Shown: one piece after another, positions 1-64,000 of the stretch
How positions within the stretch are numbered: position 1 is the first letter of the stretch
Layout of the letters: each line of letters begins with the position of its first letter
From: Octopus vulgaris
Taxonomy: Eukaryota
NCBI GenBank assembly: GCA_951406725.2
Contig: OX597828.1
Coordinates: 67,208,001 to 67,272,000, forward strand
Direction: 5' to 3'
Length of the DNA stretch: 64,000 nucleotides
Position numbers and translations under genes: made by a program
Notes under the pieces: model-generated
Told to the model about the DNA's origin: nothing
The model's input: the letters and a program-made list of their open reading frames with translations, nothing else
Databases searched by the model: none

Positions 1-352
1 TGTGAGAGTGAGTGAGTGTGTGAGTGAGAAAGTGAGTGAGTGAGCGAGTGAGAAAGTGAGTGAGTGAGTGAGTGAGTGAGTGAGTGAGTGAGTGAGTGAG
101 TGAGTGAGTGAGCGAGTGAGAAAGTGAGTGAGTGAGTGACAGAGTGAGTGAGTGAGTGAGTGAGTAAGGGAGTGAGTGAGTGACAGAGTGAGTGAGTGAG
201 TGAGTGAGAAAGTGAGTGAGTGAGTGAGAGTGAGTGAGTGAGTGAGTGAGTGAGTGAGTGAGTGTGTGAGTGAAGAGTGTGTATGTGTGTGAGTGAGTGA
301 GTGAGTGAGTGAGTGAGTGAGTGAGAGAGTGAGTGAGTGAGAGAGTGAGTGA
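1..352. repeat. (GAGT)n microsatellite
   Basis: Direct inspection. Confidence 0.97.
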
Positions 353-373
353 ATATGCTCGCGATATTTTGTC

Positions 374-593
374 ATTTACTCGTTTCAGTCATTTGAACTG
401 CGGCCATACTGGGGCACCGCCCTCAAGGGTTTAGTAGAAAAGGAAAACCATTCGACCCCAGTATTTATTAAGTATGGTAACGATTCTACCGTTCTCTTTT
501 GCAGAACCGTTAAGTTACGGGGACGTAAACAAACCAACATCAAATTTCAATCGGTGGTGGGAGAGGCACATTCACAAACACACCCCCCCATCA

Positions 594-668
<75 letters not shown>

Positions 669-990
669 TGTATGTATGTATGGAAGTATGTATGTATGTA
701 TGTATGTATGGAAGTATGTATGTATGTATGTACGTATGTATGTATGTACGTATGTATGTATGTAGGTATGTATGTATATATGTATGTATGTATGTATGTA
801 TGCATCTAAGTATGTATGTATGTATGTATGTATGTATGTATGTATGTATGTACGACGGGCTTCTTTCAGTATCCATCAGACAAATCTACTCACAAAACTT
901 TGGTGAATTTGGGGCTATAGTAGAAGACACTTACCCAGGGTGGCGCGCAGTGGGACTGAACCAAACACCATGTGGTTAGGAAGCAAGCAA
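374..990 (-). mobile_element. SINE-A (tRNA head, internal microsatellite)
   Basis: Reverse complement of the 8853-9245 and 60303-60715 family. Confidence 0.85.
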
Positions 991-1359
991 TGCCAGCACC
1001 GAGCAATATTCTTACCACAAAGACGGTCAGAAAAATGAAGAAAGTGTTTCTCAGTTCAAATCCTACCACGGTCAAAACTGCTTTTATTAATTAAAAGAGA
1101 AACAAATAAACAAACAAACAAAATATGCCAATCACTGATGGGTGATTAGAGTTTAGGGTATGATACCTTGCGATCTTTTACAGGTTATTTACCTAATGAT
1201 AGCAGCAACTTCGATAACACTGGTGCCAATCTGTAGTGGTCCAAGTTCGTGGGCCTTTGACTTGGATATACTTCAGTAGTATGGAGCGGAGAGGGAAGAC
1301 ATGCACAAACACACATAATATACATACATACATACATACATACACACACACACATGTAT

Positions 1360-1500
1360 ACTCTTTTACTCTTTTACTTGTTTCAGTCATTGACTGCGGC
1401 CATGCTGGAGCACCGCCTTTAGTCGAGCAAATCAACCCCGGGACTTATTCTTTGTAAGCCCAGTACTTATTCTATCGGTCTCTTTTGCCGAACCGCTAAG
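1360..1500 (-). mobile_element. SINE-A 3' fragment
   Basis: tttcagtcattgactgcggccatgctggagcaccgcctttagtcgagc. Confidence 0.85.
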
Positions 1501-2223
1501 TATATATATATATATATATATATACATACATATATATATATACAATATAAATATATATATATATATATAATGTGTATATCTACACATATATATATGCATA
1601 TATATTATATATATATATATATTTTATATATATATATATGCATATACATACGTGCGTATATACATATATGCATATACATACGTGCGTATATACATACATG
1701 CATATACATACATGCATATACATACATGCGTATATACATATACATATACACATTATATATATATATTCATAGGTAACAAGCAAGATTGCATAAGTCTGCA
1801 CATACATGCATAATATGTGTATGTGTGTCTGTGTGGGTCTGTGTGTATGTTTGTGTGTGTATTTGTAATATGTATGTGTGTGTGTGTATATTTATATATA
1901 CATATATATATACACATATTTACACACAAATATTTATATATATATATATATATACATACGTACAATATATGTGTGTGTCTATATATATGCACGTGCCCGT
2001 CGATTACGACGTATGGGCATGTAGTTGGTCATTCAACAAGAGGGACATTGAATTAGCATGCAAAGTGGCTGAGTATTCCGCAGGCTTGTGTGCATACCCT
2101 TAATGTAATTTTCAAGTAGAATCAGCGTAACGCAGTGTGTGTGAGGTCGCACGTGTGTGCGTGTATGTCTGTGCGTATATGTGTCTGCATGCATGCATGT
2201 ATGTGTGTGTGTGTATGCATGTG

Positions 2224-2265
<42 letters not shown>

Positions 2266-2304
2266 ACAAAGCGATTCATATGAGTTCATGCTATGGTCCA
2301 CCCG

Positions 2305-2430
2305 GCAGTCTTCCGTACAGTTTCCTCGCCACCCAATTTTGCTCTCAGGAGGCTGCTTAGCTATTGCGTCACGTTTGAGATCGAAACCAGGATACTAGGG
2401 TTTGGAGGCGAACTTTTCAACCACACGACC
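2305..2430 (-). mobile_element. Degenerate SINE-A head
   Basis: Weak similarity to the SINE-A 5' half. Confidence 0.45.
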
Positions 2431-2630
2431 ATATATCTATATGCGTGTGTGTGCGTGTGTGTGTGTGTATGTGTGTGTACATATATACAAATTAATAAAT
2501 AGACACATAGATAGATATACACATATGCATATATATATATATATATATATATGCATGCATACATGCACATACACATATATACATATATACATATATATAT
2601 ATATGCATGCATACATGCAACTACACATAT

Positions 2631-2683
<53 letters not shown>

Positions 2684-3322
2684 TGCATACATGCACATAC
2701 ACACATATACATACATATACAAATGCATATATATATAAATATATATAAATAAATTTGCATATCTATATCCATATGTGTGTGTGTGTGCGCTTGTCTATGT
2801 GCTTATGTATGTATGTATTTTTGCGTGTTTATGAATGTATGACTGTACATGCGCACATGTAGGCACTCACACATGCACTCGCACATACACGCATATAAAG
2901 ACAGAGAGACAGAGAGAGCGAGCGAGAGTGTGTGTATGTGTGTGTGTGTGAAAGTAAGGGAGTGAGAGTATTGCATAAATTGATACAGTTGTGGTTATTT
3001 TCATTGGTTTGGCGGTTCTCACCTCCACGTACGCAGCGATGTGTGTGCGCGCGTATGTGATATCCAATAACAAATGCTATGTTAATAAATGCTGTTCAGG
3101 CACTTCTACGTTTGCATGAAAGGTGGGTGGGATCGCAAGCTGTATTGTCGCTGCATATCACCTGGAATCCAGCATCGTGTATCGTTGTGCATTAATGTAC
3201 GTACGTACATGTGTACACCTAAGAGTGTTTGTGTTTGCGAAGAACTGTCTGTGCGTGTACGAAGCCGTATATATGTGTGTGATGTCTATGAGAGAGAAAG
3301 AGTGAAAGAGCGGCAGGAAAAC

Positions 3323-3388
<66 letters not shown>

Positions 3389-3493
3389 GAGAGAAAAACA
3401 GAGGAAGACAGAGAAAGGAAATGGTAAGAGAAAAAGACTGAGGTGTTACAAGTAACAGTTGCACCTCGCATGAGAAATAGCTGAAATGTGATT

Positions 3494-4012
3494 GGGGTGG
3501 CTTGTACTATAACGTAAGAAATCTGGGGTGGCTTGCACTATAACATGAGGAAGTTTGGGTAGCTTGTACAGTAAAATGTGGAAGATAAGGGTGGTTTGTG
3601 TTGTGAAGGGTAGAGTGGAATGGCAGAAAGTGGAGTGATTTGACTTGTAAAGAATGGGAAGCGGGGTGGTTTGTACTGTGTAATATGGGAAGTTGGCGTG
3701 GGGTGTATTGTAATATGTGGAAACAGGGATAGGGTCTTGTATTGTGAAAAGTAGAAAACGGGGTGGTGAAAATTAGGGTGGTTTGTAGAGTGAAAGACGG
3801 AAAATAGGGGCGGTTTGGATTGTGAGGTGAAGAAACTGGGGTGGATTGTATTATAAAATGGATAATCTAACGTGACTTGTATTTTTGAAGGGTGGAAAGT
3901 GGGTAGTTTGTATTGTAATGTGTATAAACTGGTGTGGAGCGGGGTGTATTGTGAAAGATGGTAACAGGGGTGGTTTCTGTTAGGAAGGATGGAAGCTGGG
4001 TGGAAACTGGGT
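3494..4012 (+). repeat. Degenerate ~31-bp minisatellite
   Basis: Recurrent gggtgg(c/t)ttgta.t.t.a....ggaa unit. Confidence 0.7.
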
Positions 4013-4216
4013 ATATTGATTCCAGATTTCGGCACAAAGCAGCAATTTTGGGGGGAAATAAATCGATTACGTTAACCCCAGTACGCAGCTGGTACTTATT
4101 TTATCGACCCAGAAAGGATGAAAGACAAAGTCGACCTCGGCGGAATTTGAACTCAGACGGACGAAATACTGCTAAGCATTCCGTCCGGCTTGCTAACGAT
4201 TCTGCCAGTTCGCCAC
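4013..4216 (-). mobile_element. SINE-B (alternative tail)
   Basis: B-box gagttcaaattcc and gtcgactttgtctttcatccttt core; tail ..cccccaaaattgctgctttgtgccgaaat. Confidence 0.85.
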
Positions 4217-4523
4217 TTTCTGGTTGTATATCTTGACAACAAGTGGAGTCTGGTGTGGCTATAAGCAAGACAGGTCCTTCTTTCCCTAATTTCTGGGACA
4301 TCACCTTCGAGGATTTTTTAGTAAATTATATTGATCCCTTTGGTTTGTGTTCGTATTTATGTTATTGATTATTGATTATTGATTGTTCAATAGAGATTGG
4401 CATAAAGGGAAATAACTCAGTAGAACTAAAAAACTACTGCATATTTATGTTGAATGACCTCTACACTCGTAGATATCAAACATTTATGACATTATCACAC
4501 ACACACACACACGCACGCACGCG

Positions 4524-4603
<80 letters not shown>

Positions 4604-4695
4604 ATGGTAGTCTCGGCCGACGAAAAAAACGGTCCAGCAAATTCTTGCTGCACAACCTCCACCAATGATTTGTTCATAGTGATCAAACGTATGTA

Positions 4696-5260
4696 TTGGG
4701 TTGTCCAGAAAGTTCGTGCCGATTTATAAAGGAAAGAAAAGGGTCAATAAATACTTGCCATTACATTTTTAATCAACCAAATCAGAACCATTTTGTTGCA
4801 CAATGCGTCTCCATCTTTCCTTTAACTTGAAAATACCCTCTTCCCAGAATTGAGGTGGTTTCAAGGCAAAGAATTCATCAAGGTATCTTTTTACGTCATC
4901 AAAGGAACTGAAATTTTTACCATTAAGACTATTCTGCAGAGACCTGAATAAGTGGAAATCCGAAGGAGCAATATCTGGGGAATATGGAGGCTCGGGTAAC
5001 ACATCCCAGCCGAGCTGCAGCAATTTTTGTCTGGTTCCCAAAGCATCAAGTGCCGAAGATGAACTTTTTTATCTTCCATTTTAAAGGGTTACAGAATTAA
5101 CACAGGATATAGGAACATAAACCTTTTTCCACGAAAAGTAGCTTAAACTGTGCTCTAAATGGAGGTGTAGTCAAATCCTATTTTATGGACTCAACCATGT
5201 TCTAAAATAAGTCGAAAGGTAAGCTACTATAAATCGGCACGAACTTTCCGGACAACCCTA
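4696..5260 (-). mobile_element. Internally deleted mariner (DD34D-type) element
   Basis: 30-bp TIRs ttgggttgtccagaaagttcgtgccgattt, TA on both sides; PYSPDIAPSDFHLFRSLQN transposase C-terminus joined to the MEDKKVHLRH N-terminus. Confidence 0.92.
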
Positions 5261-5445
5261 TACTATTCGTTCGTTCATTCCCTCCATCAAATTGACGATA
5301 CCTGAATACCACACGTCAGGTGTCGAAGTTATTGCAAAGCAACGTGAGATGAAATGCACCAGAACACAATACGCCTCCGCGACCTCACCATTATGAATGA
5401 AACATCCAAACCACCAGGCTTTGCGCCCTCGGTATATTCATTTAA

Positions 5446-5834
5446 TCTCTATATATATAAAGCTGAAGTTGTCTGTGTATGGCAGGTTTGGTAGCCTTCA
5501 ACTAACACTATATCCTCCGAGACCCTGCGGCGCAAGTTGACCAAAATTGAGAATATGATAGAAGGCTGTTCTTCCTTCCGTAGAAGAAAAAAGTCAAATT
5601 GGACCATGTTAACACCAAAAATTATTTACATCAAAAAGGTGCTTTTTTTCTACGGAAATCCCTATTTTTTACGATTTTTTGACTGCTGTGCCGCCATTTT
5701 TCGGTGTATTTCAACCAGAAAAAATGGTCACTTAAAGAGAATAACAAGCTACATAATGCAAAAGTTTTACTTTTCAAAAATTCCAATTCTAAAGGGTCGA
5801 AACAAACCCGAGCAACGCCGGGCGATACTGCTAG
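5446..5834 (+). mobile_element. Non-autonomous Helitron
   Basis: 5' A|TC start (tctctatatatataaa), 3' GC-rich hairpin cccgagcaacgccggg then CTAG|T. Confidence 0.75.
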
Positions 5835-5868
5835 TCATAGATATACAGCTACGTCATGTGTAACGGTA

Positions 5869-6470
5869 ATACGAGAGTCAGCTGAAAAGTTCATAGGCTG
5901 CCAAGGACACTCACAGGGAATGTGACCAAATGAAGGTTGTCTCCCTTGAGACCCCCACACTTCTTCCATCGGTGTTACAGTGCTTCGTTTCCATTGGTTA
6001 AGAAGCTTTCGTCCTGTTGGTCAAAAAGTCATCAACAGCAGATATGACGTCACCAACACTGCGATACTGTTCCTCAGTCAAGTGTTTTTCATGTTAGGGA
6101 ACATATAATAGTCAGAGAGAGTCAAATTAGGAGAATAGTGATGGTGATCAACTAATCCAAAGACACAGTCACGCATAGCAGCAGCCATTGAAACGAAGAA
6201 CTTGTGTGCTGGATCATTAACTGCATGAGACATGACTTCTTTCGCTAATTTTCCTGGGCATTTGGACCCGATAGCCTTTCATAACTGCCTTAGCAAGCTG
6301 GCGTACTACTCTCCATTGATGGTGTGGCCCTTTTGAATATAGTCAATAAATACAATGCCATTTTGCATCCCAAAAGACTGAGGCTGTCTCCTTCCCGGCA
6401 GATGAAACGACCTTGACCTTCATTGGAGCAGGCAAGAAGGGGTGTTTCCACTACATGGATTGTTTCAGAC
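5869..6470 (-). mobile_element. Degenerate mariner transposase remnant
   Basis: Manual translation HHYSPNLTLSDY..QYRSVGDVISAVDDF..HRWKKC; TIR-like tacgagagtcagctgaaaagt. Confidence 0.75.
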
Positions 6471-6954
6471 ATTGGACTGCACCTATACTGGACATGGGCA
6501 CCAACTTGAAGGGTTTAGTTAAACAAACCGCGCCTCCACCCCATTGTCATGGATAAGAATGGAGGACACACAGACACACATATGTGTCTGTTGAAATAAT
6601 ATGCCGCGCAATGGGGCAGTTCTTAATCATATGTAACCATGCATGTACCTATGATATGTCTGTACGACTCCTACAGTATTTTCCCGTTCAATATCGCTCA
6701 CATTGTCTTTTCAAATTATACGTAAAAAATTTGCCAAAGACAATGTCAAAAGTGATCTACTAGTGTTATGTCTTGAGTATTATGTCTATGTTTCATAGGC
6801 ATGCAAGAAAACGAACAAAATACATGTCTGAAAATAGATATCTCTCTACATATAAACGGCAAAATGTCTGTCTGTGTGTGTGCTTTATACAAATCCACAA
6901 TTTTTCAGTTAGAGGGTTCGTACTTTCTATGGTCATTCAAAACCGTGTGCATAT

Positions 6955-7160
6955 ATATGTGTTTGTGTGTCTGTGTTTGTCCCCTCACCCCAACATCGCT
7001 TGACAACCGATGCTGGTGTGCTTATGTCCCCGTAACTTAGCGGTTCGGCAAAAGAGACCTATAGAATAAGTGCTAGGCTTACAAAGAATAAGTCCTGGGG
7101 CCGATTTACTCGACTAAAGGCGGTGCTCCAGCATGGCCGCAGTCAAATGACCGAAACAAG
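6955..7160 (+). mobile_element. SINE-A 3' half
   Basis: gcttgacaaccgatgctggtg...gctccagcatggccgcagtcaaatgac. Confidence 0.88.
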
Positions 7161-7163
7161 AGA

Positions 7164-7230
<67 letters not shown>

Positions 7231-7445
7231 GGAGAGAGAGAGAAGATGACAGAAGGAAAGAAAACAGAGAAAAGGTATGTGAGAGAAATAGAAAGATAGA
7301 AGCTTTGAAGGTGAATGTGACTGGAAGCTTTCGCTGATGTAGAATGGCCCTCATGTCAGTTTCATTTATAACTCATTAAAATTCAACCAATTGCAATTGG
7401 TTGGTTTTGTAGACGGAAACTGAGCTGAAAGGAGCTTGTTGTATA

Positions 7446-7486
<41 letters not shown>

Positions 7487-7490
<4 letters not shown>

Positions 7491-7692
7491 AGGGTTTACA
7501 AAAAAACAAACAAAAGACTAAGACAGGTGGTGTACAAAACAAACAGATGTATTAGTGTAACGCTCAGGAATAGAAAAAGTCTTTTACGTTTCGAGCCTAC
7601 GCTCTTCTACAGAAAGGGACACAGAAAAAACAAGGAGAGAAACAAGGAGAGAAAAAAATGTGTGTAGTGGCTAACGATCTATCATGGCGATG
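7487..7692 (-). repeat. ~200-bp TA-resident repeat family P1 with hammerhead-like motif
   Basis: Copies at 36148-36350, 57207-57362 and 62393-62590. Confidence 0.85.
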
Positions 7693-7758
7693 AAATATAT
7701 ATATATATATATATATTCAAGCAATTGCAATTGGTTGAATTTTAATGAGTTATAAATG

Positions 7759-7792
<34 letters not shown>

Positions 7793-8852
7793 CATCAGTT
7801 TTAGAAACCGACATGAAAAAGAATCACATCTGAACGGATTGGGTGATCATTGGTAGACTCAGTATTAAATTCAGATATGTGCGCGTGCGCATGTTAATAT
7901 TATTTAAAAAAAAAAAAAACGTTACTTGAGTACTTTGATACTTTGATAGGTTTCGGCCATTATTGGCCCAGGCCATGTCTAACTTAATAGCACCACCTGC
8001 AACTTTGTTTTATTACTATTTTTATTTTTAATTGTATTTGTGAGCGTGTGAATATATATATTTGAAAAACAAAGGAACCGTTAGATTGTACAAACAATAC
8101 TTTCGATACAGTTAATGGTAAGTAAAACTATTCATTCTTAAATTACCGTTATTACTTGCGAGACTATGAAATGCCAATATAGTTTTTTAATTACCTATAA
8201 ACTATTTTCAAAGTCACTTGGTCATTACTTCTAGTTTTAACGTTAGATCACTACTTTTTTAATTAATATAATTTATACTATTAATCATAGGTTTTGTTTA
8301 TCGTCTACCACGTGACCGTGACGAATTTAATCTGCTTATTGTGATACGGTAGCTGCATTCTAGTCATTTGTGTACAGTATATATATTTGTGCACAATATA
8401 TATATACAGTTTTTATAATGAGAGGAACACATTAATATTTACAATTATCTATTAACCAATAAATATTTATTATATTGCACTTTAATATTAATTTTTATTT
8501 TAATATTATTATAATTTTTTATAGTAGAACACCTACTTACATCTATTAGATAATCAATTCATAATTTTAGTCCCTTTATTATTTTTAGCTGTAATTTTTC
8601 AACACGTATTTGGAGGCGTGCACACAGGATAATCCACACCCCCTTTTACCGTTTAGAAGTCTACGTTTAGAAGTAAAAATTTGAAAAACTCAACGACACA
8701 AAAGATTACAATCTAACGGTTACAATCTAATGGATACGATCTAACGGTTCCTTTGTTTTTCAAATATATTGACACGTACACGCACACAAATACAATAGAA
8801 ATAAAAATAATAGTTAAACAAAATTGCATATACCCGTATATTTCTATATTTA

Positions 8853-9245
8853 AAGGAGTGGCTGTGTGGTAAGTTGCTTACTTACCAACCACATGGTTCC
8901 GGGTTCAGTCCCACTGCGTGGCACCTTGGGCAAGTGTCTTCTACTATAGCTTCGGGCCGACCAAAGCCTTGTGAGTAGATTTGGTAGATGGAAACTGAAA
9001 GAAGCCCGCCGTATACATGTATATATATATATATATGTGTGTCTGTGTTTATCACCCCCAACATTGCTTGACAACCGATGCTGGTGTGTTTACATCACTG
9101 TAACTTAACGGTTCGGCAAAAGAGACCGATAGAATAAGTACTAGGCTTACTAAGAATAAGTCCTGGGGTCGATTTGCTCGACTAAAGGCGGTGCTCCAGC
9201 ATGGCCACAGTCAAAATATTTGAAACAAGTAAAAGAGTAAAGAGT
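8853..9245 (+). mobile_element. SINE-A full length
   Basis: A box tggctgtgtgg, B box ggttcagtccc, internal (TA)n, tail gtaaaagagtaaagag. Confidence 0.92.
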
Positions 9246-9353
9246 ATACCCAAGTAACGTTTTTCTTTAAAAACAAACATTAATATGCGCACGCGCACAT
9301 ATCGAGTCTAGCAATGATCACTCAATCCATTGAGATGTGATTCTTTTATGTCG

Positions 9354-9470
9354 GTTTCTAACCCTGATGAAATATTCAATTAACTGTATTCAAGATGCAC
9401 ATTTAATTAAATTGTTTATTTGTCATTTGAAATTAATTGAACATGGAAACAATTGTTGGTTATAAGAAAC
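9354..9470 (+). ncRNA. Type I hammerhead ribozyme candidate with long stem II
   Basis: UAACC-CUGAUGA-[UUCAAUUAA..UUAAUUGAA]-GAAA-CAAUUG-UU^-GGUUA. Confidence 0.6.
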
Positions 9471-9589
9471 TGGAGTTAATAAATTTATGTCTATCTGTCA
9501 ATTTCTCCATTTTCTTTTCCTATACATAAATGATATGTGTGTGTGTGCGTGTGTGTGTGTGTGTGTGCGCGCGCGCGCATGTGTGTATT

Positions 9590-9750
9590 TGTGTTAGTTA
9601 ACCACCGCTTGACGACCGGTGTTTGTTGGTTTACGTCACCGTAACTAGAGGTCCGACAAAAACGTACGTACAGGGGTCGATCTATTTGACTAAATCCTTC
9701 AAGGCGGTGTTCCAGCATGGACGCAGTCCAATGACTGAAACAAGTTAAAG
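9590..9750 (+). mobile_element. SINE-A 3' half, older variant
   Basis: gcttgacgaccggtg..ttcaaggcggtgttccagcatgg..atgactgaaacaag. Confidence 0.8.
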
Positions 9751-9763
9751 GTAAAAGGTAAAG

Positions 9764-9995
9764 GGCGGCGAGCTGGCAGAACCGTTAGCACGCCGGGTGA
9801 AATGCGTAGCCGTATTTCGTCTGCCGTTACGTTCTTAGTTCAAATTCCGCCGAGGTCGACTTTGCCTTTCATCCTTTCGGGGTCGATTAAATAAGTACCA
9901 GTTACGCACTGGGGTCGATATAATCGACTTAATCCCTTTGTCTGTCCTTGTTTGTCCCCTCTGTGTTTAGCCCCTTGTGGGTAGTAAAGAAATAT
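9764..9995 (+). mobile_element. SINE-B full length (Tx1-type tail)
   Basis: A box tggcagaaaccgttag, B box gttcaaattcc, core gtcgactttgcctttcatcctttcggggtcga; ~13-bp TSD gtaaaag(g/a)taaag. Confidence 0.9.
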
Positions 9996-10084
9996 GTAAA
10001 AGATAAAGTGTGTGATTTTGATTTAAGTTAGTATTATTTGAGATTGACGACTTCGCAATTTTTCTCCACATCTGCAGACAACAA

Positions 10085-10436
10085 CAAAGAAATCTGAAGA
10101 TTAGCTGACCGTCAGTGTTCTGTCGATGATCTGGTTCTTAAAGCTGAATCTGTTGAGGTGGTTATATATGAGGATCAAACAGATCCAACACATGCCACCC
10201 CTCAACCTCACAGCAGCATCCCTTCCACTCCAACGAGACCGTGGGATGACAATCCGGTTCTTCACGCAGTAGATCAGGGATTGAATCAAGAGAGTTAGGC
10301 GATGCCGACCAAGAACCCGCTGGCTTGACACCATCAAGAGTGATACGGGAATGAACATAGCCAATCTGAAAGAAGCGGCCCAGGATAGAACTAGCTGAAG
10401 GACATCGAGTAACCGAGAGTCGACTTTGACTGAGCG
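10085..10436 (+). mobile_element. RTE-clade LINE 3' end followed by (GATA)n
   Basis: RPRTRWLDTIKSDTGMNIANLKEAAQDR, a typical RTE C-terminus. Confidence 0.75.
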
Positions 10437-10542
<106 letters not shown>

Positions 10543-12199
10543 GTGGTAGATAGATAGATAGAGCAGGTAACTACACGATTTTTGCAGGCAGGACATGAAT
10601 CGTCCTCAACTCTGACATTATTGTGACCCTCACATCTGGTAGCGGACTCTGCCAAATGAAACGGCTCCCCGGTGGAACTTTATCGATCTGCTGAGGTTGT
10701 GTATCGTTGCTGGACTGCCGAGAAAACTTCTCTTTCTTGATAACACCCCACCACCACCACTACCATCACCACCGCCGCCGCCGCCGCCTCCACCACCACC
10801 ACCTTCGCCACTGCCACCATATCTTCTTCTCTTCGACTCTGAAGAATACGAGTTCGTTCAAGAAGATGACTATCTCCAACTCACCTTGGTTGGCTGCTAG
10901 GATCAAGAAAATGATGAGGGAAAGGAACGGTGAGGAAGGATTATAAGGCGAAAGGGATGGTGAGGTGAACAGGGGAGAGGTGGGGGATGGTGAAACGAGG
11001 GAGGGGGATGGTGAGATGAGGGGGGATGGTGGGGTGAGGTGGAAGATGCTGATAGAATGAAGTGATTTATGTTTGTTAATGTTTATTGATGACTTGTGGT
11101 GGTAAATATTTAAATACAGAAATGTATTCCAGAGTGATTAAGGGGTGGGAGAAATACAGAGAGGCAAGAGAGAGAGAGAGAGATTTGAGGGGAGGGTGGA
11201 GGAAACAGAGGTTGGGAGAGACAGAGAGGGAGAAAGAAGGAGAAAGAGACAATGATACAAAGGAGGAGTGAGAAGGGGAGAGAGAATGGAAATAAAGGGA
11301 GAAAAATAAAATTTAGAGAGAGATGAAAGAGATAGAGAGAGAGAGATAAAGAGAAAGAAATTAAGAAAGGGAGAGGGGTAGAGAGAGAGAGAGAGAGAGA
11401 GTGAGAAAGGTAGAAAGTGACAAAAAAACTAAGGGGGAGAAACAGAGAGATAAAGAAAGCGAGGCAAAGATATTGGGGGAGGGATAGAAATAAACAAAGA
11501 AATTAAGACATTAAGGTGAGAGAGGGAGGGCATGTGAAGGGGAGAGCACGATAGAAGGAGGGAGGGAGAATTTATGAGAGAGAGACAGAGACAGAGAAGA
11601 AGAGAGTATGTGAAGGAGAGCGATTCAGTGTGAGAACATCTGTGGGAGAAGGGAGAGGAAAGGGAGAGAGATTGTTCCAATTAAGACAAGAAATCAATAA
11701 CGATTTCCGTTCTAAGCATTGAATTCATGTTGCTTCACATCTCTCACCCTCTCTCTATCTCTCTCTCTTACTCTCTCTCTCTCTCTCTCTTACTCTCTCT
11801 CTCTTACTCTCTCTCTCTCTGTCTCTCTCTGTCTCTCTGTTGCATTTCTCTGCATCTACATATCTGCATGTATGTATGTATGTATATATATGTAGGTAGG
11901 TAGACAGGTAGGTAGATATGTATGCATGTGAGTAACATCAGAAAGCACGTGCACACACAAACACACACACTTACACACGCACATACACACACACACAGAT
12001 GATATGAGATACAACCGTAGACACACACACATACACACACACACACACAGATGGTATGAGATACAACCGTAGACACAATCAACAGACACACACACACACA
12101 CACGTACAATTACATCACGAAGACACACAATTACATCACACACAAACTCATCATACAGTAAACAAGCTATCCACCACACGCACAAACATCGATCATCGT

Positions 12200-12283
<84 letters not shown>

Positions 12284-12474
12284 TCATGCACTGCACACAC
12301 ACACACACACACTATCTATCTCTCTCTCTCACACGCACTCACACACTCATGCACTGCACACGCACACACACACTCATACACACACACACACAAACACACA
12401 TTTGTCCACTGAAAAAACGAAAGCCAGCAAAACGCTTCGAAAACAGTTGACTCAGTAACTTTTACACATTGTAA

Positions 12475-13020
12475 TTGGTGATGGTGGTGGTGGTGGTTGT
12501 GGTGGTGGTGGTGGTAGTGGTGGTGGTGGTGGTAGTGGTGGTTGTGGTGGTAGTGGTGGTGGTGTTAGTGGTTGTGGTGGTAGTGGTGGTAGTGGTGGTT
12601 GTGGTGGTAGTGGTGGTGGTAGTGGTGGTGGTGTGGTGGTGGTGGTGGTGGTTGTAGTGCCTGTAGTGACAGTGGTAGTGGTGATGGGTGTGGTGGTGGT
12701 GATGATGATAGTTGTGATAGTGGTGATGGTGGCGGCGGCGGCGACGGTGGTGGTGGTGGCAGCGGCGACGGTGGTGGTGGTGGCGGCGGCGACGGTGGTG
12801 GTGGTGGTGGTGTGATGGTGATACTGCTAAGCTTGTGGTGGTGGTGGTGGTGGTGGTGGTATTGGTTATGCCTATGGTGGTGTTGTAATGGAGGTGTGAT
12901 GTGGTGATAGTGGTGGTGGTGGTGATGGTGGTGGTGGCGAAGGTGTAGGTGGCGGTGATGGTTGTGGTGGTGGTGGTGGAGATAGTAGTGATGGTGGTGG
13001 TGGTCGTGATAGTTCTGGTG
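12475..13020. repeat. (GGT/AGT)n compound trinucleotide repeat
   Basis: Direct inspection. Confidence 0.95.
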
Positions 13021-14208
13021 GTACAGTAGCTGTGTGGTTTAAAGGGGTGTACAATATTTATGTAATTAGTTAGATGTGTATGCATCTGTATGTATGCATA
13101 CAAGCATGCATGTATGCATGTATGTTCGTGTGTGCATCTATGCATGCCATGTGTATATATGTATGTAGGTGTGCATGCAAGCATGCATGTATGTTCGTGT
13201 GTGCATCTATGTATGCCATGTGTATATATGTACGTATATGCATGTATGCATGTGTCTTTGTATGCAAGCATGCATACATGTATGTGTGCATTAATAAACG
13301 CATCAGTATGTTACGTGTGTGTGTGTGTTTGTGTGTGTGTGTAATTTACTGCTTTTGTATGCATATCTATGTGTGTAAATATTTATGTATATGTGCACGC
13401 TGAGTGTGTGCGTGTGTGTATGTGTGTGTGTGTGTGTGTGTGCATATGCGTGTGCGTGTGTGCATGCAGGTGTGCATGTGTGTATGTGTGTGCACATGCG
13501 TGTGTGTGTGTGTGTGTGTGTGTGTGAGTATAGACGAAAATATTATTGGTTCTTGTGCTTTTAGAGTCAATTTCAAGATTCTCGTTTGTGAGGTGAGTTA
13601 GAGAGAGAGAGGGGGGAGGGAGAGGGATGAGAAGGAGAGACAGACAGACAGAGAAGAGTGGCAGTGTGTTTGAGGGGAAGTGTATGAGATGTTGTACGTT
13701 AATGAGAACGGGAAACGTATGCGTGTGTACCTATATATATATATGTGAAGGTATGTTTGAATACATGTGTACATGTATGCATTAACACATGTATGTATAG
13801 GTATGTGTGTGTGTTGGAATATATTTCTATATGCGTTTGTGAATGTCCTTGTGTATGTGTCTGTCTATGTGTGAATATGTGTATAGGTTTGTGTGTGTGA
13901 CCATGTGGGTGAATACATGTGTATACGAATGTGTATATGTATGTGAATATAAGCGTGTGTATTTATGTGTAGGAATATATTAATACATGTGAATGGGTGT
14001 AGATATGTATGTATATGAATGTATGCGTGTATATATGTCTGTATATGTATGTGTGTGTGTCTTTGTCAAGGTATTCTGTTTACTTTTATTAAATCATTTT
14101 TATATATTTATTGATTTTTATGAAAATCAATTCAAGGAAGTAAGAAAGGTGCCGATTGGTTAGTGAAATTTGTTGTCCAGCCAATCGAGAAAGAGATCGA
14201 AATGAACC

Positions 14209-14272
14209 GGATTGGCCACGTGGTTAGAGTACTGGGCTACCATCTGAACTGTCGTAGGTTCAAATCCTGTGT
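14209..14272 (+). other. tRNA-derived head or tRNA pseudogene
   Basis: A box tggccacgtggttag and B box ggttcaaatcc at tRNA spacing; no clean cloverleaf seen. Confidence 0.45.
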
Positions 14273-15071
14273 AGACGTGCCTTTGTCGATGCTTAGCCCA
14301 AGGTCAGCTTTGTTTTAGCAACATTCATAGTCAAAAGCATTCAAACCATAGCCAGCTTAATTTAAGGAATCAGTGTACTTCAGATTACATTGCTAAATAA
14401 GTTCATGTTTAAATAACAGATTGTGTTTTGAAGGACACCTAACTGCTAGTTTTAGCACTTAGATCATACAGAGGTAACCTCGTTGTCGTCTATATAAGTA
14501 GAAAAATTAATCACACAAGATGTCAACAACATAGCTGAAATAGGGCCTCTAGTAATTTGACGGTCGTGAGTTCAAATCCATTTAATTGTGTAAGTGGGGT
14601 ATATTTAATAACAGCAGCCTCAGTTGTCACCTACGCTGCGATCGGAAATGGTGGACATAGACTTGCGTCCTATTCCAAGTTGAACTTTATTTCTAACGTA
14701 TTTCATGTGAAGAAGCTGAAGGGAAAAGGCCAGTCCTTAAGAGCTCATCAGAGTTTATGAATCATCTTGAGTTACAATAGGGGGAAATGAGAGAGAGGGA
14801 GAGAGAGAGAGAGTGAGAAAGAGAGAGAGAGAAAGAGAGAGGGAGGAAAGTGAGAACGTGAGAAGGAGAGAATAGACAGACGTATATGTATGTATATATG
14901 TATATACGTATGTATGTATATATATATGTATGTATGTCATTATTCAGTTTATTTCAAGATTTCTTGCCAATAGCGAAAGAACCGGTTTCCAACCCAGATC
15001 CAACATCAACAACAGGGTATTTTTGTATGTATGTATGTATGTATGTATGTATGTATGTATGTATGTATGTA

Positions 15072-15118
<47 letters not shown>

Positions 15119-15379
15119 ATGTATGTATGTATGTATGTATGTATGTGTGTGTGTGTGTGCGTGTGTATGTATGTATGTATGTATGTGTGTGTATGTATGT
15201 ATGTATGTATGTATGTATGTATGTATGTATGTATGTATGTATGTATGTATGTGTGTGTGTGTGTGCGTGTGTATGTATGTATGTATGTATGTATGTGTGT
15301 GTATGTATGTATGTATGTATGTATGTATGTATGTATGTATGTATGTATGTATGTATGTATGTATGTATAAAGAATCTCG

Positions 15380-17185
15380 TGAATTTCACTTTCGCTCTTT
15401 CTCTCATAGTTTTATAAACTCTACGGATACAAAGGAATTCTTGAAGTGAATCCCGTAGCACAAAGCTGCTCAGTGTCGATGGCATCAAAGAATCTCGGAC
15501 AGACTGGATTGGGACCAAAGCATCGGCACTAATGCCACTGATCGAGGAAAAAAACGGGCTGTTCTACTGGCATACAACAAGGCACCATCAGACTGAACCT
15601 TGAACAAACTGCGAGCCGCAAAATCGACTCTCCACAAAGATGTGCTAACAACTATTGGGGAAATCCTTGAACAGACATTCAAAGGGCTTCTGACGTTGGT
15701 GACATAAGAAGGATGTATGAAAGGATCCGAATTGCTTTTGGGTCACAGATCGACAAAGTGGTATCGCTAAAATCCTTATCCAGAGTGCAGATCACAGATA
15801 AACACTAGCAAAAGGAGGGACGGTTTGAACATTACTCATGCCTCTACTTAGTCTTTGTCTTCGACAGCCTCCGGTGCATTCTTCGCTGCCGTCGGGTGGA
15901 TCGAGTTCCCACCGCCAATCTCCGACTTTGCATGTCTCTGCGGCCCCTTCCATCTGTCCTTCTGCAACGGCGCTTGCGGTGGTTTGGCCATGCATGTAGG
16001 CGTCCGGTGGGTGAACTGAGCCGTGATGTCCTTCTCCCAACTTCACTTCCCAACCGGCGGAAACGCGCGGGCGGGCAGCTGAAGACCTGGGTTACGACGA
16101 TCAAGGAGGACCTCTCCGTGCTCACGGGCCCGCAGGTGGACGGCCTGCGCGGATGGAACCGTGACTGGCTCGCTATCTCCAGTGAACTGGCGCAGGACCG
16201 TCGTGCGTGGGCTGCCATGGTTCGAGATGCCTCGAGTGTGCTGGAAGAAGCCGACTCAACCCGCCCAGGGTGAATGTCGCCACAAGTACAAGTAAGTACA
16301 TGCCTCTACTCACAAGGCCGATCAGTGGACGAAAGCCTACAAGAAGTAATTCCGCAATTTCCAGAGATAACAGAACTTGACAAAGAACCCACCTAGGAGG
16401 AACTGGCGAAAGCCATTGATGAGCTCGCAAGTTGAAAGTCTCCCAGAAATAACAATATGGCAGCTGAAATCCCGAAAGAAAACAAGGACACCATCCTTCC
16501 TCATATGTACACGCTCTTGATTCTCTGTTGGAAGCATTGAGGGGTCCCACAAGGCATCTGAGAGGTGCGAACATAGTGACTCTGTATAAGAACAATGAAG
16601 ATAAGGAAGACTGCAACAACTAAATAGGTATTTCATTGATGAGTATTACAAGAAAGCATTTGGCCGAATACTGTTGATACGCTTGAAGAATTTAACAGAT
16701 TAACAGAGAGAATTCTTCCAGAAAATCTGTGGGATTTCTGATTAGGACGCTCAACAATGGACATGGTATTTTCTTTTCGACAGCTCCAAGAAAAGTGTCA
16801 CGAACAAAGTCCATCCCTCCATATGGCATTTGTAGACATAAGGCGTTCGATACAGATCAGGATTGTTCATGGTTCTTCACAAGATTGGACGTTCACCAAC
16901 TCTTCTCCAACTCATCATGTCCTTTCGTAAAGGTATGAAAGTCACAGTCCAGTTCAATGGTCCCACATCAGAGAGCTTTGGCATCAGAAGCGGAGTTAAA
17001 CAGGGTTGTGTTCTGATACTGACTCTTTTCAGCATCTTCTTTGCCTTCAAGGAATCTGCTGGAGATGTCTGCATTCAGTGGAGAACTGATTGGTCTCTTT
17101 TCAATCTTGCACACCTCAGAGCAAAAACAAAACCAAGTCAACCTTCACCAGAGATCTTCTCTTTGCCGATGACGCATATAGCTCC
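15380..17185 (+). mobile_element. Old degenerate RTE-clade LINE (RT region)
   Basis: RQLQEKCHEQ, SGVKQGCVL..TLFSIFF, FNLAHLRAKTK, LLFADD with many stops. Confidence 0.85.
15849..16298 (+). mobile_element. Younger 5'-truncated RTE inserted in the older RTE
   Basis: QRRLRWFGH..KTWVTTIKEDL..AQDRRAW; (caagta)n tail; 12-bp TSD catgcctctact at 15837-15848 and 16299-16310. Confidence 0.9.
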
Positions 17186-17331
17186 ATACTGTTGTTAACA
17201 TCAGGTAGCCGAATACTGTGAACAAGCTTTAAATAGCATACTACAAGGTGTATATCTAAATATAAAATTATTTCTTATGTATGTATGTATGTATGTATGT
17301 ATGTATGTATGTATGTATGTATGTATGTATG

Positions 17332-17365
<34 letters not shown>

Positions 17366-17454
17366 TGTGTGTATGCATGCATGTATGCATGTATGTATGT
17401 ATGTGTGTATGTATGCATGCATGTATGCATGTATGTATGTGTGTATGTATGTAG

Positions 17455-17935
17455 GGGTATAAAGAGACAATTTATTCAATATGTCTGCCTCCATTGTCCA
17501 CCACAACCTTCACAAGCCGCATAAAGGCGTCACAACTCTTCATGATGAAGTACTCTGACATGTTGTCCCACCCTTTCCTCAGGATTCGCTTAAAATGATC
17601 AAGACTTGGATGCGAGATTCTGTTGATAGAGCACTCCAATTTGCTCCATGCGGCATAGTCCAGGGAGTTCAAGTTTGGGCTGGAAGAAAGCTGGAAGATG
17701 GCAGGCTAAAAGTCGGCGGAGTTGTTTTCACAGAACCCCGGCACGAAGGAAATCTGCAATGCGTTGTCTCTTGGCTTCTTAAGCGGACAAGCCAGATCGT
17801 ATGACTGGAACTTCTGTTTAAATTAACTCTATATACCTCCATCCTGAAGTAGAAAACAATATTTTAGTATTTACGCTCAGGAATATATGAAAAATAAGGC
17901 TTCCAAAATATTCCAAGTTTTGCTTCCCCACCCTG
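17455..17935 (-). mobile_element. Tc1/mariner (maT/rosa-like) deletion remnant
   Basis: SSPNLNSLDYAAWSKLE...GGRHIE C-terminus; caccctg|ta end. Confidence 0.75.
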
Positions 17936-17950
17936 TATGTATGTGTACGA

Positions 17951-18017
<67 letters not shown>

Positions 18018-18710
18018 TGTCCTGTGTATGAATTTAAGCTGCATTGTAGTGGGGTTCTGGTTCAAGTACTCCAGAGTTTTGATGAGTGTGGAACCATCTC
18101 TTGGCTATTAATTGTTCCCAACTCTACCCAGACCCAGAGTGGTAGCATCTGTCAGGGTTCTAACTTTGGGTTAACTAGCATATGTGATGACATTCCATAT
18201 GAGCGCTTGGGACGCAGAAATACCCACGGGTGGTTTTGGGGCATGCAGTAAAACAACTGGGAGTGAGAGACCTCTCGCTGTTGTCACAGCGTTCTCCTAG
18301 GAGAGAGGAACTCTGATGTAAAAGCTGCGGTTTCACGTGATTACTGGTCATCTTGCTTCGATTCGTCACTCGGTACTAAGCAGGGAGACTCTAAGAGTGG
18401 TTCTCGTGATGTACAAACATCAATCACTATAATACAGTGATGCACAGATGTCTCCTTTATGCTGACCTCATTTGTCATTCGAATTACTGACAGTCTTAAG
18501 GCGATGGGAGAGTGGCGATGTGTGTAGACACAATCAGTTGGAAGTGCACAGAAAAATTATAATTTTCGCCTATCACCTATGCTTCAAACCATGCAGATGT
18601 ACAAAGGGTGTGAATACTCATCTGAGAAGTCTTGGCTGGAAGATGAAGCAATCACCATAACCACACACACACACACATGAATCAGTGGACAAACGAAAAG
18701 AAATTACTTG

Positions 18711-18753
<43 letters not shown>

Positions 18754-18955
18754 TTGGAAGTGGATGCGTGGCGTTCGTTCATATTATAACAAATTAATAA
18801 ATAAAACATATGCATACATACATACATACATAATACATACATATATGTACATACCTACATAATACATACATATATGTACATACCTACATCTATATGTATA
18901 TACACATGCATATATGGGTACAGGACACCAAAAAAAAAAAAACGTCGAACACAAT

Positions 18956-19091
18956 GAGAAACGAAAATATAGAAACAAAGACATGGAAACGGACTTGGGA
19001 AAGTTCCTTGTGTTGTGTGTCTTGGACTCTGTTTTTTCGTTGTTTGAAAAAATTCCGTTTCCATGTTTTTGTTTTTATGTTTTCGTTTCTC
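18956..19091. repeat. Hairpin with 38-bp imperfect arms
   Basis: gagaaacgaaaatatagaaacaaagacatggaaacgga versus tccgtttccatgtttttgtttttatgttttcgtttctc. Confidence 0.75.
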
Positions 19092-19629
19092 GTTGCATCT
19101 CAAAGACTGGCTCTTCACTTCAAACCGCTTCTAACATTCTGAAGTACATGTAGATGTGTTTATGTGTGCATATGCCCGTGTATGATACTGTGTGCATGTG
19201 TGTGTGTATGCGAGTGTGTGCGTGTGTGCATGTGTGTGTGTGTGCTTGTAACTTGAAGCGTAAAACTCACTTGAGAGATTGGTCGCGTGTGCTTCACATT
19301 TACATCTAAGATTATCTGAACAATTACAAGATTAAAATTTCCTCTCGAGTTTAAAATTTCAAAGCAACAATCAAGATGGGTAACTCCAAAAAAAAAAAAA
19401 TCATTTGAAAGAAATCTTGGGATAATGTGGAGAATGAGAAGATGAAATGGATCTGGTTTTTAAAGGCAGAAAATGGAAGGGCTGAAAATTCCCCCTTTCT
19501 GTATTTAGTATAGTTTCTCACACTCATGGGATGTTTTCTTTCAGCCATGTTGTCGGTAATGAGTGTACAGAGGCAGGGTGTCTTCTACGGTGAGTAATTA
19601 AATAATCACTTAATATTGGAATACACGAC

Positions 19630-20149
19630 AGTACTAGCTGTGGATGGGTTGTTTCTCGTTCCGCCGACCTCCCTGAATAGGGAGGAGCGAGCCTGTTTTC
19701 TCTCGGTAGTTGCTGTGGCGAAAGAGGTATTATAGAAGACGGGAGTGAAAGGAATTGCAACAGGCATGTTCATCTCCAGTCTTGAGCTAATCGACTTTTT
19801 CGTTTTCCATATGAAACAGAAAATAAGGTTGGAGAAGAAATGCCTGTCGCAAAGTGTGTTTCGTAAAAGATGGAAGTCTATAGCAAGTATGTTGCGAGTG
19901 AAAGAACCTGCTTAAACGAGAATATAAAAAAGGAGAAAGCAAAGTCTTCAGTGTGAGTTTGTGGTTTGTGGGGTCGACCGCGTCCTCCGCTTCATTTTTT
20001 GTTAATCACTCATTCTCATTTAATTGTATATATTTTAATTGTTTGTTTATTCATACACTTCATCTCATTCGATACCCTGACCCCAACGTTTGTTTTGTCT
20101 GTCCTCGTATCGTTCCCTCTTTTTCTCAACTTTATGGTGAATAAAGAAA

Positions 20150-20151
<2 letters not shown>
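19630..20151 (+). mobile_element. 5'-truncated diverged Tx1-like LINE 3' end
   Basis: CFLSVVAVAKEVL*KTGVKGIATGMFIS...LEKKCLSQSVFRKRWK aligns to the ORF2 C-terminus of the 39.6-45.3 kb element; ends AATAAAGAAAT then (TC)n. Confidence 0.85.
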
Positions 20152-20195
<44 letters not shown>

Positions 20196-20244
20196 TCCTC
20201 CTTTCTCTTCCTCTCTCTTTCTCTCTCTATATATATGTATGTAT

Positions 20245-20650
20245 ATTATTATTCAGTTTTATTTCAAGATTTCTTGCCAATAGAGAAAGGACCGGTTTCT
20301 AACCTAGATCCAAGGCTCCTTCATTGGAATTTTTATATCAATAGCAGTATATGTATGTATGTATGTAGATTTGTATGTTTTGTTTTATGTATATATTATC
20401 ATGCATATAGTTGCATATCTAGACATGCTCATATATATTTAATTGATAAACTTCTGGAAAGTTTTACAGATTTTTTACAATTCCATTGATGGAGTGGGTC
20501 TGTAGTCTTCGAATTAGCTTTCTCCTTTCTGGTTTTGAGAAGCCTAATTTCTCTAGATTGGTATTTAGGCAGTGTGTTACATATTCCAGTGCCTCAATAA
20601 TTACAGGTATAAACCTGAACTTGTAATATGGATAGAATAACTACATATTT
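20245..20650 (-). mobile_element. R4/Dong-like (RLE) non-LTR 3' end; 3'UTR fragment also at ~14935-15020
   Basis: YPYYKFRFIPVIIEALEYV..RRLQTHSING RLE C-terminus; the UTR segment is repeated at 14.9 kb. Confidence 0.65.
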
Positions 20651-20696
20651 CTCCTCTCTCTCTCTCACTATATACATGTCTGTGCGTGTGTGTGCG

Positions 20697-20755
<59 letters not shown>

Positions 20756-21282
20756 ACATATTTAGATATGTGTGTATGTATGTATATATGTATATTTATC
20801 AAGGCATTGGACACCAACAACGTAATATAGTGTACAAAGAAAGTCATATGCTAGAACCAGCGAGTTAGACAGAGAGAAAATGACAGAAATTAATAGTGAG
20901 TGAAAGAGAAAGAGATAGATAGGAACTGAGAGAGAGAAAGAGAGAGTGAGACTGAGAAAGAGCGGGAGAGAGAGAATGAGAGAGAGTGCAACAAGATATA
21001 GAAGCCATTTATTTTGTCAATTTCTGCTAATTTTTTATGTTTCTTTTCTGTTCTCGTCCTCAAAGTGGATATCATGTCTGCCCGTTTCTTCACTTTTCAA
21101 AGTATTTATGAAGTTAGAATATTTTGTTTCTTGTTTATTTATTTTGTTAGCTTGTCTTTTTTTGTTTTTTATTCTTCTAAACTTATGTGTGAAAGTGGTG
21201 ATGGTGGTAGAGGAGGAGGAGGAGGAGGAGGAAGCGTCTCTTTATATAGTTGTGTGGAAAAACAACCACATGCCTGTCTGTA

Positions 21283-21323
<41 letters not shown>

Positions 21324-21435
21324 GCGTATGTGTGTGTGTGTGTGTGTATTAAGTACACATACAGGTATATATTCATGCTTGTTACCTGTCTTTTTAGATT
21401 ATATTCCTAGATTCCTGTAAAGAAATACAATAGGA

Positions 21436-21475
<40 letters not shown>

Positions 21476-21491
21476 TACACACACAGAAGGG

Positions 21492-21556
<65 letters not shown>

Positions 21557-21829
21557 GAGAGAGGGCGGAAAAGAGGAAGAGAGAGAATGTGTGTGTGTAT
21601 AAATGTATGAAAACATAAAGTGAGAAGTATGACAGATTGGTGTGTGTATGTGTGTGTATGTATGTATGTGTGTATTTGTGTATGGTTATGTTATTGATTT
21701 CACACTTGTTGTCTTCCACCCCAAATTCCATGTTATAATAATGGTAACTCATTCCTTTACCGTCTCTGTTCAACGGCATTCATTCTAGAATGACGTTTTT
21801 TGTTTCTTTTTTGCTTCCCTTTTGGGCGT

Positions 21830-21946
21830 TGATGGCAAAAATCGGTAGAATGTTCGACAAGGTGTCACGTGGTACGTACTTTATATCCGAATACGTTCCC
21901 GAGTTCACATCCTGCCGAGGCCGCCTTCATCACTCAACATTCTGGG
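21830..21946 (+). mobile_element. Highly degenerate SINE-B-like head
   Basis: tggcaaaaatcggtag..gagttcacatcctgccgagg. Confidence 0.5.
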
Positions 21947-22604
21947 ATTGGAGAGTTTCCCTAAACTAAGTATTATCTAAGTAGTTATAGATTCATGTCT
22001 GGCTTTTTGTTATCGCCACCACCACTTCTATGCGGGGGAAAAAACTACTGGACATAATAAATAAATCCCATAAAATAAAATAAAACTTCGGTTTTGTTTA
22101 ATGTTATCATAGACAACTATCACACACAAAATCCCACCTTCCAAATCCTGTTTTGTTTTTTTTTTTTTTCTGGCTGGGAAAAATAATCAAATCTTAAACT
22201 TACTTCTGTAATATTTTTCTAAACTTCTCCTGGGAGAAATGATTAACAAAATCAGATCCAGCGTGAAAAATTACAATATACCATATTTAAAACTTTTTCC
22301 TTAATTTTAAGAATCTTTTCGGTTTGAACGGCAGTTTTTTCTAGCGGTGTCATATGAAATTGTCACCCATAATTATGACCCTAGTATCTATTTATTGCAT
22401 TTCAATCTATTTTAGGGATAGGGTTAGTTAGGGTTAGGGTTAGGGGTGGGGGAAGGGCATCTTTTTTTCTTCACAAATGTAAATAAACCCAATTTGTTTC
22501 TTAAACGAGGGACATATTCATACGGCACATAATGTTTTTTACCTAAATAGACGTCAGTGATTGGTTGAAATTGCAGATATTGAGCGAAAATACCTAAAAT
22601 CTCC

Positions 22605-22805
22605 ACGAGGCTCTGGCACGGGGTGGTGGTGAACCCTGTTGTACTCTTTCGCCCCAACTTTCTCTCACTCATTTTTCCTGTTTCTTGAGTGAGGCTGCGA
22701 TGGACTGGCGTCCCGTCCAGCTGGGGGGAACACATACACCACAGAAACTGGGAAACCGGGCCCATGAGCCCGGCTAGGCTTGAAAAGGGCGCATAAATAA
22801 ATAGA
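22605..22805 (+). mobile_element. SINE fragment with V-domain-like segment
   Basis: ctgcgatggactggcgtcccgtccag resembles the V-SINE conserved domain (from memory); taaataaa tail. Confidence 0.5.
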
Positions 22806-22930
22806 ATTAGCCTACTATTCCTTACAGATAGAGCGTGTATGTGTGTGTGTATGAATGTTTGTTCGTTGTTTTGTTTGTTTGTTTCTTGGTTTGTTTGCTT
22901 CCTTGTGTGTGTGTGTGTGTGAGTGTGTGT

Positions 22931-22965
<35 letters not shown>

Positions 22966-23074
22966 CACGTGTGTGTGTGTATGAATGTTTGTTCGTTGTT
23001 TTGTTTGTTTGTTCCTTGGTTTGTTTGCTTCCTTGTGTGTGTGTGTGTGTGAGTGTATGTGTGTGTGTGTGTGA

Positions 23075-23141
<67 letters not shown>

Positions 23142-23165
23142 TGTTTGTGTGTGTGTGTGTGTGTG

Positions 23166-23207
<42 letters not shown>

Positions 23208-23244
23208 ACGTGTGTGTGTGTTAACTGGTCTGCTTTTAGTCTCT

Positions 23245-23450
23245 TATTCTTTCATTCTTTCAATTGTTTCAGTCATTTGACTTTGGCCATGCTGGAGCAC
23301 TGCCTCAAAGGAATTTAGTCGAAGAAATCGATCTCAGGACTTATTATCTGTAAGCTTAATACTTATTTTATGGTTCACTTTTGCCGAACCGCTAAGATAC
23401 GGGTCCATAAACACACCAGTATCGGTTGTCAAGCGATGGTGGGGTAACAA
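23245..23450 (-). mobile_element. SINE-A 3' half
   Basis: Similarity to other SINE-A copies. Confidence 0.8.
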
Positions 23451-23734
23451 AGGCCCAGATTTTGTCTGTTGACCAGTTAGACTCCGATGTAAAAATTTAA
23501 ACTGGTTTAAGTCCAGAATCTGTGTTGACCAGGTGACCTTAGACATAAAGATTTAATTTTTTCATAATTTCCATTTCAATATTATTAATCGGTAGAATGT
23601 TTGATAACTGACTTCTTCGCCAGTGTCTTTTGGGTAGCTTAAATATCCAGAAATTGGAGCAGTTTCCAAAGGTCCTCGTGGAGCAGCTCCAGAGGAGTAT
23701 TACTACTTTGCAATAAATTCTACAGGCACAGCTT

Positions 23735-23821
23735 CACCTTGGGCAAGTATCTTCTACTATAACCCTGGGCCGAGCAAAGCGTTGTGAGTGGATTTGGTAG
23801 ACGAAACCTGAAAGAAGCCTG

Positions 23822-23900
<79 letters not shown>

Positions 23901-23927
23901 TACATACACACACACATACACACACAT

Positions 23928-24005
<78 letters not shown>

Positions 24006-24117
24006 GACAGGCATCTTTCAGGTTTCGTCTACCAAATCCACTCACAACGCTTTGCTCGGCCCAGGGCTATAGTAGAAGATACTTGCCCAAGGTGCCGTGC
24101 AGTAGAACTGAACCCGG
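23735..24117. mobile_element. Fold-back (palindromic) SINE-A derivative around (TA)n with 11-bp direct repeat
   Basis: Arms 23735-23822 and ~24005-24094 are inverted; aggcacagctt at 23724-23734 and 24118-24128. Confidence 0.85.
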
Positions 24118-24757
24118 AGGCACAGCTTAGGTGGAATCAACAAGACACTTCATTCCACGCGCTTCCAGTTTGCTCAACTGTAAACGACCGCCAGCAGAGT
24201 GCTGGTGCAGTCCTTCATCCTCCCGTTCTCACATCCTTAGTGTTCTGATAAGTCAAGGATGAGAGAGACGAGAGTGTTTCTATGTTGCTTGTGACTACAC
24301 ACGCACCTAAAAGAATTAGCGAAAGCATGGTACACGTTACAAAGCCATACTCGTTCAAGAGCGACAACTAGCTGTACTGTGCTACTTTCTCGATCCCTGC
24401 CTCCCACCACGCTGTTTATATATTTCGTCCTTCTACTGTCCTAGGTCCTTGTAACCAATAAAAGAAACCATTATTATTATTTTCTCCAATATAAATTTAT
24501 TTCTCACGAGAAATATTGAACAAAAAGCGGAAGTTCTTCAAATTTGTTATCCCTGGAATAAAACACTGTGCGTGTCTGTGTGTCGAAACAATAGTAAGTT
24601 CTTTATTGTTGGAGATAATTTAGAGATAGGAGGTGCTGAGAAAAAACAACAATTTTCCTTCTGTTGTCTTTTGTGGGTGAGCTAAATAAAAGAAAAACAT
24701 AGGCAACTTTGACAACGACAAAATATTCCAAAATAACTGTATTTTGTAAAATAACTG

Positions 24758-24805
<48 letters not shown>

Positions 24806-24806
24806 G

Positions 24807-24910
<104 letters not shown>

Positions 24911-24944
24911 TCCATTCATCCATCTATCCTCTCTCTCACTCACT

Positions 24945-25036
<92 letters not shown>

Positions 25037-25049
25037 ATACAAAGTGAGG

Positions 25050-25325
25050 TTGGGTGGCTTAGTGGTGTGGTTGGATGGCTCAGTTGCACTTACGATCGCT
25101 AGATCGTGATTTCAATTCCAAGACTGGGTGGTGTGTTGTGCTTTTAAAAAAACAAAACACTTCATCTCACGTTGCTCTGCGATCACTTCGACACGTGACG
25201 TGTGTTATACAGTGGTCAAAGTGAGCTAATGTCCAGCACATACACTTGACCACCATAAACAAATCATTTGTGCAGGTCGTTCGGCAAAAAGCTGAAACGC
25301 TCATACGTCGTTTTCGAGGGCAAAA
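25050..25325 (+). mobile_element. Third SINE-like family (C); second copy at ~5270-5430 on the minus strand
   Basis: tRNA-like head; catctcacgttgct..acttcgacac segment shared with 5310-5355. Confidence 0.55.
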
Positions 25326-25344
25326 CCCATCATGTATATACATA

Positions 25345-26577
25345 TAGGGGTTGGACAAAATAATGGAAACACCTTAAAATTTCAAACAAATTTATTCTAA
25401 TATGGGGCAGGACCGCCTTTGGCAGAAATTACAGCTTGAGTTCTACGAGGTATGGACTGGTACAAAGTTTGAATTGTTTCCAAAGGGATGTTTCTCCATT
25501 CTTCAGTTAAAAGTCTCCAGTTCTTGTAGTGATGATGGTGGAGGATATCGACTCCTTACTTGATTTTCTAAAATGCACCACAAATGTTCGATAATATTAA
25601 GATCTGGGAACTGTGGTGGCCAGATAAGATGTTCAACTTCACTAGAATGTTCCTCGTGCCATTCAGTAACAACTCTAGCTGTGTGAATTGGTGCATTATC
25701 ATCCTGAAAGATTACGTTTCCCTCTGGGAACGGTTCCGCAACCATAGGATGAATTTGATCAGATAAAATGTTTAAATAGTCTTGACTATTAATTCTGCCG
25801 TGAAGGGAAACCATTGGGCCGGCGTATTTCCAAGATATAGCCCCCCCCCCCCCGCCCAGATCATCACAGATCCTCCTCCATGTTTAACTGTTGGAAGAAG
25901 GCAGTCTGGGTTAAATACTTCTTTTGGCTGTCTGCACACGTATACTCGGTTGGTGGTCGGAAATAAGGTAAAGGATGATTCGACCGAGAAAATAACATTG
26001 TTCCACTGCTCTAGGGACCAATTCTTTAAGTTTTTACTTCACTCTACACGCTTTGCAACCTTTGTTTTTTAAAGTTGTAGTTTTCTGATTGCAGCCCTCC
26101 CGTGAAAGCTGGCTTTGTGCAGCTCACGGCGAACAGTTTCTGTAGAGACTGGGTTCTCAAGGTGGTCATTAAGCTCCGCAGTAATTTTGGGAGCTGTACT
26201 TTTGTGATCCTTTCTAACAATTCGCATAAAAGTCCAAGTTTTGGTTTCCTTCCCTCTTTCTCAAAGGCTGTCATTGCTTTCGAGACAGCACTTCTTGATA
26301 CACCAAACATTTCAGCTGTTTTCATTACGCTAGCGCCTGCCATACGAACACCAACAATTTGATCTCTTTGAAAGTCCGATAGATTTGTCATTTTAATGAA
26401 TTTTAATTACCTTTTTCTGATATCTGAAAAGAAAGAGCAATTTTAGCAAAACATATTAAGCAACACTAATAATAAATAAATAAACATAAAAATGAACAAG
26501 CTTTTGACTGTTTTATAGATATTTCAAAATTATGATGCTATGATGCTTGGGGTTTCCATTATTTTGTTCAACCCCTG
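25345..26577 (-). mobile_element. Near full-length Tc1 (DD34E) element with frameshifted transposase
   Basis: TIRs (c/t)aggggttg.acaaaataatggaaac, TA flanks; HTH N-terminus LSDFQRDQIVG; FQDDNAPIH..WPPQFPDLNIIE. Confidence 0.93.
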
Positions 26578-26597
26578 TACATACCCGCAGATATATA

Positions 26598-27032
26598 TTG
26601 TTGTATTTCAGGATGTTATTATTATTATTTTATTTTTTGTCAAATAAACACACGCTCTATATATTCGTTATTCACTCTATTACTGTTCTTATTCTAACTC
26701 ATGTCCATTGTCCGGGAATCTTTCGTCACACATCTGTTACCGCCTCAGCGACACTTTCCGTCTTCGTGTGTGCTCTTATTCCGCTTGTTTCATTCTGCTC
26801 TTGTCTGATGTGTATCCTTATATGCGCATGCGCGCGTGTGTGTGTGTGTCATTGTTCTTAGTAGCACTATGACCCTCCCCTTAGCCCCGTCCTGGAGGTC
26901 ACAGATGTGTGACGAAAGATTTCCGGACAATGGACATGAGTTAGAATAAGAACAGTAACAAACGACTGAAGAACGAATATATAGTGCGTGTGTTTATTTG
27001 GGAAAAAAATTGACTGTCCCGAAATACAACAA
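26598..27032. repeat. Inverted repeat, ~140-bp arms (MITE or fold-back like)
   Basis: 26598-26741 is the imperfect reverse complement of 26897-27032. Confidence 0.8.
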
Positions 27033-27663
27033 TAAGTATGTATGTGTATATATATTTTTATATGTGTTTGTGTATGTGTATGTGTGTGTGTGTATCTATA
27101 AAATGTTTATATGGATGTATATTTATTAGTATGTATGCGCAAACATACACACATACATACATATCTGTATGTACATGTATGTATATATATATATATATAT
27201 ATTTAATTTTTTCCCACTAGGCCGCTGGTGGCAAAAGAATTCTACAAAATTTTTTTTGCCACCCTATATTGATTAATTATGAATTTTCTGGTTAATTCCG
27301 TAATGGAATCGGCGGCTTATATTTATTTGCTGCCGATAAATTTGGCGCGAGTGCGACGATTTGAAAATTTTAGGTCAGATATTGACGAGGTAGCAATGAG
27401 AATGCCTCGTGAAAAATATCTGTTCCGGTTTTGGCTATTTCTTACTGATGAATCTAAGGGCCTATGGTAGATTGGCTTGATTTAATTTAATCAGGTTAGT
27501 TTTCCATTAAACTGAAGATGAAACGGTGCATCGTCTAAGAAATTACAGGGTAAATGTTTTTCAATTTTCTCCTGGTTTACGGAATTGACATTATTTTGCG
27601 GTTAAAGCTTTTGGCTGTTATTTCTAGTGGGTGAATGGCCTATTATGGCCGTTCCTTGATTGT

Positions 27664-27748
<85 letters not shown>

Positions 27749-27847
27749 TAATAAAGGACTCCCAAATAAGGAAGCCTAGTGCTAGAGACACAAAAAGGGA
27801 TAAATTCATCGAGAGTGAAAATCAAAAACATTTACCATTAACGATAT

Positions 27848-27927
27848 ATCCCGGACTGATCAGTTTCTACCTCTTTCTAGCAAAACAGACAGAATATGTT
27901 TGCCAAGGCAAGGTTCGTCAGCGGGAC
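27848..27927 (-). ncRNA. Type I hammerhead ribozyme candidate (mirror copy, CUGACGA)
   Basis: UCCCG-CUGACGA-ACCU..AGGU-A-GAAA-CUGAUCAG-UC^-CGGGA. Confidence 0.7.
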
Positions 27928-28142
27928 GTCTTTGTTAATTCTAGATGCACAGAGCGTTAGACCATGTGTCGATCTAACAATTTGTAAATCTTAACTTTTC
28001 AAACCTCTGCGCAGACGCAAAATATACCCGGCGATATAGGGCATGCCCTATATCGCCGGGTATATTTTTGAAAAGTTAAGATTTACAAATTGTTAGATCG
28101 ACACATGTTCTAACGCTCTGTGCATCTAGAATTAGCAAAGGC

Positions 28143-28222
28143 GTCCCGCTGATGAATCCGGCCTTAGCAAACATATTCTGTATGTTTTGCTAGAAAGAGG
28201 TAGAAACTGATCAGTCCGGGAT
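28143..28222 (+). ncRNA. Type I hammerhead ribozyme candidate
   Basis: UCCCG-CUGAUGA-long stem II-GAAA-CUGAUCAG-UC^-CGGGA. Confidence 0.7.
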
Positions 28223-28413
28223 ATATCGTTAATGGTAAATGTTTTTGATTTTCACTCTCGATGAATTTATCCCTTTTTGTGTCTCTAGCACTAGGCTTCT
28301 TTTATTTGGAAGCCCTTTATTATATTTCTATATGAATAATATTTTGTCTAATGACTAATTCGTCTTTTGTGCTAGGCCACTGGTAATAATAATCTATGTT
28401 ATTACCCTTTTTG

Positions 28414-28451
<38 letters not shown>

Positions 28452-28455
28452 TATA

Positions 28456-28611
28456 AGAGTGGCTGTGTGGTAAGTAGCTTGCTTACCAACCACATGGTTC
28501 CGGATTCAGTCCCACTGTGTGGCACCTTGAGCAAGTGTCTTCTACTATAGCCTCTGGTCAACAAAAGCCTTGTGAGTGGATTTGGTAGACGGAAACTGAA
28601 AGAAGCCCGTC

Positions 28612-28667
<56 letters not shown>

Positions 28668-28792
28668 CTAAGATGATCCGGTTCCCGATTGAAGATTAGA
28701 GGCTTCGAGTGACCCGTCGGTTTTTTGTGTCGTCTCCTTGTGTGTTTTTGCGTTCTTGTCCCACTTTGTAACTTATATTTTATATTAAATTC

Positions 28793-28823
<31 letters not shown>

Positions 28824-29026
28824 TTGTGTGTCTGTAGTTGTCCCCCAACATCGCTTGACAACCGATGCTGGTGTGTTTACGTCCCCGTAACTTAGCGGTT
28901 CGGCAAAAGAGACCGATAGGATAAGTACTAGGCTTACAAAGAATAGGTCCTGGGGTCGATTTGCTCGACTAAAGGCGGTGCTCCAGCATGACCGCAGTCA
29001 AATGACTGAAGCAAGTAAAAGAGTAA
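28456..29026 (+). mobile_element. SINE-A with a ~130-bp element inserted in its internal (TA)n
   Basis: Head at 28456-28612, foreign insert ~28666-28792, 3' half ~28820-29026. Confidence 0.88.
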
Positions 29027-29119
29027 ATAATATATATATATATATATATGTAGTTATATATGTATATATATATATGTGTGTATGTTTGTGTATATATATA
29101 TATATACATATACACACAT

Positions 29120-29339
29120 TGGTCATGATTATGATGACGGCGTCAGTGGTAGGGATAGGGGGTGTTGGTGGTGGTGAGAGTGGTGGTGGTGGAGGTGCGG
29201 CGGTGTTGATGTTGCTGCTGGTGATGATGATGACGATAATGATGTTCACGGTAGGTAGGAAGAGGAGGCATTGGAGACGAAGGCAGAAAAGTTGACAAAC
29301 GAAGGCATGTGTGTGTTTATATATATATGTATGGATGTG

Positions 29340-29391
<52 letters not shown>

Positions 29392-29508
29392 TATATATAC
29401 TCATATATATATATATATACATACATACATATATAAACACACACATGCCTTCGTTTGTCAACTTTTTTGCCTTCGTCTCCAATGCATCCTCTTCCTACCT
29501 ACCGTGAA

Positions 29509-29540
<32 letters not shown>

Positions 29541-29693
29541 CCAGCAGCAACATCAACACCGCCACATCAACACCGCCACATCAACACCGCCGCACCTCCA
29601 CCACCACCACTCTCACCACCACAGCTCTCACCACCACCAACACCACCAACCCCCCCACCACCACCACCGTCGCCGTCATCATAATCATGACCA
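29120..29693. repeat. Inverted duplication centred on (TA)n
   Basis: 29120-~29325 mirrored at ~29430-29693. Confidence 0.85.
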
Positions 29694-30604
29694 CAATAAA
29701 ACAGCCATGTTGATCTTGTCAACAGATTGTACGTTAAGTTTGGTGACGCCAATTCTGTTCAGCTCTCAACTTTCACCATTCAACGACTCTTGTGTAGGAT
29801 TCTTAAGGAAGAGAGAATAATAAATTTCTTCAACTTTACAACCTCGGGTGGTGGTAGAGATAGTGGTGTGTCTCTCTAGGCTCCAATATTTCTCAGCCAC
29901 CCGACCAACTGTGTTTTGTTACAATTCTCAGAACTGCTCTCGAAATAACCCATCGTTTTCGATAACTTCTCTCACGGGACTTTAAGGCCTGATTCTGAAG
30001 CAATGGGTCGCTAATAGTGTCGTTATTGCTGTTGTTGTTTTAATTGTTGCTGTAGTTGTTGTTGTTGTTGGTGGTGGTGGTGGTGGAAGTGGCGCTGTTG
30101 CTGCTGTTACTGGTAATGCTGTTGTTGTTGTTCGGGGTGATGGTGATACTGCTGCTGTTGGTGGTGGTGCTGTTGCTGCGGTGGCTGGTGGCGGTGGTGG
30201 TGGTGGTGACGCTGCTGCTGTTTTTGTTGCTGTTGTTTGCGGTGCTGCTCTTGGTGTTGTTGTTGTTGTTGTTGTTGTTGGTTGTTGTTGTTGTTGGTGG
30301 TGGTGGTGGTGGGGATACTGCGTCTGTTGTTGTTGTTGCTGGCCGCAGTTTAATGACTGAAACAAGATACAAAACAAAAGACTACGTTAAAACCACCTGC
30401 TTGACTGGTGCCAAACTAATGATTGTGTGAAATATGGTGGGTTTTCCTGTTACACCTTGTACAAAAGATGACTTGTGAGCGGGTGGGGGGAGCTTTAAAA
30501 AACTGCAAATTTTCTCTGGTAAATATTTACTGTGGCATAAAAAAGTTAAAATAATGTATTTGCAGACAAAGAAAAAGGACGAAATATTACATTTTCTAGT
30601 ATTG

Positions 30605-30817
30605 TTCTTTTTCTTTTATTCTTTTACGTGTTTCAGTCATTTGGCTGCGGCCATGCTGGAGCACCGCCTTTAGTCGAGCAAATCGACCCCAGGACTTATT
30701 CTTTGTAAGCCTTGTACTTATTCTATCGGTCTCTTCTGCCGAACCGCTAAGTTACGGGGGACGTAAACACACCAGCATTGGTTGTCAATCGATTTTGGGG
30801 AGACAAACACACACACA

Positions 30818-30854
<37 letters not shown>

Positions 30855-30855
30855 G

Positions 30856-30889
<34 letters not shown>

Positions 30890-31052
30890 CATATATACAG
30901 CGGGCTTCTTTCAGTTTCCGTCTACCAAATTCACTCACAAGGCTTTGGTCGGCCCGAGGCTATAGTATAGTAGAAGACACTTGCCCAAGGTGCCACGCAG
31001 TGGGACTGAACCTGGAGCCATGTGGCTGGTAAGCACACAGCCACTCCTACGC
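30605..31052 (-). mobile_element. SINE-A full length
   Basis: Family match across head and tail. Confidence 0.9.
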
Positions 31053-31560
31053 CTATATATAAAATTGTATATAGAATTATAGTATATGATGTCAGTTAAT
31101 AGTTTTAGCAAAATTATACAGCCAGTGTCTGCAAGCTGATATTGAAGTCTGGACACTAGATTATGAGAGGAAGGGAGAGAAAAAAGAAAGCAAAAAGCTC
31201 TTAAATATCCTTGTGAACGTGTGATTTAATAATAGCTCAAAGCATGAACAGTGGACCAGCAACGGTTTGGTATATAGGCGGACGCTGGAGATATGTTATA
31301 AATCTTATACCGATAGTAAAACTGGCTCCACTTGCCTCGCTGATTCGGTTTGCTGTGCAGTGCCAATGTTGTTAGCAATTCCAAGAATATAATGCTTCCT
31401 TTGCAGAAATGTTGACCATCTGATAAAAAAAAACCAAAAACCAATCAATAAGCATTATATAACTTTCTATCGTTTTTGATAGATTTCTCAAACAGATAAC
31501 AATGGCTTTCGTATTGCTTTCTCTGATTTAAGGGCTGTGGATGAGAGCGGGAAGGGGATC

Positions 31561-32608
<1,048 letters not shown>

Positions 32609-32804
32609 AGTACAATGCTTCCCATTGTTCTGTTGTGGATTTTGTTGTTCATAGAGACTAAGCGTCAATCATTGAGTAAATATTACCTTCACATAACCAC
32701 ATAATTACTATTAATTAAATCATCATTAATCATGTTTTTCTCTCTCATTACCTTTATTGTATAGATTCCGCAACCTCATTAATGTACATATTACATTCTT
32801 TTTT

Positions 32805-33164
32805 CTTTTATTTGTTTCAGATATTCAACTACGGAGATGCTGGCACCACTGCTTTGAAGGGTTTAGGCGAACATCCGTCTCTCTTGCCGAGCTGCTAAGT
32901 TACGAGACAGTAAACAAACCAACACCGGTTGTGAAGTCGATGGAGAGGGCAAAAGCGCAAAGACACACATACACACACACCCCTACATATACACACATAT
33001 GTGTATGTATGTGTATATATACATATATATATTTTGCCGAACTGCTAAGTTATGGTAACGTAAACACGGCAGCACCTGTGGTCAAGCGGTGATGGTGGGG
33101 GCACAGACACAAACGCAAATACACACGCACACACATACATAAGTGCTTGTGTATACAGACACTG

Positions 33165-33212
<48 letters not shown>

Positions 33213-33320
33213 ACACATATATATGACGGGCATCTTTCAGTTTCCGCCTATCAAATTCACTCACAAGACTTTGGTCGGCCCAAGGCTTTAGTAGACGACG
33301 CTTGCTCAAGGTGTCGCGAT
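32805..33320 (-). mobile_element. Degenerate or rearranged SINE-A
   Basis: Two copies of the ttgccga.ctgctaagtta segment plus a partial head. Confidence 0.7.
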
Positions 33321-33514
33321 ATATATATAGCTTCCCTTTGCAAATACTGATAGGGTACAGAAGTGTGTCTATAGCCATCTGGAGGAGGTGTCCTCCTGGG
33401 GCTACAAGCTACAGTAGCATCCACCCTTAGGGGTTAGCCATATTTAAATGGCAAATATACTTCACGATGAGTTGCAGCTACTGTTTATACCTCGCTCAGA
33501 GATTTATTTTTGCT

Positions 33515-33606
<92 letters not shown>

Positions 33607-33692
33607 TGACCCGTCTGTTTTTTTGTGTCGTCTCTTTGTGTGTTTTTGCGTTCTTGTCCCACTTTGTAATTTATATTTTATATTTAATTTCT

Positions 33693-33763
<71 letters not shown>

Positions 33764-34162
33764 CATGTACTTCATAGTCCACATCTCAGACGGTCATCTT
33801 AAACCAAAACTAGGAATGCTCAATGACAAAAAAGAAATTTTAATTACCGAGAGGTCTGACAAGAATGTTTATTTAAAGAAAATCCAACACAATAGAAGCA
33901 ACTCGGATACATCATACAAAGCAAATATGTTATATTATATATATGTGTGTGTGTGTGTGTGTGTGAGTGTGTGTTTATGTGTGCGTAGTTATATAAACGT
34001 ATAGTTTACATACTTCCACTTGATTGAGTAAATAGTGCGGTGGATTGTATACACACATTCCCCCCCCCTACAAGTGCGTTTTGAGCACTTTTATGTTTTC
34101 ATACTTAAAAGCACAGAAACACCGGTGTCATGCATGTGTGTGCGTGCGCACGCGCGCACTTG

Positions 34163-34198
<36 letters not shown>

Positions 34199-35074
34199 CG
34201 TGAGTGTGTGTGAGCGCTTGTGTGTGCTTGTATATGTATTTCTATGTGTGTACGTATGTATATGAATGTGTGTGACGGGGATATCTTCGTGTTTATGTCT
34301 GTGTATGTATGTATGTATGTGTGTATGTATGTATGTATTTATGTATATATATATATGTGTGTGTCTGTGTGTGTGTGCATAATCTGTAATTATTGACACA
34401 TGACAGCTTTCTCGCCCACCCCGCCAACCCTTTTCACATGCACCGTATTTATTCCGCCGCACCGTACCCCCACCAACACCACTGGTACAGGACAGACAAT
34501 ATGACCACTGTGAAGAGTGATATGAATGGAAGAAGAGAGCGAAGGAGTGAATGGTAACATTAACATCACTGTCCTTATTAATTCGCGCTCCGCCTCCTCC
34601 GTTCCCCACCCCTTGTGCCACGCCACCACTCTTAAGATGTTTGTTTTTGTTTTTGTTGTTGTTCCTCTGAGTAGCATACTTCTGCTAGTCTCTTCCAATT
34701 TATCTAAATAAAAGTTTATTTTCTCAAGCCTCTAGAAATAAATTAAAATTCATTGAGAAGATATCAGAGACCAAACTGACAACTTAAGACCTTCACAGAG
34801 AAAGGAAATGAAAAGAAAAAGAAAAAAAGAAATGAAAAGAAAAAAAAAAGAAATTAATAAACGAAAGCGAAACAAAAATGCGGTAAAGTAGTCTTGAAGT
34901 TTCCCATCAAAACTACAGCATCTCACTCGCCATAAAATGTCTGTTTAGGCATATGAGAAAGATGTGATGAGGGAATAAGAGAGATCAGAAACTCTGCTTG
35001 ACTGCTAGACCTTAGCAGCCAAATGACCCTAGGATTATACATTCTACCGTTTTAATAACGATATAAGATCATCA

Positions 35075-35307
35075 GAGGCGGCGAGTTGGCAGACACGTTA
35101 GCACGCCGGGCGAAATGCGTAGCCGTGTTTCGTCTGCCGTTACGTTCTGAGTTCAAATTCCATCGAGATCGACTTTGCCTTTCATCCTTTCGGGGTCGAT
35201 AAATTAAGTACCAGTTGCGCACTGGGGTCGATGTAATCGACTCAATCCGTTTGCCTGTCCTTGTTTGTCCCCTCTATGTTTAGCCTCTTGTGGGTAGTAA
35301 AAAAATA
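35075..35307 (+). mobile_element. SINE-B full length (Tx1-type tail)
   Basis: Same family; 15-bp TSD gatataagatc(a/t)tca at 35060-35074 and 35308-35322. Confidence 0.92.
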
Positions 35308-35734
35308 GATATAAGATCTTCATATGTTGGACAATGTAGAACGTTTTCGACTATAGACTATTGTTCATGGCTATCTTGGAGATAATCAACAATAATCCTA
35401 AGTTAGGAGAGCCTGCATATTATTATTCGAACTACCAAAAATAACAGTAAAATCTCCCTCAAGGAACACTCTCTAAAGTCTACAAAAGCAGGACATATTG
35501 GAAATATGGTTCTAGAAATAACGCGGGAGAAAAAATGACGGAATGGTCATAGCAGGAATGTCTTTGAACGTAGGGTCTGCTTGATATATTTATGCAAGCA
35601 AGTTCACGAATATACTTTTTAGTGACGGTGAATTATATCCTTTTTGATTTTGAATTGCGTTTAGTCATCTTAATCATTTTATAATTTTCACATTACCATT
35701 TTGTGGAATCAGCCACTGATTCATATGGTAAATT

Positions 35735-36146
35735 GAGTGGCTGTGTGGTAAGTAGCTTGCTAACCAACCACATGGTTCCGGGTTCGGTCCCACTGCGTGG
35801 CATCTTGGGCAAGTGTCTTCTGCTATAGCCCCGGGCCGACCAATGCCTTGTGAGTGGATTTGGTAGACGGAAACTGAAAGAAGCCTGTCGTATATATGTA
35901 TGTATATATATATATATGTATGTGTGTGTTTGTGTGTCTGTGTTTGTCCCTAGCATTGCTTGACAACCGATGCTGGTGTGTTTACGTCCCCGTCACTTAG
36001 CGGTTCGGCAAAAGAGACCGATAGAATAAGTACTGGGCTTACAAAGAATAAGTCCCGGGGTCGATTTGCTCGACTAAAAAAAGGCGGTGCTCCAGCATGG
36101 CCGCAGTCAAATGACTGAAACAAGTAAAAGAGTAAAAGAGTAAGAG
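35735..36146 (+). mobile_element. SINE-A full length
   Basis: Family match. Confidence 0.92.
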
Positions 36147-36147
36147 T

Positions 36148-36350
36148 ATAGCTGGAATTTACAAAAAAATTTTTAAAAAGACGAAGACAGGTGTATAAGC
36201 AACAAAATGGTGTATTAGTTTAACGCTCGGGAAGGTGAGAGAGTTTTTTTACATTTCGAGCCTACGCTCTTCAACAGAAAGGAACATGAGAAAATAAGCA
36301 GAGAGAGACTTTAAGAAGCTTCAGTGGCTAGCGGTCTATCATGGCGGCTG
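36148..36350 (-). repeat. Family P1 copy (diverged)
   Basis: tttcgagcctacgctcttcaacagaaagg motif. Confidence 0.75.
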
Positions 36351-37399
36351 GCTGGCTGGAGGTGGTCAGATAGAAGGGCTAGGAAGAAAGGGAGATAATA
36401 AAGTAGTGATCCCAAAACGAAGGTGCGCGAGAGTGTGTAGGTGTGTGCGCGGGGATTGGGGCTGGTGACCTTGACGTGTGGATGTGTAGGTGTGTGGATG
36501 ATGGTGTGGGTGCTGGGGAGTGGTCAATGCTAGTATGTCCAGAGAGGGAGCTGTGATGTGGCGTGGCATGATGTGGTGTGGTGTGAGTGCAGGGAAGTGG
36601 TCAATGCTATTGTGTGCAGGGTGGTGCGATATGGTGTGGTGGTGTTGTGTGTTGTGTGGTGTTGTGTGTTGTGTGGTGTTGTGTGTTGTGTGTTGTGTGG
36701 TGTTGTGTGTTGTGTGGTGTTGTGTGTGGTGGTGTGGTGATGTGGTGGTGGTGTGTGGTGTGGTTGTGTATGGTGCGGTGTGGAATGATGTGTGCTATGG
36801 TGGTGGTATTGGGGTGTGGTGGTGCTGGGATATGGGGGATGCGAGGGTGGGGTGTGGGGTTGTGAGGGTGACTGACAAGGTAAATTTAGCTTCTCCACTC
36901 GTATTGGAATAAGCAGAATTGATGAGCATTACTTTCCGTGCGAAATTGGCATTCCAGTCTAATGCCACTCGCTTGCGGAGAGGAAGTTATATCCTTTGGC
37001 AGTAAATAAAACATGTGCTACTGTGGCTAAAGAGTCTTTGACTCCTATTTCTAGCAGTGCAGGAGCTCCATGCACCCTTCGCCACTTTTTAGTATAACCA
37101 GCCGAAATTGCAAAGATAATCTGGAATTCGACTGAGTATAGAAAACTCTGAATGACCCTTACTTGTTTTCCTTGTATCGTCTGTCTGGATGTTTTGCGTT
37201 CTTGTCCCATTTTTGTACTTTTTATATATAAAACATAGCGGCGTACGTACACTTTGGTCTCTTATATGTAAGTATATATATATCTAAATTTTGTACGATT
37301 CCATTATTCTTTGTATTCATTCATTCTTTCCTTCTTTCTATCAGCCTTTCATGCTCACTTTCCCTCCTCTTTCACTTCACAGTGTCTCTTTCAATCAGA

Positions 37400-38117
<718 letters not shown>

Positions 38118-38262
38118 ATATATATATATATATATAATATTATATTATATTATATTATATGTGTGTGTGTGTATGTATATATATGTATGTATGTATGTAA
38201 GTATGTTTGTACGTATGTATGTATGCATGTGTGTATATATGTATATATATACACACACACAC

Positions 38263-38323
<61 letters not shown>

Positions 38324-38591
38324 AAGAGAGAGAATGAGAAAGAGATAGATATTTAATTTCTTATTCGTAGAGAAAGAGAGAGAGAGAGAGAGTGTGTGTG
38401 TGTGTTCGCTCACGTGTGTATGCGTGCATAACTAAAAATGTATTACATCTTGATATATTAGATCGTGTCTGCTGTATAAACTCCGCCACTCTCGTCTTTA
38501 CATAATTGTATGTATATTCCCACCTATTCTGGGAACGCCTTCTAAACACGTTTTCTTATGTATCAACAATGATGAAGTGAAAATCTTTTTT

Positions 38592-38738
38592 TTCTTCTTC
38601 TTCTTCTTCTTCTTCTTCTTCTTCTTCTTCTTCTTCTTCTTCTTCTTCTTCTTCTTCTTCTCCTCCTCCTTCTTCTTCTTCTTCTTCTTCTTCTTCTTCT
38701 TCTTCTTCTTCTTCTTCTTCTTCTTCTTCTTCTTCTTC
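38592..38738. repeat. (TTC)n microsatellite
   Basis: Direct inspection. Confidence 0.97.
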
Positions 38739-39084
38739 TACGAAATTCAACACGCCCATCATTACAATCCGTCTCGTGAACGTACATCAGGTACATGCAT
38801 CACAACCATAAGCGCGCTATATGGTGATTTTATATCAGGATAAACAGCGCATGACATTGCAGGTGGGGCCCCAGTTAAGAATTTCTTCAGTTTGAGTAGC
38901 CCATCCCGCTTGAAAGATCTCTGAGTAAGGATTGTTTAAGGACGATGAACGAAGCGCTTACGATTCCAAGAGTGAATTATCCAAACTCCAAAGAATCCCT
39001 CTCAACACATGGCTATGGTACTCTCCCACTACTCCTGCATGTGATCAGAGATGCACATATCCTCAACCATCAAGGGACATACTG

Positions 39085-39438
39085 AACTGATATTCGGATC
39101 GGGTGTTACTCTATATATCCTCAAGAATTTCGTTAGCTTTTCACCAATTCCGACATCATTCCTTGCCTTTTTTAACGCTCGTTTGAAAGTATCAACGAAT
39201 CTTTCTACCTGTCCGTTTGACCTCGGGTGGTTGCTCCTCATTAAGGCTTGCTTTCTCGACATTCTCAGGTGCCCACTGTGGAATTCCTGCAATACTCATT
39301 TCTGTAGTGCAGTTGGTACTACCAATCTTTGTGCGTACATTAAAATATAATCGCATTGTGAAAAATTATTCGAACTTGCATTTTTATTTTGCTTAATTTT
39401 CAACATTTCTTTCATTCTTATGCAATTATGCTCTGCGG
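39085..39438 (-). mobile_element. Gypsy LTR retrotransposon remnant, integrase part
   Basis: QEFHSGH zinc-finger region and HPRSNGQVERFVDTFKRAL...FLRIYRVTP integrase core end. Confidence 0.85.
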
Positions 39439-39453
39439 ATTTCATGCTTATAT

Positions 39454-39635
39454 ATGTTTTTTATTACCCACAAGGGGTTAAACACAGAGGGGACAAACAA
39501 AGACAAACAAACGGATTAAGTCGATTACATCGACTCCAGTGCGTAACTGGTACTTATTATCGACCCCGAAAGGATGAAAGGCAAAGTCGACCTCGACGGA
39601 ATTTGAACTCAGAACGTAACGGCAGACGAAATACG
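39454..39635 (-). mobile_element. SINE-B, 3' part (interrupted by the Tx1 LINE)
   Basis: Matches intact SINE-B copies at 9764 and 35075; outer 15-bp TSD atttcatgcttatat at 39439-39453. Confidence 0.92.
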
Positions 39636-39886
39636 AATTTCTTTATTGCCCACCGGGGGCCAAACATAGATATGGACAGTACAACTGATGGGATCAGTGA
39701 ATCGATATGATTTTACATAAATGTGACATCAAAAATAAAATACAATACATAAAAATCGAATGGAATACACAGTACAAAAACAATACAAATGAAGCGATGA
39801 TCAAGTTACGCTCCGATCCCACAAGCCCCGATCTACCGCTGATACCTTTTTATTTTTCCTTTTTTTTTTTTTTTTTCCTCGTCTAT

Positions 39887-42800
39887 TCACACGGTTCCTT
39901 GCACGCACAACACTCGTGCAACATACTTCCATCTCTTTTGGAACGTACACTCTGACAGACACCTCTTCTCCAGCCACAGTTTCCTTTTCAAATGAAAAGA
40001 AAAAAAGGATCGTAAATTGTCACCAGAGATAAAGTTGCCTGTCTTAATTCCTTTTATCTTAGTCTTCCATACAGCCTCTTTTGCTATTGCTACAACCGTG
40101 AGAAAACAATTCTTACTTTCGTTCGTTAGAACTCCCGGTGGGTCAATTTTTATAATTGACTCAGTCGACAGCCGTACTCTTCCTTCGCCGGACAACAGAT
40201 GTTCAGCATAAGCCCACATTTCAGTTATCTCCGGACACTGAACAATAGCGTGAGGGACGGTTTCCCTGTCCCCACCGCATCTTGGACAGGTCGGCGACTG
40301 ACGTTTACCATGTCTTGCGAGCTTATCCCAAACGGGCAAGGCACCTCTGTAGCATTGCCAGGTTAAGGACTTTTGGAAGTTGTCCAACGTTCTCAACCCG
40401 AATGTACGATGAAACAAGCTGTCCAGTTAAATAAATCCGAGACCTAGAGTCGACCCCAGGCCATCGTCGCATTCAGACTCTACCAACCCACTATATAAAA
40501 TCCGTGTGGAACCTCCACCGCTGGCGTTGTCCGAGCGCCGGAACAGCAAGAGGGCCTTACGGCACTCTTTATGCTACTCACTCGACCTCGGTCTACGAGA
40601 ACACCAGGCTTCCTGTTCGCAAAAACTCTTGAACTCAGGGAACATTTGTCTGGCCAGCGGAGACCACACCCGTTCACTATCCAGGAGAATCCAGAGGTGC
40701 CTCAACCTCAACGCATGTCTGCGCATCATTAACCAAGGCATCCCTAAACCTCCATTTAAAGGCTTTTGACAGCAGACAGAGCGTTTCACAAGTGGCGACC
40801 TGCCCTTCCACAAAAAGCGAAAGAGCTGTCTCTCCAACCTGATCAACCACGAATCCGGACAGGGCACGACGGTCAGGCGGTAGGTAATGACCGATGCGAT
40901 AAACACATTGGCTACTTCCGCCCTCCCTTTCAGGGATAGCCACCGCCAAGACCAGGTCTTGACTACTGCAGCCACCCTGCTCAATACCTCCATCCAGTTC
41001 TTCTCTATCTGGAGGCCTGGTCCAAACCAGACTCCCAGCAACTTAACCGGTCCCTCCGTCCAGCGCCTAACAACACTGTCTGAAGGCATCGACTTGCCAA
41101 CCCAGGTGCCGAGCTGCAAGCCGACCGACTTTTCCCGGTTAATCTTTGCTCCTGCTACCTCCTCGTAAGCCTCAATAGTCTTACCTACTTCACGTAGGCG
41201 TGCCACTGTGGTTACACTGATAGTGATATCATCCGCGAAAGCCGTAACAAACTCCTCTAGTCCTGGTTCTCTCGGGATGCCACTCAACCTTTGCAGTAAT
41301 GGCTCGAGAGCCATCACATACAAAAGTGGTGAAAGCGGACATCCTTGACGAACCGAGCGTCTGATGCAGAACGGCTTCGAAAGGAAACCGTTCACCCGAA
41401 CTATCGAGTCAATGTTGTGGTACAAAGCGATAAACCACCTGAGGAAGCCAAGGCCCAGGCCAAACCGCGCAAGTACAGTCGCTAGGTATCGATGGTCAAC
41501 TCTATCAAAAGCTTTAGACTGGTCCAAATGCACCAATGCCCCACCTTTGCCAGATTTATTACCAAACCTCTCTATGGTATAGCGAATAAGATGGAGGGTA
41601 TCCTGAATGGTTCTGCCTGGGATGGCACATGTCTATGCCTCCCCGACTATACCATTCGCGACACGCGCCAACCTTTTTGCTAGAACCTTGGCCAAAATCT
41701 TCACTTCTGCGTTTAACAGAGTGATGGGCCTGAAATTCTCTAGAACGTCCCCCTTGTCCGGGTCCTTTCTGACCAACGTCACTACTCCCCGGCGCACAGA
41801 TCTGGGGATAAACCCATTCTGTTTCCAGTTCGCGTACACGTCAGTCAGTAGTTGCCCGAACAAGTCTGGCATACATTTATACAGCTCGTACGGAAGACCA
41901 TCAAGTCCCGGTGACTTACCCGCTTTACAATCGGCCAAAGCCTCCATCACCTCCTCAGGTGTGATTGGCCCTTCGCAAGACTCCGCATCCGACCCCGAGA
42001 GGCACGACAGCCCGGTAAGAAAGTCCTCGAGGGCTCTCCCACCACCAGGACCGCCGTCACCCCCGAACAGCTGGGCGAAGTACGCCCGAAAGACCTCACA
42101 CATTTTCTCGGGTTCGTTTATCAAGACACCATTTTGATTCGTCAAAGACCGAATAGAGGAACTATTTCCTTGCCGAGCTTCCACCACTCGGGCCCATCCA
42201 GCGGCTTTGATTCCTTCACTTCCCATTGCACGTAACTTAGCTCAGGTAATACTTCCCATGTGGTGGGCTTCAAGATGCTGGTTTAACTCCAGTCTTTTCA
42301 CCCTCGCTTGGTCTGTATTAGCAGTCCTCCAGGCTTCTTCTAGTTCCTTAACTAGACCATCTCCTATTTTACGTCCCTTCTTAGCTAAACTTATGCTAAA
42401 CCTAATAGACTCATATTTGATGGCTCTTTTTAGGGCGTACCACCATTTGTTATTAATGATGGTACCTGTTAATGCCCTCTGTATTAACATCTTGATCCGC
42501 TTTCTGTACTTCTCAATCGCCAAAAGGGACGTATTGAGTTTCTAGTAGCCAGATCCCTGTCTATGCAACTTATCTACCGTCAGTTTACAGGTAACCATCT
42601 TGTGGTCACTGTAGCTGACTAGAAAAAACTGTGGACACTCAACTATGGACTTATCTTTTTCTCTAATTAAAATCCTATCTAGATATGTTCTGGTAGACCC
42701 GTCACTATTTGACCACGTCCACTGTGGAGTGTTCGGGTGCTCCAACCTATATGGATCTGCTAGCTGAAATTGACTTAGCAGATCCCGAAAGCCTGGGTTA

Positions 42801-43560
42801 CATTTTCTGTTCATGTTCGAGTTTGAGCCAACACAATCTGTGTGTGCTGCACATATTGTATTAGAGTCTCCTAACACTACTAGTGAATGCGACGTGGCTA
42901 GGAACTTTCCTAGGCCACGAAAATATTCAGTTTGCGGGCCAATAATGTTTGGTGCATAAATAGCGACCAGCCTGATTGTCTTGCCACAACTGAATGTCAA
43001 GTCGAGAACGACCAGCGTGCCTTCTGGGTCAGAAAAAACCAACTTTTTCTCGGCTACCCGGTTTCTTTTTAGTAGGACCAACACCCCACCCCCACCTCAC
43101 GACAATCTGTGTGTGCTGCACATATTGTATTAGAGTCTCCTAACACTACTAGTGAATGCGACGTGGCTAGGAACTTTCCTAGGCCACGAAAATATTCAGT
43201 TTGCGGGCCAATAATGTTTGGTGCGTAAATAGCGACCAGCCTGATTGTCTTGCCACAACTGAATGTCAAGTCGAGAACGACCAGCCTGCCTTCTGGGTCA
43301 GAAAAAACCAACTTTTTCTCGGCTACCCGGTTTCTTTTTAGTAGGACCAACACCCCACCCCCACCTCCCGCACGACTCGGAGAAACGTATTTCTCGTAGC
43401 CGTTCAGGAGGGGGAGAAGATCTCTTGGCCCCTTCACCCGGGTTTCCGTTGCAACAATTACATCCAAATTTCTCGAGCTGATGTCATTCAGAAAGCGTCC
43501 TTGCTTCCAGCTTGACAACAGGCCATGAACATTTAAACAACCAATGTGAATAGCCATCAC
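39887..43560 (-). pseudogene. Tx1-like ORF2 (APE endonuclease + reverse transcriptase + CCHC), broken by stops, frameshifts and a duplication
   Basis: APE motifs LNVHGL, ETR, YAPN, GDSN, YLDRI, SDH; RT motifs PGLDGLP, NFRPITLLN, LDQSKAFDRVDH, VRQGCPLSP, FADD; CPRC..ETVPHAIVQC; split over six ORF pieces. Confidence 0.93.
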
Positions 43561-43572
43561 TTACCTGTTTAA

Positions 43573-45126
43573 TTAGGATTGTCCGGTGGAGGGGGACCCC
43601 TCCACCTTTTTTTGATCCAGGGTCGGAGGTGGACGGTCTTGGGAAATAGATTTGTCAAAATCCCGTCTCACCACCGACACAGAATTATCAGGTGGAGGGG
43701 GAATCTCCACCTTTTCCTTTTCTCGTGGGATCGGAGCTGGTAATCCCTGAAATATCGACTTGTTAAAATCTAATCTCAATGAAGATACAGTCTTTCTGTA
43801 CTTATTTTGTAGAATTCTATAAGTCTTATTTGAGACTTCATATATGTCGTAATTGATAAATTCCTCTGAAAGGTTATCAATTTTTTTTACAGTCTTTATG
43901 AGTTGAATGTCTCTCATGAGCTCAGTATCTTTAGTGTATACGGCTATTATGCCTTTTTCTACTTTTTCTCTTCTGGCAGTCTTTTTTGGTCGTTGTTCTG
44001 TAGTAGTCGCCGCTCTCGGCTGGGTTGCTGGTTGTATTTTTCTTTTGTTTGTTGTTTTTTTCTCACCTGTTTCTTCTTTATCTTCTTCCTCTTTGTCTTT
44101 TTTCTCCTCTTCCTCCTCTTCTTCATTTTCCTTGCAGTTCCTTCGAATGTGGCCTAATTGACCACATAAAAAACATCGAGGTTCTCGGCCCTCAACAAAC
44201 ACCACGAGGTTCTCCTCCCCTACCTCAATTGTCTCAGGAATTGTTTGAATTATTTTAGGGTCCGCTTGAATGAGAAGATTAATTGTTTGACCATCCCAGC
44301 GTGGGTTTTCCGTAGCGGTAGCCTGGAGGAGAGTAATTTTTTCTACCTCTTTGATTAGGACTGCTGCCAACAACCACATAGGTTCGACCTCTGGCGGGAC
44401 CCTTGTGATTTTTATTCGCGACGTCCTCATCCCAATATAATAGGGGATTAACTCCACGTCGTTCGTTTTCAACGTTTCAACTGAGTTCTTGTGTGCTATT
44501 TCTTTATTGGTGAACCTTACTTCCACCGTTCCGAATTTTTTTCCTCTTCTCAGAAATACTACGTCGCCCAATATTGGCTTTAAGCACTTTTCTATTTTCT
44601 CTTCTGACATTCTTTCAATTTTTCTTTTTTGTAGACAATATGTTTTGAAAATTATTGTTTTTTGCTTTTCTTCCTGTAATAACTTTTGCGGAGGTTCAAT
44701 TTTCACACCGTTGTCAGTTATTTCCATCATTTTGCTGTATTTCATAATTTCGCTTTTATTCGTCGACAGTATCTGGGTTCCACCCCCAGCAGCCAACGCA
44801 AAACTTTTTTTTCCATTTTTTGGTTCTATCTGGATGCTAGGCACATCAATTATTCTCTTCGACACAATGCCTTTGTTCTCTGGCAAAGTCGGAAACTCTT
44901 CTGGTGAAAGTTCTGACGAGCTCTCAGACACATCTCCAAAAATATCAAATATATTATCCTCTCTGCTATTCCTTCTTGTAGCGGGGGAAACCCCTATTTC
45001 TTTGTCTGTATTTGGCTCCTCGCCGGACATGTATTTCCTCCTCTCAACAGGAGAAACAAGTATTTCTGCTCCAACGGTAGGCTCCATGCTAGACGACATT
45101 CTTCCCCCCAAAGGGGGAATGAACAA
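43573..45126 (-). CDS. Tx1-like LINE ORF1 nucleic-acid-binding protein (517 aa; ATG start probably at MSSSMEP)
   Basis: Uninterrupted ORF with CFLCGQLGHIRRNC zinc knuckle followed by charged low-complexity region; lies directly upstream of ORF2. Confidence 0.85.
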   Translation of the reverse strand: MFIPPLGGRMSSSMEPTVGAEILVSPVERRKYMSGEEPNTDKEIGVSPATRRNSREDNIFDIFGDVSESSSELSPEEFPTLPENKGIVSKRIIDVPSIQIEPKNGKKSFALAAGGGTQILSTNKSEIMKYSKMMEITDNGVKIEPPQKLLQEEKQKTIIFKTYCLQKRKIERMSEEKIEKCLKPILGDVVFLRRGKKFGTVEVRFTNKEIAHKNSVETLKTNDVELIPYYIGMRTSRIKITRVPPEVEPMWLLAAVLIKEVEKITLLQATATENPRWDGQTINLLIQADPKIIQTIPETIEVGEENLVVFVEGREPRCFLCGQLGHIRRNCKENEEEEEEEKKDKEEEDKEETGEKKTTNKRKIQPATQPRAATTTEQRPKKTARREKVEKGIIAVYTKDTELMRDIQLIKTVKKIDNLSEEFINYDIYEVSNKTYRILQNKYRKTVSSLRLDFNKSIFQGLPAPIPREKEKVEIPPPPDNSVSVVRRDFDKSISQDRPPPTLDQKKVEGSPSTGQS

Positions 45127-45263
45127 CGCGTGCTACCACAAGCACTAAGTGTTTTCAATTGAAAACTCCAACAGTTAAGTTATTCAACAGTTTAACAAGA
45201 AACAACAGTTGTTAACAATATTAACACCACGAAACAGCAATTCTTACTTCACGAACACATGTG

Positions 45264-45329
45264 CGGCAGACGAAATACGGCTACGCATTTCGCCCGGCGT
45301 GCTAACGTTTCTGCCTGCTCGCCGCCCTC
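45264..45329 (-). mobile_element. SINE-B, 5' tRNA-like head (interrupted by the Tx1 LINE)
   Basis: Reverse complement of ggcggcgag..gcagaaacgttagcacgccgggcgaaatgcgtagccgtatttcgtctgccg; TSD atttcatgcttatat at 45330-45344. Confidence 0.92.
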
Positions 45330-45344
45330 ATTTCATGCTTATAT

Positions 45345-46245
45345 CAAGCGCTGTCACTAGTAGTTCGTGAATAACGTTACCCATAACGCAGTTCCGATAA
45401 CGGTCAGAGTCAACGATTATTGAAAAGTTGCAAGATGCAACGAAAACTTTTCGTAAAAATAATAAGTAAATGAGTGGAAATCAGACCAGTGCGTGTGTTA
45501 AATTAATAAGGCACTATAAAGAGAATGGCTCTTCCCAGACAATAAAAAAAAAGTTACACATAACGTTTTTAATTAATTTTTTCTTCAATTCAGCCGTTGA
45601 GTTCTTTTCACTGGTGGGGCAATCATTTAATTTTTTTTTCTTTTTTGCAGCACCGGCTTATTGGGAGATCCCAAAAGTCAAGGTTCTCCAACCAGTCGGT
45701 ACCAAACAGATTGATTGCATTCTTTAAGACGAAAACTTTCGCCTTGCAAGTTCTTCCTTGAGATGTGACATCATTCCACATTTCACCTACAAAGTGTTGT
45801 TTGTCACCTGTCACGCCACGTGCAGTTTTCGCTGTTTTTCTTAACATAGGTTTCCCTATTTTCTTCCACGTTAACTGTTCACGTGTCGCTGTTAATGATT
45901 GAAATGTCACTATTAGTGTCCAGTTGTAATTTAGTATTTACGCCGTTTACTTTTATGTGTACAAATTTCCTTATTTGGGAATCGATTATACTTTCTGCTG
46001 AGAGCACTTTAGAATTTTTTACATTTGGCCAACGTCATTTTGTTCTGCAGTGTGACAACTGTAACATTTTTGGTTCTTAAAAGGACAATCTTTTCTGAAA
46101 TGTAGGCCTCCACATACGTAACATGGTTTAGGACCGAGCACTTTCCTTTTGTTATACTTTCTCGTTCGACATACCAATTTTTACGAAATCCTTTTCTTCA
46201 AATTTTTCTTACGTCGTGTTTCAGGTTCACCACCCTTTGACACTC
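45345..46245 (-). mobile_element. Gypsy LTR retrotransposon remnant, gag-protease part
   Basis: Manual translation gives CYVCGGLHFRKDC knuckle (~46080-46130), LQLDTNSDISII protease-like motif (~45900-45935) and NLFGTDWL. Confidence 0.8.
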
Positions 46246-46261
46246 TTCTATTATTATTATT

Positions 46262-46406
46262 CAATAGTTTTATTTTTATAGCGTGCTTTCACTTCATTAC
46301 CGAGCTCAGCTCTGTGTGCCTTGGGTATGTGCTGTGGTTTGTTGTGATGCTCTGATGGTTATTGTATGGAAAGTGTTTTGCGTAGTTTGTGGGCAGTGCC
46401 TATATT
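46262..46406 (-). mobile_element. R4/Dong-like 3' end
   Basis: IGTAHKLRKTLSIQ* plus 3'UTR ending in (TAA)n. Confidence 0.8.
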
Positions 46407-46410
46407 ATGA

Positions 46411-46503
<93 letters not shown>

Positions 46504-46538
46504 CATTATCATTAATATTATTATTATTATTGTTGTTG

Positions 46539-46588
<50 letters not shown>

Positions 46589-46641
46589 GTTGTTGTTGTT
46601 GTTGTTGTTGTTAATATTATTGTTGTTGTTGTTGTTGTTAA

Positions 46642-47610
<969 letters not shown>

Positions 47611-47611
47611 G

Positions 47612-47698
<87 letters not shown>

Positions 47699-48381
47699 GT
47701 GGTTGTTGTTGTTATGATCACTATTAAAGTACCAGCCAAGCACTGGGATCGATGTACTCACGTTGTCCCTCTCCTCAAAATTATCTCAAAATTAGAAAAA
47801 AATTGTTATTATTATTGTTGTTGATTGTCATCAAAGCTGGACGTTTTTCGGAAGGTCCTTGAGTTTGTACTCTGTTTTCCTTATTAGAAGTCTGTTTTTT
47901 TTTACTTATTCTATTGTTCTTCCCAAGTTCGTCTATTGTTCTTTATTCGACCAGAACCCTAAGAGACTGATAAAATGATTTTATTACTCGCCCTATGGGA
48001 AGAGATTTTTTGAAAGAAAGATCTTTCGAAACAAAATAAATAAATAAATAAATAAATAATCAATCTTGCAATTTTTATTCTCTATCACAGCCTCTGGTTC
48101 GTGTTTATACCATTTTCCTGTGTTACTTCTAAGTCACGCATTCGGCTAACATTCTAATGCACTCTTTTGCTTACACAGTCATGTGAGTGCTTTTAATCTT
48201 TTTGTACTGGTTTACTGCACTCACTCAAGAGAAGATTGATATTTTCGTCTTTCTTTCCTGCAGATTCTACATTTGCTCTCTAACTAGGTTTCTGGGTTTT
48301 GTTGATCTTTTGCTTTCTATCAGATTAGTTCTATTGAATAGTTTTCGGGGCTATTATTGTTGTTATTTTGTATAAGCACAA

Positions 48382-48594
48382 GGTGGCGAACTGGCAGAAA
48401 CGTTAGCACGCCGGGCGAAATGCTTAGCAGTATTCCCTCTGCCGTTACGTTCTGAGTTCAAATTCCGCCGAGATCGACTTTGCCTTTCATCCTTACTGGG
48501 TCGATAAATTAAGTACCAGTTACGCACTGGGTTCAATCTAATCGACTGGAATCCTCCTCTAAAATTTCGGGCCTTGTGCCTAGAGTAGAAAATA
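48382..48594 (+). mobile_element. SINE-B (alternative tail), inserted in the 3' end of an R4/Dong-like element
   Basis: 17-bp TSD atttt(g/a)tataagcacaa at 48365-48381 and 48595-48611. Confidence 0.9.
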
Positions 48595-48611
48595 ATTTTA
48601 TATAAGCACAA

Positions 48612-48941
48612 CGCATTAGGCTAGTGGGGGACAAATCCCTAACATCGAGATACAACAAGTGATATTAGATGCCAAGAACCTTCCTAAATATCCTAGTTGT
48701 CCCTAATAATACTGTTTTCTGAAGTTGATGCTTATTTCCTCTATCCATCTGTTCAAATCTTTAAGAATAGTTCCAAATGCACTTATAGCTACAGGGATAC
48801 ATTTCACTCGCACATTCCATAACCTCTGTAACTCAATGGCTAGGTCCTGGTACTTTGTTATTTTCTCGACGCCGCACATATACACTTTCTCATCATTTGG
48901 AACAGTGAGATCTACTACCTGGTACTTTCTATTCTCTTTCT

Positions 48942-49016
<75 letters not shown>

Positions 49017-49490
49017 AATCAGGCCTTCTAGCTTCTAATACACTGTCAGCCTGAATATTAAAATCTCACATCTTATATCCTTACTTTCTAGCACTTTACT
49101 AGGTGCATGATCATACGACTTATCTGTATGGTCAAATCCTAGCGTTTTACATAACTCCCAGTGGATTATTCTCCCTAGGTTATCACGTCTTTTCTTGTAT
49201 TCTTTCTGTGTCAAGAAACTACACTCACTAACTATATGAGTAACACTTTTCTTTTTTGATTTATATAACCTACATTGGGAATCTTTATCTATCTTCGCTT
49301 TTATCCGATTAGTCCTCAATGCTTGATCTTGTGCTGCCACTAACAAATTTTCTTCTCTCTTTTCGGCCTTCCTTACTGCAACCATAACCATGTTTCACTA
49401 TTACTATTTCCTGCCACTGCCTTTGGGAATCTACCATGCAAAGTCATTCCTTGGCAGTCAGATAATCTTTCTTATTTTTTCTGGTTTTTA
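48612..49490 (-). mobile_element. Second R4/Dong-like subfamily, 5'-truncated
   Basis: AAQDQALRTN..CRL..VTHIVSEC..IIHWELC..RPDL..VDLTVP..KYQDLAIELQRLW..IPVAISAFG. Confidence 0.88.
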
Positions 49491-49493
49491 ACC

Positions 49494-49554
<61 letters not shown>

Positions 49555-49588
49555 GTTATTATTATTATTATTATCATAATCATTATTA

Positions 49589-49665
<77 letters not shown>

Positions 49666-49666
49666 G

Positions 49667-49872
49667 AAAGCAGTGAGCTGGCATAATCGTCAGCATACCG
49701 GATAAAATGCTTAGCCGCATTTTCTTCCGGGTTCAAATTCCACTAAGGTCGACTATGTCTTTCATCCTTTCGATAAAATACACTACCAGTCAAGCACTGA
49801 CTGTGGTCAATGTAATCAACTAAAATTTCAGGTCGTTCAAAAATTGCTGTTCTCGAGCCTAAATCAGAAATT
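49667..49872 (+). mobile_element. Diverged SINE-B
   Basis: gagctggcataatcg..gggttcaaattcc..gtcgactatgtctttcatcctttc. Confidence 0.75.
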
Positions 49873-50869
49873 ATTATTGGTGGTGGTGTCGTTGTTCATA
49901 CTATTTGCAGTGGATGAGATTTGGCCGCTTTTTCTAGCAGCCAAATCTCATTGATCGCCTCCATAAAGCTTTTTCGTTATCTAGTAATACTAGTAGTAGT
50001 AATAGTAGCAGCATTGCTGTAGTTATGTCGTTATTACTGTTATTGTTTTTGAAACACCAGGTCAGTTCAAATTTAGCAGATATAGGATCAAAATGTTTTA
50101 TCCATAACCATTTCTTCTTTCATTGTTGTTCTTCAGATATACGAGTATATATAACTGCATTATTACCTAGTGTCTATAACTGGTCTTTTAAACGGTATTT
50201 GCTGCCGGTTCCAACGACCACAACGATGCCCTTTCCGTTAGAGTGGTCTCAGCCTTCCCGAGATTAATATCTGAAGAATCAGGCAACTTTCTGAAATTAG
50301 GATCCAAAACTGCCTTCATTTCCCACCGCCCATCTCTCTTCTTCACATTCTTGCTGTTCCCCTATACATGTAGTTAAAGGAAGAAATCATTCCACCACCC
50401 CCACTTTGCCCTTTCCCCACCATCCCCCCAGTGTATTAGTTAATGTCATTTAGGTTGTGTGTTGTGAATCTAACGCTAGCTGCTGGCTGCCTCAATGGCT
50501 GCTGGCCTCGTTGTCGCTATTCCGTTTTTCTTCTTTTTTTTTTGCTGTCTCTATTTGTAATTCTCATTGCTTTGTTACGTAAGCCTTAGTGTCTCCCTAG
50601 ATAACATTGGAAGCAGAACAGCAGACGACAGAAAGATAGGGTAGGTGTAGGATCATAGATACGGGGCTGGGGAGAGAAAAAGAGAGAGGGAGAGAGAGAG
50701 AGACGAAAGGGTGGGAAGAAGTTTTTGAAGAAAAGCAGAGATGGCGGTGAGGGATGGTTACATGGAGACAGAGGGACATAAAGACAAGGAGACAAAGAAG
50801 GACAGACTACAAGAGACAGAAAGAAAAAGAAAAGGGAAGAGAAGAACGCAGACAGTAAAATATCTATAT

Positions 50870-51490
<621 letters not shown>

Positions 51491-51733
51491 GCAAGCAGAC
51501 AGACATCGGAGAGATAAATAGAGTGAAAAAAGGACGGAGGGAAATGTAGAGAGAGTAGAAGAGGAAGGGAAGAAGAAAGCTAACCACAACTACAACAACA
51601 ATAAATCCCTAATTACCTTCACCAGCCCTCCTCCCACCCAGCCCCTTTTTTTTTTGTTCTGTGTAGAAATTTCAGTCTCGACGGATGGAGGGAATTTACA
51701 GGAGACAAATTCTTTTCCATTTACAATGTATAG

Positions 51734-52590
<857 letters not shown>

Positions 52591-52905
52591 GTCATCATCC
52601 TTATAATGATCGACGTGGTGGTCGTCATCATCGTTGATGTTGTTGGTTTGTCTGTTTGCGTGTGTTTTTTTTTGTTTCTGCTTAGTTTCATTCCCCCCCT
52701 TTTCCCCATGTTACTTAATCTCCATCCACCCTTTTTTTCCCTAGCAAAAGGGTAGATGTAGGGGTGGGTCGTATTAAAGTAAGCAAAGAAGATAACAACG
52801 AAGTTTGTTGCAATCTCCGTCGATGTGCAAGATTATACTCTCGTGAGTGTGTGTGTATATGTACACGTGTATACATGTGAGTGTGTGCATGTATGCTGTG
52901 TGTGT

Positions 52906-52952
<47 letters not shown>

Positions 52953-53524
52953 TGAGTGTGTGTGTGTGTGTATGTGTGTGAGTGTGTGTGTGTGTGCATG
53001 TATACTGAGTATGTGTGTGAATGTATGATAAGTGTGTGCGTCAGTCTGCGTGTGTTCATGTGTGTATGTTCGTATGTTTGATGAGCATGTGTATGTGAGC
53101 GCCTTTACAACGTGTGTGTATATGTGTGCATGTCTGTACCTGTGTGTGTGTGTGTGTAAGTGTGTCTATGTGAGTGCATGTATGTGAAATCCTGCGTGTA
53201 CATATGTGTGTGTTCGTGTGTATTTAGATGGATTACAGGAATTAATGAATAAGTTCTTATCCACTGATGGCTCTTCTTCTTTTGCTACCACCTCCTCCTC
53301 ATCTTCCATCATCATCACCCTAATCGTCATCGTCATCATCATCATCACCCTCCTCCTCCTCTTCAGCATCATCATTATCATTCTTATGAAGCCAGTCGTT
53401 TGCTATAGTTTTCTATAAGTGTATAAAATCTTAATTAATTTACACCTGCAGAGCCGGTTCAATATACATGCATATATATATATATATATATGAACATACA
53501 TACATACACAAATGCATATATAGC

Positions 53525-53821
53525 TATGTATGCATGTATGTATGCATGTATGCGTGTATGTATGCATGCATGTATGTATGTATGCATGCATGCATGTATC
53601 TATGTATGTATGTATGTATGTATGTATGTATGTATGTATGTATGTTTGTATGTATGCATGCATGTATGTATGTATGTATGTATGTTTGTATGTATGTATG
53701 CATGTATGTTTGTATGTATGCATGCATGTATGTATGTATGGAAGTATGTATGTATGTATGCATGTATGTATGTATGTATGTATGTATGTATGTATGTATG
53801 TATGCATGTATGTATGTATGC

Positions 53822-53852
<31 letters not shown>

Positions 53853-54256
53853 TATATGTATGTATGTATGTATGTATATATGCATGTATCTATGTATGTA
53901 TGTATGTATGTATGTATGTATGCATGCATGTATGTATGTATGTATGTATGTATGTATGTATGTATGTATGTATGTATGTTTGTATGTATGTATGTATGTA
54001 TGTATGTATGTATGTATGTATGTATGTATGTATGTATGTATGTATGTATGTTTGTATGTATGTATGTATGTATGTATGTATGTATGTATGTATGTATGTA
54101 TGTATGTATGTATGCATGTATGTATGTATGTATGTATGTATGTATGTATGTATGTATGTATGCATGTATGTATGTATGTATGTTTGTATGTTTGTATGTA
54201 TGTATGTATGTATGTTTGTATGTATGCATGTATGTATGTATGTATGTATGTATGTA
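53525..54256. repeat. (ATGT)n microsatellite
   Basis: Direct inspection. Confidence 0.97.
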
Positions 54257-54329
54257 CAAGTATTGCGAGGTAGTTTGATGACATAGGGTGACATGTCCAA
54301 AGGTAACGAGCAAAGTATTTAAAATTGGG

Positions 54330-54523
54330 TTCAAATTTTGGCACAGGCCCAGCGAGTTCCTGGGTAGAGGATCAGTCGAACTACATCGAGCTCAGAGTTC
54401 CAACCCAGAAAGGATGAAAGGCAAAGTCGACCTCGGCGGAATTTCAACTCAGAACCTAAGCATGAACGAAATGCCACTCAACATTTTGCACGGTGGCCAT
54501 AATGATTCTGCCAGATGGCCGCC
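54330..54523 (-). mobile_element. Diverged SINE-B (alternative tail)
   Basis: aaaggatgaaaggcaaagtcgacctcggcggaattt core. Confidence 0.8.
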
Positions 54524-54641
54524 TTCAAGAAGGTTTTAATATCGCTAGGCAATGTGGAATCACCTTATATTTATTCAAGACTGAGCCTCACTTGAGTTGC
54601 TGATCAACTCGGATTCCCGTCTTCAACAGACAGAAGTTATT

Positions 54642-54725
<84 letters not shown>

Positions 54726-54726
54726 C

Positions 54727-54765
<39 letters not shown>

Positions 54766-54844
54766 AGTTTGTCAGTGAGTCTGCCTGCAAAATATAATAT
54801 GCTATAGTACGATGTAACATAATATAATATTATATATATATTAT

Positions 54845-54934
<90 letters not shown>

Positions 54935-54958
54935 TGCGTGTGTGTGCATATATATATT

Positions 54959-55003
<45 letters not shown>

Positions 55004-56271
55004 ATATTTATATATATGTGTGTATATATATATATGTATATATATATATACACACGCATATATATGCGTACATGTGTGTGTGTGTTTGTGTGTGTGTGCG
55101 TGCATGTGTATGTGTTTGTGTGTGTGTGCGTGCATGTGTGTGTGCTTGTGTGTGTGTTTGTGTGTGTGCTTGTGTGTGTGCTTGTGTGTGTGTTTGTGTT
55201 TGTGTGTGTGTGTGTGTGTATGCGTGCGTGCGTGCGCGTGTACCTGCGTGCCTGTGTCTGCGTGCCTTCGTTTGTGTATGTAGTTCAGTGTAAAGTGTAC
55301 TCTTGTGCCAATTGCTTTTTGCTGATTCCATAATATCAAAATTGGACGATAGATAATTCTTCGCCCCACCACCACCACCACCAACAGCCGCCGCCTCCAC
55401 CAACACTACTCTACAACACCAACACCACCGCCACCACCCTGCAACACCACCGCCACCACCACCCTGCAACACCACCGCCACCACCCTCTGCAACACCACC
55501 GCCACTGCCGCCACTGCCGCCACTGCCGCCACTGCCGCCGCCGCCGCCGCCGCCACCGATAACATCTCACCCCACCCAGCACCGCAGATCATTCCAGATA
55601 TCACTTCCAGACTACCTGCTACCTGTTTCTTAAGAAGTAGGTCAACCGGGGTAAGGTAGAATTAAGTGTTCGGTTGTAAATATACACAATGAGTTGATGT
55701 GGATTTCGGTGCATTTGCCTGTGTGCTGCTTGCTACTTGCAAACCTATCTACTCATCATTTCAATTTGATTACCATGTCAGTCTGCAGAACTCTGTGTAT
55801 GTGTGTATGTGTGTGTGTGTGTGCGTGTGTGCGTACGAGCGCGGGAATGTGTCTGGATGTCTGTGTCTGTGTGTATGTATGTATGTATACCTGTTTGTTT
55901 ATACCTGTAAATGTGATTAGAAGTCATACATAAATCACCTTCTCTCTCTTCGTCCCCTCTATCTTTCTCCCTCGCTCCCCCACTCCCTCTCTAGCCCTCT
56001 CTCTCTCTTATATACAGACACCGAGGCATATACGTACACATGCTAATTAATATAGGTGTACGTATATGTATTTATGTATGGGTACATATGCGTACGTACC
56101 TGTGAGCGTGTTCATGTAATTGTATGTTGGTGCATGTGTGTGTGTATGTGTGGTGTGTGTTTGCATGCATCTATGTATATATATATATGTGTCTGTGTGT
56201 GTGTGTATTCATATATACTTGTGTGTATGTATGTATGTATATATATATTTATATATATATATAATACCTAC

Positions 56272-56309
<38 letters not shown>

Positions 56310-56345
56310 GTCTATCTTTCTATCTATCTGTGTGTGTGTGTGTAT

Positions 56346-56468
<123 letters not shown>

Positions 56469-56825
56469 GTATACATACATACATACACACATACATATAC
56501 ACATATACAGGCAGTCTCCTCTCATACTACTCTGTCTCAAAGGATTTTAGTTATAAATCATCTAATGTTATCTAAGAATGTACTTATGTTAAATTCTGAA
56601 AGTTCTTTTGAAAACAGGTTGTATTCCATCTCAACCACCGCCACCGCCATCAGCGCAACGAATGCCTCCCCCCTCCTCCCCCACTACCTCACCGCCTCTA
56701 CCTCCAGCATCGTCGTCATCGCCACCACCAGCCACCATTAGCAACTTCATTATTCATTATCATGTTGCTGTTAAAGATTAAACTTCATCTGAAAAGAGGA
56801 CAGAGAATATGGAGGAAGTACGGTT

Positions 56826-56863
<38 letters not shown>

Positions 56864-56941
56864 TTTCTCTCCCTCTCTTCCACACACGCAAGGTTTAACA
56901 TAAACACATCTACTCTCTCATATATATATATACGTTCATGA

Positions 56942-56999
<58 letters not shown>

Positions 57000-57086
57000 T
57001 ATATACATATATACATTATACATATATATATATACATACATATATATATATATACATACATACATACATATATATACGTTCATGAT

Positions 57087-57119
<33 letters not shown>

Positions 57120-57206
57120 CATACATGCATACATACATATATATATACATACATACATACATACATATATACATACATACATACATATTTATATATATAT
57201 GTATAT

Positions 57207-57362
57207 ATTGTTTCTCACCTTGTTTTTTCTCTGTCCCTTTCTGTAGAAGAGCGTTGGCTCGAAACGTAAAAGACTTTTTCTATTCCTGAGCGTTACACTA
57301 ATACATCTGTTTGTTTTGTACACCACCTGTCTTCGTCTTTTGTTTTTTTCGTAAACCCTCCC
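57207..57362 (+). repeat. Family P1 copy
   Basis: ctgtagaagagcgttggctcgaaacgtaaaagac at 57241-57274; TA-rich flanks. Confidence 0.85.
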
Positions 57363-57366
57363 TATA

Positions 57367-57402
<36 letters not shown>

Positions 57403-57691
57403 TGTATGTATGTATGTATGTATGTATGTATGTATGTATGTATATACATAATAACTATAAGGGTGGCCTTTATGAAGTCGCCTCGACATGCTGAACATAG
57501 CTGTCAAATGTTTGCTCAAACGAAACAGCTTTTACAAAAGAACCCATCTTGTAATACAATTTTAAGTATACTATGTCAGAAAATGTGGAGACAGTCACGA
57601 CTGGAATTCATTTAATCTTCGATCTACTGATTCTGGGTTGACCCTGACCCACGTACATACACCCAGACGCATACACACACACACACACACA

Positions 57692-57761
<70 letters not shown>

Positions 57762-57811
57762 CATATATACAGAGAAATACAAACACTTTCATACAAACAA
57801 TTACACATACG

Positions 57812-57975
57812 CGTAGGTGTGGCTTTATGGTAAGAAGCGAGCTTCTCAACCACATGGTTACGAGTTCAGTCCCACTGCCTGTCAACTTGCGCAAGTGTCT
57901 TCTACTATAGCCTCGGGCCGACAAAAGCCTTGTGAGTGGATTTGTTAGATGGAAACTAAAGGAAGTCCGTCGTGT
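57812..57975 (+). mobile_element. SINE-A 5' half
   Basis: gtggctttatggtaag..gttcagtcccactgc..gcaagtgtcttctactatagcc. Confidence 0.85.
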
Positions 57976-58145
57976 ATACATTTATAAACGAGTAGGTGTG
58001 TGTGCGCGTGCGTGTGCGTGTGAATGTATGTGTATGTGTGTATGCGTGTACGTGTGTGTGTGAATGTATGTGTATGCATGTGTGAGTGTACGTAAGTGTG
58101 TCTGTGTGTGTAGAAGTGATATATATATTTACACATATATGTATA

Positions 58146-58211
<66 letters not shown>

Positions 58212-58234
58212 AGCAGCAGAAAATTCAACAAAAT

Positions 58235-58272
58235 CTGTTACTCTGAGTTTCTCGTTGCCGTTCATCAGACAG
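58235..58272 (-). ncRNA. Minimal type I hammerhead ribozyme candidate
   Basis: CUGU-CUGAUGA-A-CG(GCAA)CG-A-GAAA-CUCAGAG-UA^-ACAG, in a ~70-bp island between (TA)n. Confidence 0.65.
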
Positions 58273-58365
58273 TTTATACATATATATGTATATATATATA
58301 CATATATATGTATATATATACGTACTAACACGTAAGTATGCGTTTATATATGTATATATATATAC

Positions 58366-58459
<94 letters not shown>

Positions 58460-58469
58460 GTATATATAT

Positions 58470-59216
58470 ATATGTCTGCGGGTTTGTTTGTGGCGTTGTT
58501 AGCTAGCTCCTCCTACATCGTTTTATCAATTTTGTGGAAACTCATGTCTGGAAACCTCTTGGCATACTCAGATTGTTGAAAGAAAATCGATAATAGGGCT
58601 CCTGGAAGGAATCCTAATATATAGCCAAGAGAAATAACTCATTCATTTTCCTAAATTATTTGGTAAAAATGAAATTGAGTATGTTTATTTCTTAGTATTT
58701 GAACTGTTAGAGTTATTTTCGTAATTTATCCAATACAACCCTTAAACAAGTAAATAGTATTTTCCTAAACAGTAATATTCTCTGGGAACGCACAAAAGCC
58801 CTTTAAAGAGTTATATACTTTTAATTGTTATTATCTCATATCTGATTAGCCTGTTATTACATAACATGCTTCACGATTTTATTATACATACCTTATTAGT
58901 ATTTCCTCCAATGTTCTATATACTCTGGGAACGCATTAAAGACCTTTTGGGGGATACTTTATTTGAATTCTTACGGCAGGTAACTAATTTTGTGCTATTA
59001 CATAACTGACTTCACAATTTGGGTATTCATAACTTATTGGGAATTCCTAAATCAAGATCCTGTGTAAGACAGTTCAGTATTCTCTGTAAATGCACAAAAA
59101 CCGTTTTATGGGCTACATACTTTGTGTTGTTGTTATTGGATTAGCAAAACAATTATGAGAACGGAACCAAGTGATAAACCCCGCTTTCCCGGGAATTACC
59201 GGGTACGTCAGCTAAT
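58470..59216 (+). mobile_element. Putative Helitron-like element with internal ~150-bp tandem repeats
   Basis: 3' hairpin cccgggaattaccggg then ctaa|t; ctctgggaacgca-like unit at ~58780, ~58923, ~59082. Confidence 0.45.
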
Positions 59217-59245
59217 ATGTGTGTGTGTGTGTATGTATGTATGTA

Positions 59246-59800
59246 TTATGTCAGGTCACTTTCGAGTGCTACTGGTAACATGTAACCCAGTACAACCTGT
59301 TGCATGGTCGGGTCGTCGGCGACTAAACCGGCAACCCCACCAAGCTTGCTTGGTGAGGAGGCTGTTTATTGGACACCCTGCGGGATGAAAAACAAAACCC
59401 GTCAAAGGGCGGAGGAACTCTTGAGAGTCAACGGTCATCCAATAAATGTCTTAAGGCTGTATCATGCGCGGGGACATAGAAATAATCGGACTGAATACCC
59501 GATCGCGCGGTTAAACCATTGGGAGTGAAGGACTCATAGCCTTTGTTAAGGCATCCTTCTAGGAGAAGGTAACTCAGGTAACTGGGATAACTCCGACATA
59601 AAACCTGCGGCTCAGTGGTTACCGATGATGTTGAATTGTTCTTCTTTTCAGATTATGGCTGCTGTTGCTTAGTGAGTGGGATTGACTCAGTACACAGCTT
59701 TTCCTCACTTTTAAAAAATCTTCTTGCACAGGCATTGCACGATAACAACACTGATTAAGCTTCGTGCAATGGCCATACTCGATAACGAGGGGCAGCCACC
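59246..59800 (+). mobile_element. Unclassified interspersed element with RTE-like 5'UTR motif
   Basis: GC-richer block between TATG runs; ggcatccttctaggagaaggtaactc resembles an RTE 5'UTR motif (from memory); no ORF. Confidence 0.4.
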
Positions 59801-60019
59801 ATATGTATATATTTAAGATCTACAAAGATCAGAACTTCACTGCAGCTCTTGATGGTCCAACTCAGATATACAACGCAATGCATGTGAGTGTCTTTTCAGT
59901 ACAATGTCTGCCACATCAGACACCATGATGCATCGAAGGTATAGGTGCATGAGATGTTCAAACTGCATGAGGAGTAGACAACCACCACATATATATATAT
60001 ATATGTATATGTATGTATA

Positions 60020-60056
<37 letters not shown>

Positions 60057-60302
60057 ATGCATACATATATTAAATAAAAGGATATACGCATACACAAATG
60101 CGTGTGAATACACATAATCATACACATACAAATGCAATACTCTGTAGATACACACACACACACACACGGAAGACACATACATACGCGCACGAGCAGCTGC
60201 AAATACGCTTAAAATAAATTACTGGTTCATGTTTGAAAAGTACAAGAAAATTTTGTCAGCACTGGGAGGTTAACAAAACAATTATAGAGTGATTCTCTGC
60301 AA

Positions 60303-60715
60303 GGCGCAGGAATGGCTGTGTGGTAAGTAGCTTGCTAACCAGCCACATGGTTCCGGGTTCAGTCCCACTGCGTGGCATCTTGGGCAAGTGTCTTCTGCTA
60401 TAGCCCCGGGCCGACCAATGCCTTCTGAGTGGATTTGGTAGACGGAAACTGAAAGAAGCCTGTCGTATATATGTATATATATGTATATGTATGTGTGTGT
60501 GTGTTTGTGTGTCTGTGTTTATCCCCCTTGCATTGCTTGACAATCGATGCTGGTGTGTTTACGTCCCCGTAATTTAGCGGTTCGGCAAAAGAGACCGATA
60601 GAATAAGTACTGGGCTTACAAAGAATAAGTCCCGGGGTCGATTTGCTCGACTAAAGGCGGTTGCTCCAGCATGGCCGCAGTCAAATGACTGAAACAAGTA
60701 AAAGAGTAAAGAGTA
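60303..60715 (+). mobile_element. SINE-A full length
   Basis: Family match. Confidence 0.92.
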
Positions 60716-61248
60716 ATGTGTTATTAGATGTGCCAACTCACTCTGCTATAGAAAATAGTTATAGCTTCTATTCCAGACTCACATTGGACTTTATTATAAT
60801 GTTTAATATCATCTGTGTGATATAATCTCTATGTAATACCATCTGTGTGCAATATCTTTGATATTATTTATACTGAGACATCGCAAGTATTTCACTCTCA
60901 ACTTTAATTAATGCGTTTATTTCTTGCCTCATAAGCATAGCACGTAGTCAAGACTCCTCTTTATGTTATACATTAATAGAATGATCTATCCTGATAATGC
61001 TAAGTGAATCATCTTACGGAGTCAAAGTAGTGCAGTTAAAAAGTCAAAAATAATTTACAACACCTAATTTAAGGGAGAATTGCAGTCAGTCTGTAGTTTA
61101 ACTGATAACAAAGTCGCCTGGTATATATGATACATACTTAATACAGGACCCAAAGCGAGTTTGTTGGATTGCTTTTTTTTACTGTCTCCAATAATTACTT
61201 ATGATGTCTGATTAGCCCCAGCTATTATAAACTCTGTGTATTTCTCTC

Positions 61249-61409
61249 TGATGATGATGATGATGATAATAATAATAATAATAGTAATAATAATAGTAAT
61301 AATAGTAGTAATAATAGTAGTAATAATTGTAGTAATAATAGTAGTAATAATAGTAATAATAATAATAATAATAATAGTAATAATAATAGTAATAATAATT
61401 GTAATAATA

Positions 61410-61493
<84 letters not shown>

Positions 61494-61657
61494 GTAATAA
61501 TAATAATAGTAATAATAATAATAGTAATAGTAATAATAGTAATAGTAATAATAGTAATAGTAATAATAGTAATAGTAATAGTTGTAATAGTAATAATAAT
61601 AATGATGATGATGATGATGATGATGATGATAATAATAATAGTAATAATAATAGTAAT
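61249..61657. repeat. (AAT/AGT)n microsatellite
   Basis: Direct inspection. Confidence 0.95.
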
Positions 61658-61850
61658 GTTAGTTAGTTAGTTAGTTAATTTGGCTCAAAAGCAAATAGCA
61701 AGGCCATGTAGGGGGACATGGAGTTAAGTACAGGGTGGTGTTCATGTAAAGAGTTCAGGTCACTTGAGGTCCAGGGAGGCTTTGAACAAAGCGGTCGTCG
61801 GCATCTTCACCATCTCGTCTGGCAGCTTGTTCCACGGATCCGCAACCCGG
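61658..61850 (-). mobile_element. CR1-like LINE 3' end with (TAAC)n tail
   Basis: RVADPWNKLPDEMV..FKASLD translation; tandem tail. Confidence 0.7.
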
Positions 61851-61896
61851 AGTAATAATAGTAATAATAGTAATAGTTGTAATAGTAATACTAATA

Positions 61897-61945
<49 letters not shown>

Positions 61946-62164
61946 GGAGGAGGAGGAGGAGGAGGAGGAGAAGGAGGAGAAGGACTAGTCCTGGCGGAAC
62001 TTTCTGAATGGTGCACTTTATGAAAAATTACCTTCAATCTTTATCTGGTGATAAGCTTGTCTCGTGAGTTCGCTTCAAGTTAAAAAGGTTTCTCATATCT
62101 ATCTTTTGTCTTCGGAGGGTGGGGGTGGGATTGTGCTGAGGAGGGCAGGGTTGTCCGTTTAGTC

Positions 62165-62250
62165 TTTTGATTCGTTTCAGTCATTAGACTACGGCCATGC
62201 TGGGGCACCACTTTGAAGAATATTTTTGCGAAACGAATCGCCAACCCAGT
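62165..62250 (-). mobile_element. SINE-A 3' fragment
   Basis: gtttcagtcattagactacggccatgctggggcacc. Confidence 0.7.
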
Positions 62251-62299
62251 GTAATCTTCAGACAAAACAATAAAGTTTATAATAATACATGTGCAGATG

Positions 62300-62392
<93 letters not shown>

Positions 62393-62394
<2 letters not shown>

Positions 62395-62590
62395 GGAGAG
62401 TTTACGAAAAACACAAAAGACGAAGACAGGTGGTGTACAAAACAAACAGATGTATTAGTATAACGCTCAGGAATAGAAAGTCTTTTACGTTTCGAGCCTA
62501 CGCTCTTCTACAGAAAGGGACACAGAAGGAAACAAGGAGAGAAAAAAAGGAGAGAAAACAATGTGTAGTGGCTAACGATCTATCATGGCG
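62393..62590 (-). repeat. Family P1 copy
   Basis: Near-identical to 7487-7692. Confidence 0.85.
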
Positions 62591-62683
62591 ACTCATATAA
62601 ATGTATACCTGTGTATGTATGTATGTATGTATGTATGTATGTATGTATGTATGTATGTATGTATGTATCTATCTATCTATCCA

Positions 62684-62727
<44 letters not shown>

Positions 62728-62732
<5 letters not shown>

Positions 62733-62948
62733 CTTTACTACCCACAAGGGGCTAAACACAGAGGGGACAAACAAGGACAGACGAACGGATTAAGTCGATT
62801 ATATCGACCCCAGTGCGTAACTGGTTCTTAATTTATCGAACCCGAAAGGATGAAAGGCAAAGTCGACCTCGGCGGAATTTGAACCCAGAACGTAACGGCA
62901 GACGAAATACGGCTACGCATTTCGCCCGGCGTGCTAACGATTCTGCCA
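62728..62948 (-). mobile_element. SINE-B (Tx1-type tail) between (TA)n runs
   Basis: Near-identical to 9764-9995; target site cggcagacgaaatacg is uninterrupted. Confidence 0.9.
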
Positions 62949-63140
62949 TATATATATATATGTTTGTGTGCCATGTTATATAATGAAGGCAATTTAACAT
63001 TAAACTAATATTATTTAAACTCAATACTTTTTAGTAGTGTGTATGTTTATTGAACTTTTACAAGGAAACATGACCTCGACGTTTCGGCTCGCTCACCTTT
63101 GCATGTGTGTATGTGGGTGTATGTGCGTGCGTGCGCGCGT

Positions 63141-63177
<37 letters not shown>

Positions 63178-63297
63178 TGTGTGTGTACTTCACTGCTAAA
63201 GGCATTCATGGATCAGATGTAGTTACTCAAGGTTTGGTCTACCACCCAATAATCAATTACACACACATATATACATAAATACGCGTGCATGTATGTG

Positions 63298-63349
<52 letters not shown>

Positions 63350-63795
63350 CGTGTGTGTGCACACGTCGGTACGTGTATGCGTAACTCTCAAAATCAGGTG
63401 CTAGTGCTAATGTGAGAATGAATTTCACACTGCTTTAACAGTTTCTCTTTGTTCTTGTGTCTGCGAGTAATTTGTAAACTCTTAGTCTGTAGAATCGCGC
63501 AGCCTGGTTTGGCAGCTGCAGCATAAAACCATTTCCTTGGTCCTCCAAAAAGAACAAAAAAAAAAAGAGGAAGAAAGACAATTGGCTGATAAACTTGGCG
63601 TTTAGTTGAAACTTTTCAAAGAGTAACAATAATTGGAAAATACGAGCAGACATCTTGTGGTTTTTGTTGTTGTTTAGTTCCATCTTGTCCGAGCAAACAG
63701 ATGATTAAAAGAGTTCCAGTGTTCCTTCGCTATCTTTTTCCGTACTTATTAAACATATGACTCCATTATACAACGGGATCCTACTATCTTATTTC

Positions 63796-64000
63796 ATTAC
63801 ATCGAGCCCAGTGCGTAACTGGTACTTATTTAATCGAACACGAAAGGATGAAAGGCAAAGTCGACCTCGGCGGAATTTGAACTCAGAACGTAACGGCAGA
63901 CGAAATACCTATTTCTTTATTACCCACAAGGGGCGAAACACAGAGGGGACAAACAAGGACAGACAAAGAGATTAAGTCCATTACATCGACCCCAGTGCGT
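63796..64000 (-). mobile_element. SINE-B nested in SINE-B (runs off window)
   Basis: Host SINE-B 63796-63908 breaks after cggcagacgaaatac and is followed by the 3' tail of a second SINE-B from 63909. Confidence 0.88.

Follow-up and report, generated by a model that had tools for sequence, protein, structure and literature searches.

The closest precedent for the elements described here is the SINEU/Tx1-Mar system of crocodilians, in which SINEU and Tx1-Mar LINEs have a common target, with Mariner-N4 as the third element (Kojima 2015, PMC4494074). As in the accessible part of that account, the octopus pair consists of a Tx1-type LINE and a SINE with one target, from which mobilisation is inferred, the SINE has the looser specificity of the two (13–90% in the SINEU system), and SINEs are inserted in tandem at the site (PMC4494074). 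In contrast to that description, the octopus target lies inside the SINE itself (nt 48) and not in a separate DNA transposon, the SINE carries the tail of the LINE, and the repeats are headless 184-bp units instead of whole tandem copies with a duplication between them. The SINEU head is derived from U1 or U2 snRNA, whereas the octopus head gave no Rfam match at E values up to 10. Sequence-specific insertion of an APE-type LINE into another repeat is also described for Tx1L in Tx1D of Xenopus and for Keno, Kibi and Koshi (PMC4494074). In the available text, Tx1D is a DNA transposon independent of Tx1L, with no feedback between passenger and target, unlike the octopus pair (PMC4494074). For R2 and R1, 5′ joining is aided by co-transcribed target sequence (PMC4494074, accessible part), and a target-like RNA sequence would likewise guide the 5′ junction in octopus, where this role would fall to the head of the SINE itself, acting on another SINE copy.

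Tandem SINEs are known as arrays in the blood clam (PMC11481361) and as squamate sSats and jerboa Dip multimers (PMC10702118), and their frequency can be high, as nearly half of the Dip copies are of this kind (PMC10702118). Like the octopus arrays, these have a complete first head followed by head-truncated units; in the accessible parts of both papers they are attributed to recombination, and a target-specific LINE is not named (PMC11481361, PMC10702118). In the octopus arrays, the unit boundary is the cut site of the LINE and every inner unit retains the tail. With L1 as its partner, Alu inserts into the A-rich tails of existing Alu copies, another case in which a SINE distributes cleavable sequence for the endonuclease of its LINE. 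L1, however, recognises a short, common motif and also inserts outside Alu, whereas 94% of the octopus LINE ends lie at one base of the SINE. Ohshima and Okada reportedly described tRNA-derived SINEs of octopus in 1994, and the present SINE may be one of those families (OK, OR1, OR2). In the literature, outside subscription papers, Repbase and Dfam, we found no report of this system and none of a SINE as its partner's specific target; the repeat library of PMC13282606 may contain these LINE and SINE families.

The window analysed here is a stretch of 64,000 nt from Octopus vulgaris (contig OX597828.1, positions 67,208,001 to 67,272,000), and it contains the following features, with SINE positions numbered along a 232-nt reference copy.

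9764..9995, plus strand: intact free SINE, the 232-nt coordinate reference
35077..35307, plus strand: intact free SINE with a 15-bp target duplication
39439..39453, unstranded: left copy of the 15-bp outer target duplication that flanks the host SINE
39452..39635, minus strand: host SINE nt 48–232, by alignment
39598-39610, minus strand: B-box-like motif in the host SINE body, by eye
39620..39635, unstranded: 16-bp direct repeat, 3′ copy (SINE nt 48–63), identical to the 5′ copy
39636..45263, minus strand: full-length inactivated L1/Tx1-type LINE of the young C48-targeting subfamily, without a poly(A) tail
39636..39670, minus strand: 3′ tail common to the LINE, the SINE and sister LINE families
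39887..43560, minus strand: broken ORF2, with domain matches to APE endonuclease, reverse transcriptase and zf-RVT
42833..43370, unstranded: 269-bp tandem duplication in the endonuclease region, private to the window copy, 98.9% identity
43573..45132, minus strand: ORF1, stop to stop, 519 aa, with a CCHC zinc knuckle (PF00098)
45264..45279, unstranded: 16-bp direct repeat, 5′ copy, of which nt 61–63 are LINE-borne in the family
45264..45326, minus strand: host SINE head, nt 1–63, C48 variant, by alignment to the reference SINE
45306-45316, minus strand: A-box-like motif in the host SINE head, by eye
45330..45344, unstranded: right copy of the 15-bp outer target duplication that flanks the host SINE
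48382..48547, plus strand: sister SINE family with the same head and body to nt about 166 and a different tail, also a target
62727..62948, minus strand: SINE copy, nt 11–232
63796..64000, minus strand: end of a four-unit SINE array, junction 63908/63909, running on beyond the window

As claimed in the earlier note, the LINE splits a SINE in the same orientation. It lies between SINE nt 1–63 and nt 48–232. It had been called complete, which is true of its length, but the copy is dead, with ORF2 interrupted by the 269-bp duplication (halves 42833-43101 and 43102-43370) and by five premature stops. Each end of this LINE had 40 matches at 93–100%. The ORF1 zinc knuckle matched PF00098 with an E value of 8.6e-05, ORF2 contained an N-terminal APE domain (PF03372), RT (PF00078) and a C-terminal zinc-binding domain (PF13966), and human L1 ORF2p was its best solved relative (E 5e-62). 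An unbroken natural ORF2 of 1134 aa was found at another locus (L090, 971-4375, minus strand), and its catalytic APE residues align with human L1. The APE-RT-zinc ORF2, the CCHC ORF1 and the sequence-specific insertion with target duplication are those of the L1 group, and this architecture and insertion habit suggest the label Tx1. The 16-bp repeats had been read as a perfect target-site duplication. The two copies are identical, but they are not wholly a target duplication, since a variant at nt 61 marks the LINE: C-to-T was present in 24/38 5′ copies compared to 5/47 3′ copies and 1/25 free heads, and thus at least the last 3 nt of the repeat move with the LINE. Nucleotides 49–60 are conserved in both copies (1.3% divergent in the 5′ and 1.8% in the 3′ copy). 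RNA templating of the whole 5′ repeat was considered and is unneeded, because target selection would also give conserved nt 49–60.

Two further statements about the window had to be revised. The target duplications at 35060 and 39439, said to be unrelated, both have ATATAAG at the start and fit a common N-R-T-A-T cut motif. The junction at 63908/63909 is at the correct site; however, it is probably not the second independent insertion that it was taken for. It is the final junction in an array of four units, and the last two of these have private variants in common and diverge at about 1 of 116 nt, so that local duplication is the probable origin of this junction.

Tabulation of LINE flanks and SINE breakpoints, proposed from the outset as a check, revealed a sharp peak and not random flanks. 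Genome-wide, 68/72 examined LINE 3′ ends (71 exact matches, one of them a SINE, and 2 inexact ends) were at nt 47/48 of the SINE head on the same strand, comprising 53/53 ends of the young subfamily and 15/18 of the older subfamilies, while one other end was elsewhere. The chance expectation for that base is roughly 5e-5 per insertion, from about 190,000 SINE units, and the peak is therefore not due to chance. The SINE head up to nt 63 preceded the LINE at 30/30 5′ ends. Short 5′-truncated copies (38–600 nt) were likewise inside SINE heads, with junctions to the head that varied from nt 36 to 58. The host SINEs were only 91.7% (downstream) and 90.3% (upstream) identical in pairwise comparisons whereas the LINE ends were 99.2–99.3% identical, showing that the LINE insertions were separate events. 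As a control, a sister LINE family with the same tail had 0/30 ends at the nt 48 site. LINE subfamilies that are 80–93% alike used the same SINE site (17/30 loci, target-selected), and the three off-target older ends resemble the G-G-T-A-T sites of SINE tails outside SINEs. A comparison of the endonucleases of older and young subfamilies singled out no residue, the older copies being too decayed.

The largest effect, absent from the earlier note, was self-insertion of the SINE on a scale of tens of thousands with the head kept whole. The SINE is a dispersed high-copy element of 232 nt with a LINE-derived tail, and of the 87,867 exact tails in the genome, at least 25,583 adjoined SINE nt 49–60, counts that may be slightly off given that one junction site was absent from the tail listing. 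In 40 regions chosen by tail only, 39/73 SINE tails were at the nt 48 site, 2/73 were at nt 15, and 32/73 were outside SINEs, where the bases G-G-T-A-T were found in 24, 23, 19, 25 and 18 of the 32, respectively; the SINE sample was taken from the first 1.7 Mb of one contig. About half of the SINE tails were outside SINEs. At the LINE-flank loci, the off-SINE motif was more often T-A-T-A-T, with 20/48 starting with T, which hints at further partners of the SINE. Target duplications were 12–19 bp where found, in a table covering 31/43 free copies. Self-insertion yields a whole SINE with headless 184-bp units (nt 49–232) behind it, so that the promoter boxes and the target survive. Classic nested SINEs with duplicated nt 48/49–63 gave 49 pattern matches, and 7/9 distinct loci were clean.

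These results make it likely that a LINE lineage targets the SINE head and that the SINE, moved by the same enzymes, inserts itself there. The strict LINE targeting, the use of the same site by the SINE, the common tail, the cut motif and the duplication geometry support such a loop. The proposal that the SINE uses this LINE and spreads landing pads for it retains its core, but the partner is the lineage and not the subfamily in the window. The SINE does carry the LINE-type 3′ tail, as had been noted, with the last 34 nt common to both at 82–85%. This tail is common to a whole clade of sister LINEs and cannot name one partner; as sister families with other targets carry it, partner identity rests on the shared site. 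It is possible, but unlikely, that the LINE uses the SINE as a landing pad while other tail-sharing Tx1-type families mainly move the SINE and the clade closes the loop. Sister tails match the SINE over 43–45 nt at 81–89%, compared to 34 nt for the window LINE, and a second self-insertion site at nt 14/15 (1,598 junctions) matches one copy of another LINE family (L088). The young LINE subfamily enters C48 heads, yet C48 was present in only 270 of 25,583 SINE self-junctions, ~1%, with 18,176 C48 heads versus 23,579 G48 heads. However, the one sister family surveyed was never at nt 48, the older subfamilies of the lineage use the G48 site, and several of their tails match the SINE over 44 nt at 82–86%. 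Hence it was probably the older G48-targeting subfamilies that did most of the SINE moving. In the host bodies, no position was diagnostic for G48 versus C48 at a threshold of 0.3.

It appears quite improbable that the SINE trains arose mostly by recombination or slippage, as SINE-derived satellites, with self-insertion seeding only a few. Such arrays are described for bivalves and squamates in the accessible parts of PMC11481361 and PMC10702118, the window's own array looks duplicated, and only 49 classic nested junctions were found. The inner units of long arrays were 98–100% identical, and the 25,583 junctions therefore overstate the number of insertion events. In contrast, dimers, the commonest class (58/83 arrays), had units no more alike within than between arrays (90.7 versus 89.9%, n=17, p=0.26), 17 arrays ended in a different SINE family, which cannot come from duplication, and nothing repeated within a single SINE would set the unit boundaries at nt 49–232, the LINE cut site. 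First and second dimer units did not differ significantly in age (5.4 versus 6.4%, p=0.17). In 10 arrays the last unit had T61/T63, which the first unit had in only 1 of those, and a C48 head stood above a G junction in 8/52 arrays; both patterns would fit replacement of the head by an incoming SINE. A dimeric SINE moving as one unit, with dimers that share age and variants through descent from a master, was also considered and rejected: the sister-family last units were 81% alike, similar to free copies (79%), and the first units 90%.

Insertion between the A and B boxes of the SINE had been suggested, and box-like motifs were indeed visible by eye, but searches for a tRNA origin of the head gave no match in Rfam (even at E 10) or ARAGORN, and its fold was no better than that of shuffles. 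It is highly improbable that a host RNA gene ancestral to the SINE head, for example a tRNA gene, is the true target and the SINE a decoy. Tx1-clade families do target multicopy RNA genes (PMC4494074, accessible part), and the head has A- and B-box-like motifs, but 0/72 LINE ends were in a recognisable RNA gene, with 68 in SINEs and the other 4 judged by eye. The idea tied to the position of the LINE just downstream of a Pol III A box is weak: insertion leaves the B box at a distance of 5.6 kb, and 27 stretches of at least four T occur on the LINE sense strand, the earliest at nt 99, so that Pol III could not plausibly drive the LINE. The reference SINE copy is without any run of four T, and the SINE itself may be transcribed by Pol III. 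Contigs from three runs, presumed to be RNA, span the head–LINE junction, an observation with no bearing on transcription. Least credible of all is a composite of SINE head, LINE and SINE body that moves together, its "target" being its own ends, since, despite both SINE halves in every full-length copy, the frequent outer duplication and the LINE-borne nt 61 of the 5′ repeat, it is contradicted by the gap in identity between the SINE halves (90–92%) and the LINE (99%), by head nt 9–39 having diverged as in free SINEs (4.5–6.6 versus 4.0–5.2%) and by truncated copies meeting the head at differing points.

Site specificity, independent LINE insertions and SINE dimers, the common tail and cut motif, the product structure and the copy counts can be read directly from the DNA. 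For targeting by the lineage with self-insertion of the SINE, we propose the following mechanism. The APE endonuclease of the L1/Tx1-type lineage would cut the abundant SINE head between nt 47 and 48, with a second cut near nt 60–63. The SINE with the lineage's 3′ tail would be mobilised by the lineage's enzymes, presumably its ORF2, and would thus enter other SINE copies, and the sister SINE sharing the head, at nt 47/48, and elsewhere insert at looser G-G-T-A-T-like sites. Because the incoming SINE RNA matches the DNA on the upstream side of the cut, the 5′ end would nearly always be joined by homology. The predicted product is a complete SINE, which has the two promoter boxes and provides a new target, with a headless unit of nt 49–232 behind it. 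Repeated rounds would give 184-bp head-to-tail trains, which local unequal recombination would then lengthen. More tentatively, and with some doubt, the pair might form a closed, self-renewing loop in which one of the major SINEs of the genome is both the cargo and the near-exclusive target of the LINE lineage, homology-resolved self-insertion rebuilds promoter and target, the lineage has tracked head variants (G48 older, C48 young), and sister LINEs aim at a second site in the head.

SINEs are usually viewed as pure parasites of their LINE. Here, an apparent passenger SINE doubles as a landing pad for itself and for its LINE, and by offering about 10^5 safe landing sites it may make the relation mutual. 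A substantial fraction of SINE insertions ends up in copies already present, and both the copy numbers and the age curves of octopod SINEs combine targeted self-insertion with insertion at new sites. With its G48- and C48-targeting subfamilies, the lineage is a natural experiment on specificity change in an APE endonuclease. For tandem SINE arrays, which tend to be attributed to recombination, the system offers an origin by retrotransposition that can be tested.

The LINE in the window is a 5.6-kb element that sits inside a SINE:

39636-45263, minus strand: LINE, 5.6 kb, splitting a host SINE of 232 nt that has the same orientation

The direct repeats flanking it are 16 bp long and equal to SINE nt 48-63 (numbered by the free copy at 9764-9995). 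The same-orientation split described in the earlier note is real in the window sequence. The host SINE is itself bracketed by a 15-bp outer duplication. ORF1 of the LINE contains a CCHC knuckle, and an imperfect 106-bp tandem repeat with 71% identity lies at its end (43575-43778). ORF2 carries APE, RT and zf-RVT domains and is closest, among solved structures, to human L1 ORF2p; the nearest named match to the LINE protein is from Argonauta hians (61-62%). The name Tx1 rests on architecture and habit rather than on a tree against named Tx1 sequences. The window copy is dead, with a 269-bp duplication and five stops, and an unbroken ORF2 of 1134 aa was found in one of 22 loci examined for long frames (L090). 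A 3′ fragment of a more distant LINE relative (19661-19943, plus strand; 69% DNA and 53% protein identity) ends in a similar tail beside a GA/TC microsatellite.

From the 2.8-Gb genome we gathered first the 30 best LINE 3′ ends and then every exact hit, 71 in all, of a 28-nt end pattern free of flanking sequence; one of these hits was a SINE with a LINE-like tail. SINE nt 48 followed directly, on the same strand, after 68 of 72 LINE ends. The site was used by all 53 ends of the young subfamily (base C, or T by decay), and by 15 of 18 older copies (base G), but not by the one other end (0/1). With L008 and L014 counted as one duplicated locus, 67 of 71 independent ends were at the site, where chance would give ~5e-5 per insertion by our own arithmetic from ~190,000 SINE units. 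These two loci, ~6.4 kb apart on contig G000:C3, form a tandem segmental duplication that includes the full LINE and its host SINE. Upstream of all 30 retrieved LINE 5′ ends lay a SINE head that runs to nt 63. The three older ends located off target start G-R-T-A-T-T, and two carry a 15-16-bp duplication. An imperfect inverted repeat surrounds the target (SINE nt 42-68, window 9805-9831), with 6 bp perfect in many heads that have G at nt 48, and it might position the second-strand cut.

The sequences indicate that the LINE insertions are mutually independent. At 23 loci each, with deleted or duplicated hosts left out, the LINE ends were 99.2-99.3% alike, the downstream host bodies 91.7% and the upstream heads 90.3%. 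The divergence of host head nt 9-39 equalled that of free SINEs, and LINE fragments down to 38 nt were likewise located in SINE heads. T at nt 61 was present in 24 of 38 5′ repeats, against 5 of 47 on the 3′ side and 1 of 25 among free heads; at least nt 61-63 therefore travel with the LINE.

The SINE uses the same site. Of 87,867 exact SINE tails, 25,583 (29%) were followed within 2 nt by SINE nt 49-60; the figure sets a lower limit on junctions, since a match was required in both parts, and does not count insertion events. The 40 regions that open the tail list, all from one contig end, contain 73 tails. Of these, 39 occupied the nt-48 site, two of them with a small deletion in the host, and 2 sat at nt 15; the other 32 were outside SINEs, with the motif G-G-T-A-T. 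At the LINE-flank loci, 34 of 87 SINE tails were at nt 47-48, and the motif outside SINEs leaned towards T-A-T-A-T. The commonest product was SINE nt 1-232 followed by at least one unit of nt 49-232. The textbook nested form (head 1-63, whole SINE, 49-232) was rare: it matched 49 times, and 7 of these matches fall in a single tandem array of the head piece nt 1-63 with a period near 67 bp (G000:C5:87874181-87875486). The nested form was clean at 7 of 9 distinct loci inspected, which proves that SINEs insert with the geometry of the LINE. Self-insertion also occurs at a second site, nt 14/15, with 1,598 exact junctions; this site falls inside an A-box-like motif, often at the 3′ end of nt-48 trains (L201-L212), and one divergent LINE of another family (L088) also ends there. 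At L064, L104 and L107 the junction behind a SINE tail has itself become a landing site, for an older LINE (L064) and for whole SINEs. Older sister SINEs with the same head and a different tail occur as copies or fragments at 4059-4214, 48382-48547, 49675-49824 and 54403-54523.

The arrays, read from their units, appear to arise by both insertion and duplication. Dimer partners were no closer than random pairs (90.7 vs 89.9% alike, n=17, p=0.26). Seventeen arrays end in a unit from a sister SINE family, which has a different tail, and these units diverge as much as free copies of that family (81 vs 79%); neither duplication nor a dimer master accounts for such arrays. In arrays chosen for length, inner units were often 98-100% alike, and long arrays therefore grew locally. 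The junction at 63908/63909, earlier counted as a second, independent insertion, probably belongs to this locally grown type.

We infer a nick at SINE nt 47/48, after which the tail common to LINE and SINE would prime synthesis and a second cut would fall near nt 60-63. Once extended into the stretch that it has in common with the host DNA on the upstream side of the cut, the incoming SINE cDNA would anneal there, leaving a whole SINE and a headless host remnant. The head of the first array unit often seems to track the incomer: where the last unit carries T61/T63 (10 arrays), the first unit does so in only one, and a head with C at nt 48 stands over a G junction in 8 of 52 arrays. With the first head taken from the incomer, promoter boxes and target would thus be rebuilt. 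A role for the Pol III A box in driving the LINE is unsupported, because the LINE insertion places the boxes 5.6 kb apart and its 27 T-runs, the first at nt 99, would stop Pol III.

The tail alone cannot name the partner of the SINE, because sister families have the same tail; a sister LINE family, 70-80% alike, had 0 of 30 ends at the SINE target site. This Tx1-type family (L171-L200, e.g. L184, L187) favours G-G-A-T-G, and 11 of its 30 ends fall within a single different repeat. By eye, the reading frame of that repeat presumably resembles another LINE's restriction-like endonuclease region; judged in this way, the family looks like a LINE targeting another LINE. Many of its copies (L175-L195) share a ~890-bp internal stretch that is absent from the L071 copy. 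Heads with C at nt 48 number 18,176 and those with G 23,579, yet only 270 self-junctions have C at this position. C-type heads hosted every truncated young copy whose head could be read, seven in total (L004, L078, L082, L087, L091, L096, L167). The G site was used by older subfamilies (80-93% alike): among 30 loci selected by that site itself, 17 were LINE ends and 13 SINE ends. Tails of some older subfamilies are also nearer to the SINE tail. Given the few C-type self-junctions and the use of the G site, older members of the lineage are the best candidates for having moved the bulk of the SINEs. The proposal that the SINE both uses this LINE and supplies its landing pads stands for the lineage rather than for the young subfamily. 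Our best explanation, which we consider probable, is that the LINE lineage cuts the SINE head and the same enzymes insert the SINE into its own copies.

The available portion of Kojima 2015 (PMC4494074) lists Tx1L in Tx1D, Keno, Kibi and Koshi, and describes SINEU and Tx1-Mar, which share a Mariner target, with SINEU-3 in tandem. Tandem SINEs with truncated heads in clam (PMC11481361) and SINE satellites in squamates (PMC10702118) are attributed to recombination in the accessible parts of those papers. A 2026 octopus repeat annotation reports 13 recently active L1-Tx1 families, and the words 'target' and 'nested' are absent from its available text (PMC13282606). No such system appears in the accessible portions of PMC4758252, PMC3747384, PMC5786205, PMC8869645, PMC12988792 and PMC9795677, and a literature search, with Repbase, Dfam, subscription papers and supplements outside its scope, returned no SINE that its own partner specifically targets. 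What was seen in the window is real and proved wider than it first seemed, and its interpretation holds for the LINE lineage. The octopus system works like SINEU/Tx1-Mar, yet lacks the defining features of that pair because its target is the SINE itself.

Follow-up and report, generated by a model that had tools for sequence, protein, structure and literature searches.

The window, a 64-kb stretch of Octopus vulgaris DNA, contains near its last position a SINE interrupted by the 3' end of another SINE, as well as an L1/Tx1-like LINE that splits a further SINE copy at the same point. The SINE family, called SINE-B in the preliminary description, is approximately 231 nt in length and is represented by 10 stretches within the window. 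An intact copy provides the reference for all SINE positions given below.

9764..9994, plus strand: intact SINE, taken as the reference; the common site falls at position 9811, which is 184 nt away from where the SINE ends

Structurally, SINE-B resembles a tRNA-derived SINE in that its copies in the window are short, dispersed, non-coding, and bounded by TSD-like repeats. Direct repeats of 13 to 15 nt flank five of the six other copies tested and outscored 200 of 200 shuffles; one of these five copies sits in (TA)n, one in the tail of another repeat, and three have clean, non-repetitive flanks. The TSDs of three dispersed copies (35060-35321, 39439-45344, and 48365-48611) carry TATAAG near their start. 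Judged by eye against the box consensus, the SINE head contains A- and B-box-like motifs; ARAGORN returned 0 tRNA genes in the head and Rfam 0 matches up to an E value of 10. There is no run of four T on the sense strand in the three intact copies tested or at the junction locus. The intact copy is another nested insertion, as it lies within the tail repeats (9665-9763) of an element from a different SINE-like family. The window as a whole is rich in repeats, microsatellites included, and the short segment 61660-61850 looks like the 3' terminus of a further LINE, one whose tail consists of a short repeat. Outside the window, the SINE core was found in none of the genome contigs or viral contigs searched, and a search of metagenome contigs for the junction pattern gave two matches, both due to chance and neither with similarity to the SINE.

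The nested junction lies at 63909/63910, with the SINE at 63796-64000 read on the minus strand. Its parts are as follows.

63910..64000, minus strand: inserted SINE, 3' 91 nt, with a LINE-like tail and predicted hairpin; runs past the end of the window
63894..63909, minus strand: target half-site of the host, 16 nt, the predicted downstream TSD copy; 15 of 16 positions identical to the LINE TSD
63796..63909, minus strand: host SINE body downstream of the insertion; 108 of 113 positions match the intact copy over 63796-63908
63774..63795, minus strand: host SINE end, lacking about 65 nt of tail together with the hairpin; flank begins after a short remnant (63789-63795)

It had been proposed that the host SINE breaks at 63908 and is followed by the 3' end of another SINE in the same orientation; both of the junctions quoted in that proposal were found, and the junction at 63909/63910 is confirmed as real. 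The insert (63910-64000) matches the intact copy at 86 of 91 positions. It is through these 91 nt of 3' end that the inner SINE is known, as its 5' junction and any second TSD copy would lie past 64000, outside the window. In the host body, positions 63872-63884 hold a B-box-like motif. The loss of the host tail apparently occurred between two short GTAAT-like words at 63789-63796, and the flank after the remnant is predicted to be the TSD of the host SINE itself.

The LINE lies elsewhere in the window, on the same strand.

39636..45263, minus strand: L1/Tx1-like LINE, 5.6 kb; ORF1 (43573-45132) has a zinc knuckle, and the fragmented ORF2 encodes APE, RT, and zf-RVT
39620..39635, minus strand: TSD of the LINE, the copy next to its 3' end, exact over 16 nt
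45264..45279, minus strand: TSD of the LINE, the copy next to its 5' end, exact over 16 nt
45264..45326, minus strand: head of the SINE hosting the LINE, containing an A-box-like motif
39455..39635, minus strand: body and tail of the SINE hosting the LINE; the host copy is in turn bounded by an exact TSD of 15 nt (45330-45344 and 39439-39453)

Pfam identifies zf-CCHC, Exo_endo_phos, RVT_1, and zf-RVT domains in the LINE, and the combination of an ORF1 zinc knuckle with an ORF2 bearing APE and an L1-group RT is the architecture of the Tx1 clade. The closest solved relatives are human L1 ORF2p and the L1 endonuclease, while named relatives occur in Argonauta hians (59%) and Acanthosepion pharaonis (50%); the names given to the homologues indicate no clade, and the viral contigs searched contained no LINE relatives. 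The copy is broken, with its ORF2 in pieces, and its endonuclease region carries a 269-bp tandem duplication (42833-43370, 98.9%) that is either real or an assembly artifact. The LINE interrupts a single SINE copy, and the exact TSD of 16 bp on either side of it fixes the position of the nick. The evidence on targeting by the LINE consists of this one full copy and of one LINE-type tail at the site, described below.

The LINE and the inner SINE are joined to their hosts at the same base. The 10-mer GACGAAATAC ends at 63908 at the SINE junction and at 39634 at the LINE junction, and TTTCTTTATT begins 4 nt after the end of GACGAAATAC in both cases, at 63912 and 39638. Because the spacing is equal, the register of the two junctions is identical. 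The two elements also resemble each other at their 3' ends. Aligned to the terminal 48 nt of the LINE, the inserted SINE tail matches in 39 of 48 columns and scores 50, the best of five SINE tails. For the tail of the intact copy, the terminal LINE window scores 45, while other 100-nt windows of the LINE score no more than 20. Both tails are predicted to fold into the same small hairpin, and such a common 3' tail with a predicted stem-loop is what is found in a stringent SINE/LINE pair. As the tails are approximately 81% alike and the LINE copy is broken, a sister LINE family may be the actual partner. The preliminary description had attributed both insertions to the same endonuclease. This attribution is supported by the common 3' tail with its predicted hairpin, by TSDs of 13 to 16 nt, by the identical register, and by two further junctions in that register in public sequencing runs. 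As a reading of sequence, it is well supported that SINE and LINE form a pair that would share one machinery and a preferred common site.

The favored site is not exclusive, as four of the five SINE tails of the junction type in the window lie outside any SINE head. The motif N-R-T-A-W follows all six tails of this type, although it was defined after the fact and covers 5540 of 128000 positions (4.3%). Another SINE family in the window also runs into TA-rich sequence. Under uniform insertion, the probability that at least one of five SINE tails falls on one of the nine homologous sites in the window is 3.5e-4, and it rises to 0.008 to 0.011 if insertion is limited to the short motif common to the tails; both figures ignore the fact that the window was selected for showing the junction. 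There is no microhomology at the join, and both the end of the tail and its diagnostic bases are of the SINE type, not the LINE type. A microhomology-mediated join of an intact tail and head was considered and rejected.

Additional information on the site comes from public sequencing runs. Four of the 24 runs listed (X10, X21, X22, and X23) were compared with the intact copy at 9764-9994; the 15 runs other than X10 with a word share of 0.35 or less were left outside this comparison. X10 consists of contigs under another organism label and was partly counted, and X22 consists of raw reads. Matching reads numbered 17, 217, and 0 in X21, X22, and X23, out of 12.9 million each, figures from which copy numbers are not scalable. 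Among the joints listed for X10, at least one carries a LINE-type tail in the same register (9811), and several join a 3' end to approximately 9777-9778, versus the one at 9811. The joints at 9777-9778 form a recurrent tail-to-head class within the A-box-like motif, with one contig at a depth of 547, and this class may represent a second hot spot or a common dimer. X22 contains at least 39 loose ends in which the SINE end, with a tail of the SINE type, is followed by 13 nt of the site and then by SINE position 9929, and at least 25 in which 9929 is preceded by the tail plus the same 13 nt. Together these loose ends give a unit of 79 nt repeated head to tail; because matching reads are few, its organism and copy number are uncertain. 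Depth over this unit is about three times that over the SINE head, and about half of the reads over it have shared changes. There are thus four junctions in one register (two in the window, one in X10, and one in X22), and they differ in tails, target bases, and structures. The runs also bear on the first base of the target site, which is G at the SINE junction but C at the LINE junction. In the SINE-matching contigs of X10 this position is most often G (76% of summed depth, with A at 20%), and G is present in 19 of 23 reads of X22, so that the difference is explained by a variant of the host. Finally, three runs contain 79 to 85% of the sampled words of 63380-64000. This measure is not specific to the junction, and the assembly may derive from one of these runs.

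The same data speak to the proposal that repeated rounds of insertion build tandem arrays because each new copy brings a fresh target. This proposal is unsupported: four of five tails lie elsewhere, a new site requires at least 184 of the 231 nt, and the sole tandem unit seen is without it. Only inserts of at least 184 nt carry a new site, and the visible part of the present insert is 91 nt. The 79-nt unit of X22, a single example, is always truncated at the same point and brings no complete new site; a self-feeding array would instead show a complete new site per unit and varied truncation, which the one unit examined does not. Duplication between TSDs fits this unit better than rounds of fresh targeting. 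With roughly one in five insertions hitting a SINE head, a rate taken from a small sample, nesting would be expected to die out after dimers or trimers.

Distant relatives of the LINE are present in metagenome bins. Sixty-one of 64 loci (L003-L063) are LINE relatives, with an RT identity of 48 to 50%, on contigs of 13 to 94 kb from one MAG labeled Arenicella; these are evidently animal DNA in a bacterial bin, that is, host-like contamination. In the nine loci that were mapped, long ORFs are arranged head to tail with a period of 6.4 to 6.8 kb, and in eight of the nine the neighboring units are 96 to 99.9% identical. No tRNA, Rfam RNA, or conserved spacer was found between the units of these mapped loci, which could be telomere- or satellite-like LINE arrays. 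Another relative, at 1300-7016 of L064 in a MAG labeled Anaerolineae, ends on a 5'-truncated U2 gene inside a U1/U2/5S gene repeat. Its RT is 44% identical in the best segment and scores 81, 49, and 19 bits over three frames, compared with 83 for human L1. Its position against the U2 gene fits membership in the Tx1 clade, judged by similarity comparison and not by placement in a tree. These relatives also match a second type of SINE tail (48545-48600), which resembles the 3' end of related LINEs, with agreement in 25 of 30 columns in L006, and scores above all 40 shuffles in four of the ten LINE loci tested. The tails at 63910, 9929, 4059, 54399, and 49679 and the end of the window LINE gave no convincing match to the 3' ends of L006 to L064. 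Tail exchange within the SINE family appears to take place close to consensus position 9929.

We consider the best explanation, with a probability of about 0.6, to be independent target-primed insertion by an L1/Tx1-like partner at a favored, non-exclusive site between the promoter-like boxes of the SINE. The insertion at 63909/63910 likely occurred by TPRT, with endonuclease and RT supplied by the L1/Tx1-like LINE family or by a closely related sister family. The LINE protein would bind the tail hairpin of the SINE RNA, the bottom strand would be nicked just before N-R-T-A-W, and the SINE RNA would be copied in with a duplication of 13 to 16 nt. Since a copy of the favored motif lies in the SINE head, between the A- and B-box-like motifs, both LINEs and SINEs would land there repeatedly, with most SINE copies going to other AT-rich sites. 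Tandem arrays, where present, would mostly grow later through DNA-level duplication between TSDs.

It is possible, although rather unlikely, that targeted insertion took place once or a few times and that its product went on to multiply as a SINE subfamily of dimers or tandem units, of which the locus would be one dimer copy. Dimeric and multimeric SINEs are known from the available text of PMC10702118, the absence of a T4 run from the three intact copies and the locus would allow Pol III to read through, and the changes shared by about half of the X22 reads are the mark of one amplified variant. Nevertheless, no single dimer covers the four same-register junctions, which differ in tail type, target bases, and structure, and the host is without the tail hairpin needed to move a dimer, unless this was lost later. 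A join made at the DNA level is improbable, whether through recombination between a SINE tail and the similar tail of a LINE already present at the site, through loss or duplication of DNA between SINE copies, or as a chimera of the assembly. The similarity of the tails over 48 nt would facilitate such an event, as would the abundance of repeats in the window, and a deletion did occur close by in the host SINE; yet the last and diagnostic bases of the tail are SINE-type, the join lacks microhomology, and the words of 63380-64000 are largely present (79 to 85% of those sampled) in three runs, though with the junction itself not singled out.

The least credible account is coincidence, in which an unrelated LINE with a weak preference for TA, such as an RTE element, mobilized the SINE and the same base was reached by chance. 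N-R-T-A-W is indeed weak and common, and RTE elements are abundant in octopods according to the accessible portion of PMC8967140. This account is very hard to reconcile with a chance of approximately 0.01 even under a motif-only model, with the two further same-register junctions, or with a tail held in common with the LINE. In addition, the TSDs do not consistently follow a stretch of T, unlike the RTE signature as given in the part of PMC6007223 consulted.

Building on independent target-primed insertion, we put forward a more tentative proposal, which we regard as possible but more doubtful than not: that an octopod Tx1-like LINE aims mainly at the internal promoter region of the SINE that is its passenger, which would lock the LINE and its parasite into a closed feedback loop. 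If so, the LINE would gain harmless landing sites as the SINE expands, every LINE insertion would separate the A box of a SINE from its B box and thereby silence a competitor, and dimers and arrays would start from full-length SINEs landing at the site. With the target located in the passenger SINE, the two elements would have coupled copy numbers, and the host-parasite conflict between transposons would become countable in existing assemblies. More practically, the pair names the likely partner LINE of an abundant cephalopod SINE, and nesting at fixed sites could inflate counts of SINE families and explain some composite repeats.

SINEs make up 11.6% of the O. vulgaris genome (PMC13282606, in the text available). 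Papers on octopus repeats list L1-Tx1 elements and abundant SINEs, and the portions available (PMC13282606, PMC8967140, and PMC4758252) do not mention targeting or nesting. The literature searched gave no account of the octopus pair or of a LINE targeting its own passenger SINE, although Repbase, subscription papers, or supplements may hold one.

With respect to the tandem unit, arrays of the form TSD-(SINE-TSD)n are described in Scapharca broughtonii, where unequal recombination between TSDs, as opposed to self-targeting, has been proposed (accessible sections of PMC11481361), and SINE-derived satellites are described in squamates (likewise for PMC10702118). The 79-nt unit of X22 is similar to both, being made up of a 13-nt piece of the target and the SINE end with constant truncation. 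It differs from the Scapharca arrays, as those appear in the same sections of PMC11481361, in that the repeated TSD is itself SINE sequence.

The octopus elements resemble the stringent SINE/LINE pairs of PMC3747384, as far as the available text of that paper describes them, in having a common 3' end with a predicted stem-loop. Unlike the pairs described there, the partner is L1/Tx1-like, and the SINE family has at least two tail types that match the LINE lineage.

Target-specific elements of the Tx1 clade include Tx1 in Tx1D, Keno in U2 snRNA genes, Kibi and Koshi in microsatellites, and Dewa in the spacers of tRNA-Leu (PMC4494074, PMC4640811, and PMC3706591, each in its accessible part). The octopus LINE is like these in combining APE and RT with a multicopy target and a short TSD, but its site is the head of a putative tRNA-type SINE, unlike the targets described in those parts of the three papers. 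The arrangement of L064 on a U2 gene lacking its 5' part is that of Keno as presented in the available text of PMC4640811.

The closest precedent is found in crocodilians, where SINEU-3 and Tx1-Mar have a common target in a Mariner DNA transposon, which was taken to indicate shared machinery (Kojima 2015, PMC4494074, in the portion available to us). Tandem copies of SINEU-3 sandwich a TSD and were read there as sequential insertions. As in the octopus, a SINE and a Tx1-type LINE have a common target inside another repeat. The two systems differ in fidelity, with 90% of near-full-length SINEU-3 copies using the Mariner target (same portion of PMC4494074) versus one of five window tails at the octopus site. 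They also differ in the nature of the target, which is Mariner for SINEU-3 and Tx1-Mar in that account and the head of the mobilized SINE itself in the octopus. Shared targeting by a SINE and a LINE is therefore known already, and a target located within the head of the passenger SINE is the unusual twist.
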